In this document: piece after piece, positions 1-64,000 of the stretch
Numbering within the stretch: the first letter of the stretch is position 1
Layout of the letters: every line of letters starts with the position of its first letter
Origin: a virus
Taxonomy: Duplodnaviria > Heunggongvirae > Uroviricota > Caudoviricetes
Direction: 5' to 3' (one strand)
Length of the DNA: 64,000 nt
Virus record (IMG/VR): IMGVR_UViG_3300045988_149498
Notes under the pieces: model-generated
Told to the model about the DNA's origin: nothing
Databases searched by the model: none
The model's input: the letters and a program-made list of their open reading frames with translations, nothing else
Translations under genes and position numbers: made by a program

Positions 1-10253: not shown

Positions 10254-11438
10254 TCAAGCCTTAAGAGGCTTTGTGTATGTTCGTGTAATCCAACCAGTAA
10301 TAAACTCATCCCCTGATTTAACCTGCACGTAAAGCCATTGACGATCTTTCTTATCTAAAATAGCAACAATTGTGTTTTTGCCAATGCATTCAATCACTTC
10401 ACTATTTAAAGAAGGACTGACATGTAATCTTACGTTATCACCAGTTATAAACCTAAAACCATTGAGATCTTCCCACTTAATTTCTGTGTTTTCTTTAATT
10501 AATTTTTGTTTTGATATTGGTGCATCCTCATATAGGGATACAGAATATGATTCTGTCTTGTGTATTTGCGATAAGATTTGTTCTTTTGCATAATCAGCAA
10601 TAGCGCCAAGCACCACTTCTGTTAAAAGCCACATAATAATAAACTGAAGCGGGTGAGGGAGCGACTTAAATGAATCAATGAACGTCGAACTGGATTTATT
10701 TAATCCTTTGTCTTGAACATCACTTTCGTTGTGAGATGTTTCAATAGCACCTTCGACATAAGCCTGTGCAATTGATGAAAGACTTTGCTCCATTATTTGA
10801 TGTAATGAAGCCTTTTGCGCTAGGGTATATTGTTTTAATGATTCTTTTATTTCATTGTTTAAATCTATCTTATGACTTACATTTTGTCGCAATTCATTAA
10901 GTATTGCTTGCATGTTATTTAAACCAGCTTGCTTATTAAGCATCTCGAACTGGTTTCGTAACGGCATAGCAATTTCTGCCTGCTTCCTTAGCATTTGAAT
11001 GTATTTATTTGCATCATGCGGGGGATAAACCTTGGCCTGTTTCTGTAGAATTTCAAGAAATTCACGATGCTTGCTATTTATTCTTCTCAAGCTCGTCATG
11101 TTCGCAAGCTGTTTTTTAACAGAATCACTAAGTAACGATTGCAAATTCAATCTTGCTATTTGTTCTTGAGCTAGCCGCCCTATTCTTAACTGTTCTTGCA
11201 AGTTTGCCATATGTTCTCTATACGATGGAATGATTGCGTTTTTTTGCAGTTCTGCCAACTGTCTAACCAAATTATTAGAAGCATATTCTGATTTTAATAA
11301 ATCACTTGCCGATGTATATCCTGGCATTTTGATTTTACTTAAATTATCACGCCAGGTAATATTTGAATCTCTATTATAGAGATCGCTTACTGAGCCAAGT
11401 GCAAGTTTTTTAATATCCTTCACTTTATTCACCGTCAT
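10254..11438 (-). CDS. Low-GC island gene A: helical protein with one predicted transmembrane segment and C-terminal SH3b-like domain, 394 aa
   Basis: AT-rich coding sequence; long N-terminal helical region, hydrophobic segment LQFIIMWLLTEVVLGAIA, C-terminal SH3-like region; start overlaps the stop of gene B by 14 nt. Confidence 0.5.
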   Translation of the reverse strand: MTVNKVKDIKKLALGSVSDLYNRDSNITWRDNLSKIKMPGYTSASDLLKSEYASNNLVRQLAELQKNAIIPSYREHMANLQEQLRIGRLAQEQIARLNLQSLLSDSVKKQLANMTSLRRINSKHREFLEILQKQAKVYPPHDANKYIQMLRKQAEIAMPLRNQFEMLNKQAGLNNMQAILNELRQNVSHKIDLNNEIKESLKQYTLAQKASLHQIMEQSLSSIAQAYVEGAIETSHNESDVQDKGLNKSSSTFIDSFKSLPHPLQFIIMWLLTEVVLGAIADYAKEQILSQIHKTESYSVSLYEDAPISKQKLIKENTEIKWEDLNGFRFITGDNVRLHVSPSLNSEVIECIGKNTIVAILDKKDRQWLYVQVKSGDEFITGWITRTYTKPLKA

Positions 11439-11931
11439 CTTGCTTTAAACATCCATCATTTTTAGCTTCCTTGTAAATACTTGAAATTCCATCAAGAGAG
11501 AATGATGTAATTCGACGCGATCCGATATATACATCCATGTTTTTTTCTTTTGTGGCTGACGCTGACTTCCAAAAAGAATACCATTCCCTACGATTTGGAG
11601 CAGTGTTTTGCGTACCAATATTAAAGCTATCCGAACCAACAATTAAGGTAATTACATCAGCTTTACGAGAAATTGTGTCGCGTGTAGAAAAATCAGCATT
11701 CTCTTTCCCTCCACTTACATACAAATTTCTTCCAGCTATATGATCTTCGGAACCTTCCCTTGCTCCAGCATCACAAGAAAAGTTAATTGTATAACCATCG
11801 TCATTGGTTGCAGAGATTTCTCTCCACCCTTGCTCACCTCCTACCGTCCAAACGGTAGAACCTGCCATTGCTGATAATGGCAGAAAAGAGGACATTAATA
11901 AAAAGCTATACAATGACTTATATAATTTCAT
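11425..11931 (-). CDS. Low-GC island gene B: secreted (signal-peptide) protein, 168 aa
   Basis: N-terminus MKLYKSLYSFLLMSSFLPLSAMA is a typical Sec signal peptide; AAGGA Shine-Dalgarno site upstream. Confidence 0.5.
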   Translation of the reverse strand: MKLYKSLYSFLLMSSFLPLSAMAGSTVWTVGGEQGWREISATNDDGYTINFSCDAGAREGSEDHIAGRNLYVSGGKENADFSTRDTISRKADVITLIVGSDSFNIGTQNTAPNRREWYSFWKSASATKEKNMDVYIGSRRITSFSLDGISSIYKEAKNDGCLKQDDGE

Positions 11932-12019
11932 ATTTTTATCCTTTTTGTTTTAGATATTATAGGCATAGTCCATATTGTTAGATCCACTATGCCCAGAGAA
12001 TTTAATATTATTCATTAAA

Positions 12020-12511
12020 TTATGGAGCTACACCCGGCCCCCTGGCTCGTTCTTCAAGCGTACCCTGCACGTTTTGATGGCGCATTCCTGGGGCATTTCT
12101 GATTGAGTCAATGCCATTTCTTCCAACATCTTCTTTATTAACGGCATTGCTCGCCACCAGCACACCCCAGCTAGGGATAGCAAAATCAGGAGCTGTTTCG
12201 CATGCCTTTACCATATAATCGAAAGTGCTTCGATTGATCTCATTTGCATCGGGGTTTAATAGGCGAGAATATTGGTATTTAGCATTTGCGTTGGTTGAGA
12301 CTTTATACAGTTCCTGCTGCACCATCGCTTCAGAAAGTTTAAGGCGCTTCATATCTGACAGTAACTTCTTGCGCATGGATTCGTCTTCACTGACAGCAAA
12401 TCCGTAAACGTGCCCAAGGTATTTCGTATAATCGGTACAAATCTCCTTTACGCTTGATGCTGCATTAACAGTCCCAGCCATAAATAATAACGGTAGTAAT
12501 AGTTTTCTCAT
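12020..12511 (-). CDS. Low-GC island gene C: secreted protein with C-terminal Sit-like motif, ~163 aa
   Basis: Start refined to the second Met (AGGTGAGG Shine-Dalgarno site). Signal peptide MRKLLLPLLFMAGTVNA. C-terminus NAPGMRHQNVQGTLEERARGPG matches Sit NGRGMRREVVQGTLEERARGKG. Confidence 0.5.
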   Translation of the reverse strand: MRKLLLPLLFMAGTVNAASSVKEICTDYTKYLGHVYGFAVSEDESMRKKLLSDMKRLKLSEAMVQQELYKVSTNANAKYQYSRLLNPDANEINRSTFDYMVKACETAPDFAIPSWGVLVASNAVNKEDVGRNGIDSIRNAPGMRHQNVQGTLEERARGPGVAP

Positions 12512-12607
12512 TATAACCTCACCTGCCTTATAACTCATTTAGGGTACATATTTTCGCCTTTAAAAAAAAGAGGTTATTAGATCCAATTGTGCATTTATTA
12601 AACAAAC

Positions 12608-12624
12608 AATGCTCTAATAAATTT
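12608..12624 (+). promoter_or_regulatory. C1 repressor operator (Op51-like)
   Basis: AATGCTCTAATAAATTT, 16 of 17 matches to consensus ATTGCTCTAATAAATTT; upstream of c4/icd/ant. Confidence 0.6.
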
Positions 12625-12799
12625 GTATTTTTAAGTCACGAATGCTATCTTTTCGCATCATATTGACCTTTTAATCGTTCAGGCTTATAGTTCCGCCGTC
12701 GTAGCAAATTCTGCGACCAGGTTTGACAGCCTGAATGATTGTGCGGACAACCGCAGATTTCCGATATTGCGGTATTTTTGTGTCCGTTAAACCGCGTTA

Positions 12800-12880
12800 C
12801 GCCCAAATTATGGTGGGGCGTGATGGGGAGGCTTCGGCCTGCTGGTTTCACAATCGCCAGTCTGTCAACCCTGTCACGTC
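12800..12880 (+). ncRNA. c4: c4 antisense repressor RNA (approximate position)
   Basis: Segment between two direct repeats (GTTTGACAGC...GATTGTG at ~12721 and ~12891) contains complementary CTGTCAA and CACAATC elements, as in the P1 c4 model. Boundaries are approximate. Confidence 0.35.
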
Positions 12881-12938
12881 CTGCCACCTGTTTGACAGCG
12901 GGTAGCAGGTTGTTAAACCTGATTGTGAGGCCGTAACT

Positions 12939-13160
12939 ATGGTTAATGCCAATCCTTGCGCACGCCAAGAATTCATCTGGCGTTTCTATTCCTGTAAAAA
13001 ACACCACTATCACTTCGTTATCGCAGCAACAGAAGACGAAGCACGCTCTCAATTGCCTGACGGCCCCTGCATTTTTACTGCCCGTTTTTCAACTAACTCG
13101 CGCAATCCACTTAGTTACTGGAGCCTCCCCTTCTCTGCCGACGTTCAGGGGGGTTTATGA
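12939..13160 (+). CDS. icd: Icd-like small protein, 73 aa, overlapping the ant start
   Basis: 73-codon ORF with GTGAGG Shine-Dalgarno site; its ribosome-binding region is the predicted c4 target; stop overlaps ant ATG. Confidence 0.45.
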   Translation: MVNANPCARQEFIWRFYSCKKHHYHFVIAATEDEARSQLPDGPCIFTARFSTNSRNPLSYWSLPFSADVQGGL

Positions 13161-14200
13161 AAAAACCTCTCGTCACCCGTAATGACATAGCCGAAGCGAT
13201 CGCCCTGCATACTGCCTGTATGCCGACACGGGAGATCCCCGGCGCAATTGCCAACTATTTCATGATAACCAGACGTTTTTATACCCGAACAGATAAGGCT
13301 GTGATCAACAAGCTACTGATAGCCGAGATCAGGGATTATTTGATTGAACAAGGACGTCTACGTTACGCAACAGTGGCAGCAGAAATGAGAAAGGAGGCAC
13401 ATAGAATGACCGGTAATAATTTGAATGTTGAAAAAACAGCACCTGTTACGTCAGCTACGCCAGCACCAGCCGTGAATATCATCCCCAACACCGGAGACAC
13501 AATCGACAGCCTGACACTGTTAAAGATGGTCAATGAAGCGCGTAAGTTATGTGGGGAACCAGAGGTTCGGAACAACAAATTCATCGAAAAAATACTCGAC
13601 GAATTAGAAGGTGAGGACGGTTACACAAAAAGTGCAACCGTGCCGCCAGGTGGCGGTACGCCTATGGTTGTCATAACCATGACCTACAAACAAGCCCTGC
13701 GAGTCGCCGCACGCGAATCAAAAGCCGTCCGCCGTTCGCTGATCGACAAACTGGAAGAATTGCAGCAGGCAAACTCCCCTACCCCATCGATCCCCCAAAC
13801 ATTACCAGAAGCTCTACGCCTGGCTGCCGAGTTAGCAGAACAGAAAATGCAGCTGGAACAACAGCTGGTGGCCGCTGCCCCTAAAGTCGATTTTGCCGAC
13901 CGGGTATCAGTGGCTAATGGAATCCTGATCGGGAACTTTGCAAAGGTCGTTGGACTTAAGCAAAACGCCCTTTTCTCATGGTTGCGCCAGAATGGCATTC
14001 TCATGGCTTTTGGAGCGCGCAAAAACGTACCGCGCCAACAGTACATCAACGCCGGGTATTTCACGGTGAAAGAAGTGGTGCTGGATGATGAAAATGGCTA
14101 CCAGATACGGCTGACGCCCCAATTAACGGGTAAAGGCCAGCAGTGGTTAACTCGCAAGCTACTTGATGCTGGTTTGTTAAAACCAGTAGCAATAGGTTAA
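13157..14200 (+). CDS. ant: Antirepressor Ant (KilAC/ANT C-terminal domain), 347 aa
   Basis: C-terminal region (LPEALRLAAELAEQK...GNFAKVVGL...GKGQQWL) is a phage antirepressor domain shared with the next gene; position follows c4/icd. Confidence 0.7.
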   Translation: MKKPLVTRNDIAEAIALHTACMPTREIPGAIANYFMITRRFYTRTDKAVINKLLIAEIRDYLIEQGRLRYATVAAEMRKEAHRMTGNNLNVEKTAPVTSATPAPAVNIIPNTGDTIDSLTLLKMVNEARKLCGEPEVRNNKFIEKILDELEGEDGYTKSATVPPGGGTPMVVITMTYKQALRVAARESKAVRRSLIDKLEELQQANSPTPSIPQTLPEALRLAAELAEQKMQLEQQLVAAAPKVDFADRVSVANGILIGNFAKVVGLKQNALFSWLRQNGILMAFGARKNVPRQQYINAGYFTVKEVVLDDENGYQIRLTPQLTGKGQQWLTRKLLDAGLLKPVAIG

Positions 14201-14204
14201 CAAA

Positions 14205-14237
14205 AGAAAAAAACCTGCCAGCAAACTGGCAGGTTTC
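14205..14237 (+). terminator. Hairpin terminator after ant
   Basis: Perfect inverted repeat CCTGCCAG-caaa-CTGGCAGG flanked by an A-run and followed by TTT. Confidence 0.4.
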
Positions 14238-14278
14238 TGAGCAGATCGTCCAACCCGATCTGGATCGAGTTAGAAAAA

Positions 14279-14295
14279 TTTGCTCTAATAAATTT
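14279..14295 (+). promoter_or_regulatory. C1 operator upstream of kilA-repL (Op53-like)
   Basis: TTTGCTCTAATAAATTT, 16 of 17 matches to the C1 operator consensus. Confidence 0.6.
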
Positions 14296-14364
14296 CGTTT
14301 TCTAAGTGCAAAGAATCACCATTTCGAGCTGGTGATTGAAGGTTGATGCAAATTTGGAGAAAAA

Positions 14365-15165
14365 ATGCAACAAACATTCAATGCGGATATGAATATATCA
14401 AACCTTCATCAAAATGTCGATCCTTCAACCACTCTGCCTGTTATTTGTGGTGTTGAAATTACGACCGACCGCGCTGGCCGTTACAACCTTAATGCTCTAC
14501 ACAGAGCGAGCGGACTCGGTGCCCATAAAGCGCCAGCTCAATGGCTAAGAACGCTGTCAGCCAAACAGCTCATCGAAGAGCTTGAAAAAGAAACTATGCA
14601 GAATTGCATAGTTTCGTTCGAAGGCCGTGGCGGCGGCACTTTTGCCCATGAATTGCTCGCAGTGGAGTACGCAGGCTGGATTTCTCCCGCGTTTCGGCTG
14701 AAGGTAAACCAGACATTTATCGACTATCGAGCCGGAAGATTACAACCTGCTATTCCGAAGAGCCTCCCAGAAGCTCTCCGTTTGGCTGCTGACCTGGCAG
14801 AGCAAAAGCAACGGCTGGAGCAAAAAATGCTGATGGATGCACCTAAAGTCGAATTCGCCGAACGCGTTGCTACCGCCAGCGGGGTTCTAATCGGCAACTA
14901 TGCCAAAGTGCTCGGCCTGGGCCAAAACTATCTCTTCACCTGGTTGCGTGATAACGGAATTCTGATCGCAACCGGTGAACGCAGGAACGTCCCCAAACAA
15001 GAATACATATCCCGTGGGTATTTCACCCTTAAAGAAACCGTGATCGATACAAGCAATGGAAGCAGGATTTCTTTCACGACTCGTATAACCGGCAAAGGTC
15101 AGCAGTGGCTGATGAAGCGATTGCTTGATGCTGGTGTGCTGGTACCTGTCGCGGCAACGCGCTAA
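14365..15165 (+). CDS. kilA: KilA (KilA-N plus ANT-domain protein), 266 aa
   Basis: C-terminal ANT domain paralogous to Ant; immediately precedes repL as in P1. Confidence 0.65.
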   Translation: MQQTFNADMNISNLHQNVDPSTTLPVICGVEITTDRAGRYNLNALHRASGLGAHKAPAQWLRTLSAKQLIEELEKETMQNCIVSFEGRGGGTFAHELLAVEYAGWISPAFRLKVNQTFIDYRAGRLQPAIPKSLPEALRLAADLAEQKQRLEQKMLMDAPKVEFAERVATASGVLIGNYAKVLGLGQNYLFTWLRDNGILIATGERRNVPKQEYISRGYFTLKETVIDTSNGSRISFTTRITGKGQQWLMKRLLDAGVLVPVAATR

Positions 15166-15194
15166 CAGACGTAGTAAGAACCACCAGCATTGTA

Positions 15195-16040
15195 ATGCTG
15201 GCTAAAGTCACTTTCCTGAGCTGTATAACGATGAGCGATTTTACTTTTTCTGGCTATGAATTGGCCTGCTTTGTAACACACTCCGGTCTATCCCGTAGCG
15301 CCGGGCATATCCTGTCGCAATGTGCAAATCTCGCGGCAACAACCAGTGAATACTTCATTCACAAGCCTCACCGCCTGATCGCGGCAGAAACTGGTTATAG
15401 CCAATCAACCGTCGTTCGTGCATTCCGTGAAGCTGTAAACAAAGGAATTCTGTCTGTAGAGATTGTTATCGGCGATCACCGTGAACGTCGCGCTAACCTG
15501 TACCGGTTTACACCATCCTTTTTGGCCTTCGCACAACAAGCCAAAAATGCGCTGATTGAAAGCAAATTAAAGATCTCTTCAGCGGCAACCAAGGTTAAAG
15601 CTGTTCTCGCTAAGACATTGGCTTTATTTAATTTTTTATCCACACCCCCATGTCAAAATGATACCCCCTCCCCCTGTCAGGATGACGTGGCAATAAAGAA
15701 TAAGAAGTCACAAGTTAAAAAAACAAAAAGATCAGTTTCCGGCGGTGCCGGAACGACCAGACTCAAAAAATTGACTTCATGGATCGCTGAGGCAAAAGCA
15801 AAGGCTGACAATCTGCGGTTATCCAAAAAACGCGCTCAAAAACATGAGTTCAAGCAGAAGGTAGAGGCGGCAGCGCGGAAATATGCTTACCTGAAGAACA
15901 AGCGTTCTCCTGATATTGGCGGGGTATCAAACTTCGATAATCTGCCGCATTGCATGACGGTAAACGAAGCTCTTAATGCGGTTTTAGCCAAAAATAAAGA
16001 TAACGAACAATGGGGTATACCGGCAGGATTCAGAGGGTGA
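15195..16040 (+). CDS. repL: RepL lytic replication initiator, 281 aa
   Basis: 281-aa ORF downstream of kilA under a C1 operator; RepL-family features; the lytic origin is expected within the gene. Confidence 0.7.
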   Translation: MLAKVTFLSCITMSDFTFSGYELACFVTHSGLSRSAGHILSQCANLAATTSEYFIHKPHRLIAAETGYSQSTVVRAFREAVNKGILSVEIVIGDHRERRANLYRFTPSFLAFAQQAKNALIESKLKISSAATKVKAVLAKTLALFNFLSTPPCQNDTPSPCQDDVAIKNKKSQVKKTKRSVSGGAGTTRLKKLTSWIAEAKAKADNLRLSKKRAQKHEFKQKVEAAARKYAYLKNKRSPDIGGVSNFDNLPHCMTVNEALNAVLAKNKDNEQWGIPAGFRG

Positions 16041-16090
16041 TAGATTGCTCTAATCTGGAGTCACCTGGCGTTTTCAGTTTGAGGTCGGAG

Positions 16091-16336
16091 ATGCAATCTG
16101 ATTTTTTACAGTTAGCGATCGCTTTTGCAGGATATGTTTGTATTGGCTTCTGTGTATACATGTTCAGCCGAAAAATGCTTGTCGATATCGACCGCAAAGA
16201 ACAAGCAGAGGAGATCTTAGTATGGATTTTCTTTGGCGCGGTCTGGCCATTAGGGATCATGTTTGCTGCAACATTTCTTCTGATGTGGATATTCACCCTT
16301 CCAGGTGATTTCTATAGAAAAAAAGCCAGACATTGA
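16091..16336 (+). CDS. Small two-helix membrane protein, ~81 aa
   Basis: Start refined to an ATG preceded by GAGGTCGGAG; two hydrophobic helices (LAIAFAGYVCIGFCVYMF, GAVWPLGIMFAATFLLMWIF). Confidence 0.4.
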   Translation: MQSDFLQLAIAFAGYVCIGFCVYMFSRKMLVDIDRKEQAEEILVWIFFGAVWPLGIMFAATFLLMWIFTLPGDFYRKKARH

Positions 16337-16439
16337 TACAATCGTTGCGGGTGCTTGAGGCTATCTGCTTCAGGCATGACCCGAAAAGCAGATAGAAGAA
16401 AGCCCCAGATAACATTACGCGTCCTGCAAGACGCTTAAC

Positions 16440-16520
16440 ATTAATCTGAGGCCATATCTATGCTTAGCATACGTAGATTAGCCTCTTACCGACCAAAAGG
16501 TCAAGGAGAAGCAGGCTATG
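16440..16520 (-). ncRNA. Sok-like antisense RNA (position inferred, not resolved)
   Basis: Inferred from hok/mok architecture only; promoter not confidently identified. Confidence 0.2.
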
Positions 16521-16666
16521 AAGCAGCAAAAAGCGATGTTAATCGCTCTGATCGTCATCTGTTTAACCGTCATTGTGACGGCACTGGTAACGAGGAAAGA
16601 CCTCTGCGAGGTACGAATCCGAACCGGCCAGACGGAGGTCACTGTCTTCACAGCCTACGAATCTGA
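16460..16666 (+). CDS. mok-like overlapping reading frame of the hok locus
   Basis: 68-codon ORF beginning upstream of, and overlapping, the hok frame, as in hok/mok loci. Confidence 0.35.
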   Translation: MLSIRRLASYRPKGQGEAGYEAAKSDVNRSDRHLFNRHCDGTGNEERPLRGTNPNRPDGGHCLHSLRI

Positions 16667-16673
16667 AAGGTAA
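16518..16673 (+). CDS. hok: Hok/Gef-family type I toxin, 51 aa
   Basis: MKQQKAMLIALIVICLTVIVTALVTRKDLCEVRIRTGQTEVTVFTAYESER aligns with Hok (LTRKSLCEIRYRDG...EVAAFMAYES); AAGGAG Shine-Dalgarno site; 3' hairpin GGCGGGGA-gtga-TCCCCGCC at 16681-16700. Confidence 0.8.
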   Translation: MKQQKAMLIALIVICLTVIVTALVTRKDLCEVRIRTGQTEVTVFTAYESER

Positions 16674-17027
16674 GAGACCTGGCGGGGAGTGATCCCCGCC
16701 ACTCTTCGTGTGTCTGGTAACCTCAATGCACCCTTTTCTCCCCAATAGTGTAAAACACAATGAAGTAGAAGGAGTTATTTCACATCATGCAAAGATTCAG
16801 ACCATATCTCCCAATAGCCTTCGCGACATGATGACTTTCAGAAATATCTAGCTGTTAACAAAATTCCATACTTGCTTTGCTAATACCACCTAGATTATAT
16901 ATGGAAAAATACACCTAAAACTTAAACAAATTATATCCACAACAAACATCCATCTATTAGGATTAAAATTAATTTAATAATAAATAATACAACACCGGTT
17001 CATTTTCTAACAAACCGGTGGGCACCA

Positions 17028-18020
17028 TTATTGGAATAACTTACTGATTACATTAAAAACATTAAGGGCGTTACTTGCCACACTAGACATCTTGGCTGAA
17101 TTTTTTTCGATTGAGTCAAGAACACTTTCGACTTCCGATAAAGTTCTTCTGCTATCTGCATCTTTTCCTGAGTCTATCGCATCTTTAATTGCAGATATAG
17201 CAGACTCTAAATTCTCCTTAAACTCACCTGTCGTCTCATCCTTCAAGAGAAGTTCTAACTCTTGTTTAAGTTTTTCCAATGATGCTCTTTTCTCATCAGT
17301 TTTACTAATCTTCCCTGAATAACTGACACAAACACATTCTCTTTTATTGCAGACAGGACAACCATTTAGATAATAACTTTCAAACGCCTCGCCAAGATCA
17401 TCATCTTTAAAAATAATCCCCCATAAAGAAAACAACCAAGCATATATATCAGCACACTCTTCATGAAGATTTTCTTTGTTGTAATTTTTATCTTCAATTG
17501 ATTTAGCATAAGCCTCTTGCAACTCACCCAACTCTTCGAATAACCTGGATGAATGATAAAACCCACCAAAAGTAGACCAAATGGTTCTATTCGACGGATA
17601 GATATCATTAATCATTCGTGGCGCATAAGGCGGAAATTGCATAGGTTTAATAGCGTTATATTTATTGAAAAGCTCATCTTTAATTCCTTTTGCGCTTCTT
17701 ATTTTCTCTGGCTTTCTGTGTGTTTGAGAACAGGAACAAGGCGCCCCTAAGCAATAAGGACAGCAACTAGGGAATTTTTTATAAAATGCTTCCTGTGGTT
17801 GTATTTCAAGTTTATCACAGATTGCAAAAAGCCAAGACAATGCTTCTATATAGGTATTTTTTAATAATTCTTTATCCTGATTACCATCACGAATAAACTC
17901 ACGTGTTAAATAAGCTGTTTTCCTTGTCAGATAAGAGTACATATACTCAAATGATTTTTCTTCATTTTTTTTGCTGTAAATACCTACAATAATATTGCTC
18001 ATATCATTGATACGTAACAT
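17028..18020 (-). CDS. Tandem MazG-like (all-alpha NTP pyrophosphohydrolase-like) protein with two CxxC-type zinc ribbons and acidic coiled-coil tail, ~330 aa
   Basis: Low-GC gene. Start refined to ATG preceded by AAGAGGAA. Motifs FEELGELQEAYA and HEECADIYAWL, plus a degenerate first copy; CPYCLGAPCSC and CPVCNKRECVC; terminator hairpin at ~17000-17030. Confidence 0.55.
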   Translation of the reverse strand: MLRINDMSNIIVGIYSKKNEEKSFEYMYSYLTRKTAYLTREFIRDGNQDKELLKNTYIEALSWLFAICDKLEIQPQEAFYKKFPSCCPYCLGAPCSCSQTHRKPEKIRSAKGIKDELFNKYNAIKPMQFPPYAPRMINDIYPSNRTIWSTFGGFYHSSRLFEELGELQEAYAKSIEDKNYNKENLHEECADIYAWLFSLWGIIFKDDDLGEAFESYYLNGCPVCNKRECVCVSYSGKISKTDEKRASLEKLKQELELLLKDETTGEFKENLESAISAIKDAIDSGKDADSRRTLSEVESVLDSIEKNSAKMSSVASNALNVFNVISKLFQ

Positions 18021-18317
18021 GACATTCCTCTTAAATAAGCCAATACTTCCTAGAACCATATATGCTTCGACAAAGATTAACGGACATCTTGCCTTCACAA
18101 ACTTTGACGCTACATAAATTTAACCATGTGCATACTAAATATTTAAGGTAGAAAAGTATAGGAGTATTTATTAATAGGTAACTGTTAGTTTACACTCACT
18201 TCATACCAGAGTATTTACAAGATGTTATTTTACTCTATTCGCTAGGCGGTGGAATGCGGTTGTATCAAGGGGAGGTAAACCTCCCCCGAAGAAGATTAAA
18301 AGTACAAGGGATAACAC

Positions 18318-18827
18318 TTAATCCCACTCAATCCAGTTGTAGACGATACGAAGTGACGGGCGCACAGCGGCAGTCACATCTTCGGTACTAAAGTCGATTG
18401 CATCACTGTAGATTTTGCAGTCCAACATTTCAATTGTTGTAGCAGCTTTTGTCACAGCGTTAACCCCGGAAGATTTGGATTCAGGGGTAGCAGCCATCGT
18501 GATATCAACATAGTCCTTCGCCGCAATGCGATCTTTAATGAACTGAAGAATATCGCCTTCGATAGTCTCCACGCACTGGACCTGGATTTCCCCAGAGTTT
18601 CGAATTGGACCGTGCTGATTGAACTTCACACCATTCGGACCATAGTCCTCCACATCCTCGCGGGTCATTTCAGGAATTTGCGACGTGCGAACCAGTACGC
18701 TGATATCTTCATGGCCTGCAAAAGTGAGCTGGAATTCAGAAGATACCAGTCGTTCGCCTTTGGCCGCGTTGGCAGTATAGCGGCCCTTAATAAATTTACG
18801 GTTTCCCTTAGTGTTATTGTGCCCCAT
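18318..18827 (-). CDS. Hypothetical tail/baseplate protein, 169 aa
   Basis: ORF with AAGGA Shine-Dalgarno site in the structural operon downstream of the sheath gene. Confidence 0.4.
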   Translation of the reverse strand: MGHNNTKGNRKFIKGRYTANAAKGERLVSSEFQLTFAGHEDISVLVRTSQIPEMTREDVEDYGPNGVKFNQHGPIRNSGEIQVQCVETIEGDILQFIKDRIAAKDYVDITMAATPESKSSGVNAVTKAATTIEMLDCKIYSDAIDFSTEDVTAAVRPSLRIVYNWIEWD

Positions 18828-18838
18828 ATAAAATCCTT

Positions 18839-19420
18839 TTACTGGAACGCCCGAACAATATCGGAGCTGTTATATATCGAAGAACCGGTCAACTGGAGGT
18901 TGACGGTGTTTTTCAGGAAATGCCCATTGCTGTCCCTGGGTGCATCGAGATCGAAACTTATGTCCTGGATAGCGACATCAATGATGTTGATCCGGCGACC
19001 AATGTTTAGCGTCACACGCTCCGGGATTCGACCACCAATACTGGCATCTTTAAGTTCCGGGCTAATCATCGCTGACAATGCGGCGATAGCTCCTGAAACC
19101 TCCGTGAATGGGTCAAACAAAGCGATGAAAGTTACTGGCAGCGTGAAAGTCGGCGGTGTTCCCCCCTCCCAAACCATTAAGCTGTTCCAACGGGCCACCG
19201 ACGTTGTTTCAGTACCAACCTGCGCAAAACCACTGAAAGCACCAGCAACAGACCCCATGGACATACCGGTAAACGGCGCTTCCCAATTCTGGGCCATGTT
19301 CATTGCTGCCCCCTGGCTGATATATCCGGTAACCTGGTACTGAGAGTTCGTTAAAGTAACTTTCAGAAATGGCGATACACCATCAGCCTGGCTGTAAACC
19401 CCATAAGGTATAGGTGCCAT
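18839..19420 (-). CDS. Hypothetical structural protein, 193 aa
   Basis: ORF in the same minus-strand structural operon. Confidence 0.4.
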   Translation of the reverse strand: MAPIPYGVYSQADGVSPFLKVTLTNSQYQVTGYISQGAAMNMAQNWEAPFTGMSMGSVAGAFSGFAQVGTETTSVARWNSLMVWEGGTPPTFTLPVTFIALFDPFTEVSGAIAALSAMISPELKDASIGGRIPERVTLNIGRRINIIDVAIQDISFDLDAPRDSNGHFLKNTVNLQLTGSSIYNSSDIVRAFQ

Positions 19421-19455
19421 TCAAGTTAAAGGCCGGAGTTCTCCGGCCTCCTCCT

Positions 19456-20271
19456 TTAGCCAAGGCGCTTACGGCGCAGTTTCATTGACTTTTTGCGGGC
19501 AAGTTTTGCCGCGCCGGTCTGGGCTTTTCGACGCGCTTTTTTCAGCGCCGATTTTTGAGCCGCAGTCAGACGTTTTTTCCGCAGGCGTTTACGGATGAGT
19601 TTGATCTCACCGTTACGAACAACCTTCTTAAATGCTTCAGTCAGCATTTCATCAGAAGTGCCAGCAACAACAAACGCCGCTTCCAGTTCGTCGCGGTCGT
19701 CGCTATCTAAGCCAGCGATAGAGGCACCAACATCAGCAGCAGCGTCGTCGTCTTCATCGTCAGCCAGTGCTTCGATCATGTCATCATCTACACCGCATGC
19801 TGCGAGGAAGTCAGCAACATTTGCCCATGCTTCGTTATAGGCATCGTCCTGTTCTTCTGTAACTTCGGAGTCGTCGTCATCAGAGATACCAGCGATAGCC
19901 TGAACGAAACCATCAAGGGAGTCGAAAGTCAGATCACCGCTATCAGCCCAGGCGAAAACGGCATCGGCCGCATCACTCAACGCATTCTGCATCGCACTTC
20001 GATTTGCAGCTTCCAGAATCATCTGGTGCGCCTGTTCAACGGTCCATTCTTTACCGTCTTTCTCTTCCAGGATTTGCTCAGGAGCCGGATCAGATGGAAC
20101 GTTATCGTTAGTCTGTGCCGCCGGTTCCGGATTATTATTAATAACCGGATCTGTTGGCGGTTCGGCGCTTGCTCGGGCAGACTCCATCAGCTGCACAGGA
20201 TCAGAGTTCAAAGCGAAACGGGACAGTCCATTCCCCAAAAATGCCCCGGATTGAAAAAAGTTTTTGCTCAT
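19456..20271 (-). CDS. Highly acidic protein with Lys/Arg-rich C-terminal tail, 271 aa
   Basis: AAGGGA Shine-Dalgarno site; Asp/Glu-rich body (DDDDSEVTEEQDD, ADDEDDDAAADV) and C-terminal KRLRKKRL...RRKRLG. Confidence 0.45.
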   Translation of the reverse strand: MSKNFFQSGAFLGNGLSRFALNSDPVQLMESARASAEPPTDPVINNNPEPAAQTNDNVPSDPAPEQILEEKDGKEWTVEQAHQMILEAANRSAMQNALSDAADAVFAWADSGDLTFDSLDGFVQAIAGISDDDDSEVTEEQDDAYNEAWANVADFLAACGVDDDMIEALADDEDDDAAADVGASIAGLDSDDRDELEAAFVVAGTSDEMLTEAFKKVVRNGEIKLIRKRLRKKRLTAAQKSALKKARRKAQTGAAKLARKKSMKLRRKRLG

Positions 20272-20280
20272 TGTATTCCC

Positions 20281-21870
20281 TTACTTAATAAGCAGCGGTA
20301 CGCCCTGGATACGACGGGCTACGCCAGTCGGGCAGCAGGCCCAGACTGCTTCCCATTTATCGAATTCCGCCTGCGTAACTTTCAGCACATACGGTTCTGT
20401 ACCGTCAGCATCAGGATCACGAGGAGCCACCAGAGCGCCGGAGGCGACAAAGCGATCTAAAAGTTTGGTCATCCCTTTAGTCAGACCAGCCGCAGTAATA
20501 CCGTCCGGGCTATGCTTCATCTGTCGGGCTAACTGGACAAAGAAACGGCTGATTGCATTCATCAGGGATGGGACGTGCTGGAAGTGCAGATAGTTATCCT
20601 GCGTGCAGCAAGTTAAAGCATCGTCGATGATCATCTGGCCAGAGGTGCCAACAGATACTTTATTGAGACGGCCCTTGACCATTGCTTCTTCGTCCGGGGT
20701 ATCTTCCGGATACAGCGGTTGAATTGACGCACGAGCAATGACGGCACGTTCTTCACCAGCCGGTGAGTAATGCCAACCGCCGACATCAGAGTTTTTCTTG
20801 ACGCCACGAGCTTTCGCCGCATACGCCGAGCCAGACAGACCGAAGACCACACGGGATTGGGTCCATTTGTCTTTGCAGGAGAACGGGAAGTGATAGACAG
20901 CACAGCTTACATAATCGGTACCAAGTAAACCGGTATCTTCAACAGCAGAGATCGCTTCCGTGTACGTCAATGTCGGTTTGACATCAAAGAAGCCATCAAT
21001 CAGGCGATCTGCACAGATTTTACCTAATGCGGTGATAGCCGCATTGTCATAGCAGCCCAAGCCAAGAACAGCGGTGTACATGTACGGCGCATTGTTCAGC
21101 ACTTTCACCGCACGCAGGTACGCAGCGGTTGAGATTTTCGACTGATCACCGTTGGTACCACCAGTGAACGCCAACGATTTTTTATTTGTTACTTTCGCCG
21201 TCGAAATCAGCTCTTCATTAACAACCGCGCGCAGATATTTAGAACGGGCTTCCAGAGCCGTAGGCAGATAACACAAGCGGCCCATGTCATCTTTCGCTTC
21301 TTCCGCCAAAGACACAGTGTGTGTCTCCAGGGTCGTTACCACGCCGAGCGAAGTCGTCTGGGTCAGTTTTAAGAGGAAGCGTTCATTACCCGCGCTGTCC
21401 GCTGTTGCCGTTTCGATGGTTAACTCACGGGTAGGTGAAATACACGGATCACCATCATCAACGTAGATAGCAAAGGCTTCGCCACTATCAAGTTCAATTT
21501 CAGAACCGTATGGCAACGCACTGTAAGCCGGTTCGCCTGATTCATCGAACATAATAATCGGGAACTTCGCATCATCCGGAACAGCACGAACAACATAACC
21601 TGACGTTTGCTGAATAGCTTCGTATACATGGCGAATTGGTTCGAACTGTGAGCCGGAAGACGGCTTCAGCGGTTCGCCGAGAACATCTTCGTAATTGGAC
21701 TCAGTAACCGCAAGAACAGTAAACGGCTTGCCACGCGCAAATACGCCAATACCAGCCCACAAGCTGCTATTTAATGCAACACCGGTAGATAACGTCGCAT
21801 CGGCATTGATCGGGCTAACCGCGACGCCGGATGCATTACCTAATGACTGTTGAATTGAATATTGAGACAT
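20281..21870 (-). CDS. 22: Putative tail sheath protein (P1 gp22-like), 529 aa
   Basis: ~58 kDa ORF directly downstream of the major head gene; size and position match the P1 sheath gene. Assignment from synteny. Confidence 0.5.
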   Translation of the reverse strand: MSQYSIQQSLGNASGVAVSPINADATLSTGVALNSSLWAGIGVFARGKPFTVLAVTESNYEDVLGEPLKPSSGSQFEPIRHVYEAIQQTSGYVVRAVPDDAKFPIIMFDESGEPAYSALPYGSEIELDSGEAFAIYVDDGDPCISPTRELTIETATADSAGNERFLLKLTQTTSLGVVTTLETHTVSLAEEAKDDMGRLCYLPTALEARSKYLRAVVNEELISTAKVTNKKSLAFTGGTNGDQSKISTAAYLRAVKVLNNAPYMYTAVLGLGCYDNAAITALGKICADRLIDGFFDVKPTLTYTEAISAVEDTGLLGTDYVSCAVYHFPFSCKDKWTQSRVVFGLSGSAYAAKARGVKKNSDVGGWHYSPAGEERAVIARASIQPLYPEDTPDEEAMVKGRLNKVSVGTSGQMIIDDALTCCTQDNYLHFQHVPSLMNAISRFFVQLARQMKHSPDGITAAGLTKGMTKLLDRFVASGALVAPRDPDADGTEPYVLKVTQAEFDKWEAVWACCPTGVARRIQGVPLLIK

Positions 21871-21930
21871 AACTTTCCCTGTTATGCGCCCCGCACGGGG
21901 GCGCTATGTTAAACGGAGAACTTCCCCTGA

Positions 21931-23658
21931 TTACTCAGAGTCACCGGCATCAATCGTGTCGCCGCTTATGAAGTTAAGCCCGCCTTTTTTGGCCATTGTC
22001 AGCGTTACACGAGTGAAGTAATCAGCGCCGTTGCGTGGGTGCATATCGTTGATAGCCGAACCCCACAGCGTGGTACGGTTGACCAGCGCCGGAGTGGTCG
22101 GATGCTGGAACGGGATGGCCGGGACAGCATCACCAGTCACGAAGCCTGCTTTACCCGGATTTTCATCACGGACGTAGCACAGCACATCCATCGAGCTGAA
22201 CTGAATGTTCTCTGTCGTTAAGTTCTTACAAATACCAGCAGGTACTTCGTACACTTTCACGTTACCGAACAGGGTACCGATGTAGTGAACATACGGAGTC
22301 TGGATATAGTCTTCGGCTGGCTGGAAGAAATCCTTCGGCAACTGTTTGAAGAAAGATGCTGCATCAGCACCAGCAAACATCCCCATCGCACCAGAAGATT
22401 TAACGCGCTCAATAATGTCGCGATATACAGTCTGGAATTTGCCACGAATGATGGTTGCCCATACATCAAAGGACTGGTTAACCGGCAGAGCGATGTCAAA
22501 GGTGTCGGTCGCAAGAGTGCGCCAGATCATGATGCGAAGACGCAGCATATCCTGTTCATGAGACAGGTATTCCTTCAGGGTGCGGAACTGTAGGGAACCC
22601 AGGTCCAGACCAAATTCACGCTGTGCTTCATACGCCGCCTGTACCGTGTGCTCAGCCGCGATAACGAACTGACTTGGGAACAGGGTGTATTTCTTCATTT
22701 CGTGGTTGATCAGCGGGATCAGCTCAGGAGCGGCTTCAATATTGATTTCCGTCTCAATTGCGATCTCAGTGCCTTTATCCGGCGCTTTGGAGAACGACAG
22801 GGCAATCTGACCAATGTTGTAGTTCAGAGAGCAGGTAACAGTGATTTGCTCACCAGCAGCATTAGTAAACGAGTGAAGTAGGCTGCCGGAACCGTTATCA
22901 ACAACAGACTTAATACGGTTAACGTAGATGTTAGTGCGACCTTTTCGGATTGGTACATTCTGGCCTTCGAAGTCTTCCATCTTGAAGGTTGCGGTTTTGC
23001 TGGTGCCATCGGAGCTTGCCACCAGCACATAGCGGCGGCGTAACTGGCTGTACACACCGACGGATTGCATGTCCAGAACATCACCAGCAGCATAAGAACC
23101 AAAAGAGGAACCTGCCACGTTAAAGACTTCATAGATGTCGGACTGGTCACGCGTAACCGGAATGAAGGTACACGCATCAGCGGTAGCTGCCCCCAACTGA
23201 ACAGGCAGGATCATCGCGAGGAATAAAGGCAGACGCATAACACCGTCAGAAACGCTCATCATCTCTGCTGCGACGGATTCCAGCATCGCTTTATTAGTGG
23301 CATCCATGCTATTGCGGGTGGACTCAATCAGGCAGTTTTCCAGCGTCTGGTGGCAGGAGGCCAGAATTTCCGGACGCGGCATAGATTTATGTGCTGCGGC
23401 GTAGTCAGCCAGTGCACTTGCCCACGCGGTAGCAATTTGAGCGGTGGCATTATCAGAGATACCCGCAAAAATTGGGTCTTTACGTGCAGCTTCAAGGATA
23501 GATGCGGCACGCGCGGCATCATCTTTGATGAATTGGTTATCAGTACCGAACTGTGCTGTACTTGCCCAGCCAAGAACGGCTTTAGAGCGTTTTGCGATAT
23601 CTGCAATACGATTCTGGTATTCGCGTAAGTTACTCAAGTTACTCTTCCTTAAACACAA
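21931..23658 (-). CDS. 23: Putative major head protein (P1 gp23-like), 575 aa; start codon uncertain
   Basis: ~63 kDa ORF adjacent to parS; ORF begins with TTG, the true start may be a TTG ~21 nt downstream after AAGGAAG; GC-rich hairpin at ~21886-21904 follows the gene. Confidence 0.5.
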   Translation of the reverse strand: MCLRKSNLSNLREYQNRIADIAKRSKAVLGWASTAQFGTDNQFIKDDAARAASILEAARKDPIFAGISDNATAQIATAWASALADYAAAHKSMPRPEILASCHQTLENCLIESTRNSMDATNKAMLESVAAEMMSVSDGVMRLPLFLAMILPVQLGAATADACTFIPVTRDQSDIYEVFNVAGSSFGSYAAGDVLDMQSVGVYSQLRRRYVLVASSDGTSKTATFKMEDFEGQNVPIRKGRTNIYVNRIKSVVDNGSGSLLHSFTNAAGEQITVTCSLNYNIGQIALSFSKAPDKGTEIAIETEINIEAAPELIPLINHEMKKYTLFPSQFVIAAEHTVQAAYEAQREFGLDLGSLQFRTLKEYLSHEQDMLRLRIMIWRTLATDTFDIALPVNQSFDVWATIIRGKFQTVYRDIIERVKSSGAMGMFAGADAASFFKQLPKDFFQPAEDYIQTPYVHYIGTLFGNVKVYEVPAGICKNLTTENIQFSSMDVLCYVRDENPGKAGFVTGDAVPAIPFQHPTTPALVNRTTLWGSAINDMHPRNGADYFTRVTLTMAKKGGLNFISGDTIDAGDSE

Positions 23659-23689
23659 GGCACTTGTGTGAATCCCTTTTCGGAAGAGA

Positions 23690-23830
23690 TTTTATTGAAA
23701 GTCACTTGTTGACTTTCTCGCGAAAAGTAATTTTTTAAATTTTTTGTGCGGGGAAGTGGACGGTGAATGCAGGCGTTAAATCGTGGGAATTTCAGTCTGA
23801 AATTCTCCTAAAAAACACATGCAAATCATA
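23690..23830. other. Candidate parS partition site
   Basis: Non-coding region just downstream of parB with palindromes GAAAGTCA...TGACTTTC and GAATTTCAG..TGAAATTC and AT-rich spacer. Boundaries approximate. Confidence 0.4.
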
Positions 23831-23901
23831 ATGTTAGCAATGAAATTGGTGCGGGACATTTTAGGAAGGGGAGGGGCTAACACCACCTCCCACCAGCGGG
23901 A

Positions 23902-24867
23902 TTATTCCCCAGCAGACATTTTCCCAATGATTTTTTTTATTGCTTCGTCAATTTCAGTTTGCACTTCAGACGGGAGTCTGGAGAACTCGTAGGCGACAAC
24001 CCGTTTTTTCGGATCGGACTTCTTTCGAGCATATTGGCGACGGTCAGAGAAGTCTCGCAGCTTCTCAACCACCACAGATTTAACCGGCGCGGGCTTCAGG
24101 CTTTTGCTTTCCGCTTTGAAGATAGCCAGTATCTTCGCTTTATCCTCTTTCGCGCCCTCAGTCTCTGCAATTCGTTCGCGCACCGTATCAACCAGCTCTT
24201 CAATAGGCACGCTTTTAGCGTTGGCATCCTCGGAGATCTGGAGCAGTAACTGGTAATCTGGCAGGGCGAGATCGCTGGCAACAGGGAAGACAGCAATCAT
24301 CTCATCCGGCACCGCTGCCGCCTGGAACGCGCGCGTAACTTTAGCCTTTGAAATGTTCTCAGCGCGGGCGATCTCTTCTTTGGTCATGCTCTTACCATAC
24401 ATAACCTCGAAGCGTTTACCCAGTTCGCGCAGGGTGTGTTCGCGGGCTGTCTGGATATCAATGGCCAGCTGGCGTGCATCCGCCAGGCTGATCTCATCTT
24501 TCGTCACCAGAATCTCAAATTTCGTTTCATTGAAGATACACGCAGCGCGGCGACGTGATCCGTCCAATACCTCAATGCGCTCCCCAACCATACGACCGAT
24601 AGCCGGGAAGAACTGTTGCAATTTAATGGTGCGGGAAATATCGCTTACCGACTCAGGGGTGAGCAGAGACTGATCGCGGCCGTTAACTGCCGGGTCAACG
24701 AACGTGCGCGACTCAATCTCACCACTCAGCACAACGGTAAGCAAAAATTTAGCCTGGCGGCCAGATTTTAGGGTAAAGGTTTTGGTGCCTTCACTGCCTT
24801 CAAGCATGCGAGCAAACTCGGAGCTATTCTTGCCCAGCACTCGTCCACGGGAAACTATTTTTTTCAT
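23902..24867 (-). CDS. parB: ParB partition protein, 321 aa
   Basis: ParB-type protein translationally coupled to parA (ATGA overlap) and followed by a parS-like region. Confidence 0.85.
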   Translation of the reverse strand: MKKIVSRGRVLGKNSSEFARMLEGSEGTKTFTLKSGRQAKFLLTVVLSGEIESRTFVDPAVNGRDQSLLTPESVSDISRTIKLQQFFPAIGRMVGERIEVLDGSRRRAACIFNETKFEILVTKDEISLADARQLAIDIQTAREHTLRELGKRFEVMYGKSMTKEEIARAENISKAKVTRAFQAAAVPDEMIAVFPVASDLALPDYQLLLQISEDANAKSVPIEELVDTVRERIAETEGAKEDKAKILAIFKAESKSLKPAPVKSVVVEKLRDFSDRRQYARKKSDPKKRVVAYEFSRLPSEVQTEIDEAIKKIIGKMSAGE

Positions 24868-26075
24868 GCCGCCTCACCCCTAACAAACTCAATTCGATCA
24901 AACACAGCCTTAGTGAAACGCTCGGCCTCGGTTCGAGCCTTCTTCAGCGCCTCTGCACTGCCTGGATACGATTGCGGGTTGGCACTGATTACGGTGTCGA
25001 AAGACTCGCCGCATCGCTCAAATCCATCCAGACGAGGTAGAGAAGAGTCCAGAATGTTGCTGGCGTAAACCTCACGCGCAAGGCTGTGTGATGTCTCGTG
25101 ATCGCGCTTGCCGGTCATCTTCGACATAAAACCAATGCTGGCGCTTAAACGCGGTTCTACGCCTTCCTCCTCCAGTTGCTCCAGCATTTCTGGCAGACGG
25201 GTGAGATATTTCAGTGTTGAGTGGAAGTCAACCTGGGCTGGTGGGGTAGGGGTAAGCAGCAAATCGCTGGCCGCCAGACCGTTGAGCAGGAACGGATCCA
25301 GGTGTGGACCGGTATCAATAAAGATAAAGTCATAATCATCCGCAACACGATCAATGATATTGCGTCGAAGGATTTCGTACTGATTTTGTCCGGGAAGATG
25401 CTCTTCAACCAGCTCTTTCCATTGGCTGGCAACAAAGCCATCGTCGATAGAGGCTGGAATCACGTCTACGCCAGGAACGATGGTCGGACGAATCACCTCT
25501 TTGCGTAGCGTCTCCGCGTCCAGGTCGTTCAGCATCGCCTGCGCGGCGGTTTCCAGGATGGAACCAATACTGTGAGTATGGTCGAGGAACATTGTGCTGG
25601 ATGCCTGAGGGTCAAGGTCAATTACCAGAATGCGCAGATCGTGACGCAGTAAATCCTGATGCACACGCAGAGCGTGCGCCAACGTGACTGTGGAAACCGT
25701 TTTGGATACGCCACCCTTCAGGTTTACGACAAAAATAACGTAAGGCGATTTGTGAATGTCGCGATATTTTGGGATCTTACGGTGGGCATAGATATCAATG
25801 ACGTTCTGGATGGTCAGCGCGTACTGTTCAACGTTACCGACCTGTTTCTTGTTGAACTGGTACCCATCATCTTCCATCTCTTTGATGGCCTGCTCCACAA
25901 TGCGGCGGCTCAGCTTCGGCAACTTTGCCACAGCGTTACGAGTGAACGTCTGATAATACTCGGTCTGATTGAACTCTTTGCGCTGATCTTCAATATCCTG
26001 ACTCATGGCCTTAAGTAATGCGCTTGCACGAAGAGCTATGGTGCCGACACCGCCGTAATCGCGTTTCATCATCAT
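24864..26075 (-). CDS. parA: ParA partition ATPase, 403 aa
   Basis: Deviant Walker A motif NLKGGVSKT; strong similarity to P1 ParA as recalled (VIFxxNLKGGVSKTVSTVxLAHA...RILVIDLDPQ). Confidence 0.9.
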   Translation of the reverse strand: MMMKRDYGGVGTIALRASALLKAMSQDIEDQRKEFNQTEYYQTFTRNAVAKLPKLSRRIVEQAIKEMEDDGYQFNKKQVGNVEQYALTIQNVIDIYAHRKIPKYRDIHKSPYVIFVVNLKGGVSKTVSTVTLAHALRVHQDLLRHDLRILVIDLDPQASSTMFLDHTHSIGSILETAAQAMLNDLDAETLRKEVIRPTIVPGVDVIPASIDDGFVASQWKELVEEHLPGQNQYEILRRNIIDRVADDYDFIFIDTGPHLDPFLLNGLAASDLLLTPTPPAQVDFHSTLKYLTRLPEMLEQLEEEGVEPRLSASIGFMSKMTGKRDHETSHSLAREVYASNILDSSLPRLDGFERCGESFDTVISANPQSYPGSAEALKKARTEAERFTKAVFDRIEFVRGEAA

Positions 26076-26183
26076 CTCCTTATCATTTCGTATGAGTGAA
26101 TTGTACGTTTGATTCTGCTACGTGCAACTTATTTTGATTCGTGCGTAAATTATTGCACGTAAAGAAATAGCGATGAGGCTATT

Positions 26184-26470
26184 AGATGTGTGCTGGAGGG
26201 ATGATGCAGGACCAGAATGTGCGATAGAGGGAAGTCGCATTGAATTATGTGTTGTGGAGGGATCGCTGGTATCAAATATGTGCGCTGAAGGGAAAGATAG
26301 AAGATTAGATGTGCGCTGGAGGGAAACTTGGATGGTTAGATGTGTGCTGGAGGGAATGTCTGGGCAAACTGCGTGGCGCAACCCTCCAGCGCACACCAAA
26401 AACAGGAAAATGGGCAGGCATTCCCGGCAGCGCACATTTTTCAAATGCAGCTGCCCTCCAGCACACACTT
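26184..26470. repeat. incA copy-control iterons (nine ~19-bp RepA-binding repeats)
   Basis: Repeats of GATGTGTGCTGGAGGGA: six in one orientation (26184-26355) and three inverted (26378-26468), directly downstream of repA. Confidence 0.8.
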
Positions 26471-27329
26471 ATTCGGGAAGTTTCAGCTTTGGATTGCGAG
26501 AATGGACGATTACAAAACTTTCCCGGCCTTTCTTCTCAATTGAACAGTCGAGATAGCCGATTGTTTTAAGCTGTTCTATCGCTTTCTTAATGATACGGTT
26601 TTGCTCGCCAACAGCTGACTGCAAAGCCAGGCGCTCACGGATTCGCGCGAACGATAGCGGCAACGGGTTCTGCGGAAGGCTTTCGATGAAAGTGTAAATG
26701 GCTTGTGCAGCTTCTTTCTTCGGAAGAGCACGCAAGGCGTGGTGTTGCAACAGAACGCGATAATCAAGCTGGAACAGCTCCCAGAGCTTCGAATCGGCCT
26801 CCAGCTCTATCAGATCAAGGTCAGCATCAAAACGCCCGACCTTCAGCAGACCAGTCTGATAGCCGCCTTTAGCATCTTTTCCGCGCTTAAAAGCGATACC
26901 CTTGTTACGCAAGCGTCCAAGTGATTCATGAATGGTTAAACGCAGTTTCGCATCCAGACGTTTTGAGGGGAAACCACAGGCTTTAGCGAACTCCTGAAAC
27001 GATAACTGGATGGTGTTTGAAGACAAGCCGTATTTGCTGAACGCGTAGATGACACCGATCCACGTTTTGAAATCAGTATCCATATCGAGTCGAGGACCGG
27101 TGATTTTAATATCATCGTAACCCTCGGCTTTAGCTATCTCCAGCTGGGAAAACGCTTTGGTGGCATCAATCTCTTTACTTTCTCCTTTGCTCTTTGATGG
27201 CTTCGGAACGAATACCCCCAAGCGCATCAACGCTACAGGCTGCACAGTGTTGTTTGAATTAACTGTTAGTTCTTTTGCCTTACTTTCAATGTCTGCGTAA
27301 AGAATATCGGAGATAAATGATTGATTCAT
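26469..27329 (-). CDS. repA: RepA plasmid replication initiator, 286 aa
   Basis: Flanked by incC and incA iterons; N-terminus MNQSFISDILYADIESKAKEL matches P1 RepA as recalled. Confidence 0.9.
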   Translation of the reverse strand: MNQSFISDILYADIESKAKELTVNSNNTVQPVALMRLGVFVPKPSKSKGESKEIDATKAFSQLEIAKAEGYDDIKITGPRLDMDTDFKTWIGVIYAFSKYGLSSNTIQLSFQEFAKACGFPSKRLDAKLRLTIHESLGRLRNKGIAFKRGKDAKGGYQTGLLKVGRFDADLDLIELEADSKLWELFQLDYRVLLQHHALRALPKKEAAQAIYTFIESLPQNPLPLSFARIRERLALQSAVGEQNRIIKKAIEQLKTIGYLDCSIEKKGRESFVIVHSRNPKLKLPE

Positions 27330-27610
27330 ATTACTTTTTCCGAATTATGTGGATAGTTTTTATAAGTGATGATAACTACCCAGGCTTTCCCGTCAGCACA
27401 CATCCTATATCCCGCCAGCACACATTAGCAACCCGTCAGCACACATTTTTATCCCGCCAGCACACATCGTTTTCCCTCCAGCACACATCGCGATACACTT
27501 CTAGGCCAGATGTGGCGCGGCCTGCAACGATCAGGGATCTATATGGATCTAATTGGGATCTGTATGGACCTAATTATTGGATCTATCCAGTGGATAATGT
27601 GGATAAGTGA
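27330..27610. promoter_or_regulatory. oriR plasmid origin: five incC iterons, GATC cluster and DnaA boxes
   Basis: Five CCCGCCAGCACACAT-type iterons (27388-27489), five GATC sites (27528-27585) and tandem DnaA boxes TGTGGATAA (27586-27606). Confidence 0.8.
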
Positions 27611-27647
27611 AAAACCGGCCAACAAAGCCGGTTGGAAGGAAGCTGTA

Positions 27648-28040
27648 TTATTCTATGCTTTCGATGAGAAGACCATGTTCATAACATTTAAGCTCATCGC
27701 CTTCGTACAGGAATTGGTATCCAATACCACCATCTTCATGGACATTAGGGAATAACTCATAACTCACTGAAGAGCAAATCACACCAATACAGCGATCAAC
27801 GCCTTCTCGTTCTTCAGTGCTGAAAAAATCCTCTTCGGTAAGAACATGAGTACATTGCTCATCAGCATAGGTCGGAAATACATGCTCAATGCAATCCGGG
27901 TGTTTTAAACCAAGCTGATCGGCAAGCTCGAAAGCACGACGGTATTGTTCAGATCCTGGCTTGCCAACAGTGATTTGCTCAATTTTGTAGATTGAAGTCG
28001 CTTTGTTGATAGTTTGCTTTACTGTTACTTTATCAGACAT
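27648..28040 (-). CDS. Hypothetical protein (upfA-like), 130 aa
   Basis: ORF immediately upstream of oriR on the minus strand. Confidence 0.4.
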   Translation of the reverse strand: MSDKVTVKQTINKATSIYKIEQITVGKPGSEQYRRAFELADQLGLKHPDCIEHVFPTYADEQCTHVLTEEDFFSTEEREGVDRCIGVICSSVSYELFPNVHEDGGIGYQFLYEGDELKCYEHGLLIESIE

Positions 28041-28051
28041 AAAAATCCCTT

Positions 28052-28384
28052 TTAGTTACCGCTAATAGCTCGGTTGTAATCATTAACGTTGCGATTCTTC
28101 CTGTTAATCCCCATCAGCATCGTTTCTGTATCGAGGATATACGCTGGCAGATCATCAAAATATTCACTGCTAAACTCTGGCATCCTGCACATAAATGCAC
28201 TTTTTGGGTCAGGGTGGTTAACCTTTGTCGGCGTCGGCGTTAAATTCGCTGATCGACTCCCGGAGCAACCGCTGAGTGTCAGCAGGAATACGCTGGCGAA
28301 CATTACCCGCCGCAACCAGTTGTTTCTGAACTTCAGCTTTTCGTTCCATTTGCCTGTCAGCATATTTGGCTTGTTCTGATTCAT
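28052..28384 (-). CDS. mlp: Small lipoprotein (mlp-like; candidate outer-membrane spanin)
   Basis: Lipoprotein signal with lipobox LTLSGC; short Pro-rich mature part; 5' end overlaps the 3' end of the upstream coiled-coil membrane gene in another frame. Confidence 0.5.
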   Translation of the reverse strand: MNQNKPNMLTGKWNEKLKFRNNWLRRVMFASVFLLTLSGCSGSRSANLTPTPTKVNHPDPKSAFMCRMPEFSSEYFDDLPAYILDTETMLMGINRKNRNVNDYNRAISGN

Positions 28385-28667
28385 TTTTCACTTCCTGGCT
28401 GTGAAAATGTTGCTCTGCTTTGTTCATCGTCTCAATGGTCTGGTTAAGATCCATTATTGACTTATCACGTTCCTTAACAGCCTGATCAAGACTGCCAATT
28501 TTCTCCATGGCTTGCTTTAGCTGATGACGTTCCCATGCAAACCCAGCACCAACAAGTGCGCAAATCAGAACAAGAACACCAGTAGCAGCAAGTTTCTCCT
28601 TCAAAGACAAAGCTGTTTTTAACGTAGAAAAGAATGACATGTCTTCCTCCTGAAGAAAAATTATCAA
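28218..28667 (-). CDS. Membrane-anchored coiled-coil protein (ppfA-like; candidate inner-membrane spanin), 149 aa
   Basis: N-terminal transmembrane helix (GVLVLICALVGAGFAW) followed by a periplasmic coiled coil; overlapped by the lipoprotein gene. Confidence 0.45.
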   Translation of the reverse strand: MIIFLQEEDMSFFSTLKTALSLKEKLAATGVLVLICALVGAGFAWERHQLKQAMEKIGSLDQAVKERDKSIMDLNQTIETMNKAEQHFHSQEVKNESEQAKYADRQMERKAEVQKQLVAAGNVRQRIPADTQRLLRESISEFNADADKG

Positions 28668-28679
28668 TGAAGTCCTTTG

Positions 28680-29468
28680 TTACTGTGCCGCTTTGTTTAA
28701 TTCATCAAGAACAGAATCAGGAACCAAAGCGGCAACTGCGCTGGCTGTGCTGGCCTTATTTGCTGATGCTTCCGCAAGCGCGGTACCGATAGCATGGTTA
28801 TAAGCAGTTATGGCTACGTTGGCGCTTTCATTCGCTCGTTCATACTGCTGTTGTAACGCAGTTGTGGGCGCTGTTGTCTGGTTGAAAACAACCCCAAACT
28901 GTTCAGTTGCTACTTTCAGAGATTCAATTTGCTCTTCTGTTAGTGCTGGTGGGGGAGTGGCAGTGCCGCCGCCTGAACCAGAGCCTGACGAGCTTCCTGA
29001 GCCAGTGTTAAGGGTCTGGTTAATCTCCCCCATAGCAGCGACTAAACTTGATGTATTAAGCGCGTTAACAGCGTCCTCAAGCGATTTAGTAATATTCACA
29101 TCACCAATGGCAATAGAGATCGGCAGTTCTGAAACTTCTCGCTCATTAGCACGGCAGTAAACATCCCAACCAATATCGAGTTGAAGCAGCATTGACAGAT
29201 CGGCATAACCAGCCAACAGGTCCGCGTGCTTAGTTGCCAGTTCTCCAATGTTCGTTAAGCCGGTTGTGGTTGTTCTGATCGTTGAAACATAGCTGGTAAT
29301 AGTGTCAGGATAGACAATTGTATCCAGAATTAATCCGGTCAATTCTTCTGCAAGCAGTTTTGCTGTGTTAGCACTGTTTCGTGCCGATGTTATGGCACCA
29401 GGTGTTTTCATCCCACCGGCGGCGGCCAATTTTTTATATGCGGATAACTGGTAGTCTTTTTCCAGCAT
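28680..29468 (-). CDS. Hypothetical protein with Gly/Ser-rich linker (upfB-like), ~262 aa
   Basis: Start refined to ATG preceded by TAGGAGAT; GSGSSSGSGSGGG linker. Confidence 0.4.
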   Translation of the reverse strand: MLEKDYQLSAYKKLAAAGGMKTPGAITSARNSANTAKLLAEELTGLILDTIVYPDTITSYVSTIRTTTTGLTNIGELATKHADLLAGYADLSMLLQLDIGWDVYCRANEREVSELPISIAIGDVNITKSLEDAVNALNTSSLVAAMGEINQTLNTGSGSSSGSGSGGGTATPPPALTEEQIESLKVATEQFGVVFNQTTAPTTALQQQYERANESANVAITAYNHAIGTALAEASANKASTASAVAALVPDSVLDELNKAAQ

Positions 29469-29476
29469 GATATCTC

Positions 29477-29761
29477 CTAACTTACCTGAACCAGGCCGTC
29501 TCCGGACGCTACGGTAGATCCGCATGAAACAGGGTCACCAACGCATACGATCCCTTTACCATTGACGGTAAACCATGCCCTGGTTGATATAGCTTGCCCA
29601 CCGTGCGTACTGTTTCCATCGGTATGCTGTGCATATTGCTTACCATCAACTAACACTTCGACTCCGTTGACTTTAAGTAGTGGTTCACTCTCTACAGGAG
29701 GCCTGGATGGGAATCCTCCGTGCCCCGAACAAATGCTGTCTTTTGTTGCAATACTTGCCAC
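29477..29761 (-). CDS. PAAR-like spike-tip protein, 94 aa
   Basis: CSGHGG...THGG...VCVGDPVSCGSTVASGDG resembles PAAR / T4 gp5.4-type spike-cap motifs. Confidence 0.5.
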   Translation of the reverse strand: MASIATKDSICSGHGGFPSRPPVESEPLLKVNGVEVLVDGKQYAQHTDGNSTHGGQAISTRAWFTVNGKGIVCVGDPVSCGSTVASGDGLVQVS

Positions 29762-29842
29762 GCCATCACCAATTATTTGCTCTGATTTTCGTTATTTTAA
29801 CTTAAGTTATTTGTGGGCTGTATGGCGTTTACTTATTACAAA

Positions 29843-29859
29843 ATTGCTCTAATAAATAT
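29843..29859 (+). promoter_or_regulatory. C1 operator upstream of the uhr-hrdC-dmt operon
   Basis: ATTGCTCTAATAAATAT, 16 of 17 matches to consensus. Confidence 0.55.
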
Positions 29860-29930
29860 TGTTTTTTGTGTCGTATTTTCGGTACCATTCAGCCATCGCC
29901 CTTCAATGGGCATTTGTTTGGAGTCGTCAG

Positions 29931-30215
29931 ATGCAGATGGAGCTAATAAGCCGCAAAGAGTTCGATAGCCGTGTAACCAGCGGTGAACTCGACAACTTGC
30001 AGGCTATCAAGGTGAAAGAAGGCTTTTGCCTCATTGGGAATCAGAGCGGAACAAATCGCGTTTTTATGCTTCGCCGTACGGATTTGAAGCCATTTGTCTG
30101 GAAGAACGAAATTGGTCCCAGCTCATACGCTCAAACGAGGGGGTGCCACAACCTGGCCTTTTTCTACAAAGACGAGCTTTCTGTGGTTGATATTCAAGGG
30201 TTACAACATGTTTAA
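29931..30215 (+). CDS. Small protein upstream of hrdC (uhr-like), ~94 aa
   Basis: Start refined to an internal ATG with GGAG upstream; stop overlaps the hrdC start. Confidence 0.4.
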
Positions 30216-31113
30216 GCACTGGAAAAACATTACTATTTATAAACTTTCTCGTGAGGCGGATCTGACCGACTTAGAAGATAAAAAGAAAATGATCCTTTTC
30301 ACGCCATGCGGTAGTCAGGATATGGCCAAGTTCGGTTTTGTATCGCCATTTGGTGATAATTCCGAAGTTATCGCTATGCATGGAAATGGTTTTATCCTTG
30401 TTGAAGCAAAGCGCGAAACAAAAATTCTTCCCCCGCCGGTTATCCAGCGAGCTATTCAAGAAAAAATTGAAAAACTTGAGCAAGAACAAGCGCGTAAACT
30501 GAAGAAAACAGAGAAGGACTCCCTGAAAGACGAAGTTCTGCATTCTCTTCTTCCACGGGCTTTTTCAAAGTTTTCTGTTATCCAGGCGATCTACGACGGT
30601 TCAACTAAACGTATCTATATCAATGCCAGCGCGCGGCAGGCAGAAGATATGCTCGCGCTTATGCGTAAGTCTCTGGGTTCTCTTCCTGTTGTTCCCCTGA
30701 GTGTTGAAAATCCCATTGAATTAACGCTGACCGACTGGGTACGTGATGGTAGTGCTCCACAGGGATTTCAAATGGGGGATGCGGCAGAACTTAAGGCAGT
30801 GCTTGAGGATGGCGGTATTGCCCGAGTGAAAAAGCAGGATTTGGGAAGCGATGAAATTTCCACACACCTGGAAGCTGGCAAGCTCGTCACTAAGTTGGCA
30901 CTCGACTGGCAGAACCGCATTAAATTTACACTGGACCATAACTTCAGCCTTACCAGCGTCAAATTTGCGGATGAATTGCTTGAGCAGAACTCTGATATTG
31001 ATAGTGAAGATGTTGCGCAGCGACTGGACGCAGATTTCTTCCTGTTGACCAGTGAAATTTCGTGCCTGGTTGATGCTCTGGTAAATGCCCTTGGTGGAGA
31101 GGCTAAGCAGTGA
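30208..31113 (+). CDS. hrdC: RdgC homologue (recombination-associated protein), ~301 aa
   Basis: Start refined to Met39 of the [19 protein letters not shown]...[14 protein letters not shown]...[13 protein letters not shown]...LALDWQ aligns along its length with E. coli RdgC. Confidence 0.85.
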
Positions 31114-33128
31114 AAGAGCTGTGCTATGGATCTGTTTGCAGTGGAATTGAAGCCGCGAGTATTGCCTGGGAACCGTTGGGTATGCGTCCGGCGTGGTTTG
31201 CTGAAATCGAGCCTTTTCCATCTGCCGTTCTTGCGCACCGCTGGCCCCATGTCGCCAACCTTGGCGACATGACAAAACTTGCCAAAAAAGTCTTGGCTGG
31301 GGAAATCGAATCCCCTGATGTGCTCGTTGGGGGAACACCTTGTCAGGCATTCAGTATCGCGGGATTAGGTGGTGGGCTTGATGATGAGCGTGGCGCGCTA
31401 ACTTTAAAGTATGTGGAGCTTGCAAATGCAATTGACGACAAACGGGCTGAGTCATTTCTCAAACCAGCAGTTATCGTCTGGGAAAATGTCCCAGGAGTCT
31501 TGTCATCGGCAGATAACGCCTTCGGATGTTTCCTTGCCGGATTGGCTGGAGAAGATGCGCCATTCGAACCAGGTGATCGACCTGAATCAGGAAAAAGTAA
31601 CGCGTTCTGGCGGTGGGATGTCAAAACCGGTTGCCATGCTCCAAAGTGGCCGCAGTGTGGTTGTATTTATGGACCGCAGCGAAAAGTGGCCTGGAGAATC
31701 CTTGATGCCCAATACTTCGGAGTGGCACAACGACGCCGACGCGTGTTTGTTGTCGCAAGTGCTCGAACAGACCTCGATCCCGCAACGGTACTTTTTGAGT
31801 TCGAAGGCGTGCGCCGGAATATTGCGCCGAGCAGAGGCGAGGGGAAGGAAACTACCAGATATACTTCAAACATCGCTATCAGAACTTGCGATGATACAAA
31901 CATAATTGCCATGGCACATGGGCAAGGAGGGGCTGAGATAAAAACCGATAATTCGGCACCAACTTTGACATGTAACCATGAAGCACCAATTGTATTGCTC
32001 GGCGACGGTAGAATGCGCCGTCTTACCCCTGTCGAATGTGAAAGGCTGCAAGGTTTTCCTGATGGACATACATTGATCCCTACGGAAAAGCGTAAAAAAG
32101 TTTCTTCAGATGAACTGGCATACCTTCGCAAAAACTATCCTGATTTGAGCGAAGAAGAGGCCGCGATGCTTGCAGCTGACGGACCGCGTTACAAAGCGAT
32201 CGGCAATAGTATGGCGATACCAGTAATGCGCTGGATTGGCGATCGGATTACCAAGGCTGCATGTCGGCAGAATGAAGGGAATGAAACAAAAGAGCGAAAA
32301 GTTAAACCAGCGGCAGAATTCGAACGGTCCATATTCAAATGGGCTGGTGGAAAATTTGGTGTTCTGGAACAAATCTTTCGCTATTTGCCAGAAGGGAAGC
32401 GCCTGATTGAACCTTTTGTCGGTGGCGGAGCTGTCTTCATGAATGCCGGATACAAGGAAAATCTGCTAAATGATGTGAATGCTGACCTGATTAACTTTTA
32501 CAAGACTTTGCAACGTGAGGAACGTTCACTTATCACTCTGGCGCATCGGTTTTTCCAGGACTACAACACACAGGAAGGATACCTGGCAGTACGGAATGCG
32601 TTTAACAAACAAGTCTATGATGATTTACATCGCGCAGCGGCGTTTTTGTTCCTGAACCGACATTGTTTTAACGGATTGACGCGTTACAACCAGGCCGGTG
32701 AGTTCAATGTCGGTTATGGGAAGTATAAAACTCCGTATTTCCCATTGCAGGAGATGGAAGCCTTCCTTGGTGCGGAAGGGCGTTCTGAGTTTGTATGTGG
32801 TGATTTTGCTGCGGTGATTGAAGCTGCCGGAGAAGGAGATGTCATTTTTTGCGATCCGCCATATGAACCGCTTCCAAATACAGAGGGATTCACGAACTAT
32901 TCCGGTCATGACTTTAAGTTTGAAGAGCAAAAACGCCTGGTGTCTCTGTTGACGGATGCTCATCGCCGAGGTGCAAAGGTTCTCATTACTAACAGTGGCG
33001 CGCCAAACATCAGAGAGCTTTATCATGACAATGGCTTCAGAGTGGAACCTCTTTTTGCCAGACGTTCTGTGTCTTGTAAGGGGGACACTCGAGGTGTTGC
33101 TCATGACGTTTTAGGTATATTGCTATAA
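31110..33128 (+). CDS. dmt: Bifunctional DNA methyltransferase: N-terminal C5-cytosine (Dcm-like), C-terminal N6-adenine (Dam-like), 672 aa
   Basis: GTG start with GGAGAGG Shine-Dalgarno site. C5 motifs GGTPCQAFS (PC) and VWENVPG (ENV); Dam motifs FKWAGGK and DPPYEPL. Confidence 0.85.
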
Positions 33129-33148
33129 TAAATTTATTAGTGTAATAT
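33119..33148. promoter_or_regulatory. Bipartite C1 operator (Op72-like) ahead of the tRNA-ban operon
   Basis: ATTGCTATAATAAATTT overlapping an inverted weaker copy (AAATTTATTAGTGTAAT); overlaps the dmt stop codon. Confidence 0.55.
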
Positions 33149-33800
33149 CGCCTCAATGAATCGTGATTTATAGAGCGATTTAGCTGTTAGCCGCGACAGG
33201 CGCGGCGGTAAGCATGGCTGGGCCTAGTCCTCCCAGACAAACCACCGAGTTGCCAGGTTGACCATGCGCCTAAGTGGCAACGCCGAAGTGCGTTACGAGC
33301 TTCCAGTTTGCCCATCTTCGGGTGGGCGTTTTTTTCAGGGTTTTCGTCATGGTTAGCGACTTTGCGGCGGTTTAGAAACTGACCATTAAAGTAAATGCAA
33401 ACGATAATCTGATGATGGTAGCGGCCTAAGAAGCCAGACGCCACGGGGTATGAGTCGTCCCCCGTCAAAAAATCGACCACAGAGTGTCCCCGTCTGTGTA
33501 TTAGGGAACGGGGAGGCACAACAGGTAAGGGCGCTGGTGTGATTAACCAGATGAACGAGAAGGGGCCATCTGTTGGTCAGCGTCCTTTCCTGTTGCGTCT
33601 TCTTTTCAGCGTAACAGCGGTGCTTAACAGCACTTTGGGTACAGTTCCACGAATTTACGGGTATATCCCGTCATGCTGAAGGCGCTAATCACGCTGGAAG
33701 CCAGGGTTATGCATCCCCTGTTACCGAATTGCAGTCAGGGCGCGGTGCGCCGAAAAGCATACGGAGGTGGAAGCCCTCGCCGGAGACGTACCCGGCAAGT

Positions 33801-33876
33801 GATGGTGTAGCTCAGCGGTTAGAGCGGTTGACTGTTAATCAACGGGTCGATGGTTCAAATCCATCCACCATCGCCA
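33801..33876 (+). tRNA. tRNA-Asn (anticodon GTT)
   Basis: 76-nt cloverleaf: 7-bp acceptor stem GATGGTG/CACCATC, anticodon loop CTGTTAA, T-loop TTCAAAT, 3' CCA encoded. Confidence 0.85.
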
Positions 33877-33878
33877 AT

Positions 33879-33954
33879 GCCGGTTTAGCTCAGTTGGTAG
33901 AGCGCCTGCCTTGTAAGCAGGATGTCAGCGGTTCGAGTCCGTTAACCGGCACCA
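33879..33954 (+). tRNA. tRNA-Thr (anticodon TGT)
   Basis: 76-nt cloverleaf: acceptor GCCGGTT/AACCGGC, anticodon loop CTTGTAA, T-loop TTCGAGT, CCA encoded. Confidence 0.85.
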
Positions 33955-34666
33955 GCACAACAGGTAAGGGCATTCTCCCTTATGGGGCTTGGCTTAAATG
34001 CATCGAGTGCTCTTACCGTTGTGATGAAGTGCAGCTCTTTGAAGCAACCAGAAGATAAGCATCTGGCTTCACAACATAAACCGCAGGAACGACCAATAAA
34101 CGGTAGTCCGTATGGAGAACACCCCGTTGAGGAAGAGGCCTGGCCGGAACCGTAACCGGCACTACAACGTTGAGAACATTGGCGTAACGGGGTCATATCC
34201 CAATCTATGAATAAATGTCGCGAGGCAGCGTGACAACCAGTGTTCTCAACATTGTGGTGAATGCACAGGCTGATGTGCCGCAACTACAGTAGTGCGCGCT
34301 TTGCGGGGCTTGCTACAACCCTGTGTCGGAGTTCAGCACCGACCATCACAGTTTGATTCTCTGGCATGAGCATAACGCTGAAATAAGTCCAGTCTGGTGC
34401 GGTCTGATCACCCGCCGTTAGCTCCACGAAACGGAGCACGTAACAGGTAAGAGCATTCTCCTGTAACGGGTTCATATCCCAATCTACAGGTCCACCAAGA
34501 ATGCTCTTTCCGTTGCGGTGAATGCGGCTAAGCGCACGCGGGGAAATGGTTATATCTGTCCATTATTTCTCCTTGTTTCCCCGTCCACGGTAGATAACCA
34601 GCCAAAGGATACCGGGAGGCACCCGGCACCGCAGCTTTTTTATTCGTTAAATAATGGAGTGAGAGG

Positions 34667-34903
34667 ATGCAGAACAATCCGAACAAATGTCGAACGCTAT
34701 GGGTGCGGTTATATATTTATGCCGTCCTCTGTTTGATTGTGTCACTGGTTCTGTATGTTTGGCTTTTGCCAAATATGATCTCATCTAACAGCACAATACT
34801 TGTATTGTTGGGAGTCCTTCTCGCGCTCATTTACCCGGCTTTCGCAGTAGTCTTTTTTCGTGAAAAAACCAGGAAATTAATTAATGAAAAAAACGTTGAT
34901 TAG
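34667..34903 (+). CDS. Small membrane protein, 78 aa
   Basis: GAGAGG Shine-Dalgarno site; two hydrophobic helices; stop overlaps the start of the SPFH gene. Confidence 0.45.
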   Translation: MQNNPNKCRTLWVRLYIYAVLCLIVSLVLYVWLLPNMISSNSTILVLLGVLLALIYPAFAVVFFREKTRKLINEKNVD

Positions 34904-35711
34904 TGCAGCGATTATTTTGGGTTCTTTATGTCTGACCGGATGCGATCGGGTAGAGCCAGGTAACGTAGGGATCAAAGTAAATAAGCTGGGGGATGATAAA
35001 GGTATCGGTGAAGTAGTTGGCGTTGGTCGCTACTGGACAGGCTTGAATACTGAAGTTTATATCTTCCCGACCTTTAAGCAAATGAAGACATACGATGAGC
35101 CGTTCAGCTTCCAGATGAGCGACGGAACAACCATTGGTTACCACATCGGCGTAGCCTACAAGGTTGATCCAGCAAAAGTCACAACGGTATTTCAGACCTA
35201 TCGCAAAGGTGTAGATGATATTACTGATACCGATCTACGCCAGAAGGTTGCAGATGCTCTGAACCGGTTAGCCAGCAAAATGACCACCGACAAATTTATC
35301 GACGGTGGCAAATCTGAATTGCTTGATGCAGCCCTTAAAGACATTCAGGAAGAAATGACGCCAATCGGCATTCAGGTGATGAGCCTCTCTTATGTAGGTA
35401 AGCCAGAATACCCGCCAACAGTTATTGACAGTATTAACGCCAAAGTCACGGCAAACCAAAAAACCCTGCAACGCGAGCAAGAGGTCAAACAACGTGAAGC
35501 AGAGGCCAACATGCTGCGCGCGGAAGCTGCCGGACAGGCTGATGCTATTCGCACAAAAGCCCAGGCCGAAGCTGATGCCATTCGTTTACGTGGTGAAGCT
35601 CTGCGCCAGAACCCCGGTGTTATGGAGTTGGAAGCGATCAACAAATGGAACGGTACATTACCGCAGTATATGACCAGTAATACCGCTGTTCCGTTTGTTC
35701 CGGTGAAATAA
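34884..35711 (+). CDS. SPFH/band-7 (HflK/C-like) lipoprotein, 275 aa
   Basis: Signal peptide with lipobox LTGC; SPFH-like core; C-terminal Ala/Glu-rich coiled coil. Confidence 0.65.
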   Translation: MKKTLISAAIILGSLCLTGCDRVEPGNVGIKVNKLGDDKGIGEVVGVGRYWTGLNTEVYIFPTFKQMKTYDEPFSFQMSDGTTIGYHIGVAYKVDPAKVTTVFQTYRKGVDDITDTDLRQKVADALNRLASKMTTDKFIDGGKSELLDAALKDIQEEMTPIGIQVMSLSYVGKPEYPPTVIDSINAKVTANQKTLQREQEVKQREAEANMLRAEAAGQADAIRTKAQAEADAIRLRGEALRQNPGVMELEAINKWNGTLPQYMTSNTAVPFVPVK

Positions 35712-35738
35712 AAGTGTAAGCAAAATTGGCAGTAATCC

Positions 35739-35814
35739 GGCCCTTTAGCTCAGTGGTTAGAGCTGGCGACTCATAATCGCACGGTCACCGGTTCAAGTCC
35801 GGTAGGGGCCACCA
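35739..35814 (+). tRNA. tRNA with CAT anticodon (Met or lysidine-modified Ile)
   Basis: 76-nt cloverleaf: acceptor GGCCCTT/AGGGGCC, anticodon loop CTCATAA, T-loop TTCAAGT, CCA encoded. Confidence 0.8.
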
Positions 35815-36100
35815 CATTTGGTTGTAACACGGCGTCTGGCACATGCGTCGTTAGCGGTCTGGTGACGTTAAAAGGGGGGAACCTTGCCCCTAGCTCAGGC
35901 AACGAACCAGGTAGCCGGAATGTGCAAGCCACCGTTTGTTGTTTTTCGGGTAAAGGGATTCACCATCCTGGCGATTCGGTGTGACAGCCGGGAAGAGTCC
36001 GGCGCATTAATCCTGATTTTCTGGTGATGACTCATATCGTTAGGAGTGATTTGAGTATGCCGATTATATCTGACATTCAGCACACCAGGATGGAGTGTTA

Positions 36101-37465
36101 ATGTCTGCATCCCCTCTTGAATCCATGCCAAATTCCCTTAGTGCAGAACAAGCTGTGCTTGGTGGCTTAATGCTTGATAACTGCCGCTGGGATGAAGTTG
36201 CAGATCGTATAGTTGCTGATGATTTTTATACCAGTGCTCATCGTGAAATTTTCAGTGAGATGGAGAGGTTATTAAGTCATGGCAAACCGATTGATTTGAT
36301 AACACTTGCTGAAGCACTTGAACAGAACGGTAAATTAGAACGCGCCGGTGGTTTTGCGTACCTTGCGGAGATGTCAAAGAACACGCCCAGCGCGGCAAAT
36401 ATTTGTGCTTATGCGGATATCGTTCGTGAACGCGCGGTTGTTCGTGAAATGATTTCCGTCGCAAATGAAATAGCCGAAGCTGGATATGTGCAGGATGGCA
36501 GGGGCAGCAATGAATTGCTGGATATGGCCGAGCGCCGCGTTTTTGAAATAGCTGAAAAACGACAAAAGAGCGGTAGTGGTCCAAAAGATATCGCCAGCAT
36601 TCTCGATGCAACGGTATCTCGCATAGAAGAGTTGTTTCAGCGACCGCATGATGGTGTAACGGGGCTTGATACCGGATTTACCGATCTCAATAAGAAGACG
36701 GCAGGACTTCAGCCGTCCGATCTCATTATTGTCGCCGCCCGCCCATCGATGGGGAAGACCACGTTTGCGATGAATCTCGTCGAAAATGCCGCAGTTCGTA
36801 ACGATAAGCCCGTATTGGTTTTTAGCCTTGAGATGCCGAGCCACCAGCTGATGATGCGCTCACTGGCTTCTCTTGCACGCGTTGATCAGACTCGTATTAG
36901 AACGGGGCAACTTAACGATGATGATTGGGCGCGGGTTTCTGGCGCAATGGGTATTCTGTTGGACAAGCAGAATATTTTTATTGATGACTCAAGCGCCCTG
37001 ACGCCGACAGAGCTACGTTCCCGCGCTCGTCGTGTTTATAAAGAAAATGGTGGTTTGAGCATGATTATGATCGACTACCTGCAACTTATGCGCGTCCCCG
37101 AGCTGCAAGATAACCGAACGCTGGAAATTGCCGAGATTTCTCGCTCACTGAAGGCGTTGGCGAAGGAATTACAAGTACCGGTGGTGGCATTGTCACAACT
37201 TAATCGATCGCTTGAACAGCGTGCGGACAAACGACCGGTAAATTCAGATTTACGTGAATCAGGAGCAATTGAGCAGGACGCAGACCTGATTATGTTTCTG
37301 TATCGCGACGAAGTTTATCACCCGGATAGCGAAATGAAGGGCATTGCCGAGGTAATTATCGGAAAGCAACGAAATGGCCCAATTGGCACGGTGAGATTGG
37401 CTTTTAACGGCCAATACTCACGGTTTGATAACTATGCCGGTGCTGACTGGCAAGAGGATTATTAA
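36101..37465 (+). CDS. ban: Ban, DnaB-family replicative helicase, ~454 aa
   Basis: Start refined to ATG after AGGATGGAG. DnaB N-terminal motif SAEQAVLGGLMLDN and Walker A ARPSMGKTTFAMN. Confidence 0.9.
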   Translation: MSASPLESMPNSLSAEQAVLGGLMLDNCRWDEVADRIVADDFYTSAHREIFSEMERLLSHGKPIDLITLAEALEQNGKLERAGGFAYLAEMSKNTPSAANICAYADIVRERAVVREMISVANEIAEAGYVQDGRGSNELLDMAERRVFEIAEKRQKSGSGPKDIASILDATVSRIEELFQRPHDGVTGLDTGFTDLNKKTAGLQPSDLIIVAARPSMGKTTFAMNLVENAAVRNDKPVLVFSLEMPSHQLMMRSLASLARVDQTRIRTGQLNDDDWARVSGAMGILLDKQNIFIDDSSALTPTELRSRARRVYKENGGLSMIMIDYLQLMRVPELQDNRTLEIAEISRSLKALAKELQVPVVALSQLNRSLEQRADKRPVNSDLRESGAIEQDADLIMFLYRDEVYHPDSEMKGIAEVIIGKQRNGPIGTVRLAFNGQYSRFDNYAGADWQEDY

Positions 37466-38463
37466 TGCAATGGAATGAGGAAAAGCCGATGAACATCCTG
37501 ATCATTGGGCGAAAATTTGCAGCCATCAGTGATGTGAAAACATATACGGAAATGTGGTCTTATAACCTGGCCTGCGCCTTTAGTGAGGCAGGGGTAACAT
37601 TGCAATACCATCGTCCATATTCCCCTGGCGTCGAAAGCCCCGAGGATTATGTTGAAGCTGTGTTGACTGCTGCGACAGCATGTTCTGCGAAGGCCATTTT
37701 GGCACCAGGATTGAGGTATTTTACTACGGTACCCAGGGAAATAGGCATGCAACTGTGTCGCCGATTCTCTGGATGGGTAGCCCAGGTATATGACGGTTCT
37801 ATGCTGGATTCGGCACCAGTCGATATTACTTTTACTGTCCGCGATGATACCTGGCGGTACCTGGATAATCCCGGTCGGTTAGAACGTCATAATCGCTTTA
37901 ACAAACATGTTGGATGGGCAGCGAATCAGGAGCTGTTCCATCTGGAAACCAAAACAGACGATGTTCTGCGTATTTTTGTAGACCACGCTGCATTTGATGT
38001 TAGTGGTTTTGATCACTCCTTAAGTATCCTTATGAACCTTCAGCGTCTGACCGTTCCGTATGAGGCCAGAACGTTGACTGATGACGGATTGGTTACCATT
38101 GATCCGGGGAATATTTCGGTAACTCCATACAGGCGGACGCCGGTGCCAGCAACCGAATTTGCAGCTGAATTGCGTAAGAGTGACGTTTTTATCGTTACGC
38201 ATCCCGAAAGCCTTGGATTAACTGTTCTTGAGGCGGCAATGTGCGGGGCGTTGGTATTAACGCCTCCCGATTGCCTTCCGCCAGATCGCCTGGCTTTGGT
38301 GAACCATATGGTTATCAAGTCGCGGATTGATTGGGATGAGGTTATTGCTCGCGTTGATCGCGTGAAAAATGCTGAAAAGGTCCAGTGTCACACCTGGTCG
38401 GCAATTGCGGAAAAGATGCTTGAGACGTTTATCACGCAGAAACCGTCGTGCGGTAACGGATAA
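37465..38463 (+). CDS. Protein downstream of ban with GT-B glycosyltransferase-like C-terminal motif, 332 aa
   Basis: Translationally coupled to ban; C-terminal FIVTHPESLGLTVLEAAMCGALVLTP resembles the family-1 glycosyltransferase EX7E region. Tentative. Confidence 0.4.
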   Translation: MQWNEEKPMNILIIGRKFAAISDVKTYTEMWSYNLACAFSEAGVTLQYHRPYSPGVESPEDYVEAVLTAATACSAKAILAPGLRYFTTVPREIGMQLCRRFSGWVAQVYDGSMLDSAPVDITFTVRDDTWRYLDNPGRLERHNRFNKHVGWAANQELFHLETKTDDVLRIFVDHAAFDVSGFDHSLSILMNLQRLTVPYEARTLTDDGLVTIDPGNISVTPYRRTPVPATEFAAELRKSDVFIVTHPESLGLTVLEAAMCGALVLTPPDCLPPDRLALVNHMVIKSRIDWDEVIARVDRVKNAEKVQCHTWSAIAEKMLETFITQKPSCGNG

Positions 38464-38509
38464 AAAATTGAACCCGTCATAACAGAAAAGCCCGAACGCC
38501 GGGCTTTTC

Positions 38510-41656
<3,147 letters not shown>

Positions 41657-51575: not shown

Positions 51576-52324
51576 GCGAAATTAATTACCAGGCACTGCG
51601 TGAGGCGGCGGAACGTGCAATTCCAGCAATGGAACGCCTGTTAATGTTGCCAGCTGATGATGATTTGTTAAGTGAACAGGAACTTAAAGATTACGGTGTG
51701 GATATTGATGCGCTCAACGCCTTCAAATTTCTGACCGGACCAGAAACCGTGCTGGCGCTGCTGGATGAACGGGAAAGAAACCAGCAATACATAAAACGCC
51801 GCGATCAGGAGAACGAGGATATTGCGCTAACGGTAGGGAAGCTGAGAGTTGAGCTTGAGGAAGTAAAACAACACGCTGAAGAATTATCCGAAACCAAGGC
51901 TGTTCGTAACCAATGGCGGCCAGATATTTGCCCAATAACCGGACGTGCATTTTTCATGTGGATTGAGCATCCAACATTGGGAAATGTGCCGACATATGGT
52001 GGCCCATTAGATAGTTACACCATTCCAACAAAGGACGGTGACGGTGAGTTTTCATGTGAGCGTTACGATCATGATTTTGGCGGTTGGGTAGAAAGCGAAT
52101 GTCTTGGGTTATATCTGATTGATGATAGAGAACAATGCAGGGTCTACGAACTGGAGGAACGCGTTAAGGAACTGGATGCTCGGGAAATATCGCTCCCGGA
52201 ACGTAGCAGCATGCTTCATCGAACAGATTTTCACGATGATTACCAAACGGTAATGGCATACAAAGTTTCTGAAGTCATCGCTGCAATCCGCGCCGCAGGC
52301 ATTCGCATCAAAGGAGGTGAGTAA
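51572..52324 (+). CDS. Ead/Ea22-like paralogue, 250 aa
   Basis: N-terminus NYQALREAAERAIP; coiled-coil middle region. Confidence 0.45.
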   Translation: MSEINYQALREAAERAIPAMERLLMLPADDDLLSEQELKDYGVDIDALNAFKFLTGPETVLALLDERERNQQYIKRRDQENEDIALTVGKLRVELEEVKQHAEELSETKAVRNQWRPDICPITGRAFFMWIEHPTLGNVPTYGGPLDSYTIPTKDGDGEFSCERYDHDFGGWVESECLGLYLIDDREQCRVYELEERVKELDAREISLPERSSMLHRTDFHDDYQTVMAYKVSEVIAAIRAAGIRIKGGE

Positions 52325-52496
52325 TGCGTGTGGCATGTATCGGCTTGTTACCGTACCCGACTCGTTTTTGGGCTTCTGCGCTAATTGCAAAGCCGTATGT
52401 CCTGATGGCTGACAACATCATCCCGGCACCAAAGCGCCGCCATACCGGTATTGCAGCGGCACGACGAGCAGCAAAGAGACGCAGGAGAGCAAAGCG

Positions 52497-52691
52497 ATGA
52501 AAAACCGTAAAGCAAAGATTCTGTTAGTTCGTAGAAACGCTCCTGGCGTCTGGCAGTGGGTGAGACTCAGCAACCGACGGATGGGGTTGATGAAATATTA
52601 CGGGATGATGGATTGTGGTTTTTGCAAAAAGCCCAGCGCGGCGCAAAACCGCTGGAAAAACCACTGTTATCTGCGCACTAAAGGAGAGTGA
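52497..52691 (+). CDS. Small basic protein, 64 aa
   Basis: ORF only; Lys/Arg-rich with CGFC motif. Confidence 0.25.
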   Translation: MKNRKAKILLVRRNAPGVWQWVRLSNRRMGLMKYYGMMDCGFCKKPSAAQNRWKNHCYLRTKGE

Positions 52692-52692
52692 G

Positions 52693-53208
52693 ATGGCGTT
52701 AACACACCGCGAACTCTGTCAGATTGCGTACAAGTTCCTTAAGCGCAACGGGTTCAAGGTTTGCTTTCATGACCGCTTTATAGCTGTAACCAGCACCGGA
52801 GAACAGCCAGATGCTATGGGATTCAGAAGTTCAGCATCATGCTTGATAGAGGCGAAGTGTTCTCGTGCTGACTTGTTGGCAGATAGAAAAAAGCGTTTCC
52901 GTAAAAATCCGTCTCTTGGAATGGGCGACTGGCGATTCTTTATTAGTGAGCCGGGAATTATTTCAATTGAGGATTTACCACCTGGCTGGGGATTACTTCA
53001 CGTTGTTAACGGAAGAGTACGGAAAGTACATGGGTGGCCCAAGGGTAATTGCTGTTGGGGTAATCCTGACGATAAGCCATTTACTGGAAATAAGCAGGTT
53101 GAATGCGATTACATGTTATCTGCATTAAGGCGCATGGAGTTGAGAGGGCACCTTAATGAAATATATGACGGTGTAATTGTTAATAAGAAAGAAGGAAACG
53201 CGGCATGA
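52693..53208 (+). CDS. Putative PD-(D/E)xK nuclease (MmcB-like), ~171 aa
   Basis: Start refined to ATG after AAGGAGAG; GEQPDAMGF...CLIEAKCSRAD pattern. Tentative. Confidence 0.4.
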   Translation: MALTHRELCQIAYKFLKRNGFKVCFHDRFIAVTSTGEQPDAMGFRSSASCLIEAKCSRADLLADRKKRFRKNPSLGMGDWRFFISEPGIISIEDLPPGWGLLHVVNGRVRKVHGWPKGNCCWGNPDDKPFTGNKQVECDYMLSALRRMELRGHLNEIYDGVIVNKKEGNAA

Positions 53209-53669
53209 TCACTATTACCAATAAGAAACAGTATCCCAGCGAGCAATATCTTAATGAGCTGATCACCAACATAGAGTTTGCTGCAAGGGCACCAGTTGAA
53301 GTCGTGAGAGCAATGGCAGCAGAGCTACAGAAGCGGCGCGAAGCTGATAGTGCAGAACCAGTTGCTTATATTTTCAAACATCCGGCCGGGAAATTATTCT
53401 GGGCTTTAACGGATGAAAGCAATAAAGAGCAAGCGGACGTTATTCCTGTTTATGCTGCCGCGCCTGCGTCGGTTGTGCCGGATAATGCATCAGAGCCTCT
53501 TGCTTATGCTTACAAAGAGCTTACGCCTGAGATTATGCGCAACCATTTAGCTGTATTCGAGCGATATGGAATAGCCCCAAACGATAGCACTACCACAATT
53601 CAGGCACTGCGAATCGCGCTGGATGGTATAGAGCGGAGCGACGCCATGCTTCAGGGTAAAGGAGGGTGA
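53205..53669 (+). CDS. Hypothetical protein, 154 aa
   Basis: ORF coupled to neighbours. Confidence 0.35.
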   Translation: MITITNKKQYPSEQYLNELITNIEFAARAPVEVVRAMAAELQKRREADSAEPVAYIFKHPAGKLFWALTDESNKEQADVIPVYAAAPASVVPDNASEPLAYAYKELTPEIMRNHLAVFERYGIAPNDSTTTIQALRIALDGIERSDAMLQGKGG

Positions 53670-53670
53670 T

Positions 53671-53880
53671 ATGGCTATTGCCGCAAGTTACACAATGCAT
53701 CTCTATTGTGACTGCCGCCAGTGTACGGAAGGTGTATATCCAGTGCCAGACTTCGGTGAGTATATCGGTACGTCATGGGCTGGCTGTGCAAAAGAGGCGC
53801 GCAAGGATGGCTGGCGAATAAGCAAAGACAAAACGCGTGCTTTTGCGCCCGGGCATAAAGTTTTGAGGATTAACAAATGA
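53671..53880 (+). CDS. Small Cys-rich protein, 69 aa
   Basis: CDCRQC...C motif. Confidence 0.3.
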   Translation: MAIAASYTMHLYCDCRQCTEGVYPVPDFGEYIGTSWAGCAKEARKDGWRISKDKTRAFAPGHKVLRINK

Positions 53881-54545
53881 CCACTATTACCAAAGAGCGA
53901 CTGCTGACAATCAAGCAGTGGCGCGAAACATACGGACCGGGTAGCAACGTTGTACTGCCAGCAGAAGAAGCGGAAGAACTGGCACGGATTGCACTGGCAT
54001 CGCTGGAAGCAGATCCCGTTAAACGAGTTAACTCAGATCAGATGCACCGAGTCTGCTTAGAAGCTAATCGCTATTTAGATAAATATGACGCGATGGCGAA
54101 AGAGGTAAATAAGTTGCTTGGACGCATCGCCCCGCCAGCGCCGGTATTGCCTCATGAGTGGAGGCTGTCAAATGCACAGGCGTTTATCGAGCGATACTCT
54201 CCGCCTTCAGTGGAAGAAGCCGCACTATTTGCCTGGAACTCCTGCCGCGCCGCCATGCTTCATGGTGCCAAACCTGTAAGCCAGACTTACAAGTTGAACG
54301 AGCTGGCTGGCAACTATCCGGTAACTCCGGATGGTTGGATAAGCTGTAGTGAGCGAATGCCGGATAGCAAAACAGCCGTTCTTGTTGCCAGGGAGTTTGA
54401 CAGGAAAGGTGACTGGCGAATGAAATGGGCGACTTACATCCCCGGGCATCCTGACGCTAATGATGGGTGGATAATTCCTGGTGCGTCGTGGAAACCGTCA
54501 CACTGGATGCCGCTACCAGAACCGCCGCAGGAGGTGAATCAATGA
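53877..54545 (+). CDS. DUF551-like prophage protein, 222 aa
   Basis: C-terminal WISCSERMPD...GDW...WMPLPEPP signature typical of DUF551. Confidence 0.5.
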   Translation: MTTITKERLLTIKQWRETYGPGSNVVLPAEEAEELARIALASLEADPVKRVNSDQMHRVCLEANRYLDKYDAMAKEVNKLLGRIAPPAPVLPHEWRLSNAQAFIERYSPPSVEEAALFAWNSCRAAMLHGAKPVSQTYKLNELAGNYPVTPDGWISCSERMPDSKTAVLVAREFDRKGDWRMKWATYIPGHPDANDGWIIPGASWKPSHWMPLPEPPQEVNQ

Positions 54546-54609
54546 GCTGGCCTGAAGCATTCACCACGGTAGGAATTGTGATGGCGGCAGCACTGGGTTT
54601 GTATTCAAT

Positions 54610-54861
54610 TTGTCGCTGGTGGTAACGATGGGAAAAATAACTTTTGTAGTCGAATTTGAGGATGGTAAAGAGCCACCTGTTAGCGCCAATCTTGATGTTG
54701 CTGGTGGCAGGCTTGTTTCGGTTCTATTTGGTGACTACCGAGATGATTTCTTCCAACCAGAAGAAGTTGATGTGGTGCGAGAGGCATTAAACGAGTTAAG
54801 TGTTGATAACGATGATGCTCATGCGGAAATCATCCAAAAAATGGAACTGCTAACTCACTAA
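54610..54861 (+). CDS. Hypothetical acidic protein, 83 aa
   Basis: ORF only. Confidence 0.3.
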   Translation: MSLVVTMGKITFVVEFEDGKEPPVSANLDVAGGRLVSVLFGDYRDDFFQPEEVDVVREALNELSVDNDDAHAEIIQKMELLTH

Positions 54862-54909
54862 ATTATCAATTATGGTGCTATCACCTACGACACCGAGAGA
54901 AAATTTATA

Positions 54910-55032
54910 ATGTCAAAAGTAAATGTTTTGATTTTTTCAGTAATTGTAGGTTTTGGTTTTTCTGCTGGAGTGCATATTTATATTACGTGGGAAAAAATCA
55001 TCAACTACGTATGGAGTTGTTTTATTAAGTGA
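54910..55032 (+). CDS. Small hydrophobic membrane peptide, ~40 aa (not in the supplied ORF track)
   Basis: ATG with GAGAGA upstream; MSKVNVLIFSVIVGFGFSAGVHIYITWEKIINYVWSCFIK; AT-rich context. Confidence 0.35.
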   Translation: MSKVNVLIFSVIVGFGFSAGVHIYITWEKIINYVWSCFIK

Positions 55033-55039
55033 GGTAAGT

Positions 55040-55333
55040 ATGTGGAGAGGTAATAGTCATGGCAAAAGCCAGATGATACTTACCGAATATCAGTTTGACC
55101 ATAAAACCAATAAATCACGTTCAGTATATTTGCTTCGGCACAATAGCCGCGTAAGGAATACCGTGCTGGAGCAAAATCTGACTGTTGAAATGGATAATTA
55201 CGGGGGCTTCAAGCCAACAATTTCGCTTGATGATTTTCCTCGTGGTTTAAGCGAAAGAGAAGCAATGCTGAAATTAGCAGAATGGCTACAAAGATTAAGC
55301 ATTGCTATTGAAGATAACTGGTCTGAACCTTAA
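55040..55333 (+). CDS. Hypothetical protein, ~97 aa
   Basis: Start refined to ATG after GAGGTAAGT; AT-rich. Confidence 0.4.
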   Translation: MWRGNSHGKSQMILTEYQFDHKTNKSRSVYLLRHNSRVRNTVLEQNLTVEMDNYGGFKPTISLDDFPRGLSEREAMLKLAEWLQRLSIAIEDNWSEP

Positions 55334-55339
55334 ATTTAT

Positions 55340-55714
55340 ATGATGACACTAAAACATTTTCTTGACCGCCCATTATGGGCGGCAGCCGCAGGCTATGACT
55401 TTAATTATATGGATTGCATGTCTTATACCGCCAATGCATACGACCATTCCTTCAGTCTGCTGTTTAATTCTTTAAGAATATTGCCGCAAACAGAAGTTGG
55501 AGAGCTTCATTTATGGCTATTGGGCTTTATCGCGGCTGGAGTTGGTATTGCTGTATGGCCTTTTATTTTCTGGCTGGTGGCTGTTGTAGTGTGGTTTAAG
55601 TGCAAGACGTACCGGAAAAAGTATTTCTTAGGTGATGGAATGACTGATATTGCCAAAATGAACATTGAAAAATGGACTAAGGAATGTGAAAAGAAATGGC
55701 GCAAAAAGAAATGA
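55340..55714 (+). CDS. Two-helix membrane protein with Lys-rich C-terminus, 124 aa
   Basis: Hydrophobic segment LWLLGFIAAGVGIAVWPFIFWLVAVVVWF; C-terminal KKWRKKK. Confidence 0.4.
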   Translation: MMTLKHFLDRPLWAAAAGYDFNYMDCMSYTANAYDHSFSLLFNSLRILPQTEVGELHLWLLGFIAAGVGIAVWPFIFWLVAVVVWFKCKTYRKKYFLGDGMTDIAKMNIEKWTKECEKKWRKKK

Positions 55715-56376
55715 CTACTCTAACGACAGCATACTTACAGCAATTGGTATTTTTTGCAGGCGAGGCTACTTGTCATCCTGACGCAAACTATTTATTGGAA
55801 TTTGAGAGGTTAGCGTCACCCGGTATCGTTCTGGAACTGGCCCAACAGGTGCTGGCCTTGAGACAAAAAGAGCAACATGAAAGTAATACGTGTAGATTGA
55901 ATTTTGAGCAGTGGCTGGAACAGCAACGCGGAAAAATCGATGTGGACTGTGGTTGTGTGTCTACTGAAACATTCATGCACTGGCTGCGGGTAGCTTACGA
56001 GGCTGGCAACTATCCGGATATTCCTGATAGTTCGGTGCCAGGGCCAGGAAAGGGCATCACCGGTGAACGTATCCGCATTAAACCGCATGTTTATCGCGAA
56101 CTGGTTAACCGTCTCCACGATACAGCGATCAAGTGTGCGGGCACCCAGCAATTACGAGAAAGAATTAGCCGTGTTTTGGGCGACGTTATTACGCCAGATC
56201 ATCATAAACAAGCCGAGAAAAGTGGCTTGGAAAGGTGTCACCTTGAGGCGGCATTAAACATTAAGCCGGGGCATACGCTTGGCATTATTGATGCACTATT
56301 GGTTCATAAGATGGCCAGGGCTTTATTGCCGCTGGTGGCTGAAAAGCATGAGGCGGACCATGCCAACGAAAGCTGA
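55696..56376 (+). CDS. Hypothetical protein, 226 aa
   Basis: ORF overlapping neighbours. Confidence 0.4.
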   Translation: MAQKEMTTLTTAYLQQLVFFAGEATCHPDANYLLEFERLASPGIVLELAQQVLALRQKEQHESNTCRLNFEQWLEQQRGKIDVDCGCVSTETFMHWLRVAYEAGNYPDIPDSSVPGPGKGITGERIRIKPHVYRELVNRLHDTAIKCAGTQQLRERISRVLGDVITPDHHKQAEKSGLERCHLEAALNIKPGHTLGIIDALLVHKMARALLPLVAEKHEADHANES

Positions 56377-56644
56377 GTTACAGGCGCGCATAGAGATTCT
56401 TGAAAAAGAGAATGCGAGTCTAAAAGGAATGCTGGCGCGGGCGGAAAGGGAATTATCAGGCAAATTATTGCCAGAAGAGCTGCCACCAGCAGATATACCT
56501 GATCGAGTGTCCTGGTGGATGAAGTATTTCCGTGCACCGTGGGAGGCGTTTTGGTGCTACGACCATCGCAGATGGTGTGATGAGCTTGATAGCAGTTTCC
56601 CCTATTTTGCGGAAGGGAACTCTTGCCCTGAATGTAGGAGTTAA
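56360..56644 (+). CDS. Hypothetical coiled-coil/Cys protein, ~94 aa
   Basis: Start refined to ATG after GAGG, overlapping the upstream stop; C-terminal CPEC motif. Confidence 0.35.
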   Translation: MPTKAELQARIEILEKENASLKGMLARAERELSGKLLPEELPPADIPDRVSWWMKYFRAPWEAFWCYDHRRWCDELDSSFPYFAEGNSCPECRS

Positions 56645-56876
56645 TGATGACCGGCGAGCTTTATTTTAAAATGTTTCTCGTTAGGAGTGCAGTCAAAATT
56701 TTTGGGCAATACAGGATCGAGAGGAATGCGATTAGGCATAGCTAATTCCTTATTAACTGATTGGCAACGAGGTTACGCTGATCCGTTGGTGATGAATAGT
56801 AGCAAAGCGCACAAAATCATCTGCGGTGGTTGATGTACATAACGCGTTTGCACCAAAGGTGTCTCTTTAATGTATA

Positions 56877-56892
56877 CTGTATAAATGAACAG
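56877..56892 (+). promoter_or_regulatory. LexA box (SOS operator) upstream of humD
   Basis: CTGTATAAATGAACAG fits CTG-N10-CAG; lies 22 nt upstream of the humD ATG within a larger palindrome. Confidence 0.65.
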
Positions 56893-56913
56893 TATTGTTG
56901 AGGTGAAAACGCT

Positions 56914-57303
56914 ATGGGCTTCCCTTCTCCTGCGGCGGATTATGTTGAAAGCAGAATTTCTCTTGATCAGCAACTAATCAGGCATCCATCAGCGACATAC
57001 TTCATGCGGGCGGCAGACAGCCATCACCGTGAGGGAATATTGCAGGGTGCTTTTCTGGTGGTTGATTCTTCGCTTACTCCAGTTGATGGTTCGCTGCTTG
57101 TCTGCGCTATGGAGGGTGAATATCGCATAAAGAGATACCGAAAGTATCCGCGCCAGCACCTGGAGGATTTAAGCACCGGGAAGAAAGAGGCGTTACCAGT
57201 AGATGACGATGGATGCACGGGCAGTAATGCTGTTTTTGGTGTGATCACTCATGTCATCAATGATGCCCGAAGTGGGGAGTTTGATGATTGTCCGGTTATT
57301 TAA
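56914..57303 (+). CDS. humD: HumD, UmuD-like S24 peptidase-family SOS mutagenesis protein, 129 aa
   Basis: N-terminus MGFPSPAADYVE and LexA/UmuD-like catalytic core; LexA box upstream. Confidence 0.85.
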   Translation: MGFPSPAADYVESRISLDQQLIRHPSATYFMRAADSHHREGILQGAFLVVDSSLTPVDGSLLVCAMEGEYRIKRYRKYPRQHLEDLSTGKKEALPVDDDGCTGSNAVFGVITHVINDARSGEFDDCPVI

Positions 57304-57375
57304 GCTGCAAAGAGCTGGTGCTTTATGCCTGTGAGGTTTATAATTGTGTACACATAACGAGTACACGAGGTGTTT

Positions 57376-57597
57376 ATGCAATCCATTAACTTCCGTACCG
57401 CGCGCGGCAACCTTTCTGAAGTGCTCAACAATGTTGAAGCCGGGGAAGAGGTTGAAATCACCCGCAGAGGCCGTGAGCCAGCAGTAATTGTCAGTAAGGC
57501 TACTTTCGAAGCCTACAAAAAAGCGGCGCTGGATGCTGAATTTGCATCCCTGTTTGACACCCTGGACTCCACCAACAAGGAACTGGTTAACCGATAA
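57376..57597 (+). CDS. phd: Phd antitoxin, 73 aa
   Basis: [39 protein letters not shown]... matches P1 Phd as recalled; coupled to doc. Confidence 0.9.
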
Positions 57598-57977
57598 TGA
57601 GGCATATATCACCGGAAGAACTTATTGCGCTTCATGATGCGAATATAAACCGCTACGGCGGCCTGCCGGGAATGTCAGATCCGGGTAGGGCAGAGGCCAT
57701 TATCGGGAGAGTTCAGGCCAGAGTTGCCTACGAAGAGATCACCGACCTTTTCGAAGTCTCCGCCACCTACCTGGTGGCTACAGCGAGAGGGCATATATTC
57801 AATGATGCCAATAAGCGTACCGCGCTAAACAGTGCGCTGTTATTTCTACGCCGTAACGGGGTGCAGGTATTTGATTCACCTGAACTGGCAGACCTTACCG
57901 TAGGGGCTGCGACCGGAGAGATATCTGTATCTTCTGTCGCCGACACGTTACGTAGATTGTATGGTTCTGCGGAGTAG
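57597..57977 (+). CDS. doc: Doc toxin (Fic-fold kinase), 126 aa
   Basis: [25 protein letters not shown]...[15 protein letters not shown] matches P1 Doc as recalled. Confidence 0.9.
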
Positions 57978-58161
57978 ATTAATGGCACGTAAATACAACA
58001 AATTGTCCCGTGAAGCGTTAAAGATGCTTCTTGATGGCGTGAGTCGCCGCGAGGTAAAGCAATACCTGGTTGGTAAGCAAATTGGTGCCAGGACCGCTAT
58101 TGCTGTGTTATGCCGTCAGGAAATGGTTGTGCTTAAACAGAGAATGCCGGGCAGCAGATAA
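57961..58161 (+). CDS. Small basic protein downstream of doc, 66 aa
   Basis: ORF overlapping the doc 3' end. Confidence 0.3.
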
Positions 58162-58188
58162 AGCCCAATCAGTGATGAAAGGTGTGAT

Positions 58189-59232
58189 GTGAAAGCCGTA
58201 ATTACTCCCTTTGTACAAAAAGAGCTTGGCGTCGCCACATTCAAAGTGGATCAGGAAGTCAGAAAGCTGGTGGAGGCTGGCCGTAAATTTATTATGGAGC
58301 CGGTGCCGCGTGAGTTAATCGAGCACATGGACGACGGCCTCGTTGTTTCCGAGCAAACTATGGCAACAAATGAGGCGTTGCAGCCGTTTTTTAACAGCGA
58401 TGAACTGTTTCGCCGTATTGGTGGAATTGACGCGCTGGTGGCGTGGTTGCGCAGGAAAGAGGGGCAATGCCAGGCCGCAGATCGTAGTTGGTGTGACAAC
58501 CATATTGTCCACGCAGAACGAGACAATAGCGCGGTGTTGCTGTGCTGGCATCACGATAACCATTACCGGATGCGTGGTTTTAATGAGCTGAAAGAAACGC
58601 TGCATAATAATCGCGTTAACTGGATACTGGATGTCGCCCGTCAGGAAATGGGGCTTTCAGATGGCCATGATTTAAGTATTCAGGAACTGTGCTGGTGGGC
58701 TTTCATGCGCAACATGATGCACCTGATGCCGGAAGAAGTTTACCGTATATCAATAAATAAGATGAAAGCCGCAACGCAGGATAGCGGACCTCTGAAAGAG
58801 GCGGATATTCGCCCGTATGACGATCGCGCTACAGCATATGTTCAGATGATGGAAGAACGCGCCGCGCCGATGCGTGCAAAAGTATGCCCTGTGGATGTTG
58901 ACTCCGACCCTGGCATGGCGCATTTCAAAATACCAAAACTGCAATCGCTAAAATTACCTGAGTACATGGACTTTGTTGCTTCCCGTCCATGCTGTGGGTG
59001 TGGAGCGGCGGGAGCTGGCGCTCACATTACGCCTTATATCGTTCGTCATAGTCGATTATGCGCGCATGACATTTACGCAATTCCTCTGTGCCAGTCATGC
59101 CAGCGTGATATTGAGCGTGACCGCGATAATTGGGAGAAGACGCACGGTAGGCTGGCGATGCATCAACGATTGTTCTTTGATTACGCGCTTGGAGTCGGCG
59201 CTATCACAAGTCACTCGTCGAGCGTTAGATAA
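58189..59232 (+). CDS. Hypothetical Cys/His-rich protein, 347 aa
   Basis: ORF with [12 protein letters not shown] and C-terminal CCGCG...CQSCQ motifs. Confidence 0.4.
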
Positions 59233-59233
59233 A

Positions 59234-59250
59234 ATTGCTCTAATGTATTG
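59234..59250 (+). promoter_or_regulatory. Weak C1 operator-like site upstream of lpa
   Basis: ATTGCTCTAATGTATTG, 13 of 17 matches to consensus. Confidence 0.3.
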
Positions 59251-59320
59251 CTATTTCTTTAATCGAGAGTATTATATTCCACGTTGATTAGTTGACATGG
59301 GCTAATCAGTAGGTGACAGG

Positions 59321-59773
59321 ATGTTACTTAACTGGCAGGGACGCCACTTCATGGAAATAAATCACTCACGAATAACATCGTACGAGATTGCGGATTACAT
59401 GATCCGCACTAAATCTCTTCTATCAGCGAAAGAACTCGCAGCAATTCTTGAAAAGGAATACCCGCACCTGGATGTCGATAAGCGCGATGTTTATCTGCGC
59501 TTAAAGGCTATCGCTGTGTCTAAGTATTCGTCTGTTTTGATTGATGACAGTACACGCCCACGTAGATTTCAGATCCACTCTCTGAATCCTGAATTCTTTC
59601 GCCGCAGCCGCGCTCCGCGCCGGTTTGATGAAAAACTCCAGAACGAACTCTATATGACGCAGGACGAAAAGGAACGCCGGGAGCACCAGCCTTGGGTAAT
59701 GGCGCGTCAACTTTTCAATAAGGTGGCCCGTCAGCACCGTCATTACGGTAATGCCACATCCGCACGTATCTGA
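59321..59773 (+). CDS. lpa: Late promoter activator (Lpa-like), ~150 aa
   Basis: Small basic protein directly upstream of pacA; assigned by size and position. Confidence 0.45.
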   Translation: MLLNWQGRHFMEINHSRITSYEIADYMIRTKSLLSAKELAAILEKEYPHLDVDKRDVYLRLKAIAVSKYSSVLIDDSTRPRRFQIHSLNPEFFRRSRAPRRFDEKLQNELYMTQDEKERREHQPWVMARQLFNKVARQHRHYGNATSARI

Positions 59774-59858
59774 TTGATTGCTTGCCCGTTCCGGGCCTTT
59801 TGACATGTGACTTTCGTTACCCTCGCGTCAAAAAGAGTTTTTACGAAAGGAAGCATAA

Positions 59859-61052
59859 GTGACCTGGGACGATCACAAGAAGAATTTTGCTCGCCTGGCG
59901 CGAGATGGTGGTTACACCATCGCACAGTATGCCGCCGAGTTTAATCTTAACCCTAATACCGCACGTCGTTATCTCCGTGCCTTCAAAGAAGACACCAGGA
60001 CAGCGGACAGCCGCAAGCCAAATAAGCCTGTCAGGAAACCACTAAAAAGCATGATCATTGATCACGCTAATGATCAACGTGCAGGTGATCACATTGTGGC
60101 TGAAATAGCTGAAAAACAAAGAGTTAATGCTGTTGTCAGTGCCGCAGTCGAGAACGCTAAGCGCCAAAATAAGCGCATAAATGATCGTTCTGATGATCAT
60201 GACGTGATCACCCGCGCCCACCGTACCTTACGTGATCGCCTGGAACGCGACACCCTGGATGATGATGGTGAACGCTTTGAATTCGAAGCTGGCGATTACC
60301 TGATAGATAACGTTGAAGCGCGGAAGGCCGCGCGCGCTATGTTGCGTCGGTCCGGGGCCGATGTTCTGGAAACCACTCTTCTGGAAAAGTCTCTTTCTCA
60401 TCTCCTTATGCTGGAGAACGCCAGGGATACGTGTATTCGTCTGGTGCAGGAAATGCGCGATCAGCAAAAAGACGATGATGAAGGGACTCCGCCTGAATAT
60501 CGTATCGCGAGCATGCTAAACAGCTGTTCCGCGCAGATAAGCAGCCTGATCAACACCATTTACAGCATCCGGAATAACTATCGAAAAGAAAGCCGGGAGG
60601 CGGAAAAGCACGCTTTATCTATGGGGCAAGCTGGCATTGTTAAGCTGGCATACGAACGAAAGCGTGAAAATAACTGGTCAGTGCTGGAAGCAGCTGAATT
60701 CATCGAGGCGCATGGCGGGAAAGTGCCGCCCCTGATGCTGGAGCAAATCAAAGTCGATCTGCGTGCTCCTAAGACCAATACCGATGATGAGGAAAGGCAA
60801 ACAGCCGTCGGTGGCCCTTCTCTTGAAGATCTGGACAAAGTTGCGCGAGAACGGGCCGCCAACCGCCGCGCCGATGCCGCATTGTGGATTGAGCAGCGTA
60901 GGGAAGAAATCGCCGATATCGTTGATACAGGCGGTTATGGAGATGTTGATACTGAAGGTGTATCAAAAGACCCATGGCTGGAACAAGACCTGGACGAAGA
61001 CGAGGAGGAAGACGAAGAAGTTACCCGCAAGCTATACGGGGATGATGATTAA
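59859..61052 (+). CDS. pacA: PacA terminase small subunit, 397 aa
   Basis: GTG start; [38 protein letters not shown] matches P1 PacA as recalled; contains the pac site. Confidence 0.9.
60052..60238 (+). other. pac packaging site with two clusters of Dam-methylatable hexamers
   Basis: Four TGATCA hexamers at 60052-60091 and four TGATC(A/G) hexamers at 60182-60238, separated by ~90 bp, inside pacA. Confidence 0.75.
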
Positions 61053-62536
61053 TGGCCAGAAGTTGCGTAACGGATCCACGTTGGCGCGAGCTGGTGGCGC
61101 TATATCGTTATGACTGGATTGCGGCCGCTGATGTTTTGTTCGGCAAAACACCTACCTGGCAGCAGGATCTGATTATTGAGTCTGTGCAGGAACAGGGTAG
61201 CAAGACATCTGTTTCGTCTGGTCACGGTACCGGGAAATCAGACATGACTTCTATCATGATCATGTTGTTCATAATCATGTATCCCGGTGCCCGTGCCATT
61301 ATCGTTGCGAACAAAATTCAGCAGGTAATGACCGGTATATTCAAGTACATCAAGATAAACTGGGCTACTGCCACCAGCCGTTTTCCATGGCTTGCTGATT
61401 ATTTTGTTCTGACAGAAACCGCTTTCTATGAGGTTACTGGTAAAGGTGTATGGACTGTAGTACCGAAGGGCTTTCGTCTGGGAAGTGAAGAAGCTCTCGC
61501 CGGTGAACACGCAGATCATCTTCTGTATATTATCGATGAAGCCTCCGGTGTCAGTGATAGAGCTTTCGGTATCATCACCGGTGCTCTTACCGGACAGGAT
61601 AACCGCATCTTATTGCTGTCACAGCCTACACGCCCAAGCGGCTATTTCTACGATACACACCATAAACTGGCCAAGCGTCCTGGTAACCCTGATGGCGTTT
61701 ATACGGCGATCACGCTTAACAGTGAGGAATCACCGTTGGTAACGCCAGCATTTATCAAAATGAAGCTGGCGGAGTACGGCGGGCGTGATAACCCTATGTA
61801 CATGATTAAGGTACGCGGCCTATTCCCTAAATCACAGGATGGCTTCCTTCTTGGACGTGATGAGGTTGAACGTGCAACGCGGCGGAAAGTCAAGATTGCA
61901 AAAGGATGGGGCTGGCTTGCATGTGTGGACGTTGCTGGTGGTACGGGACGAGATAAGTCCGTTATCAATATCATGATGGTGTCCGGCCAGCGAAATAAAC
62001 GCCGTGTAATCAACTATCGAATGCTGGAATACACAGACGTTACAGAAACGCAGCTTGCCGCCAAAATTTTCGCAGAATGTAATCCTGAGCGATTCCCAAA
62101 TATCACCATAGCGATAGACGGTGATGGGCTGGGTAAAGCAACGGCGGATCTGATGTACGAGTATTATGGTATTACCGTACAGCGTATACGCTGGGGTAAA
62201 AAGATGCATAGCCGTGAAGATAAGAGCCTGTACTTTGATAAACGTGCTTATGCCAACGTTCAAGCCGCAGAGGCCGTAAAATCTGGTCGTATGAGACTGG
62301 ATAAGGGTAATGAAACTATTGAGGAAGCGTCGAAAATCCCTGTAGGGATTAACTCCGCAGGTCAATGGAAGGTGATGAGTAAGGAGGATATGAAGAAAAA
62401 ACTCAACCTGCACTCACCAGACCATTGGGATACATATTGTTTCGCTATGCTGGCGGATTATGTTCCCCAGGATGAAGTGCTTAGCGTCGAAGACGAAGCG
62501 CAGGTTGATGAAGCTCTGGCATGGCTTAATGAATAA
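61052..62536 (+). CDS. pacB: PacB terminase large subunit, 494 aa
   Basis: Walker A-like SGHGTGKS; coupled to pacA; size matches P1 PacB. Confidence 0.9.
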
Positions 62537-62560
62537 CTCATTGACCATGCCGGATAGAAA

Positions 62561-63412
62561 CTATTGCGCGCTTTCGGGGTTGTCGTTTACTGGCTGCCCC
62601 TTCTTAGTTTTACGGCTGCGCGTAACTGATGCGGCTGATTTGACCTTTTTCTCTTCGCGAGTGATGGCAATTTGTTTTTTTACATTTTCAATATCTGCCA
62701 GGCGATATATTTTTGCCTGCGGCCAGCGGTCGCAGATGATCGGTTCTATAGAGTCATAAAGGCTAAATTTTGCTTTCTCGAATTCACCGTTGATGATGAT
62801 TCCATCACGGAGAGTTTCATCGCAGATAAACACACCACACAGCGGCACATGGTAACTAACTGATTTACCATCATTGTAGTTAGGGCTACTGGAAATGTAA
62901 TGGACGCGCAGCATTGTTTCGCTAAAGCCGTGTACACGCATACGGAATTTTTCATCCTCCGGGTACTGCTTCATTAGCTCTTTTGTTGCTTCCAGGTTCT
63001 CTATGTATTTCGCACTGTGCTCATTGATCCCCGCGCTTTTCTGGATGCGAATGTCCTTATCAATCAGGTGAATAATGCGGCCAGCGGTCATGTTGACGCT
63101 GTTCACAGCTTCTGTCTGATAAGTTGTAACCTTACGCACACCGCGAAGGATGTTAGGCACTGGATATAAAATAGTCTTTGGGATATTGAGGTCTGGGTAC
63201 TGTTCCAGTTCTCGCGCCATTAAAGTCCATTTATCAATTTCAGCCTGAATGCTGTCCGTTTCTTTGAACGGCAGGACGACAACCGGGCGAACAGGACGAC
63301 CGTCGCTGGCGGCATCAACGTGTTGGGCGCGTGCAACAGCTTTTTTTAGAAAGAGATCCCTGAAGCTGACGAACTCCTGGTACAGTTGTTCGCCGTAGAC
63401 ATAATTTATCAT
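62561..63412 (-). CDS. c1: C1 primary immunity repressor, 283 aa
   Basis: 283-aa ORF convergent with pacB, followed upstream by coi and C1 operators; size and position match P1 C1. Confidence 0.85.
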   Translation of the reverse strand: MINYVYGEQLYQEFVSFRDLFLKKAVARAQHVDAASDGRPVRPVVVLPFKETDSIQAEIDKWTLMARELEQYPDLNIPKTILYPVPNILRGVRKVTTYQTEAVNSVNMTAGRIIHLIDKDIRIQKSAGINEHSAKYIENLEATKELMKQYPEDEKFRMRVHGFSETMLRVHYISSSPNYNDGKSVSYHVPLCGVFICDETLRDGIIINGEFEKAKFSLYDSIEPIICDRWPQAKIYRLADIENVKKQIAITREEKKVKSAASVTRSRKTKKGQPVNDNPESAQ

Positions 63413-63507
63413 TGATCCTCCTCCAGAATTGACATGGCCAACAACTCACAGCGGATTACACTGGGAGTTGTTGGCCACCATTATAGAAGGATCCAACGAA
63501 AATAATA

Positions 63508-63524
63508 GATTTATTAGTGCATTT
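63508..63524 (-). promoter_or_regulatory. Weak C1 operator-like site between coi and c1
   Basis: AGATTTATTAGTGCATT, 14 of 17 matches to the reverse-complement consensus. Confidence 0.3.
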
Positions 63525-63732
63525 ATTGTGAGTCTGGCTGGTTAGTGGCCATGAGATATTCGATTGTGTCAGTGAGATCATCCAGGTCGTCTTGGGTGAT
63601 GCGGTACTCCTGATTGGATATCTTTGAGTAGTGTTCAGCAATGGCGCGGGCAGCGTCGGTTTCGGCGGGGTCTACAGATAAAGCGTTAGAGCAATGTCTA
63701 ACGTCGTCGATGGTTGGTGGAATGAAAGCCAT
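63523..63732 (-). CDS. coi: Coi, C1 inactivator, 69 aa
   Basis: 69-aa acidic ORF immediately upstream of c1. Confidence 0.75.
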   Translation of the reverse strand: MAFIPPTIDDVRHCSNALSVDPAETDAARAIAEHYSKISNQEYRITQDDLDDLTDTIEYLMATNQPDSQ

Positions 63733-63970
63733 AATTATGCCTCACTGTATTGACAACACAGAGCCTGAAGCTCTGACCTACTGTTTCACCCATGATCCAT
63801 GCTGGGGTAATCTAACAACATTGCGCTGTGTGTAAGATGAGCAATGCATAGCTGTAATGCCGTTGTATAAGGTTTCCCTGTTTGCTCATTTCCTTCTGAG
63901 CCGCTCTACAACGCTGAAGACACATTAAATAGTGAATCCAAAGTCGTATTACGAAACGGCGGCAAAACTA

Positions 63971-63987
63971 TAATTTATTAGAGCAAT
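63971..63987 (-). promoter_or_regulatory. C1 operator (Op99-like) upstream of coi-c1
   Basis: TAATTTATTAGAGCAAT; reverse complement has 16 of 17 matches to consensus. Confidence 0.6.
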
Positions 63988-64000
63988 TGTCAAACAACTA

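What the first reader, a model, noticed from the sequence alone, without database searches (positions are those of the whole stretch)
10254..12538. Low-GC three-gene envelope operon between the tail genes and immI, with a Sit-like peptide on a secreted protein
The 10.25-12.55 kb block is much more AT-rich than the flanking tail and immunity genes. It encodes, on the strand opposite to c4/icd/ant, two proteins with Sec signal peptides (gene C ~163 aa, gene B 168 aa) and a 394-aa protein with a helical N-terminus, one hydrophobic segment and a C-terminal SH3b-like domain; the three genes are translationally coupled. The last 22 residues of gene C (NAPGMRHQNVQGTLEERARGPG) match a segment of the injection protein Sit (NGRGMRREVVQGTLEERARGKG), and Sit carries a second PGMR copy nearby. 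The DNA beneath the shared peptide has diverged, so the motif is conserved at protein level rather than recently copied. A periplasmic protein displaying a Sit-like peptide could act as a decoy that blocks incoming phage DNA delivery, i.e. superinfection exclusion, at the position where I recall P1 carrying sim. I cannot tell from sequence alone whether these genes are the described sim genes or a different module.
Basis: partly seen in the sequence, partly recalled or inferred. Interest (0 to 1): 0.75.

Follow-up and report, generated by a model that had tools for sequence, protein, structure and literature searches.

The report
P1 sim-slot cassette with tape-measure mimic
In a P1-like phage-plasmid, the slot where P1 keeps its superinfection-exclusion genes holds three other exported proteins, and one of them ends in a short peptide also found in the phage's own injected tape-measure protein, which suggests, but does not prove, a decoy that blocks incoming phage.

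Summary
Window 10254-12538 (minus strand) lies between pmgC and the C1 operator/c4-icd-ant, which is the P1 sim slot of an IncY P1-like phage-plasmid.

It encodes three proteins:
- Gene C: 163 aa from M10, a signal peptide, a confident all-helical domain with no known fold, and a flexible tail.
- Gene B: a secreted YfjT/YkfB-family protein.
- Gene A: a variable helical N-terminus, one TM helix and an SH3b domain.

These are not simB or simC. P1's 52-aa SimA is the N-terminal remnant of gene C.

The slot is a cassette hotspot that held exported proteins in every arrangement seen. Gene C plus a YfjT-like gene is the recurrent pair. Gene A is an independent add-on.

The Sit-like tail is statistically solid: BLASTP E 9e-8, shuffle z 9.4, hhalign E 5e-7, and reciprocal PHROG hits. 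It is conserved with synonymous divergence, recurs against the resident Sit in lineages only about 45% identical, and is confined to P1-like phages. In Sit it lies in a conserved island just after a hypervariable SLT region.

Superinfection exclusion by tape-measure mimicry is the best explanation, but it is untested (confidence about 0.4). This is a new variant of a known kind, of moderate interest.

The parts
12020..12511 (-). Gene C (SimA-like), 163 aa from M10. The ORF extends to 12538 (172 aa).
   Evidence: ORF. SD GGTGAGG lies 6 nt before M10, and homologues start there. It belongs to phrog_3933. The family is found only on ~90-100 kb P1-like elements.
12461..12511 (-). Gene C predicted Sec signal peptide MRKLLLPLLFMAGTVNA, with cleavage after VNA
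   Evidence: Assigned by the n/h/c-region and -3/-1 rule on inspection. AF2 pLDDT is below 50 for residues 1-24. Invariant Cys34/Cys113 fit a periplasmic disulfide. No dedicated predictor was available.
12134..12457 (-). Gene C all-helical domain (ORF residues 28-135)
12026..12112 (-). Gene C flexible tail carrying the Sit-like motif IDSIRNAPGMRHQNVQGTLEERARGPGVA
   Evidence: BLASTP E 9e-8. phrog_2533 (the Sit family) E 1.8e-5. hhalign prob 92.4, E 5e-7. pLDDT is about 57. G151 and R153 are invariant in the family.
11962..11993 (-). Hairpin (8-bp stem GGCATAGT/ACTATGCC) in the 88-nt gene C-gene B spacer, just beyond the cassette junction
   Evidence: Sequence inspection. Homology to the Ro157c2-type cassette ends at 12032.
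11425..11931 (-). Gene B, a secreted YfjT/YkfB-family protein of 168 aa, with signal peptide ...LSAMA|GST and conserved Cys53/Cys161
   Evidence: The identical protein P0074 carries a precomputed PF27224 hit. RefSeq names it 'YfjT/YkfB family phage-associated protein'. It belongs to phrog_3429. Family alignment.
10254..11438 (-). Gene A, 394 aa: a variable, repetitive helical N-terminus, one TM helix and a C-terminal SH3b domain. PGAP uses the GTG at 11423 as the start.
10557..10655 (-). Gene A transmembrane helix region (residues 262-294)
   Evidence: It is the only Kyte-Doolittle 19-residue window above 1.6. AF2 predicts helix 262-294.
10266..10457 (-). Gene A SH3b domain (residues 328-391)
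   Evidence: Pfam SH3_3 E 1.1e-5, 26.0 bits against a cutoff of 27. Homologues carry PF08239. Foldseek prob 1.00, rmsd 1.5-1.9 A to SH3b domains of cell-wall hydrolases.
12609..12624 (+). C1 repressor operator (P1 Oc4/Op51 equivalent), 7 nt from the -35 of the predicted sim promoter
   Evidence: Exact match, one of 8 operator-like sites in the window against 0.08 expected. It aligns with the annotated P1 operator.
12576..12602 (-). Predicted sigma-70 promoter of gene C, homologous to P1 'PsimA' (predicted only)
   Evidence: Position transferred from the P1 annotation through the 96% identical alignment. Sequence read. The simple promoter scan did not pick it up.
10153..12031 (.). Variable cassette relative to the commonest (Ro157c2-type) arrangement. 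Against P1 it extends to 12371 and against P7 to 12609.
   Evidence: blastn homology boundaries.
10131..10149 (-). Conserved late promoter LPsit upstream of pmgC, which marks the fixed right edge of the slot
   Evidence: Transferred from the P1 annotation. The flank is 96.8% identical.
4559..7933 (-). sit, the tape-measure / injection transglycosylase, 1124 aa (SLT domain at 742-847)
   Evidence: ORF. phrog_2533 2270 bits. Pfam SLT. It is the P1 virion TMP according to PMC9024508.
5054..5233 (-). Sit residues 901-960, a conservation island containing motif copy 1 (VNKFMNGRGMRREVVQGTLEERARGKGT, 5066-5149)
   Evidence: Conservation is 0.80-0.92 across phages ~45% identical overall and 98-100% among E. 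coli P1-likes. K931, G937, M938, R939, G945, R950, A951, G953 and G955 are invariant.
4904..4945 (-). Sit motif copy 2, first half only (FDKLRNSPGMRKNN, residues 997-1010)
   Evidence: BLASTP E 0.006. Motif HMM 10.4 bits. It is variable among E. coli-clade Sits and was not found by the motif pattern in the diverged-clade Sits.

Best explanation
The block is one allelic cassette set in the 'sim' hotspot of P1-like phage-plasmids. In every arrangement examined the slot held exported or membrane proteins, and in P1 it holds the periplasmic exclusion protein SimC.

Most likely it is an envelope-level superinfection-exclusion or defence module.

Proposed mechanism for gene C:
- It is exported to the periplasm.
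- There its flexible tail displays the N-x-x-G-M-R...VQGTLEERARG element. The same element sits in a highly constrained island of the tape-measure protein Sit, just after its transglycosylase domain.
- Sit reaches the periplasm only when a P1-like virion ejects it. Gene C could then compete with incoming Sit for a conserved periplasmic or inner-membrane partner (decoy). Alternatively it could co-assemble with Sit and poison it. Either would block cell-wall passage or DNA entry.

Gene B (YfjT/YkfB family) is the habitual secreted partner, of unknown role. Gene A is a separately mobile inner-membrane protein anchored to peptidoglycan, and probably acts on its own.

Shown here: the anatomy, the location, the homology relations, and the significance and conservation of the motif.
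Inferred: export, the meeting with Sit, the competition, and the exclusion phenotype.
For: Location:
- The block lies between pmgC/LPsit and the C1 operator plus C4 RNA, with the promoter region and first 45 codons shared with P1 simA.

Slot cargo, across more than 60 loci, is always exported or membrane proteins:
- SimA'/SimB/SimC (P1 type)
- lipoprotein + DUF5384 (P7 type)
- gene C + YfjT-like
- gene C + SimC-like
- a 4-TM protein + YfjT-like + gene A-like
The P7 lipoprotein weakly resembles the exclusion protein TraT (E 7e-5, below cutoff).

Motif significance.

Motif conservation:
- Synonymous divergence beneath it implies purifying selection.
- The gene C tail matches the resident Sit in independent lineages: L007 18/27, E 5e-9; L009 11/18, E 3e-4.
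- NAPGMRHQ is identical between gene C and the most diverged Sit, P0085.
- The motif is confined to P1-like Sit and gene C among 1.84 billion representatives.
- The Sit island is 98-100% conserved next to a hypervariable SLT region.

Structure: the tail is flexible and the domain is folded.

Literature:
- Sit is the virion TMP and supplies P1's muralytic activity (PMC9024508).
- sim genes are dispensable for lytic growth (PMC10695390).
- TMP-targeting exclusion is known: T4 Imm binds the TMP (bioRxiv 10.64898/2026.03.06.709160), and Ltp and HK97 gp15 are cited in PMC10461980.
Against: - There is no experimental or expression evidence.
- No hit to any PADLOC defence model.
- No fold similarity to Sp, Imm, Ltp or any lysozyme inhibitor.
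- Some gene C homologues lack the second half of the motif.
- Gene C tails do not track their own Sit better than foreign Sits, and the window's gene C is closer to a Klebsiella-lineage Sit (my count of 19/26 against 17/26 from the sequences).
- The Sit island does not differ between phages with and without gene C, so no arms-race signature sits on the motif itself.
- The predicted promoter abuts the C1 operator, so expression in lysogens is uncertain.
- Export rests on rule-based inspection only.
Confidence: 0.4

Rival explanations
1. Lysogenic-conversion cargo unrelated to phage exclusion. The three proteins would modify or protect the host envelope for the benefit of the carrier cell, for example by peptidoglycan tethering through gene A's SH3b domain or by stress or serum resistance. 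The shared motif would simply reflect that gene C and Sit both bind the same abundant periplasmic component, such as peptidoglycan or a chaperone.
For: - YfjT/YkfB relatives sit in cryptic prophages with no phage phenotype known.
- Gene A is a solitary moron in other phage-plasmids.
- SH3b domains are typical cell-wall binders.
- No defence-family hits.
- The cassette is low-GC, as is typical of morons (PMC9603915).
Against: - The gene C family occurs only in P1-like elements and only in this slot, and shares the motif only with the P1-like TMP. That specificity is odd for a generic host-benefit factor.
- The characterised cargo of the slot, SimC, is an exclusion protein.
Confidence: 0.25
2. 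A function in the phage's own lytic cycle. Gene C would be made after C1 repression is lifted. It would protect the already infected cell from the Sit transglycosylase of late-arriving or released virions (spackle-like protection from lysis from without), or modulate lysis timing. It would not protect lysogens.
For: - The predicted promoter's -35 lies 7 nt from the C1 operator.
- The cassette lies directly upstream of, and co-oriented with, the late tail operon.
- From my own knowledge, P1 sim shows its phenotype only from multicopy clones.
- P1 gp5 lacks a lysozyme domain, so Sit is the muralytic component (PMC9024508).
- The SLT region of Sit is hypervariable among near-identical phages.
Against: - No structural likeness to T4 Sp or to known lysozyme or transglycosylase inhibitors.
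- The shared motif lies outside the SLT domain and stays invariant while SLT alleles differ by ~50%.
- No expression data.
Confidence: 0.2
3. The shared peptide is a historical relic of an old recombination between sit and gene C, 4 kb apart on the same strand, with no present function. The cassette is passenger DNA in a recombination hotspot.
For: - sit and gene C are close together.
- The slot is a recombination hotspot with nested breakpoints, one immediately after the motif.
- Part of the family has lost the second half of the motif.
Against: - Ten of the 17 identical residues use different codons, yet the peptide is kept.
- G and R of GMR are invariant, and N, M and Q nearly so, across homologues down to 58% identity, while the neighbouring linker has indels.
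- The motif is retained in independent lineages.
Confidence: 0.1

Closest known systems
P1 sim (simA-simB-simC) superimmunity locus; SimC is the processed periplasmic exclusion protein
   Same: - Identical genomic slot, orientation, upstream promoter/C1-operator region and first ~45 codons (simA).
- The products carry signal peptides.
- The region is a recognised low-GC hypervariable region of P1-like phage-plasmids (PMC9603915).
   Different: - simB and simC are absent and unrelated to genes B and A.
- P1 SimA is a 52-aa stump of gene C lacking the domain and the motif.
- No exclusion phenotype has been shown for this cassette.
Exclusion proteins that target tape-measure or ejection proteins: T4 Imm, HK97 gp15, Streptococcus phage TP-J34 Ltp
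   Same: They are phage-encoded envelope proteins proposed or shown to block DNA entry through the incoming phage's tape-measure protein.
   Different: - No sequence or fold similarity.
- Those proteins bind or depend on the TMP. Here the link is a peptide copied from the TMP, which implies mimicry rather than recognition, and that is unproven.
T4 Sp (spackle), a periplasmic inhibitor of the tail lysozyme gp5 (from my own knowledge)
   Same: A small, secreted, helical, disulfide-containing phage protein acting in the periplasm on the muralytic component of a superinfecting contractile-tailed phage.
   Different: - The gene C motif resembles a segment outside Sit's SLT domain.
- Inhibition was not tested.
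YfjT/YkfB family (PF27224) of cryptic-prophage secreted proteins
   Same: Gene B is a member. YfjT-like genes are the most persistent occupant of the slot.
   Different: The family has no known function. Gene B is only 28-51% identical to the other slot variants.

Membership tests
P1 simABC superimmunity system | A homologue of simC, the exclusion determinant | tested here: not met
   Megablast to P1 covers only the flanks (21% of the query). No SimC hit among window ORFs by blastp. hhalign of the YfjT-like family against SimC gives prob 0.2.
P1 simABC superimmunity system | A homologue of simB | tested here: not met
   No SimB hit in the window. P1 homology ends at window 12372, inside gene C.
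P1 simABC superimmunity system | A homologue of simA, and the same slot, promoter and C1 operator | tested here: met
   The P1 SimA 52 aa match the gene C N-terminus at 88-92% identity. The upstream region is 96% identical with the operator at 12609-12624.
P1 simABC superimmunity system | Blocks P1 infection after adsorption | not testable with these tools
   Requires plating, transduction and DNA-entry assays.
YfjT/YkfB family (PF27224) | Profile match for gene B | tested here: met
   P0074, 100% identical to gene B, carries a precomputed PF27224.1 hit. RefSeq names it 'YfjT/YkfB family phage-associated protein'. The local Pfam copy gave no hit and apparently lacks the model.
Bacterial SH3 (SH3_3 / SH3b) domain | Profile match and SH3 beta-barrel fold at the gene A C-terminus | tested here: met
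   Pfam 26.0 bits against a cutoff of 27, E 1.1e-5. Homologues are annotated PF08239. The AF2 domain has pLDDT 75-89. Foldseek prob 1.00, rmsd 1.5-1.9 A to SH3b domains.
Sec-exported proteins (genes C and B) | N-terminal signal peptide with n/h/c regions and an A-x-A type cleavage site | tested here: inconclusive
   Rule-based inspection fits: VNA|A and AMA|G. Conserved Cys pairs and low pLDDT at the N-terminus agree. No signal-peptide predictor or export assay was available.
Known anti-phage defence / exclusion protein families | Sequence or fold similarity to a described defence or exclusion protein | tested here: not met
   [not shown]
PTP-like phytase (PF14566) | Score above the gathering cutoff, a CX5R catalytic loop, and an alpha/beta PTP fold | tested here: not met
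   25.2 bits against a cutoff of 27, over a partial profile. No CX5R around either Cys (sequence). The model is all-helical with no PTP match.

The most novel reading that the evidence does not exclude
SimA-like proteins are the ancestral exclusion factor of P1-like phages and work by molecular mimicry. A periplasmic protein displays a copy of an unmutable short linear motif of the phage tape-measure protein. It thereby titrates the partner that incoming Sit needs to cross the envelope. P1 itself lost this factor, leaving the simA stump, when it acquired simBC. The hypervariable SLT region of Sit may reflect the same envelope arms race.
Probability: 0.3. Interest if true: 0.7.

Novelty: new variant of a known kind. 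Interest (0 to 1): 0.5.

Why it matters
P1 is a workhorse phage, and P1-like phage-plasmids are common carriers of resistance genes in Enterobacteriaceae. Even so, how P1 DNA crosses the envelope, and how Sim-type exclusion works, remain unknown.

- A secreted protein bearing a copy of a constrained tape-measure motif gives a concrete handle. The motif marks a probable interaction site of Sit, and gene C gives a natural competitor with which to probe it.
- If confirmed, decoy-type exclusion by mimicry of an ejected virion protein would be a mechanism not yet described.
- The work also reinterprets the annotated P1 gene simA as a remnant.
- It describes the sim slot as an exchangeable set of envelope-protein cassettes.

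Tried and rejected
- **PTP-like phytase hit on gene C.** It is below the cutoff, there is no catalytic loop, and the fold is wrong, so I rejected it.
- **A second gene C/Sit similarity.** 'DMKRLKLSEAMV' resembles 'DAMKRLNLGDV' at Sit residues 77-90, seen in two lineages with E 0.02 and 0.63. Profile-profile comparison did not recover it, so I treat it as chance.
- **Remote homology between YfjT-like proteins and SimC or P7 DUF5384.** None found.
- **Fold searches for the gene C domain.** Nothing significant. The afdb50 library was unavailable.
- **PDB sequence searches for all three proteins.** Nothing.
- **NCBIfam and PADLOC.** Nothing.
- **The motif outside P1-like phages.** Only Sit-like proteins and one junk repeat ORF, P0086, turned up.
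- **Additional motif carriers in the window.** None.
- **Covariation of gene C tails with the resident Sit.** Not seen.
- **Association of Sit SLT alleles with slot type.** Not strict.
- **The P1 genome paper (Lobocka 2004).** It could not be retrieved.
- **Literature searches.** No description of the gene C family, YfjT function or the shared motif was found.
Full report
**What the window is.** The region is 100% identical over 2.8 kb to ~95-kb IncY plasmids of E. coli and Salmonella. Its flanks are 96% identical to phage P1. On the P1 map the finding lies between pmgC, with its late promoter LPsit, and the C1 operator Oc4 with c4-icd-ant. This is the simC-simB-simA slot. Rfam finds the C4 antisense RNA at 12806-12891 and its a1b1 targets at 12685-12737. 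The C1 operator is at 12609-12624.

**Observation check.** Three minus-strand ORFs are present at the stated coordinates.

- GC content is 0.35 for gene A, 0.38 for gene B and 0.44 for gene C, against 0.474 for the window. The AT-richness therefore belongs mainly to genes B and A.
Homologues start there too.
- Both C and B have canonical n/h/c regions and A-x-A type cleavage sites (VNA|A and AMA|G), and each has a conserved cysteine pair. I had no signal-peptide predictor, so export is an inference.
- Genes B and A overlap: A's ATG lies 11 nt before B's stop. PGAP instead uses a GTG one nt after the stop. Genes C and B are separated by 88 nt containing an 8-bp-stem hairpin, so 'all three translationally coupled' is only partly right.

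**The three proteins.**

- *Gene B.* It belongs to the YfjT/YkfB family. An identical protein carries PF27224 and RefSeq uses that name. No function is known for the family.
- *Gene A.* Its N-terminal 260 residues are helical, low-confidence, and highly variable and repetitive between homologues. Its last ~130 residues are strongly conserved and comprise a TM helix at 262-294, a linker, and an SH3b domain at 328-391. The SH3b assignment rests on a Pfam hit one bit under the cutoff, Pfam annotation of homologues, and Foldseek probability 1.00 to SH3b domains of cell-wall hydrolases.

**Relation to the described sim genes.** simB and simC are absent. P1 SimA (52 aa) is identical to gene C through the signal peptide and about 26 mature residues, then diverges and stops. 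P1 homology ends at window 12372, inside gene C. So the annotated P1 simA is a truncated remnant of a larger gene. In PLSDB, 267 plasmids match gene C: 126 carry it full length, and the sampled partial matches cover only the N-terminal ~57 residues.

**The slot is a cassette hotspot.** Across about 60 related loci from IMG/VR, NCBI and Logan, I found these arrangements:

- gene C (224 aa) + a YfjT-like 158-aa protein, the commonest
- gene C (172 aa) + gene B + gene A, the window type
- SimA stump + SimB + SimC, the P1 type
- gene C (221 aa) + a SimC-like protein 33% identical to SimC
- gene C (179-261 aa) + YfjT-like, in diverged Salmonella and Klebsiella P1-likes
- a 4-TM protein + YfjT-like + gene A-like
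- lipoprotein + DUF5384, the P7 type

Every occupant is exported or membrane-bound. The P7 lipoprotein weakly resembles the exclusion lipoprotein TraT (E 7e-5, below cutoff). The right edge of the slot is fixed just upstream of LPsit, at about 10152-10160. The left edge is nested at 12032, 12372 or 12610, depending on the comparison.

The window's gene C differs from the 224-aa form by a breakpoint immediately after ...RARGPG. That breakpoint is why the Sit-like peptide ends up at its very C-terminus.

Gene A homologues also occur as solitary, oppositely oriented genes in Citrobacter ~97-kb phage-plasmids of another type. Gene A is therefore an independent module, not an obligate partner. The sim region is already listed as one of eight low-GC hypervariable regions of P1-like phage-plasmids (PMC9603915). 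The sim genes are dispensable for lytic growth (PMC10695390).

**The Sit-like peptide: significance.**

- Gene C 131-171 aligns with Sit 921-957: 21/41 identical, E 9e-8. A second, half-length copy lies at Sit 997-1010.
- Shuffling gene C gives Smith-Waterman 38.2 +/- 5.5 against an observed 90 (z 9.4, 0 of 1000). Sit is the only partner of the tail among 231 ORF segments in the window.
- Profile evidence is reciprocal. The gene C tail hits the Sit PHROG (E 1.8e-5), and Sit 923-964 hits the gene C PHROG (E 2e-4).
- hhalign of the two family alignments returns exactly this segment: 28 columns, probability 92.4, E 5e-7.
- Over the 26 ungapped residues, 17 are identical, and 10 of those 17 use different codons. 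Nucleotide identity is 65%. The element is therefore old and kept by selection on the protein.

**The Sit-like peptide: conservation and distribution.**

- In phages whose Sit is only ~45% identical to the window's, the resident gene C tail again matches the resident Sit: 18/27, E 5e-9 in a Klebsiella aerogenes element, and 11/18, E 3e-4 in a Salmonella element.
- The octamer NAPGMRHQ of gene C is identical in the most diverged Sit found, at 34% identity.
- In the gene C family, G151 and R153 are invariant and N148, M152 and Q155 nearly so. The second half, VQGTLEERARG, is present in only some members. Others continue with a Cys-containing tail.
- A search of 1.84 billion representative proteins with Sit 896-965 found only Sit-like proteins, their fragments, and one artefactual repeat ORF. 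The motif is therefore private to the P1-like lineage.

**Context of the motif within Sit.** Sit is the P1 tape-measure protein and a virion component. Its SLT domain at ~750-900 supplies the muralytic activity that P1 gp5 lacks (PMC9024508; Pfam SLT 742-847). The motif lies in residues 901-960. This is a conservation island (0.80-0.92) flanked by variable sequence.

Among E. coli P1-likes whose pmgC is 97-100% identical, Sit 561-900 falls into allele classes about 100, 84, 60 and 47% identical to the window's. Over the same set, residues 901-960 stay 98-100% identical. This argues that the island binds something conserved, rather than packing against the variable SLT surface.

**Mechanism.** Gene C is predicted to be periplasmic. 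Sit reaches the periplasm only on ejection from an infecting virion, so that is the one place the two can meet.

The best-supported reading combines three things: the history of the slot (SimC), the uniformly envelope-directed cargo, and known tape-measure-targeting exclusion (T4 Imm; Ltp and HK97 gp15). On this reading gene C interferes with incoming Sit by presenting the same motif. It would act either as a decoy for Sit's partner or as a poison subunit.

This remains inference. The evidence against it is:

- no defence-family or fold match
- no lineage-specific covariation of the gene C tail with the resident Sit
- no difference in the Sit island between phages with and without gene C
- a predicted promoter whose -35 lies 7 nt from the C1 operator, which leaves the timing of expression open

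The rivals are host-benefit envelope cargo, a spackle-like role during the phage's own lytic cycle, and a functionless relic. The relic reading is disfavoured by the synonymous divergence under a conserved peptide.

- The cassette is a different module in the sim slot, not the described sim system.
- It is modular rather than a fixed three-gene system.
- The decoy idea is plausible and now sharply testable, but unproven.

I found no literature describing the gene C family or the shared motif. I rate it a new variant of a known kind (phage exclusion or moron cassettes in a known hypervariable locus), of moderate interest.

Noticed in passing
window 5234-6253 (Sit residues 561-900): The SLT-containing part of Sit is hypervariable among E. 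coli P1-like phages that are otherwise 97-100% identical. Allele classes are about 100, 84, 60 and 47% identical to the window's. The adjacent residues 901-960 stay 98-100% identical. SLT alleles are not strictly linked to slot type. This could reflect recombination or selection on the muralytic domain.
   Followed up: partly
L001 (P1) 3936-4094; window 12372-12538: The annotated P1 gene simA (52 aa) is the N-terminal stump of the 163-224 aa gene C family. More than 100 PLSDB plasmids carry only this stump.
   Followed up: yes
L040 10001-11478: One P1-like contig combines a full-length gene C (221 aa, 66% identical) with a SimC-like protein only 33% identical to P1 SimC, and has no simB. SimC therefore has diverged relatives and is not always paired with the stump.
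   Followed up: partly
L064 5077-7035: Another slot arrangement: a 116-aa protein with about four hydrophobic helices, a YfjT-like 158-aa protein, and a 344-aa gene A homologue. Gene C is absent.
   Followed up: partly
L067 6001-7383; L068 6001-7446: Gene A homologues (460-481 aa, with a longer repetitive N-terminus) occur as single, oppositely oriented genes in Citrobacter ~97-kb phage-plasmids of a different type. They lie near an HNH gene and a 2262-aa helicase/methylase-like protein.
   Followed up: partly
L004 (P7) 2224-2745: The P7 slot lipoprotein Upf50.5 is annotated 'DNA methyltransferase' in RefSeq and PHROGs. It actually has a signal peptide, a glycine-zipper region and a weak TraT-like match (E 7e-5, below cutoff), so the annotation looks wrong.
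   Followed up: partly
window 10106-10140 (-): An 11-bp perfect inverted repeat (CTCGTAGAATC ... GATTCTACGAG) lies just upstream of the pmgC start and overlaps the position of the late promoter LPsit. It is also present in P1.
   Followed up: no
window 10254-11438, gene A residues ~50-200: The N-terminal region of gene A and its homologues is built from degenerate repeats of the type 'xQKQAGF/LQKQAxx'. Repeat number differs between homologues (357-481 aa), while the C-terminal TM-SH3b part is nearly invariant.
   Followed up: partly
window 16800-18100: A second low-GC block (0.33-0.37) contains a 356-aa minus-strand ORF at 17028-18098. It is probably another of the known variable regions of P1-like phage-plasmids.
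   Followed up: no
window 12698-12779 (+): A sub-threshold Rfam match to isrK Hfq-binding RNA (43 bits against a gathering score of 50) overlaps the c4 a1b1 target region.
   Followed up: no

What the first reader, a model, noticed from the sequence alone, without database searches (positions are those of the whole stretch)
16430..16710. hok/mok/sok-like type I toxin-antitoxin locus in the P1-like backbone, in addition to phd/doc
A 51-aa ORF (MKQQKAMLIALIVICLTVIVTALVTRKDLCEVRIRTGQTEVTVFTAYESER) aligns with Hok/Gef toxins. A 68-codon overlapping frame begins upstream, as mok does, and a GC hairpin follows the stop, as the fold-back element does. As far as I recall, P1 itself relies on phd/doc for addiction, so a second post-segregational killing system here is notable. 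It lies next to the low-GC MazG-like gene, suggesting a small accessory island.
Basis: partly seen in the sequence, partly recalled or inferred. Interest (0 to 1): 0.45.

Follow-up and report, generated by a model that had tools for sequence, protein, structure and literature searches.

The report
Intact hok/mok/sok killer locus, already known
This is a complete, ordinary copy of the well-known hok/sok "kill cells that lose the plasmid" module, which most P1-type phage-plasmids carry and databases already annotate, so it is real but not new.

Summary
Window 16518-16673(+) encodes a 51-aa Hok/Gef toxin (Pfam 2.4e-22). A 68-codon mok frame starts 58 nt upstream, as in R1. Rfam's sok/hok-leader model matches 16349-16523 at 113.9 bits.

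The locus is larger than reported, about 16315-16737. It contains every regulatory element defined for R1 hok/sok: promoter, tac, ucb, mok SD, dcb, hok SD, a 3' protective hairpin, the fold-back inhibitor fbi (16721-16733), and a convergent Sok gene with a positionally conserved promoter and terminator-like hairpin.

It is not novel. About 477 plasmid records carry it at >=95% identity, against about 516 with P1-type repL. RefSeq annotates it as hokD, and 4722 of 5426 complete E. coli genomes hold a relative. Reference P1 is the exception, with rlfA/rlfB in this slot.

The MazG-like neighbour occurs in only 17 plasmids and is a separate insertion. Side finding: nearly half of the plasmid copies are interrupted in the 3' hairpin, and the two examined carry IS186; this copy is intact.

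The parts
16315..16342 (+). hok (mok-hok) mRNA promoter: -35 TAGAAA (16315-16320), 16-nt spacer, extended -10 TGaTACAAT (16334-16342)
   Evidence: Consensus scan, 9/12 matches with TG. The -10 ends 7 nt before the first position of the Rfam leader model at 16349. The -10 lies inside the block conserved with 933W hokW, where it reads TAGAAT. Activity is inferred.
16349..16736 (+). Full-length mok-hok mRNA, about 385-388 nt. The 5' end is set by the Rfam model start and the 3' end by the end of fbi plus a U-run. The exact 3' end is not determined.
   Evidence: The block conserved with 933W hokW runs about 16346-16733. Rfam RF01794 covers 16349-16523, model positions 1-157. MFE -156 kcal/mol, z -7.5.
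16349..16360 (+). tac (translational activator element), GGGUGCUUGAGG, at the 5' end of the mRNA
   Evidence: Pairs with fbi in the MFE of the full-length RNA: 12 bp with one bulge. It is the best partner of the 5' end in 8 of 8 loci. RNAalifold recovers the helix, and pair 4/420 is UA in 4 loci and CG in 4. 91.7% of cells are paired against 25-60% when slid.
16401..16407 (+). ucb (upstream complementary box, the anti-SD of mok), AGCCCCA
   Evidence: Pairs with the mok SD in the full-length MFE. Pairs with tac in the RNAalifold consensus (cols 8-14 with 71-77) and in the 92-nt nascent fold. Definition from PMC9841398.
16398..16468 (-). Sok antisense RNA gene, about 71 nt. Its 5' tail is complementary to the mok start codon and SD; a long hairpin follows, then UUUCUUC.
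   Evidence: Coordinates transferred from the annotated sokW misc_RNA of phage 933W (L002 654-724) through the alignment. The fold is -31.3 kcal/mol, z -5.3. It lies within the Rfam RF01794 match. Expression was not tested.
16475..16504 (-). Sok promoter: -35 TTGACC (16504-16499), 18-nt spacer, -10 TAATCT (16480-16475), start near G16468
   Evidence: Read from the minus strand. It is positionally conserved in all 8 aligned hok loci: TTG is invariant, and the -10 is TAnnCT in 7 of 8. The generic scan did not call it because the -10 matches only 3/6. Activity is inferred.
16448..16452 (+). mok Shine-Dalgarno, GAGGC, ending 7 nt before the mok AUG
   Evidence: Sequence. Sequestered by ucb in the full-length MFE. 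Pairs with dcb in the RNAalifold consensus.
16460..16666 (+). mok leader reading frame, 68 codons. It starts 58 nt before the hok AUG and is out of frame with hok.
   Evidence: ORF list. No Pfam family. The 58-nt offset equals that of R1, where the mok AUG is at 116-118 and the hok AUG at 174-176 according to PMC9841398. Its start codon aligns with the mokW start in 933W.
16481..16485 (+). dcb (downstream complementary box), GCCUC, within the near-invariant UAGCCUCUUAC. It lies in the spacer of the Sok promoter on the other strand.
   Evidence: RNAalifold pairs cols 121-125 (mok SD) with 155-159. PMC9841398 places dcb in the Sok promoter region.
16503..16508 (+). hok Shine-Dalgarno, AAGGAG
   Evidence: Sequence. 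CAAGG.GAAG is invariant in the 8-locus alignment.
16518..16673 (+). hok toxin gene, 51 aa
   Evidence: Pfam HOK_GEF 2.4e-22. PHROG 251, 4.9e-32. Identity is 48/51 to K-12 HokD, 47/51 to HokW, 41/51 to HokC and 28/51 to R1-type Hok. RefSeq WP_001313475.1 is named 'type I toxin-antitoxin system toxin HokD' in an identical plasmid.
16680..16701 (+). 3' stem-loop UGGCGGGGA-GUGA-UCCCCGCCA. It corresponds to the last stem-loop of the processed mRNA and is also an IS186 target in sister plasmids.
   Evidence: Present in the full-length and truncated folds. Conserved with compensatory changes in the alignment. Its role in protecting against 3' exonucleases in R1 comes from PMC9841398. IS insertion with target duplication 16685-16696 in L012.
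16721..16733 (+). fbi (fold-back inhibitory element), CCUCAAUGCACCC
   Evidence: Pairs with tac. Homology to hokW and hokC ends here.

Best explanation
This is an intact member of the hok/mok/sok family of type I toxin-antitoxin loci, of the prophage/chromosomal hokD-hokW subtype, sitting in a variable slot of a P1-type (IncY) phage-plasmid between repL and bplB.

Proposed mechanism. The anatomy is shown; the dynamics are inferred from R1.
1. A promoter at 16315-16342 makes a stable mok-hok mRNA of about 385 nt.
2. In the full-length RNA, the 5' tac (16349-16360) pairs with the 3' fbi (16721-16733), and the mok SD is held by ucb. The RNA is therefore neither translated nor bound by Sok.
3. Slow 3' trimming back to the GC hairpin (16680-16701) removes fbi and lets the leader refold. 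This exposes the mok SD and the Sok target.
4. While the plasmid is present, the short-lived Sok RNA (minus strand, about 16468-16398) pairs across the mok SD and start codon, and the duplex is destroyed.
5. In a cell that has lost the plasmid, Sok decays. mok is then translated, hok is translated by coupling, and the 51-aa membrane toxin kills the cell.

The locus thus adds a second, RNA-based addiction module to the protein-based phd/doc at 57376-57974.
For: Toxin: Pfam HOK_GEF 2.4e-22; PHROG 'MokW-like host killing' 4.9e-32; 48/51 identity to K-12 HokD and 47/51 to HokW.

Leader and Sok: Rfam RF01794 at 113.9 bits, E 3.8e-25, full model. 87.8% DNA identity to the 933W hokW/mokW/sokW locus over exactly the mRNA span, where sokW is annotated.

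tac-fbi: 12-bp pairing in the MFE, z -7.5. It is the best partner of the 5' end in 8 of 8 loci, at mRNA positions 346-395. RNAalifold finds it independently with a UA<->CG compensatory pair. 91.7% of cells are paired against 25-60% in slid registers.

Other elements: mok SD-ucb pairing in the full-length fold. tac/ucb and SD/dcb helices in the consensus fold, matching the element definitions in PMC9841398. mok-hok offset of 58 nt, as in R1. Sok promoter hexamers positionally conserved in 8 loci. Sok hairpin z -5.3.

Intactness and spread: there is no IS in the 3' hairpin, unlike nearly half of sister copies. Sequence is identical in several plasmids and >=95% identical in about 477 plasmid records.
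Against: Nothing here is experimental. Neither the two promoters, nor Sok, nor 3' processing, nor toxicity was measured.

The Sok -10 (TAATCT) matches the consensus at only 3 of 6 positions with an 18-nt spacer, and the generic promoter scan did not call it.

Single-sequence folding of the 3'-truncated RNA does not give the published open conformation. It keeps the mok SD on ucb and puts tac in a local hairpin.

Covariation support for tac-fbi rests on one compensatory pair that separates two clades, so it counts as one or a few events.

Many chromosomal relatives of this subtype are thought to be inactive, and nearly half of the P1-plasmid copies are interrupted in the 3' hairpin, by IS186 in the two examined. 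That could mean the module is often dispensable or costly.
Confidence: 0.85

Rival explanations
1. Decayed relic: the sequence is hok-derived but no longer functions, as proposed for the K-12 chromosomal hok loci, and is carried passively in the P1-type backbone.
For: Relatives are mostly chromosomal: 10172 of 10728 places in complete E. coli genomes. K-12 hokD has lost its leader, since only 71 nt separate relE from hokD. K-12 gef/hokC carries IS186 that disrupts fbi (PMC3562002). About 194 of 417 plasmid copies are interrupted in the 3' hairpin. Some P1-like plasmids have deleted hok altogether.
Against: In this copy every element is intact and in register: both ORFs are open, both SDs are present, tac-fbi pairs over 12 bp, ucb and dcb are present, the Sok hexamers are closer to consensus than those of sokW, and there is no IS. 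The whole mRNA span is conserved at 98-100% in hundreds of plasmids.
Confidence: 0.08
2. The molecular mechanism is the same, but the selected function is phage exclusion or abortive infection rather than plasmid maintenance. Shut-off of host transcription by an infecting phage would let Sok decay and Hok kill the cell. From my own knowledge, R1 hok/sok has been reported to exclude T4.
For: The subtype is typical of prophages (933W, Rac, Qin, lambdoid phages) rather than conjugative plasmids. PHROGs files it under 'moron, auxiliary metabolic gene and host takeover'. The element already has phd/doc and a partition system for maintenance. It sits in a cargo slot that also takes a MazG-like gene.
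Against: There is no direct evidence here. PADLOC was not queried with Hok itself, and the neighbours gave no defence-family hits. A second addiction module is common on low-copy plasmids. The two roles are not mutually exclusive.
Confidence: 0.12
3. Chance: a small hydrophobic ORF and a GC hairpin with no relation to hok.
For: None beyond the small size of the ORF.
Against: Pfam E 2.4e-22, Rfam E 3.8e-25, and 87.8% DNA identity to the annotated hokW locus across about 390 nt.
Confidence: 0

Closest known systems
hokW/mokW/sokW of Shiga-toxin phage 933W (AF125520) and the same locus in many lambdoid, Rac and Stx prophages
   Same: 87.8% DNA identity over exactly the mRNA span, from tac to fbi. 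The toxin is 47/51 identical. The tac is the same (GGGUGCUUGAGG), fbi differs by one base, and the Sok position is the same, with the promoter at the homologous place.
   Different: In 933W a 1-nt deletion puts mokW in frame with hokW (start codons 57 nt apart). Here mok is out of frame, 58 nt apart, as in R1. The Sok promoter here has TTGACC/TAATCT with an 18-nt spacer, against TTGCCT/TAACCT with 17 nt. The host replicon is a P1-type plasmid prophage, not an integrated lambdoid prophage.
hokD (relF) of the E. coli K-12 Qin prophage, the name RefSeq gives this protein
   Same: The toxin is 48/51 identical.
   Different: K-12 hokD starts 71 nt after relE, so it cannot hold the ~170-nt leader with tac, ucb, mok and Sok. 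The window locus is complete. The shared name reflects protein similarity only. NCBIfam gives only sub-threshold hits to the Hok subfamily and HokA models.
hok/sok (parB) of plasmid R1 and the Hok loci of IncF/IncI conjugative plasmids
   Same: The same architecture and the same set of elements (tac, ucb, mok SD, dcb, hok SD, 3' hairpin, fbi, convergent Sok). The mok-hok offset is 58 nt in both. The same Rfam family matches at 88.9-105 bits in IncF, IncI2 and Klebsiella loci.
   Different: The toxin is only about 28/51 identical (tblastn 35-45%). DNA is too diverged for blastn. tac-fbi uses GGCGC/GCGCC instead of GGGUGC/GCACCC. The leader hairpin is about 17 nt longer in the R1 type, and the Sok-target hairpin is about 14 nt longer here.
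gef/hokC-sokC of E. coli K-12 with IS186 downstream
   Same: 75% DNA identity, 41/51 aa, the same tac, and the same 18-nt Sok promoter spacer. Sister P1-type plasmids carry a 1338-bp IS186/IS421 in the hok 3' hairpin. K-12 gef carries a 1338-bp IS186 downstream that disrupts fbi (PMC3562002).
   Different: The window copy has no IS, and its hairpin and fbi are contiguous.

Membership tests
hok/mok/sok type I toxin-antitoxin family (R1 parB type) | Small Hok/Gef membrane toxin (about 50 aa; N-terminal transmembrane segment; conserved Cys and C-terminal YE motif) | tested here: met
   Pfam PF01848 at 78.7 bits against a cut-off of 22, E 2.4e-22, full profile. PHROG 251 at 4.9e-32. Identity 48/51 to HokD.
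hok/mok/sok type I toxin-antitoxin family (R1 parB type) | Overlapping mok leader frame with its own SD, starting upstream of hok, through which hok is translated | tested here: met
   ORF 16460-16666, 68 codons. SD GAGG at 16448-16451. Start 58 nt before the hok AUG, as in R1. The start codon aligns in all 8 loci. Translational coupling itself was not tested.
hok/mok/sok type I toxin-antitoxin family (R1 parB type) | Cis-encoded Sok antisense RNA covering the mok translation-initiation region, with its own promoter and terminator | tested here: met
   Rfam RF01794 at 113.9 bits against a gathering score of 59. Homologous to the annotated sokW. The -35/-10 are conserved in position in 8 loci. 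Hairpin plus U-rich tail, z -5.3. These are sequence-level tests only; transcription was not tested.
hok/mok/sok type I toxin-antitoxin family (R1 parB type) | Long-range tac-fbi pairing between the 5' and 3' ends of the full-length mRNA | tested here: met
   12-bp helix 16349-16360 with 16721-16733 in the MFE. Best partner of the 5' end in 8 of 8 loci. Recovered by RNAalifold with a compensatory UA/CG pair. 91.7% paired against 25-60% when slid.
hok/mok/sok type I toxin-antitoxin family (R1 parB type) | ucb and dcb boxes that alternately pair with the mok SD and tac (closed and open conformations) | tested here: inconclusive
   Closed state met: the mok SD pairs with ucb in the full-length MFE. 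The tac/ucb and SD/dcb helices appear in the RNAalifold consensus and tac/ucb appears in the nascent fold. However, the MFE of the truncated RNA does not switch to the open form.
hok/mok/sok type I toxin-antitoxin family (R1 parB type) | Stable 3' stem-loop that ends the processed mRNA, just upstream of fbi | tested here: met
   9-bp GC hairpin at 16680-16701 in every fold. The helix is conserved with compensatory changes. Its role in R1 comes from PMC9841398.
hok/mok/sok type I toxin-antitoxin family (R1 parB type) | Differential RNA stability (stable hok mRNA, unstable Sok), RNase III cleavage of the duplex, post-segregational killing | not testable with these tools
   Needs Northern blots or half-life measurements and plasmid-loss assays.
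HokD (RelF) equivalog, the name used by RefSeq | Orthology with K-12 hokD: same protein and same locus organisation downstream of relBE in Qin | tested here: not met
   The protein is 48/51 identical. The context differs, though: K-12 hokD follows relE by 71 nt and has no leader, while the window locus is autonomous with a full leader and Sok. NCBIfam gives no above-threshold equivalog: the Hok subfamily scores 49.5 against 73, and HokA 38.1 against 89.

The most novel reading that the evidence does not exclude
In P1-type phage-plasmids this hok/sok module may not be mainly an addiction system. It could be a switchable cargo gene whose 3' hairpin (GGGG-N6-CCCC) is a hot spot for IS186. Insertion there would uncouple fbi from the mRNA and so disarm post-segregational killing while keeping Sok-controlled hok. 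That nearly half of sister plasmid copies are interrupted there (IS186 in both examined), with at least two junction alleles, would then reflect repeated selection to switch the module off, or to retune it for phage exclusion. The intact copy in this window would be the 'armed' state.
Probability: 0.12. Interest if true: 0.4.

Novelty: already known. Interest (0 to 1): 0.12.

Why it matters
For this window it matters little. It shows that this P1-type plasmid has two addiction modules of different kinds, the RNA-controlled hok/sok and the protein-based phd/doc, which helps explain the stable carriage of such phage-plasmids, many of which carry resistance genes.

It also corrects a common assumption drawn from the reference P1 genome. 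Most sequenced P1-type plasmids have hok/sok where P1 has rlfA/rlfB.

The only point with some research value is the side finding. About half of these loci are interrupted at the same 3' hairpin, by IS186 in the two copies examined, and K-12 gef/hokC also carries an IS186 just downstream of the coding region. This offers natural armed and disarmed allele pairs for testing what fbi contributes in vivo.

Tried and rejected
(1) The generic sigma-70 scan found no minus-strand promoter. I rejected this as evidence against Sok, because the scan requires 4/6 in each hexamer and the homologous Sok -10 boxes are all TAnnCT.

(2) My first assignment of ucb and dcb was wrong: I had UAGCCUCUUACC as ucb, pairing with GGUAAGAG at the hok stop. 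I corrected it after reading the definitions in PMC9841398. That pairing does occur in the MFE, but it is not the named element.

(3) Folding the 3'-truncated RNA did not reproduce the published open conformation, so the switch is inferred by homology and not shown.

(4) blastn in distant mode did not reach R1-type loci, so I used tblastn with Hok instead.

(5) Two of the nine comparison loci (L007, L008) gave no Rfam leader hit and were left out of the alignment.

(6) Steif & Meyer 2012, 'The hok mRNA family', is not held.

(7) Literature searches linking P1-like elements with hok found no paper that describes this locus. One query using phd and doc as terms was swamped by unrelated papers. 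Two hits for hok + IS186 + IS150 were uninformative.

(8) The 'single accessory island with MazG' idea was rejected on distribution: 17 against about 477 plasmid records.

(9) Pfam and PADLOC gave nothing for the MazG-like protein or the upstream 108-aa ORF.

(10) The large protein homology searches and structure prediction were not used, because a 51-aa toxin with a full-length Pfam match did not need them.
Full report
WHAT IS THERE. The small protein matches Pfam HOK_GEF over the full profile (E 2.4e-22, 78.7 bits against a cut-off of 22) and PHROG 251 'MokW-like host killing' (4.9e-32). A scan of the whole window against Rfam gives a full-length match to RF01794 ('sok antitoxin') at 16349-16523, 113.9 bits against a gathering score of 59, E 3.8e-25. 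That match is on the + strand, and its last three model positions align with the hok AUG. What the model describes is therefore the hok mRNA leader, which contains the complement of Sok, and not the Sok transcript itself. The other Rfam hits (C4 antisense RNA, its a1/b1 targets, three tRNAs) and the flanking KilA, RepL, ParA/ParB/RepA genes show a P1-type (IncY) phage-plasmid.

EXTENT OF THE LOCUS. Alignment with the annotated hokW/mokW/sokW locus of phage 933W shows that similarity starts at about 16346 and stops at 16733. So the unit is about 16315-16737, not 16430-16710.
- Upstream there is a promoter-like site: TAGAAA, 16 nt, TGaTACAAT (16315-16342). Its -10 ends 7 nt before 16349, the first position of the Rfam model.
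- The mok SD (GAGG, 16448-16451) precedes the mok AUG at 16460.
- The hok SD (AAGGAG, 16503-16508) precedes the hok AUG at 16518.
- The two start codons are 58 nt apart. R1 has the same offset, with the mok AUG at 116-118 and the hok AUG at 174-176 (PMC9841398).

RNA ELEMENTS. The definitions come from Le Rhun et al. 2022 (PMC9841398):
- In the full-length mRNA, a tac/fbi stem joins the 5' and 3' ends, and the mok SD is sequestered by ucb.
- After 3' trimming, tac/ucb and mok-SD/dcb stems form. mok and then hok are translated, and Sok can bind.
- A last 3' stem-loop protects the trimmed RNA from exonucleases.

The MFE of the 388-nt RNA 16349-16736 (-156 kcal/mol, z -7.5, 0 of 100 shuffles as good) contains exactly the closed state. 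GGGUGCUUGAGG (16349-16360) pairs with CCUCAAUGCACCC (16721-16733) over 12 bp with one bulge, and GAGGC (16448-16452) pairs with GCC.C of ucb (16402-16406). It corresponds to the protective 3' stem-loop, not to the fold-back element.

IS tac-fbi MORE THAN ONE PREDICTED FOLD? I fetched hok loci spanning the family: 933W, a chromosome-like copy on pBone4, mokC/hokC, and IncF, IncI2, Klebsiella IncF and Enterobacter plasmids. I anchored their 5' ends with the Rfam model, which scored 88.9-120.5 bits.
- In all eight loci, the energetically best partner of the first 14 nt lies at mRNA position 346-395.
- RNAalifold on the eight-sequence alignment (A2, 70% mean column identity) recovers the helix on its own. 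Pair 4/420 is U-A in the four prophage/P1-type loci and C-G in the four conjugative-plasmid loci.
- An explicit count gives 91.7% of cells paired, against 25-60% when the 3' side is slid by 1-3 columns.
- This is one compensatory pair separating two clades, so it amounts to few independent events. Together with positional conservation it is still good support.
- The same consensus fold contains tac(8-14)/ucb(71-77) and mok-SD(121-125)/dcb(155-159), which are the helices of the open state.
- Limitation: the single-sequence MFE of RNAs truncated at 16702 or 16705 keeps the SD on ucb and places tac in a local hairpin. That resembles the published metastable 5' hairpin, not the open state. The switch itself is therefore inferred by homology.

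SOK. Transferring the annotated sokW coordinates (L002 654-724, minus strand) through the alignment gives about 16468 to 16398 on the minus strand.
- That RNA begins with a single-stranded tail complementary to the mok start codon and SD, followed by a long hairpin and UUUCUUC (-31.3 kcal/mol, z -5.3).
- Upstream on the minus strand are TTGACC (16504-16499), an 18-nt spacer, and TAATCT (16480-16475), six nt before G16468.
- The generic scan did not report this site, because the -10 matches only 3/6.
- The same two boxes occur at the homologous place in all eight loci: TTG is invariant, and the -10 is TAnnCT in seven of eight (TATCCT in the R1-like IncF locus). The window has the best -35 of the set.

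HOW IT MOST LIKELY WORKS. It should work as in R1. There would be a stable, inert full-length mRNA, slow 3' trimming to an active form, and continuous neutralisation by short-lived Sok while the plasmid is present. After plasmid loss, mok would be translated, then hok, and the cell would be killed. The presence, order and pairing potential of all parts are shown. Promoter activity, RNA half-lives, RNase III cleavage, toxicity and stabilisation are inferred. phd (57376-57594) and doc (57597-57974) are also in the window, so the element has two unrelated addiction modules.

COMPARISON WITH WHAT IS KNOWN. The toxin is 48/51 identical to K-12 HokD, 47/51 to HokW, 41/51 to HokC and about 28/51 to R1-type Hok. 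It therefore belongs to the prophage/chromosomal subtype, not the conjugative-plasmid subtype. RefSeq names it HokD. However, K-12 hokD lies 71 nt after relE with no room for a leader, so the name reflects the protein only. Unlike 933W, where a 1-nt deletion puts mokW in frame with hokW, the window keeps the R1-like out-of-frame arrangement.

NOVELTY. None.
- The 461-nt region matches 560 plasmid records (45 at >=99% and 432 at 95-99% identity), mostly non-mobilizable plasmids of about 90-100 kb, and 81 phage records.
- P1-type repL is found in 516 plasmid records, so hok/sok is the usual state of this slot. This is an approximate comparison, because the two sets were not intersected.
- Reference P1 and P7 are the exceptions, carrying rlfA-rlfB (rapA-rapB in P7) and pmgF between repL and bplB.
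- In complete E. coli genomes, 4722 of 5426 hold a relative at >=80% identity, with a median of two copies. 493 records hold one at >=95%.
- I found no open-access paper that discusses hok/sok specifically in P1-like elements, so it is known by annotation rather than by study.

THE 'ISLAND' IDEA. The low-GC stretch (30-37% over 16800-18300, against 44-49% in the flanks) encodes a 356-aa protein. RefSeq calls it MazG-like. It has only a weak PHROG hit to a nucleoside triphosphate pyrophosphohydrolase (4.3e-6), and no Pfam or PADLOC hit. This segment occurs in only 17 plasmid records. P1-like phages such as MH422554 have hok directly followed by pmgF/bplB. hok and the MazG-like gene are therefore independent modules that happen to be adjacent.

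SIDE FINDINGS.
(a) A probe across the hok 3' UTR (16640-16745) matches 417 plasmid records, but only 223 contiguously. In L012 the break is a 1338-bp element with terminal inverted repeats, an IS4-family transposase (named IS421 by RefSeq in L014), and a 12-bp target duplication GGGAGTGATCCC (16685-16696) in the loop of the 3' hairpin. K-12 gef/hokC has a 1338-bp IS186 downstream that is thought to disrupt fbi (PMC3562002). A second allele (L014) has the left duplication copy inverted, which is unexplained.
(b) Some P1-like plasmids keep only 16340-16483 (leader plus the Sok body, with the Sok -35 lost), followed by a different gene.
(c) Homology with reference P1 ends after ATTGCTCTAAT (16044-16054), inside the C1 operator Orlf/Op55 annotated in P1.

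VERDICT. This is a real, complete and correctly identified hok/mok/sok locus. It is already annotated and very common, so interest is low.

Noticed in passing
window 16685-16696 (target site); L012 4358-5695; L014 2258-3594: Nearly half of the sister plasmid copies of this hok locus are interrupted in the 3' GC hairpin: about 194 of 417 records matching a 3' UTR probe are not contiguous. In the two copies examined, the insert is a 1338-bp IS186/IS421 (IS4 family) with a 12-bp target duplication GGGAGTGATCCC. It separates fbi from the mRNA body, much as IS186 does next to gef/hokC in K-12. The window copy is uninterrupted.
   Followed up: partly
L014 2235-2260 and 3590-3615: In plasmid NZ_AP025221.1 the IS186 copy has the same position and orientation as in L012. 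However, the left copy of the target duplication is the reverse complement (GGGATCACTCCC) of the one in L012. This could be an independent insertion or an inversion of the palindromic target; it is unexplained.
   Followed up: no
L013 3001-3144 (equivalent to window 16340-16483): Some P1-like plasmids (e.g. NZ_CP148411.1, CP088789.1, NZ_CP021336.1) keep only the hok promoter, the leader and the Sok body, and lose the Sok -35, mok and hok. An unrelated 198-aa gene follows on the other strand. This looks like a recombination scar and shows the slot exchanges cargo.
   Followed up: partly
window 17028-18098 (-), low-GC block about 16800-18300: A 356-aa protein that RefSeq calls MazG-like sits in a 30-37% GC block found in only 17 plasmid records. 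It contains several CxxC motifs and a charged C-terminal tail. It has no Pfam or PADLOC hit, and only a weak PHROG hit to a nucleoside triphosphate pyrophosphohydrolase (residues 171-222). It is rarer and less understood than the hok locus beside it.
   Followed up: partly
window 16044-16060: Homology to reference P1 stops after ATTGCTCTAAT, inside the 17-bp C1 operator Orlf/Op55 that follows repL in P1. Only the left 11 nt of the operator are retained here, so the cargo-slot breakpoint lies within a repressor binding site.
   Followed up: partly
window 16010-16336 (+); RefSeq start equivalent to 16091: A small ORF (81 aa as annotated) lies between repL and hok and matches PHROG 3772, of unknown function, at 2.6e-53. 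It looks hydrophobic, is present in P1-like plasmids with and without hok, and is absent from reference P1. The hok -35 box overlaps its 3' end.
   Followed up: no
window 16349-16523: Rfam RF01794, named 'sok antitoxin', matches the strand that encodes hok, and its consensus ends at the hok AUG. It therefore models the hok mRNA leader (the Sok target), not the Sok transcript. Strand calls from this family should be read with that in mind.
   Followed up: yes
L002 716-928 versus window 16460-16673: In phage 933W a 1-nt deletion (GG-CAAGG against GGTCAAGG) puts the annotated mokW in frame with hokW, so that mokW is an N-terminally extended Hok. In the window, in hokC and in R1-type loci, mok is out of frame.
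   Followed up: partly
window 12685-12891, 33801-33951, 35739-35811: The P1 immI elements are present (C4 antisense RNA at 12806-12891 and its a1/b1 targets at 12685-12737), along with three tRNA genes, as expected for a P1-type genome.
   Followed up: no

Follow-up and report, generated by a model that had tools for sequence, protein, structure and literature searches.

The 1.5 kb between the repressor-controlled promoter of the ban operon and its first gene encode no protein in this P1-like phage. The interval 33150–34660 of the window (the whole stretch of DNA analyzed here, 64,000 nt) is probably the untranslated leader of this rightward, C1-repressed operon of a P1-like phage-plasmid, with its role played by the plus-strand RNA. 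The leader is a chain of RNA modules, namely a DicF-type small-RNA unit, two tRNAs and four long hairpins, which P1-like, SSU5-like and lambda-like phages have in common and shuffle (Table 1). We favor a reading in which a DicF-type leader sRNA is followed by a tRNA/mRNA precursor that RNase III would cut into segments, so that this 1.5-kb stretch, a blind spot in a model phage, can be reread as an RNA-processing leader.

Table 1. Features of the ban leader, with positions in the window
Feature	Position	Strand	Basis
Bipartite C1 operator Obanab with overlapping promoters P1ban/P2ban	33119..33148	+	Collinear with features of P1 AF234172 (L001 2504–2549)
Element 1, structured RNA domain of ~106 nt; five helices, one of them a loop-loop pseudoknot	33189..33294	+	Homology, covariance model
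Putative sRNA slot: mostly unpaired seed-like stretch (…GAAGUGCGUUACGAGCUUCCAGUUU), then intrinsic terminator	33295..33336	+	Terminator scan, K-12 alignment
Conserved block S2, GTTTTCGT…GCGAC…TGCAAACGA…GCCTAAGAAGCCA	33340..33449	+	82–84% identical to L004 3001–3109 and L005 3084–3180
Hairpin A, core 33517–33598, CACAACAGGTAAGGGCGCTG… / …CAGCGTCCTTTCCTGTTGCG	33511..33603	+	MFE –48.4 kcal/mol, z –5.8; family member
tRNA-Asn (GUU)	33801..33876	+	ARAGORN; Rfam tRNA 74.5 bits
tRNA-Thr (UGU)	33879..33954	+	ARAGORN; Rfam tRNA 74.9 bits
ORFs matching P1 plp (33942–34283, 113 aa) and upl (34284–34475, 63 aa)	33942..34475	–	Judged non-coding
Hairpin B, CACAACAGGTAAGGGCA… / …TGCTCTTACCGTTGTG	33956..34025	+	MFE –35.3 kcal/mol, z –3.7
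Hairpin C, CACTACAACGTTGAGAACATTGG / CCAGTGTTCTCAACATTGTGGTG	34160..34259	+	MFE –46.7 kcal/mol, z –5.5; inverted repeat I1, direct repeat D4
Spacer S5	34265..34437	+	First 86 nt 100% identical to L012 2480–2565, there followed by tRNA-Ser
Hairpin D, CGTAACAGGTAAGAGCATTCT… / …AGAATGCTCTTTCCGTTGCG	34438..34520	+	MFE –37.1 kcal/mol, z –4.7; repeats D2, D3, D4, I3
STnc100-like multi-branch element, closed by UGCGGUG/CACCGCA	34514..34633	+	RF02076 33 bits, E 5e-5

Operon setting and coding status

An earlier reading of this DNA from the sequence only had proposed a bipartite C1 operator ahead of the leader and tRNA-Asn and tRNA-Thr within it. The operator and its promoters could be placed by collinearity with the P1 annotation, and ARAGORN identified both tRNAs. 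The –10 element of P1ban/P2ban lies at 33143–33148, and the repeat scan of the operator revealed the palindrome I2. Transcription is predicted to start at ~33155. At the other end of the leader, homology to P1 stops at ~34641 (P1 L001 4060), just past the STnc100-like element, and the first ORF begins at 34667. The genes 3′ of the leader encode a small membrane protein, an SPFH protein, tRNA-Ile2/Met and ban. Two RNA-seq studies of P1vir are at gene level and contain nothing on the ban leader.

The sequence-only reading saw no convincing ORF in this interval, and the variation among relatives agrees with it. Variable sites are distributed over the three codon positions as 36/34/32 in 33150–33800 (p=0.89) and as 38/33/26 in 33955–34660 (p=0.33), without 3-periodicity, and many of the indels in the leader are only 1–2 nt long. 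The flanking genes dmt and SPFH, which served as controls, gave 20/21/89 and 7/1/74 with zero indels. A search for periodicity in every frame of the leader found none, arguing against a conserved coding frame that had been overlooked.

Two minus-strand ORFs match the P1 genes plp and upl. According to the alternative view, plp (encoding a lipoprotein) and upl are real, and the conservation of the interval reflects their proteins. Both genes are annotated in AF234172, NC_005856, RCS47 and JL22, Upl matches PHROG families, although only families made from these same annotations, and a gene-level RNA-seq study found upl up-regulated in a dksA host. Reads over upl without strand information could, however, equally stem from the plus-strand leader, and neither a third-position excess, nor a synonymous excess, nor conservation of the frame was detected for either ORF. 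Changes by codon position are flat for the plp-like ORF (21/23/25; synonymous to nonsynonymous 19:56) and for upl (4/9/9; 7:15). A frameshift or stop interrupts 5 of the 10 full-length plp homologues, and the length of the plp ORF varies from 342 nt in the window to 378 nt in P1 and 420 nt in RCS47. In P1, plp and tRNA-Thr overlap on opposite strands; a tRNA-Ser cassette takes the place of the upl interval in P7, D6 and others; and homology to P1 ends before the predicted P1 upl promoters at L001 4076–4135. No Pfam family matched the two ORFs, and the RefSeq/PGAP, P7 and D6 annotations call no gene in this interval. These data support the conclusion that plp and upl are not protein-coding, as the sequence-only reading had assumed for the minus-strand ORFs, and make the coding alternative scarcely credible. 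For annotation this means that two long-standing P1 “genes” leave the protein list.

A DicF-type unit at the 5′ end

The 5′ end of the leader (33189–33336) is homologous to the 190-nt DicF RNA of prophage Qin in E. coli K-12. Its first part, element 1, is 77% identical to K-12 L003 2501–2597, directly upstream of DicF, and homologous to the 5′ part of the 190-nt species. The annotation “dicF-like region” of the P1 record overlaps element 1, which had not been seen in the sequence-only reading. The covariance model R1 gives 92.5 bits for element 1 of the window and 87–130 bits across 34 loci. In the alignment of these loci (A4), whose fit to the model covers four of the five helices, 95.3% of the cells are paired and 8 pairs have changed on both sides. 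None of 500 shuffles reached this level of pairing and covariation, slid controls were 31–52% paired, and the pseudoknot helix (GCAUGG/CCAUGC) is 99.5% paired. By thermodynamics, element 1 is indistinguishable from shuffles (MFE z –0.1), and its support is therefore comparative only. All five helices are kept in loci of Escherichia, Shigella, Citrobacter, Trabulsiella and Serratia, and the loops are strongly conserved in sequence (GGUUGACCAU). An Rfam search with element 1 matched no family, and a search within the leader for a partner of GGTGAATGCGGCTAAGCGCACGCGG returned nothing convincing. A riboswitch was rejected as a reading of element 1, since the sequences downstream of it, terminators as well as spacers, are unrelated to one another.

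Element 1 always precedes a slot, for which we distinguished at least 11 sequence clusters, each ending in a GC stem and a U run. A terminator within ~40–130 nt of element 1 is present in the window and in all 11 slot clusters. In the window, the terminator-like hairpin with a U-run that the sequence-only reading had noticed is formed by a stem at 33309–33328, followed by seven U (33329–33335). The slot holds the position of DicF in Qin and differs from DicF in sequence: the DicF model RF00039 (gathering score 48 bits) had no match in 33100–34700 at E≤10, while K-12 DicF was found at 76.7 bits in the control search. Because the structured domain, the seed and the terminator match the DicF locus, the analysis supports the 5′ unit of the leader as a putative DicF-type small RNA. 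An undescribed small RNA had indeed been suggested for this region. Its architecture favors the small RNA, but “undescribed” applies only in part, since “dicF-like region” is already the label given to part of it in the P1 record.

The modules follow one another in the same order in the Qin dicBF spacer of K-12 (ydfC – RNase III hairpin – 190-nt DicF species – DicF – dicB), for which processing by RNase III as well as by RNase E was shown experimentally (10.1101/2023.04.14.536235; PMC9438474). Besides element 1, which is also matched by the covariance model, both loci have a slot with an intrinsic terminator, hairpins of the same family and an STnc100-like element before the ORF. They differ in that the P1-like slot does not contain DicF and in that element 1 is reached directly from the C1-controlled promoter, whereas in Qin RNase III frees it from a polycistronic mRNA; upstream of element 1 in the window there is a promoter, not a hairpin. 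Moreover, the terminator and the STnc100-like element are ~1.15 kb apart, with tRNAs, hairpins and conserved blocks inserted between them. This comparison ties the ban operon of P1 to an experimentally studied DicF locus and predicts a leader sRNA of P1 on induction.

The STnc100-like element ends ~34 nt before the first ORF. Its match to RF02076 (33.0 bits, model positions 31–147 of 206) stays below the gathering score of 47 bits, and the syntenic dicF-dicB spacer of K-12 reaches only 34.1 bits. Positions 34514–34541 show a 93% match to K-12 just past DicF. The partial similarity to STnc100/PasD (RF02076; bioRxiv 10.64898/2026.05.13.724894) includes the closing helix and the CCGGGAGGCACCCGG hairpin and extends to the prophage context, often near tRNAs. 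In contrast to STnc100/PasD, the element is here the last leader module before an ORF and not a free-standing sRNA gene.

A family of long hairpins around variable tRNAs

The sequence-only reading listed several repeats, all of which are present, some shifted by a few bases. Exact copies of GCACAACAGGTAAGGGC start at 33516 and 33955 and a 76% copy at 34438; the two exact copies compare with 0.17 expected in the 64-kb window even when three mismatches are allowed. GTAACGGGKTCATATCCCAATCTA occurs at 34184 and 34463 (0.00 expected), and the 14-bp inverted repeat is contained in a 23-nt pair with 87% complementarity (34160–34182 / 34237–34259). Direct and inverted repeats alike turn out to be arms, 5′ or 3′, of four long plus-strand hairpins, A–D, with MFE z scores of –3.7 to –5.8 and covarying arms, in keeping with the proposal of structured RNA elements. 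That the repeats form one such set had escaped the earlier reading. Hairpin B begins 2 nt past tRNA-Thr, has 95% identical copies directly 3′ of tR′ in prophage Q-holin leaders and is found in P1 itself as a variant with a T-arm-like tip. The apical parts of hairpins C and D contain copies 1 and 2 of a 24-nt repeat (34184–34207, with a 3-bp T-arm-like stub, and 34463–34486), and the differences between the arms of C and D are compensatory.

We define the hairpin family by an outer CAYAAC/GTTRYG, an inner RAG/CTY anchor, a covarying stem, a mismatch at helix position –3 and a frequent U·G at +5. It comprises 25 clusters below 90% arm identity from P1-like, SSU5-like and lambdoid contexts. Strict members occur in the window only in the ban leader (0.03 expected). 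All four hairpins fit the pair table of the family; A and B also pass the strict scan, and C and D represent the motif variants TACAAC…ATTGTG and CGTAAC…GTTGCG. Three to five Watson-Crick pair types were counted at positions –5, –4, +1, +2, +6 and +7 and two at –2, whereas A-U and G-C are invariant at –1 and 0. Position –3 is mismatched in 12 of the 25 clusters, and +5 is a U·G wobble in 14. The covariation for which the sequence-only reading had called is thus found in the hairpin arms across the family, with the mismatch and the wobble kept. Most of it lies between paralogous or mosaic copies, so the events are not independent.

G·U pairs exceed A·C mismatches 20 to 2 in the anchored pair table and 24 to 11 in a stricter scan of the family (p=0.04). 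This excess indicates that the constraint acts on the plus-strand RNA, and it is on these two counts that the inference relies. Two other tests were discarded: a first one (65:7) was biased by a detection criterion favoring G·U, and a second one (205:200) was swamped by false stems.

With ~20–35 pairs and few defects, the stems provide the two or so helical turns of double-stranded RNA, at minimum, that are expected of RNase III substrates. In K-12, the 190-nt DicF species is lost in a Δrnc strain and accumulates in an rne-ts strain (10.1101/2023.04.14.536235; PMC9438474). DicF maps to L003 2622–2673, and the 5′ end of the 190-nt RNA is thus placed at ~2484–2489, inside the 3′ arm (2474–2495) of a family hairpin at L003 2411–2496; this is one site, positioned from RNA lengths (±5 nt) and not from the published coordinate (position 813/814 of the dicBF transcript). 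Since the K-12 member of the family sits at an end made by RNase III, the analysis supports hairpins A–D as likely RNase III processing sites, a role that the sequence-only reading had considered among others. Long imperfect stems of ~20–35 bp with internal mismatches are also the RNase III substrates of rRNA operons, the T7 early mRNA and the T4 tRNA cluster, where they likewise lie beside the stable RNAs or cistrons of a polycistronic precursor. They have no known sequence relationship to the stems of the leader, which mostly enclose short apical domains, with the tRNAs located between the hairpins. The sequences TGCTCTTA/TGCTCTTT in the 3′ arms resemble the boxA of rrn or lambda. Because they are buried in the stem and vary together with their partner, we do not propose binding of NusB/S10.

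Relatives carry different tRNAs in the same scaffold: Asn-Thr or Asn-Tyr-Thr, with or without Ser. In P7, D6 and E. albertii plasmids, tRNA-Ser is located in the S5 interval. The first 86 nt of S5 are the segment directly 5′ of tRNA-Ser(UGA) in SSU5-like plasmids; in the window, an unrelated 87-nt stretch, which ends in the hairpin GCTCC-ACGAAAC-GGAGC (34421–34437), takes the place of tRNA-Ser. Block S2 also occurs in P22-like prophages, in their Q-holin late leaders, and at the beginning of the SSU5-like tRNA region, with only a weak consensus fold with the SSU5-like loci (–7.8 kcal/mol), and blocks S3–S5 show little sequence diversity among the loci compared. The Q-to-holin leaders of P22-like/lambdoid phages and the SSU5-like region share hairpin B, S2, 34413–34457 (91%), tRNA-Asn/Tyr/Thr/Ser cassettes and more family hairpins with the window. 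They belong to other operons with other promoters and regulators (Q antitermination versus the C1 repressor), their modules are shuffled in order, and the Q-holin prophage copies examined have lost the tRNAs. Variable tRNAs (Asn, Tyr, Thr, Ser) on a fixed scaffold are the type of locus at which phages may carry tRNAs to counter tRNA-cleaving defences of the host, and the proposed processing signals would make this role testable.

The weakest part of the interpretation is that of tRNA-like relics in this window. ARAGORN and Rfam (E≤10) found no extra tRNA, pseudo-tRNA or tmRNA in the interval beyond tRNA-Asn and tRNA-Thr, and the stems of the T-arm-like stubs in the 24-nt repeats measure 3 bp, below our criterion of 4 bp. 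Elsewhere, 5 of 26 family hairpins, one from P1 itself among them, do contain a canonical T-arm minihelix in the apical part. In the E. coli tyrT operon, the repeats 3′ of the tRNA genes, known from rtT RNA, contain pieces of tRNA 3′ halves; the T-arm-like minihelices in our hairpin tips, degenerate in the window, may be comparable. Altogether, the Rfam and pseudo-tRNA check advised by the sequence-only reading recovered the two tRNAs and a sub-threshold STnc100, but no Rfam family for element 1. Matches to miRNA, tmRNA and YrlA families in the searches at gathering score and at E≤10 are artefacts of hairpins or tRNAs. The sole YrlA match (RF02553; 23.9 bits, gathering score 69) overlaps the true tRNAs, and the most tRNA-like family hairpins (L144) gave none at E≤5. 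Two conserved motifs are absent from Rfam, the structured 5′ domain of the 190-nt DicF species and the CAYAAC…GTTRYG family. The latter recurs in P1-like, SSU5-like and lambdoid (P22-like, Qin-type) prophage loci and could help to annotate sRNA/tRNA islands better.

Proposed function of the leader and competing readings

For P1, we infer transcription of the leader, its processing, terminator read-through and a function of the sRNA. Once C1 repression is lifted, transcription would start at ~33155 and first yield a ~180-nt RNA in which element 1 is followed by an unpaired seed and then by a strong intrinsic terminator, the presumed counterpart of the stable 190-nt DicF species of Qin. RNase E may trim this RNA, as it does DicF, to a short Hfq-type sRNA with its own targets. 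A strong terminator would make the tRNAs and ban dependent on read-through for their expression. Read-through RNAs would carry tRNA-Asn and tRNA-Thr between the four hairpins, then the STnc100-like 5′-UTR module and the coding genes. Cleavage of the hairpins by RNase III would separate tRNA-containing pieces from the mRNA, the leftover stems could cap the new RNA ends, and the dense structure would leave little naked RNA in the 1.5-kb untranslated stretch. The hairpin arms may double as junctions for homologous recombination, which would explain why relatives carry different tRNA/sRNA cassettes in one scaffold.

The same observations could also be explained by evolutionary debris, that is, decayed tRNA/sRNA cassettes whose hairpins and element 1 were kept by recent descent or hitch-hiking and are functionless now. 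The region is a strong mosaic in which indels of every length are common, unrelated sequence replaces tRNA-Ser in this lineage, the T-arm-like stubs are degenerate, and S2–S5 lack a convincing structure. Since the P1-like copies are at least 90% identical, conservation within this group says little. Yet arms below 90% identity still pair through compensatory changes, the non-canonical –3 mismatch and +5 U·G are retained, and the asymmetry of G·U over A·C points to selection on one RNA strand. Together with the five helices held by element 1 across five genera and the processing of the K-12 homologues into stable RNAs, this leaves debris an unlikely explanation. The strand asymmetry and the conserved U·G also favor an RNA constraint over duplex or cruciform DNA, and thereby weigh against the view that the palindromes act at the DNA level, as attC-like sites or hotspots for recombination at cassette junctions that set tRNA/sRNA cassettes in motion, with RNA folding being incidental. 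It is true that they bound alternative cassettes, that they are found in three unrelated phage groups, and that changes in relatives end within repeats: the 24-nt repeats bound the deletion in SJ46, and the 17-nt repeat is where RCS47 has its insertion. However, the ~22–24 nt of identity overlapping at these junctions is what ordinary homologous recombination leaves behind. The outer AAC/GTT resembles the R″/R′ boxes of integron attC sites, RYYYAAC/GTTRRRY, but GCACAAC/GTTGTGR departs from this consensus, and no IntI-type gene is annotated beside the arrays in the P1, SSU5-like and Klebsiella loci. We consider a primary role in DNA very unlikely; as a secondary consequence, it is compatible with the processed leader that we favor.

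A different role for element 1 would be that of a cis-acting antitermination RNA like HK022 put, by which RNA polymerase passes the terminator to reach the tRNAs and ban, or dicB in Qin. This would fit its constant position just upstream of an intrinsic terminator, whichever sequence fills the slot, its distance of ~35 nt from the transcription start in P1-like phages, where all downstream genes need passage of the terminator, and its conserved loops, as expected of an RNA bound by a protein or polymerase. Element 1 is not known to resemble put RNAs, which consist of two simple stem-loops and lack a pseudoknot. The abundant products in K-12 are the terminated 190-nt and 53-nt species, and no ydfABC-dicFB-ydfDE read-through species was detected (10.1101/2023.04.14.536235), which fits the 5′ domain of a stable sRNA better and makes antitermination quite unlikely.

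Beyond the reading of a DicF-type sRNA with a segmented precursor, a wider one is conceivable, which we regard as speculative and, taken as a whole, unlikely to hold: temperate enterobacterial phages would share modular RNA cassettes built on the element 1 chassis and the RNase III hairpin family, and P1 would possess a regulator of this kind. If so, at least 11 sRNA warheads, each with a terminator and exchangeable for one another, would be mounted on the pseudoknotted element 1 as their shared chassis, which may bring stability, a protein partner or passage through the terminator. A dedicated family of RNase III hairpins, fixed in its non-canonical features, would delimit the tRNA/sRNA cassettes, for processing as well as for exchange between unrelated phages (P1-like, SSU5-like, lambdoid). 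In P1, the leader RNA would act in trans as a new regulator, made when the prophage is induced.

Layout and coding capacity of the ban operon leader

The window is a P1-like phage-plasmid: across the ban operon leader (33150-34660) it matches a plasmid of E. coli NADC1036 at 100% identity and P1 (AF234172; locus L001) at 96.6%. Homology to P1 stops at ~34641, just 3' of an STnc100-like element. Beyond this point P1 carries tciA-tciB-tciC (L001 4060-4782), whereas here genes for a small membrane protein and an SPFH protein occupy 34641-35711, a replacement also found in RCS47 and Ro157c2YLVW. The CAU-anticodon tRNA is called tRNA-Met by ARAGORN, while its P1 homologue is annotated as tRNA-Ile2 (ileX-like, lysidine-modified).

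Features of the leader, its flanks and other RNA matches in the window
Feature	Coordinates	Strand	Remarks
dmt (methyltransferase gene)	3' end 33128
Bipartite C1 operator Obanab with promoters P1ban/P2ban	~33119-33148		by collinearity with the P1 annotation
Element 1	33189-33294	+	covariance model; 5' module of the leader
Small RNA slot	terminator 33309-33336	+	GAAGUGCGUUACGAGCUUCCAGUUU, then the terminator
Hairpin A	33517-33598	+	MFE -48.4 kcal/mol, z -5.8
tRNA-Asn	33801-33876		genuine
tRNA-Thr	33879-33954		genuine
Hairpin B	33956-34025	+	MFE -35.3 kcal/mol, z -3.7
Hairpin C	34160-34259	+	MFE -46.7 kcal/mol, z -5.5
Hairpin D	34438-34520	+	MFE -37.1 kcal/mol, z -4.7
Small membrane protein, 78 aa	34667-34903		first convincing ORF past the two tRNAs
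SPFH/Band-7 lipoprotein, 275 aa	34884-35711		next after the small membrane protein
CAU-anticodon tRNA	35739-35814		followed by ban
C4 antisense RNA with a1/b1 sites; sok RNA	12685-12737, 12806-12891, 16349-16523		Rfam matches

In P1 this interval is further annotated with a "dicF-like region" and, on the minus strand, with the genes plp and upl. The sequence-only reading had seen no convincing ORF here and had regarded the minus-strand frames as spurious. Both statements agree with a comparison of relatives at ≥85% identity, in which variable sites were scored for 3-base periodicity. Variable sites are aperiodic in 33150-33800 (36/34/32, p=0.89) and in 33955-34660 (38/33/26, p=0.33), and many indels measure 1 or 2 nt; the flanking control genes dmt and SPFH gave 20/21/89 and 7/1/74 with zero indels. 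In the plp-like ORF, changes are spread over the codon positions (21/23/25) with a syn:nonsyn ratio of 19:56, and a frameshift or stop interrupts five of ten full-length homologues; for upl the corresponding values are 4/9/9 and 7:15. P1, RCS47 and the window have ORFs of different lengths, plp of P1 overlaps tRNA-Thr in antisense, and the upl interval is swapped for a tRNA-Ser cassette in P7, D6, an E. albertii plasmid and others. Neither PGAP nor the annotators of P7 and D6 called a gene in the plp/upl interval. We therefore conclude that no conserved protein-coding frame had been missed, and consider it very improbable that plp and upl are real genes.

A family of long plus-strand hairpins

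The repeats noted from the sequence alone are real. A 17-mer occurs exactly at 33516 and 33955, with a third copy at 34438 (76%), and the two exact copies compare with 0.17 expected even with three mismatches tolerated; a 24-mer occurs at 34184 and 34463 (0.00 expected); and the inverted repeat, described as 14 bp, extends to 23 nt (34160-34182/34237-34259). These direct and inverted repeats are the arms of four long plus-strand hairpins, A-D. Hairpins of this type are confined to the leader within the 64-kb window (0.03 expected).

A scan of ~340 loci from phages, plasmids, E. coli genomes and viral contigs defined a family with an outer CAYAAC/GTTRYG and an inner RAG/CTY anchor, comprising 25 clusters below 90% arm identity. 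Its members reside in P1-like elements, SSU5-like phage-plasmids and lambdoid prophages, in the latter within the Q-holin late leader and the dicB operon. With the stems aligned on the RAG/CTY anchor, positions -5, -4, +1, +2, +6 and +7 each show three to five Watson-Crick pair types and position -2 shows two, while -1 (A-U) and 0 (G-C) are invariant; 12 of 25 clusters lack a pair at position -3, and 14 of 25 have a U·G wobble at +5. Across the helix positions, G·U outnumbers A·C by 20 to 2. A stricter, independent earlier count gave 24:11 (p=0.04), and two cruder counts were set aside as flawed. Since a G·U pair turns into a C·A mismatch on the complementary strand, the constraint acts on plus-strand RNA, in the sense of the tRNAs and the operon.

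The apical parts are variable, but canonical T-arm-like minihelices were found in 5 of 26 clusters versus 0.04 expected, hairpin B of P1 itself being among the five (AGGGTTCGAATCCCT); the window hairpins contain just a 3-bp version, within the 24-nt repeat. In three viral contigs (L082, L144, L167), a lambdoid member lies directly 5' of element 1, and its ~97-nt apical domain includes a pair of canonical T-arm-like hairpins (CTGGTTCGATTCCAG, GTCCGTTCGATTCGGAC). The resulting long stem, topped by a tRNA-like multi-branch domain, resembles Y-RNA-like architecture, but no Rfam family, YrlA included, matched hairpins of the family.

The boxA antitermination signal reads TGCTCTTTAACAA in rrn operons and CGCTCTTA in lambda. 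The 3' arms of family hairpins contain TGCTCTTA or TGCTCTTT (window 34005-34025 and 34498-34520; also L005, L009 and L012), a sequence identical to the boxA core. We propose no NusB/S10 site here, because this core lies within the stem and changes together with the bases it pairs with.

Element 1 and the Qin dicBF spacer

A covariance model of element 1, built from 18 variants, recovered 34 loci at 87-130 bits from Escherichia, Shigella, Citrobacter, Trabulsiella and Serratia genomes and viral contigs. On the alignment of these loci, 95.3% of the cells in five helices are paired (31-52% in slid controls), and eight pairs changed on both sides, a result equalled in 0 of 500 shuffles. One of the five helices, a loop-loop pseudoknot of GYAUGG with CCAURC that lies outside the model, is 99.5% paired and includes a U-A to C-G exchange. 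Element 1 is not distinct by folding energy (z -0.1) and matched no Rfam family. It and the hairpin family are two RNA motifs absent from motif libraries. The hairpin-b loop of element 1 (window 33224-33232; alignment A4 columns 39-84) differs in sequence between loci, yet is pyrimidine-rich in all of them and has an anti-Shine-Dalgarno-like UCCU/CCUCC core; the window has CCUCCC, the complement of GGGAGG at 34611-34616 in the STnc100-like hairpin.

Element 1 is in every case followed by a small RNA slot ending in a GC-rich stem and a U run. The slots fall into 11 clusters below 80% identity, and among the representatives scanned with Rfam, DicF was recognised in DicF-type slots only. In the window, the terminator-like hairpin of the sequence-only reading stands, with a stem at 33309-33328 followed by U7.

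The closest known system is the dicBF spacer of prophage Qin in E. coli K-12, which has the same locus architecture and both RNA motifs. Between ydfC and dicB, a family hairpin (L003 2411-2496, in the Qin locus) is followed by a block homologous to window 33191-33285 and by DicF (L003 2622-2673). K-12 makes two DicF species, one of 53 nt with an RNase E-dependent 5' end and a stable one of 190 nt whose 5' end is generated by RNase III; the latter is lost in Δrnc, builds up in rne-ts and has no internal promoter (10.1101/2023.04.14.536235; PMC9438474). Processing of this homologue by both enzymes is established from the literature. Counting 190 nt back from the DicF terminator places the RNase III end at L003 ~2484-2489 (±5 nt), inside the 3' arm of the family hairpin (2474-2495). 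From this position we infer that the sole experimentally mapped family member is an RNase III site and that the 190-nt RNA comprises the element 1 block plus DicF. In the window, transcription from the P1ban start (~33155) to the terminator would give a predicted RNA of ~180 nt, a counterpart of the 190-nt species made directly from a C1-controlled promoter.

At the 3' end, window 34514-34633 gives a sub-threshold STnc100 match (33 bits against a gathering score of 47), as does the K-12 DicF-dicB spacer (34.1 bits), and the K-12 stretch directly past DicF shares 93% identity with 34514-34541. Together with element 1, these matches pair the two ends of the P1-type leader with those of the Qin ydfC-dicB spacer, with ~1.15 kb of extra modules between them. 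Membership tests for both DicF and STnc100 failed, so that the window is placed outside these families.

tRNA cassettes and the proposed role of the leader

One scaffold carries different tRNA sets. P1, RCS47, SJ46 and the window have Asn-Thr, and Ro157c2YLVW has Asn-Tyr-Thr. Ser is added to Asn-Thr in P7, D6, the E. albertii plasmid (L010) and an E. coli plasmid (L011), while an SSU5-like plasmid (L012) has Asn-Tyr-Thr-Ser and a Klebsiella plasmid (L013) has Asn and Ser. Breakpoints fall at repeats. The segment bounded by the two 24-nt repeats is missing from SJ46, and RCS47 carries an insertion at the 17-nt repeat, where the overlap is 22 nt. The L012 segment directly 5' of tRNA-Ser recurs without change at window 34265-34350, but the window continues with 87 unrelated nt in place of this tRNA. 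Block S2 (33340-33449), conserved chiefly in primary sequence, is common to Q-holin leaders and the start of the SSU5-like tRNA region.

On balance we favor a plus-strand RNA leader that yields a DicF-type RNA, with read-through transcripts cut by RNase III and hairpin arms serving as recombination junctions. Upon C1 derepression, a DicF-type leader RNA with its 3' end at 33336 would be made; RNase III would cut read-through transcripts at hairpins A-D, freeing each tRNA precursor from the flanks of the others as well as from the mRNA that follows, and stem remnants may shield the new RNA ends. The conserved arms could double as recombination junctions. The non-coding state, the folds with their covariation, the strand under constraint, the Qin homology and the cassette variation are shown by the sequences. 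We infer that P1 transcribes and cleaves this RNA, that the terminator is read through, and any regulatory target the leader RNA may have; two published P1vir transcriptome studies cover the interval at the level of genes and say nothing of leader RNAs.

That the leader is pure evolutionary debris would fit its shuffled cassettes; given the paired changes in element 1 and the hairpin stems, we consider this unlikely, yet the most plausible of the alternatives. Element 1, which precedes a terminated small RNA slot throughout, could act as a put-like antiterminator, but this is rather improbable. Slightly more doubtful still is that the palindromes act mainly at the DNA level: breakpoints at repeats would suit this, but the G·U bias points to RNA. 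The analysis usefully corrects the P1 annotation and defines two reusable RNA motifs.

In a P22-like prophage, the Q-holin leader (L005 2902-3090) has a pR'-like promoter and a tR'-like terminator, at once followed by a copy of hairpin B, a second terminator-like hairpin and block S2; further 3' are T-arm-like fragments but no ARAGORN tRNA. It looks like a late leader stripped of tRNA cassettes. The sole σ70-like match in the window's leader (33379-33408, CTGACC-18-GATAAT, 9/12), inside block S2 just past the terminator, is not above chance (1 seen, 3.3 expected); if active, it would let the tRNAs evade C1 control. Elsewhere in the window, Rfam recognised the C4 antisense RNA of P1 immunity along with the a1/b1 sites it targets, as well as the sok antitoxin RNA of a hok/sok-type addiction module.

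Follow-up and report, generated by a model that had tools for sequence, protein, structure and literature searches.

Small genes in a variable region of a P1-like phage-plasmid as a probable early accessory module of a C1-repressed operon

An AT-rich stretch of a P1-like element, situated between a DUF551 gene and humD, carries three small genes, encoding a hydrophobic peptide of 40 residues (p40), a soluble protein of 97 residues (p97) and a membrane protein of 124 residues (p124). What might such genes do for the element? The original prediction treated them as one cassette and suggested type I toxins, holin-like proteins or exclusion/abortive-infection factors. According to our analysis, they probably constitute an early accessory module of an operon repressed by C1. 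A specific membrane mechanism of host takeover or exclusion, on the other hand, is possible but rather doubtful.

The window (the whole stretch of 64,000 nucleotides that was analyzed) is matched at 100% by the IncY plasmid pRHB09-C18_2 and at 97–99% by phages SJ46 and vB_EcoM-813R1; judged by its sequence, it is a P1-like phage-plasmid. When compared by blastn with reference P1 (NC_005856), it is collinear up to 49989 and again from 55995; the P1-type backbone is also collinear from 56665 onward, with humD, phd and doc downstream. The stretch with p40, p97 and p124 lies entirely inside the ~6-kb block in between, and the same DNA is present in 309 of 5,426 complete E. coli genomes (5.7%). The features are:

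49100–49116, plus strand: C1 repressor operator at the operon head, equivalent to P1 Op88/OpmgT (ATTGCTCTAATAAATCT, one mismatch to the consensus)
49990–55994, plus strand: ~6-kb block of lambdoid ea-type genes (ead/Ea22-like, DUF551, others), not in reference P1 by blastn; gene identities from the annotation of the identical plasmid CP057937
54542–54625, plus strand: p27, an unannotated hydrophobic ORF of 27 residues within a 52-residue GTG ORF, with an ATGA overlap with the DUF551 stop codon
54628–54861, plus strand: p77, an acidic soluble protein of 77 residues, upstream partner of p40 in an optional module (phrog_3876, E=4.7e-53)
54910–55032, plus strand: p40, a predicted single-span small membrane protein of 40 residues (MSKVNVLIFSVIVGFGFSAGVHIYITWEKIINYVWSCFIK); ORF with 29% GC and a weak Shine-Dalgarno site
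55040–55333, plus strand: p97, a soluble protein of 97 residues, with a four-strand beta-meander and a highly conserved C-terminal helix; ORF with a good Shine-Dalgarno site (GAGG)
55340–55714, plus strand: p124, a membrane protein of 124 residues with a basic C-terminal flank and tail; ORF beginning 6 nt past the p97 stop
55696–56376, plus strand: p226, the downstream Ea22-like gene; ORF matching phrog_21459 and phrog_60
56360–56644: p94, ORF

The location of the block is a familiar one. In P1-like phage-plasmids, eight regions are hypervariable and low in GC, and one of them, region 8, is the pmgT-to-humD interval, made up of pmgT-pmgU-pmgV-upfMNO-hot-lxr-humD (PMC9603915). Since the hypervariable region had already been described, the stretch amounts to ordinary accessory cargo rather than a new type of system. 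The view of it as variable cargo was thus right, as the comparison with P1 bears out (the block is absent from P1, and hot and lxr are missing), and had been published previously (PMC9603915). The gene hot had been reported absent from where the P1 map would place it; it is in fact nowhere in the 64-kb window, only a remnant of 28 codons is left of lxr, and hot is carried by 41 of 77 related loci. In a CRISPRi survey of P1, where different genes occupy the interval, all tested genes from pap to humD (upfM was not among them) were non-essential (PMC10695390).

The low GC content of the stretch is borne out by quantitative analysis. The GC content of 54862–55714 is 38.0%, compared with a mean of 47.4% for the window, which puts this segment at the 4th percentile of 853-nt windows (SD 3.7% GC). 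By gene, the values are 29% for p40, 40% for p97, 40.5% for p124 and 52.6% for the flanking DUF551 gene. Three comparable low-GC dips are found in the window, 54862–55714 being one of them.

Are the three ORFs genuine genes? Because they match phrog_5525, phrog_1258 and phrog_2638 over their full length, we take p40, p97 and p124 to be genuine conserved protein-coding genes. The point matters most for p40, which had been claimed at 54910–55032 despite its absence from the ORF track and is indeed present there. According to one alternative, p40 (and p27) is no more than an ORF occurring by chance in AT-rich spacer DNA, leaving p97 and p124 as the only genes. PGAP does not call p40, which is left out of the annotation both by RefSeq/PGAP and in the identical GenBank plasmid (SJ46 has it annotated as J46_0090); its Shine-Dalgarno site is weak (−3.0 kcal/mol), its pN/pS of 0.52 comes from 15 variable sites and is only moderately below 1, it has only 5 clusters in an index of 5.8 billion proteins, and some gene callers stretch p97 upstream over p40, yielding versions of 125–140 residues. 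However, p40 matches a PHROG family of 40-residue proteins from residue 1 to 40 of 40 (phrog_5525, E=2.4e-22). Its homologues in phages EC.W1-9 and phiv142-3 are exactly 40 residues long, with 48% amino acid and 56% nucleotide identity, and in DNA of 48–50% GC their 40 codons keep both the hydrophobic pattern and the motif GFG..AG..YI.WE..IN..WS. Moreover, the ORF is intact in 57 of 60 related loci, and p97 starts with MWRG, which is conserved as a start in distant homologues, so the upstream-extended versions of p97 are spurious. The chance-ORF explanation is therefore very unlikely. The original prediction had made its 40-residue ORF stand or fall with conservation, and the full-length PHROG match together with 40-residue homologues in unrelated phages of different GC content means that it stands. 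With an uncharged stretch at residues 4–27 and a Kyte-Doolittle maximum of 1.96 over 19 residues, p40 is predicted to be a single-span small protein of the inner membrane.

The soluble nature of p97 had been anticipated correctly; the gene starts at 55040 rather than at 55041. The protein matches phrog_1258 over residues 1–97 of 97 (E=1.1e-49), and its C-terminal helix, which hardly varies and in which R73, E74, W82, E91, D92 and W94 are invariant, has the look of a surface for binding proteins. A profile search against the sequences of solved structures gave no match for p97. For p124, a hydrophobic core and a basic tail are borne out but the two helices are not. The hydrophobic uncharged segment spans residues 56–86 around a central W-P and is followed by a flank with a net charge of +5. 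Throughout the family, there is a single uncharged segment with a central aromatic-Pro, and its length (23–36 residues) is too short for two spans. Judged by its sequence features, p124 thus spans the membrane once; its N-terminal domain is conserved (motif TLKHFxDxPxWAAAAGYDFNxxDC), and its basic tail would be cytoplasmic according to the positive-inside (charge-bias) rule. Its match to phrog_2638 covers residues 1–122 against profile positions 1–120 of 120 (E=3.2e-63), and a set of 1.84 billion proteins yields no more than 23 cluster representatives for it. A profile search of solved-structure sequences gave nothing significant for p124 (one match at E=0.46), and the AlphaFold model is one long helix of low confidence (pLDDT 58), which made it unusable for a fold search. 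A plausible Shine-Dalgarno site had been proposed for each of the three genes. The one of p97 is good (GAGG, −8.1 kcal/mol) and that of p40 is weak, whereas p124 has none (−2.2 kcal/mol). Since just 6 nt separate the p97 stop from the p124 start, translation of p124 is probably coupled to that of p97.

Describing the stretch as lying between the DUF551 gene and humD passed over four more ORFs, namely p27, p77, p226 and p94. The Shine-Dalgarno site of p27 (CAGGAGGTG, −11.6 kcal/mol, spacing 5) is the strongest in the region, and the ORF is intact in all 44 loci that carry it. Against PHROGs it has no match, and against Pfam one sub-threshold match (DUF7512, E=0.007); p27 is probably another single-span small inner-membrane protein. 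Values of pN/pS for p27, p77, p40 and p124 range from 0.15 to 0.52, with p77 at 0.15. The start of p226 overlaps the tail of p124 by 19 nt, and the C-terminal half of p226 is the counterpart of P1 pmgU (tblastn of PmgU against 56035–56337, 93% identity in the same frame). Scans of p40, p97, p124, p77, p226 and p94 against Pfam, NCBIfam and PADLOC returned nothing significant, and scanning the p124 and p97 alignments against Pfam one member at a time produced only scattered single-member noise; the DUF551 protein did match DUF551 (Pfam).

Rather than one cassette, these genes make up two recombining modules, (p27)-p77-p40 and p97-p124. Among the 73 informative P1-like loci, 43 are complete, 13 are without p27 and 17 contain p97-p124 alone. 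In these loci, p77 always accompanies p40 (56 of 73) and p124 adjoins p97 in all 73. The modules are missing from some sister elements and from reference P1. We also weighed whether p97 and p124 form an obligate pair resembling a toxin-antitoxin system, and dropped the idea on the ground that, outside P1-like elements, either gene is found without its partner.

When would these genes be expressed? They belong to a co-directional operon of about 49.3–56.6 kb, packed tightly as illustrated by the ATGA overlap at p27, the 6-nt gap between p97 and p124 and the 19-nt overlap between p124 and p226. At its head, a sigma-70-like promoter found by a promoter scan (49072–49101) overlaps the C1 operator, and the P1 annotation has OpmgT and P1/P2pmgT at the homologous position. 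The window contains 12 C1 operator sites, compared with 0.27 expected. We detected no plus-strand promoter-like sites from 53372 to 55802, no terminators inside the block and no P1 late-promoter boxes within 49–57 kb. The homology of operator and promoter to those of P1, together with the lack of internal promoters, suggests that transcription starts early at the C1-controlled promoter and reads on through ~6 kb, although AT-rich DNA could harbor weak internal promoters.

The contexts of homologues agree on an early setting. Homologues of p40, p97 and p124 reside in early (ea/nin/replication) operons of lambdoid, N15-like, Uetakevirus-like, Yersinia and Proteus phages, those in Yersinia and Proteus phages adjoining exonuclease, helicase and primase genes. 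Those of p40 follow ea22/Eaa in Uetakevirus-like phages, where they overlap genes on both sides. The p97 homologue of mEp235 is in the nin region, between ninF and a gp66-like gene, and that of N15 is gp44. When genome contigs were scanned with the p124 alignment, a single locus was found; p124 homologues also occur among Ea22-like and DUF551 genes upstream of an integrase in two lambdoid prophage contigs. The occurrence of p97 and p124 homologues in early replication regions of Proteus Gorganvirus phages and one Yersinia phage points to a role in lytic growth, not in the lysogen.

These observations bear directly on the functions originally suggested. A type I toxin, its translation curbed by a cis-encoded antisense RNA and serving plasmid maintenance, would be a hydrophobic peptide of under about 60 residues, and p40 is such a peptide, with a weak Shine-Dalgarno site, in a plasmid-prophage that already uses post-segregational killing (phd-doc is 2 kb downstream). 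Yet neither strand contains an Rfam family (E≤1), neither folds better than shuffled sequence (z=−0.21 for sense, −0.75 for antisense), and promoter-like sites number 7 compared with 12.2 expected from shuffles. An antisense or overlapping regulatory RNA with promoter and terminator did not emerge in silico: there are only two 9-of-12 antisense promoter-like sites and no antisense terminator. Nor does p40 have an independent locus with its own promoter and structured 5′ UTR. The 48-nt spacer at its locus has no promoter-like sites, the gene sits inside a co-directional operon and overlaps both neighbors in other phages, and 17 of 73 sister elements dispense with it. The toxin suggestion is hardly credible in light of these results. 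Much the same holds for p124, with or without p40, as a holin or antiholin-like lysis protein, a role for which we see almost no chance. As in many holins, there is a transmembrane segment (at least one is needed) followed by a highly basic C-terminal tail. However, the sole PHROG match of p124 is to a family of unknown function, with no lysis-category family at E≤0.01, and Pfam holin families did not match either. In no context examined, be it the window or homologous loci, does an endolysin or other lysis gene adjoin p124; all these contexts are early rather than late, no late-promoter box is nearby, and mEp235 has its holin, lysin and Rz genes in a separate cluster. P1-type phages reportedly have their own lysis genes, lydA/lydB/lyz, elsewhere.

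Exclusion deserves more attention. Small membrane proteins that exclude superinfecting phages include HK97 gp15, T4 Imm and P1 Sim, and P22 SieA is also of the exclusion type. By analogy, the lysogen might produce p40 and/or p124, which would then either stop DNA from entering or kill cells that become infected. Small single-span membrane proteins encoded at a variable, AT-rich site of the moron kind are what one might expect of such factors, and the presence of the module in over one-twentieth of complete E. coli genomes would fit a selectable benefit. Nevertheless, PADLOC-DB has no match at E≤0.1 to p40, p97, p124, p77, p226 or p94, and about a quarter of otherwise identical elements lack p40. 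Promoters of their own do not exceed chance, and the location of the operon behind a C1 operator argues against expression in the lysogen, as does the lytic role indicated by the Gorganvirus and Yersinia phage homologues. The suggestion is therefore mostly unsupported, and prophage-expressed exclusion or abortive infection seems unlikely.

The early accessory module accommodates these observations best. On this reading, the stretch belongs to a long operon behind the C1-repressed pmgT promoter, loaded with ~6 kb of accessory genes typical of early (ea, nin, replication) regions of temperate phages. Such genes would be silent in the lysogen, transcribed early upon C1 inactivation or infection, and dispensable for plaque formation. 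From the inner membrane, p40 and p124 might modify the host, while p97 might bind a conserved host protein, the outcome being a takeover of the host, a shield for the infected cell against superinfection or a disturbance of some host function associated with the membrane. It is genomic context and protein architecture that suggest such a host-directed role. A bolder version is that p40 and p124 (with p27) belong to undescribed families of phage effectors, small and membrane-bound, and that p97 is an inhibitor with a new small fold lacking any relative of solved structure, all made early in P1-type lytic development and blocking a conserved enterobacterial target in the inner membrane or cytoplasm. 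The target could be the route by which competing phages bring in their DNA, a factor of cell division or of the envelope, or a defence system bound to the membrane. We regard this version as speculative and on the improbable side.

The significance of our results lies mostly in annotation, as these hypothetical proteins are already in PHROGs and in hundreds of sequenced plasmids. Across over 300 E. coli plasmids, PGAP systematically misses the 40-residue gene, and probably the 27-residue gene too. The region has been documented as a hot spot of recombination in P1-like phage-plasmids, elements of interest as carriers of ESBL genes, and p40, p97 and p124 are tractable for small-protein screens (toxicity, phage exclusion, anti-defence). 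A clear host target for one of the proteins would be a modest addition to phage-host biology and not a new principle; if the effector proposal proved true, the P1 toolkit would gain new host-takeover or anti-defence proteins.

Overall, likeness to known systems is of varying depth. With type I toxins, p40 shares its short hydrophobic character but not an antisense RNA signal, a locus of its own or a family match; with holins, p124 shares the transmembrane segment and basic tail but not the endolysin neighbor, the late promoter or a family match. HK97 gp15, T4 Imm and P1 Sim are alike in size class, membrane anchoring and accessory status, but sequence or profile similarity to them was not detected, and there is no sign of lysogen expression. 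The three PHROG families match over the full length (E = 2e-22 to 3e-63), but all are of unknown function and provide a name without a mechanism. Hypervariable region 8 of P1-like phage-plasmids is the same low-GC interval, from pap and the Op88 operator to humD-phd-doc, and its gene content is likewise swapped among sister elements, with hot and lxr variably present and, in our 73 loci, three architectures. Its variability has been reported, but the p40, p97 and p124 ORFs were not characterized there (PMC9603915), and neither that paper nor the other literature searched assigns them a function. The remaining parallel is with the non-essential delayed-early genes of lambdoid phages (ea22, ead and DUF551 of the ea/b region, and nin). 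The window has ead/Ea22-like and DUF551 neighbors and overlapping starts and stops, and homologues of p40, p97 and p124 are found in ea, nin or int-proximal early operons, including early-left or nin operons of temperate phages, as befits lambdoid-type early accessory genes. No named ea or nin family includes any of the three, and here the setting is a P1-type myovirus plasmid-prophage under C1 control instead of lambda-type pL/pR.

The AT-rich stretch at 54862-55714, with its three small ORFs named by product length in residues (p40, p97 and p124), is an ordinary one, made up of catalogued hypothetical genes inside a published hypervariable region. As a description, the original prediction was accurate save for its claims about Shine-Dalgarno sites and a two-helix protein. 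The window represents a P1-like phage-plasmid. Identity over the region is 100% with IncY plasmid pRHB09-C18_2 (CP057937) and 97-99% with phages SJ46 and vB_EcoM-813R1; 310 plasmids in PLSDB also match, most of them of ~95 kb, non-mobilisable and from E. coli and Salmonella. A search of 5,426 complete E. coli genomes placed the 841 bases of the original prediction (54880-55720) in 309, at 318 places, 314 of them plasmid-borne. The reported dip in base composition is real: GC is 38.0% against 47.4% for the window (4th percentile among 853-nt windows), and 29% in p40. The window has three dips of this kind; the other two (~9500-11500 and ~16000-17500) have equal or lower GC, the lowest in the window being 33%, and may be other variable regions of P1-like elements. 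ORF reading gave a closely packed plus-strand series at 54.5-56.7 kb, listed here with its flanking genes:

53877-54545, plus strand: DUF551 protein
54542-54625, plus strand: p27, hydrophobic 27-residue ORF, ATGA overlap with the DUF551 stop
54628-54861, plus strand: p77
between p77 and p40: 48-nt spacer
54910-55032, plus strand: p40
55040-55333, plus strand: p97 (start originally placed, approximately, one base off)
55340-55714, plus strand: p124
55696-56376, plus strand: p226
56360-56644, plus strand: p94
56914-57303, after p94: humD

p40, p97 and p124 are genuine genes. Annotated in SJ46 and passed over by PGAP, p40 matches phrog_5525 over 40/40 positions (E=2.4e-22), and its ORF is unbroken in 57 of 60 P1-like loci. 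In phage phiv142-3 (Uetakevirus) and the closely similar EC.W1-9, homologues of exactly 40 codons follow ea22/Eaa; these are 56% (nucleotide) and about 48% (amino acid) identical to p40, have a GC content of 48-50%, and retain the hydrophobic core and the motif GFG..AG..YI.WE..IN..WS. The full-length match, the equal length at another GC and the intact loci together bear out the original claim of a real 40-residue ORF. With only 15 variable sites to go on, its pN/pS comes to 0.52; the replacements are conservative. Its single uncharged stretch spans residues 4-27. The unannotated p27 (MSWPEAFTTVGIVMAAALGLYSICRWW) has the strongest Shine-Dalgarno of the region (CAGGAGGTG, -11.6 kcal/mol), is unbroken in all 44 related loci carrying it, and accompanies p77 even where the upstream DUF551 gene differs.

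Full-length matches were also found for p97 (phrog_1258, E=1.1e-49) and p124 (phrog_2638, E=3.2e-63); none of the three families has a known function, and Pfam, NCBIfam and PADLOC gave no match to any of the three proteins. The 128 homologues of p97 across Enterobacterales include N15 gp44, phiKO2 gp43 and mEp235_051, the last in a nin region. Since the MWRG start is conserved, we rejected longer gene calls of 125-140 residues as spurious. The structure of p97, predicted with confidence (pLDDT 85.5), is a four-strand meander followed by a C-terminal helix, where the majority of invariant residues sit; among solved structures and BFVD models it had no significant relative bar one true homologue. 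The p124 family is very small (1.84 billion proteins yielded 23 cluster representatives), with every member 114-131 residues long and the N-terminal motif TLKHFxDxPxWAAAAGYDFNxxDC in common. In its one uncharged stretch (31 residues here, 23-36 over the family) a central aromatic-Pro is conserved; the flank on the N-terminal side is acidic and that on the C-terminal side strongly basic, with a net charge of +3 to +6. These features argue for a single transmembrane segment, probably kinked and with a cytoplasmic basic tail, instead of the two helices originally proposed; AlphaFold also gives one long helix, but at pLDDT of only 58.

Some labels and ORFs nearby deserve comment. The 'conotoxin' annotation of a p124 homologue in Yersinia phage vB_YenS-P840 (2501-2860) looks like a spurious automatic label. 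Likewise, 'antitoxin PHD' on p94 in CP057937 is probably a mis-annotation: p94 matches phrog_3797, of unknown function, a Pfam search gave weak coiled-coil matches and none to Phd/YefM, and the real phd-doc pair sits downstream of humD. A 197-residue ORF at 52615-53208 (plus strand; about 172 residues from a probable internal ATG near 52690) has a motif, DAMGF...LIEAKCSRAD, that by eye resembles a PD-(D/E)xK nuclease. The gene table of CP057937 lists no CDS for this ORF, which may be a pseudogene or have been left out of the PLSDB table.

At 49100-49116 lies a C1 operator that departs from the consensus at one position and overlaps a promoter-like site; P1 has OpmgT/Op88 and the P1/P2pmgT promoters at this very place. 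Between the operator and 56.6 kb, all genes annotated in the identical plasmid and all long ORFs read as genes are on the plus strand. Neither a convincing terminator nor a P1 late-promoter box turned up, and a promoter scan found no plus-strand promoter-like site at 53372-55802. Instead of a plausible Shine-Dalgarno on each ORF, we found good ones only for p27 and p97 (-8.1 kcal/mol), a weak one for p40 (-3.0) and none for p124, which starts 6 nt past the p97 stop. From this arrangement we infer that the genes are co-transcribed from a C1-repressed promoter and partly coupled in translation. They would thus be silent in the lysogen and switched on early in lytic growth.

Homologues elsewhere occupy early regions in every context: ea beside integrase, nin, and, in a Yersinia phage and Proteus Gorganvirus phages, the neighbourhood of exonuclease, helicase and primase genes. 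We consider early-expressed accessory genes the probable general reading. That p40, p124 and perhaps p27 sit in the inner membrane and target the host from there, with p97 acting through a protein-binding helix, is our best guess at a mechanism, drawn from context and architecture, and in this specific form rather doubtful. Exclusion or abortive-infection factors made in the lysogen are improbable: PADLOC returned nothing, and the regulatory setting speaks against expression in that state. The type I toxin suggested originally finds neither an antisense RNA signal nor an independent locus; there was no Rfam match on either strand, folding was no stronger than in shuffled sequence (z = -0.21 and -0.75), promoter-like sites were fewer than in shuffles, and no antisense terminator was found. 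A holin fares no better: none of the families matched, endolysin genes were absent beside it in all contexts, and the setting is early, not late.

The presumed early accessory genes form a modular set. Among 73 informative P1-like loci, p27-p77-p40-p97-p124 is complete in 43, 13 are without p27, and 17 have only p97-p124; these two are adjacent in every one. Outside P1-like elements either one can be found alone, or the two lie kilobases from each other, so we rejected an obligate pair. Three sister elements (IMG/VR loci L075, L077 and L078) carry an insertion of 230-240 nt between p97 and p124, otherwise always 6 nt apart, and a more divergent p124 (85-94% identity).

Comparison with reference P1 (NC_005856) bears out the variable-cargo reading. 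Collinearity runs to 49989, inside pmgT; ~6 kb (49990-55994) are missing from P1, whose similarity returns briefly at 55995-56341 (pmgT C-terminus and pmgU). The window then lacks the pmgU tail, pmgV, upfM/N/O, hot and most of lxr before collinearity resumes at 56665, ahead of humD-phd-doc. The absence of hot was rightly noted: tblastn with the P1 and RCS47 Hot proteins found no match anywhere in the window, while 41 of 77 sister loci have the gene. A remnant of lxr, the first 28 codons of the P1 gene, lies within a 32-residue ORF (56641-56739, minus strand) adjoining the humD regulatory region. The pmgT-to-humD interval is one of eight hypervariable regions in P1-like phage-plasmids, whose variable regions are associated with low G+C (PMC9603915), and in P1 CRISPRi all tested genes from pap to humD, a set without upfM, were non-essential (PMC10695390). 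We also compared window 49295-49990 and 55994-56341 with P1 8489-9558. The window's ASCH-like first gene corresponds at 99% to PmgT residues 1-232, the counterpart of residues 232-308 lies at 55994-56224 in a frame differing from that of the resident p226, and P1 pmgU (GTG start) is an in-frame C-terminal remnant of p226. Given this two-part match, pmgT of reference P1 looks like a deletion scar, and it is apparently the P1 reference from which the ~6-kb block was lost, with two genes fused out of frame.
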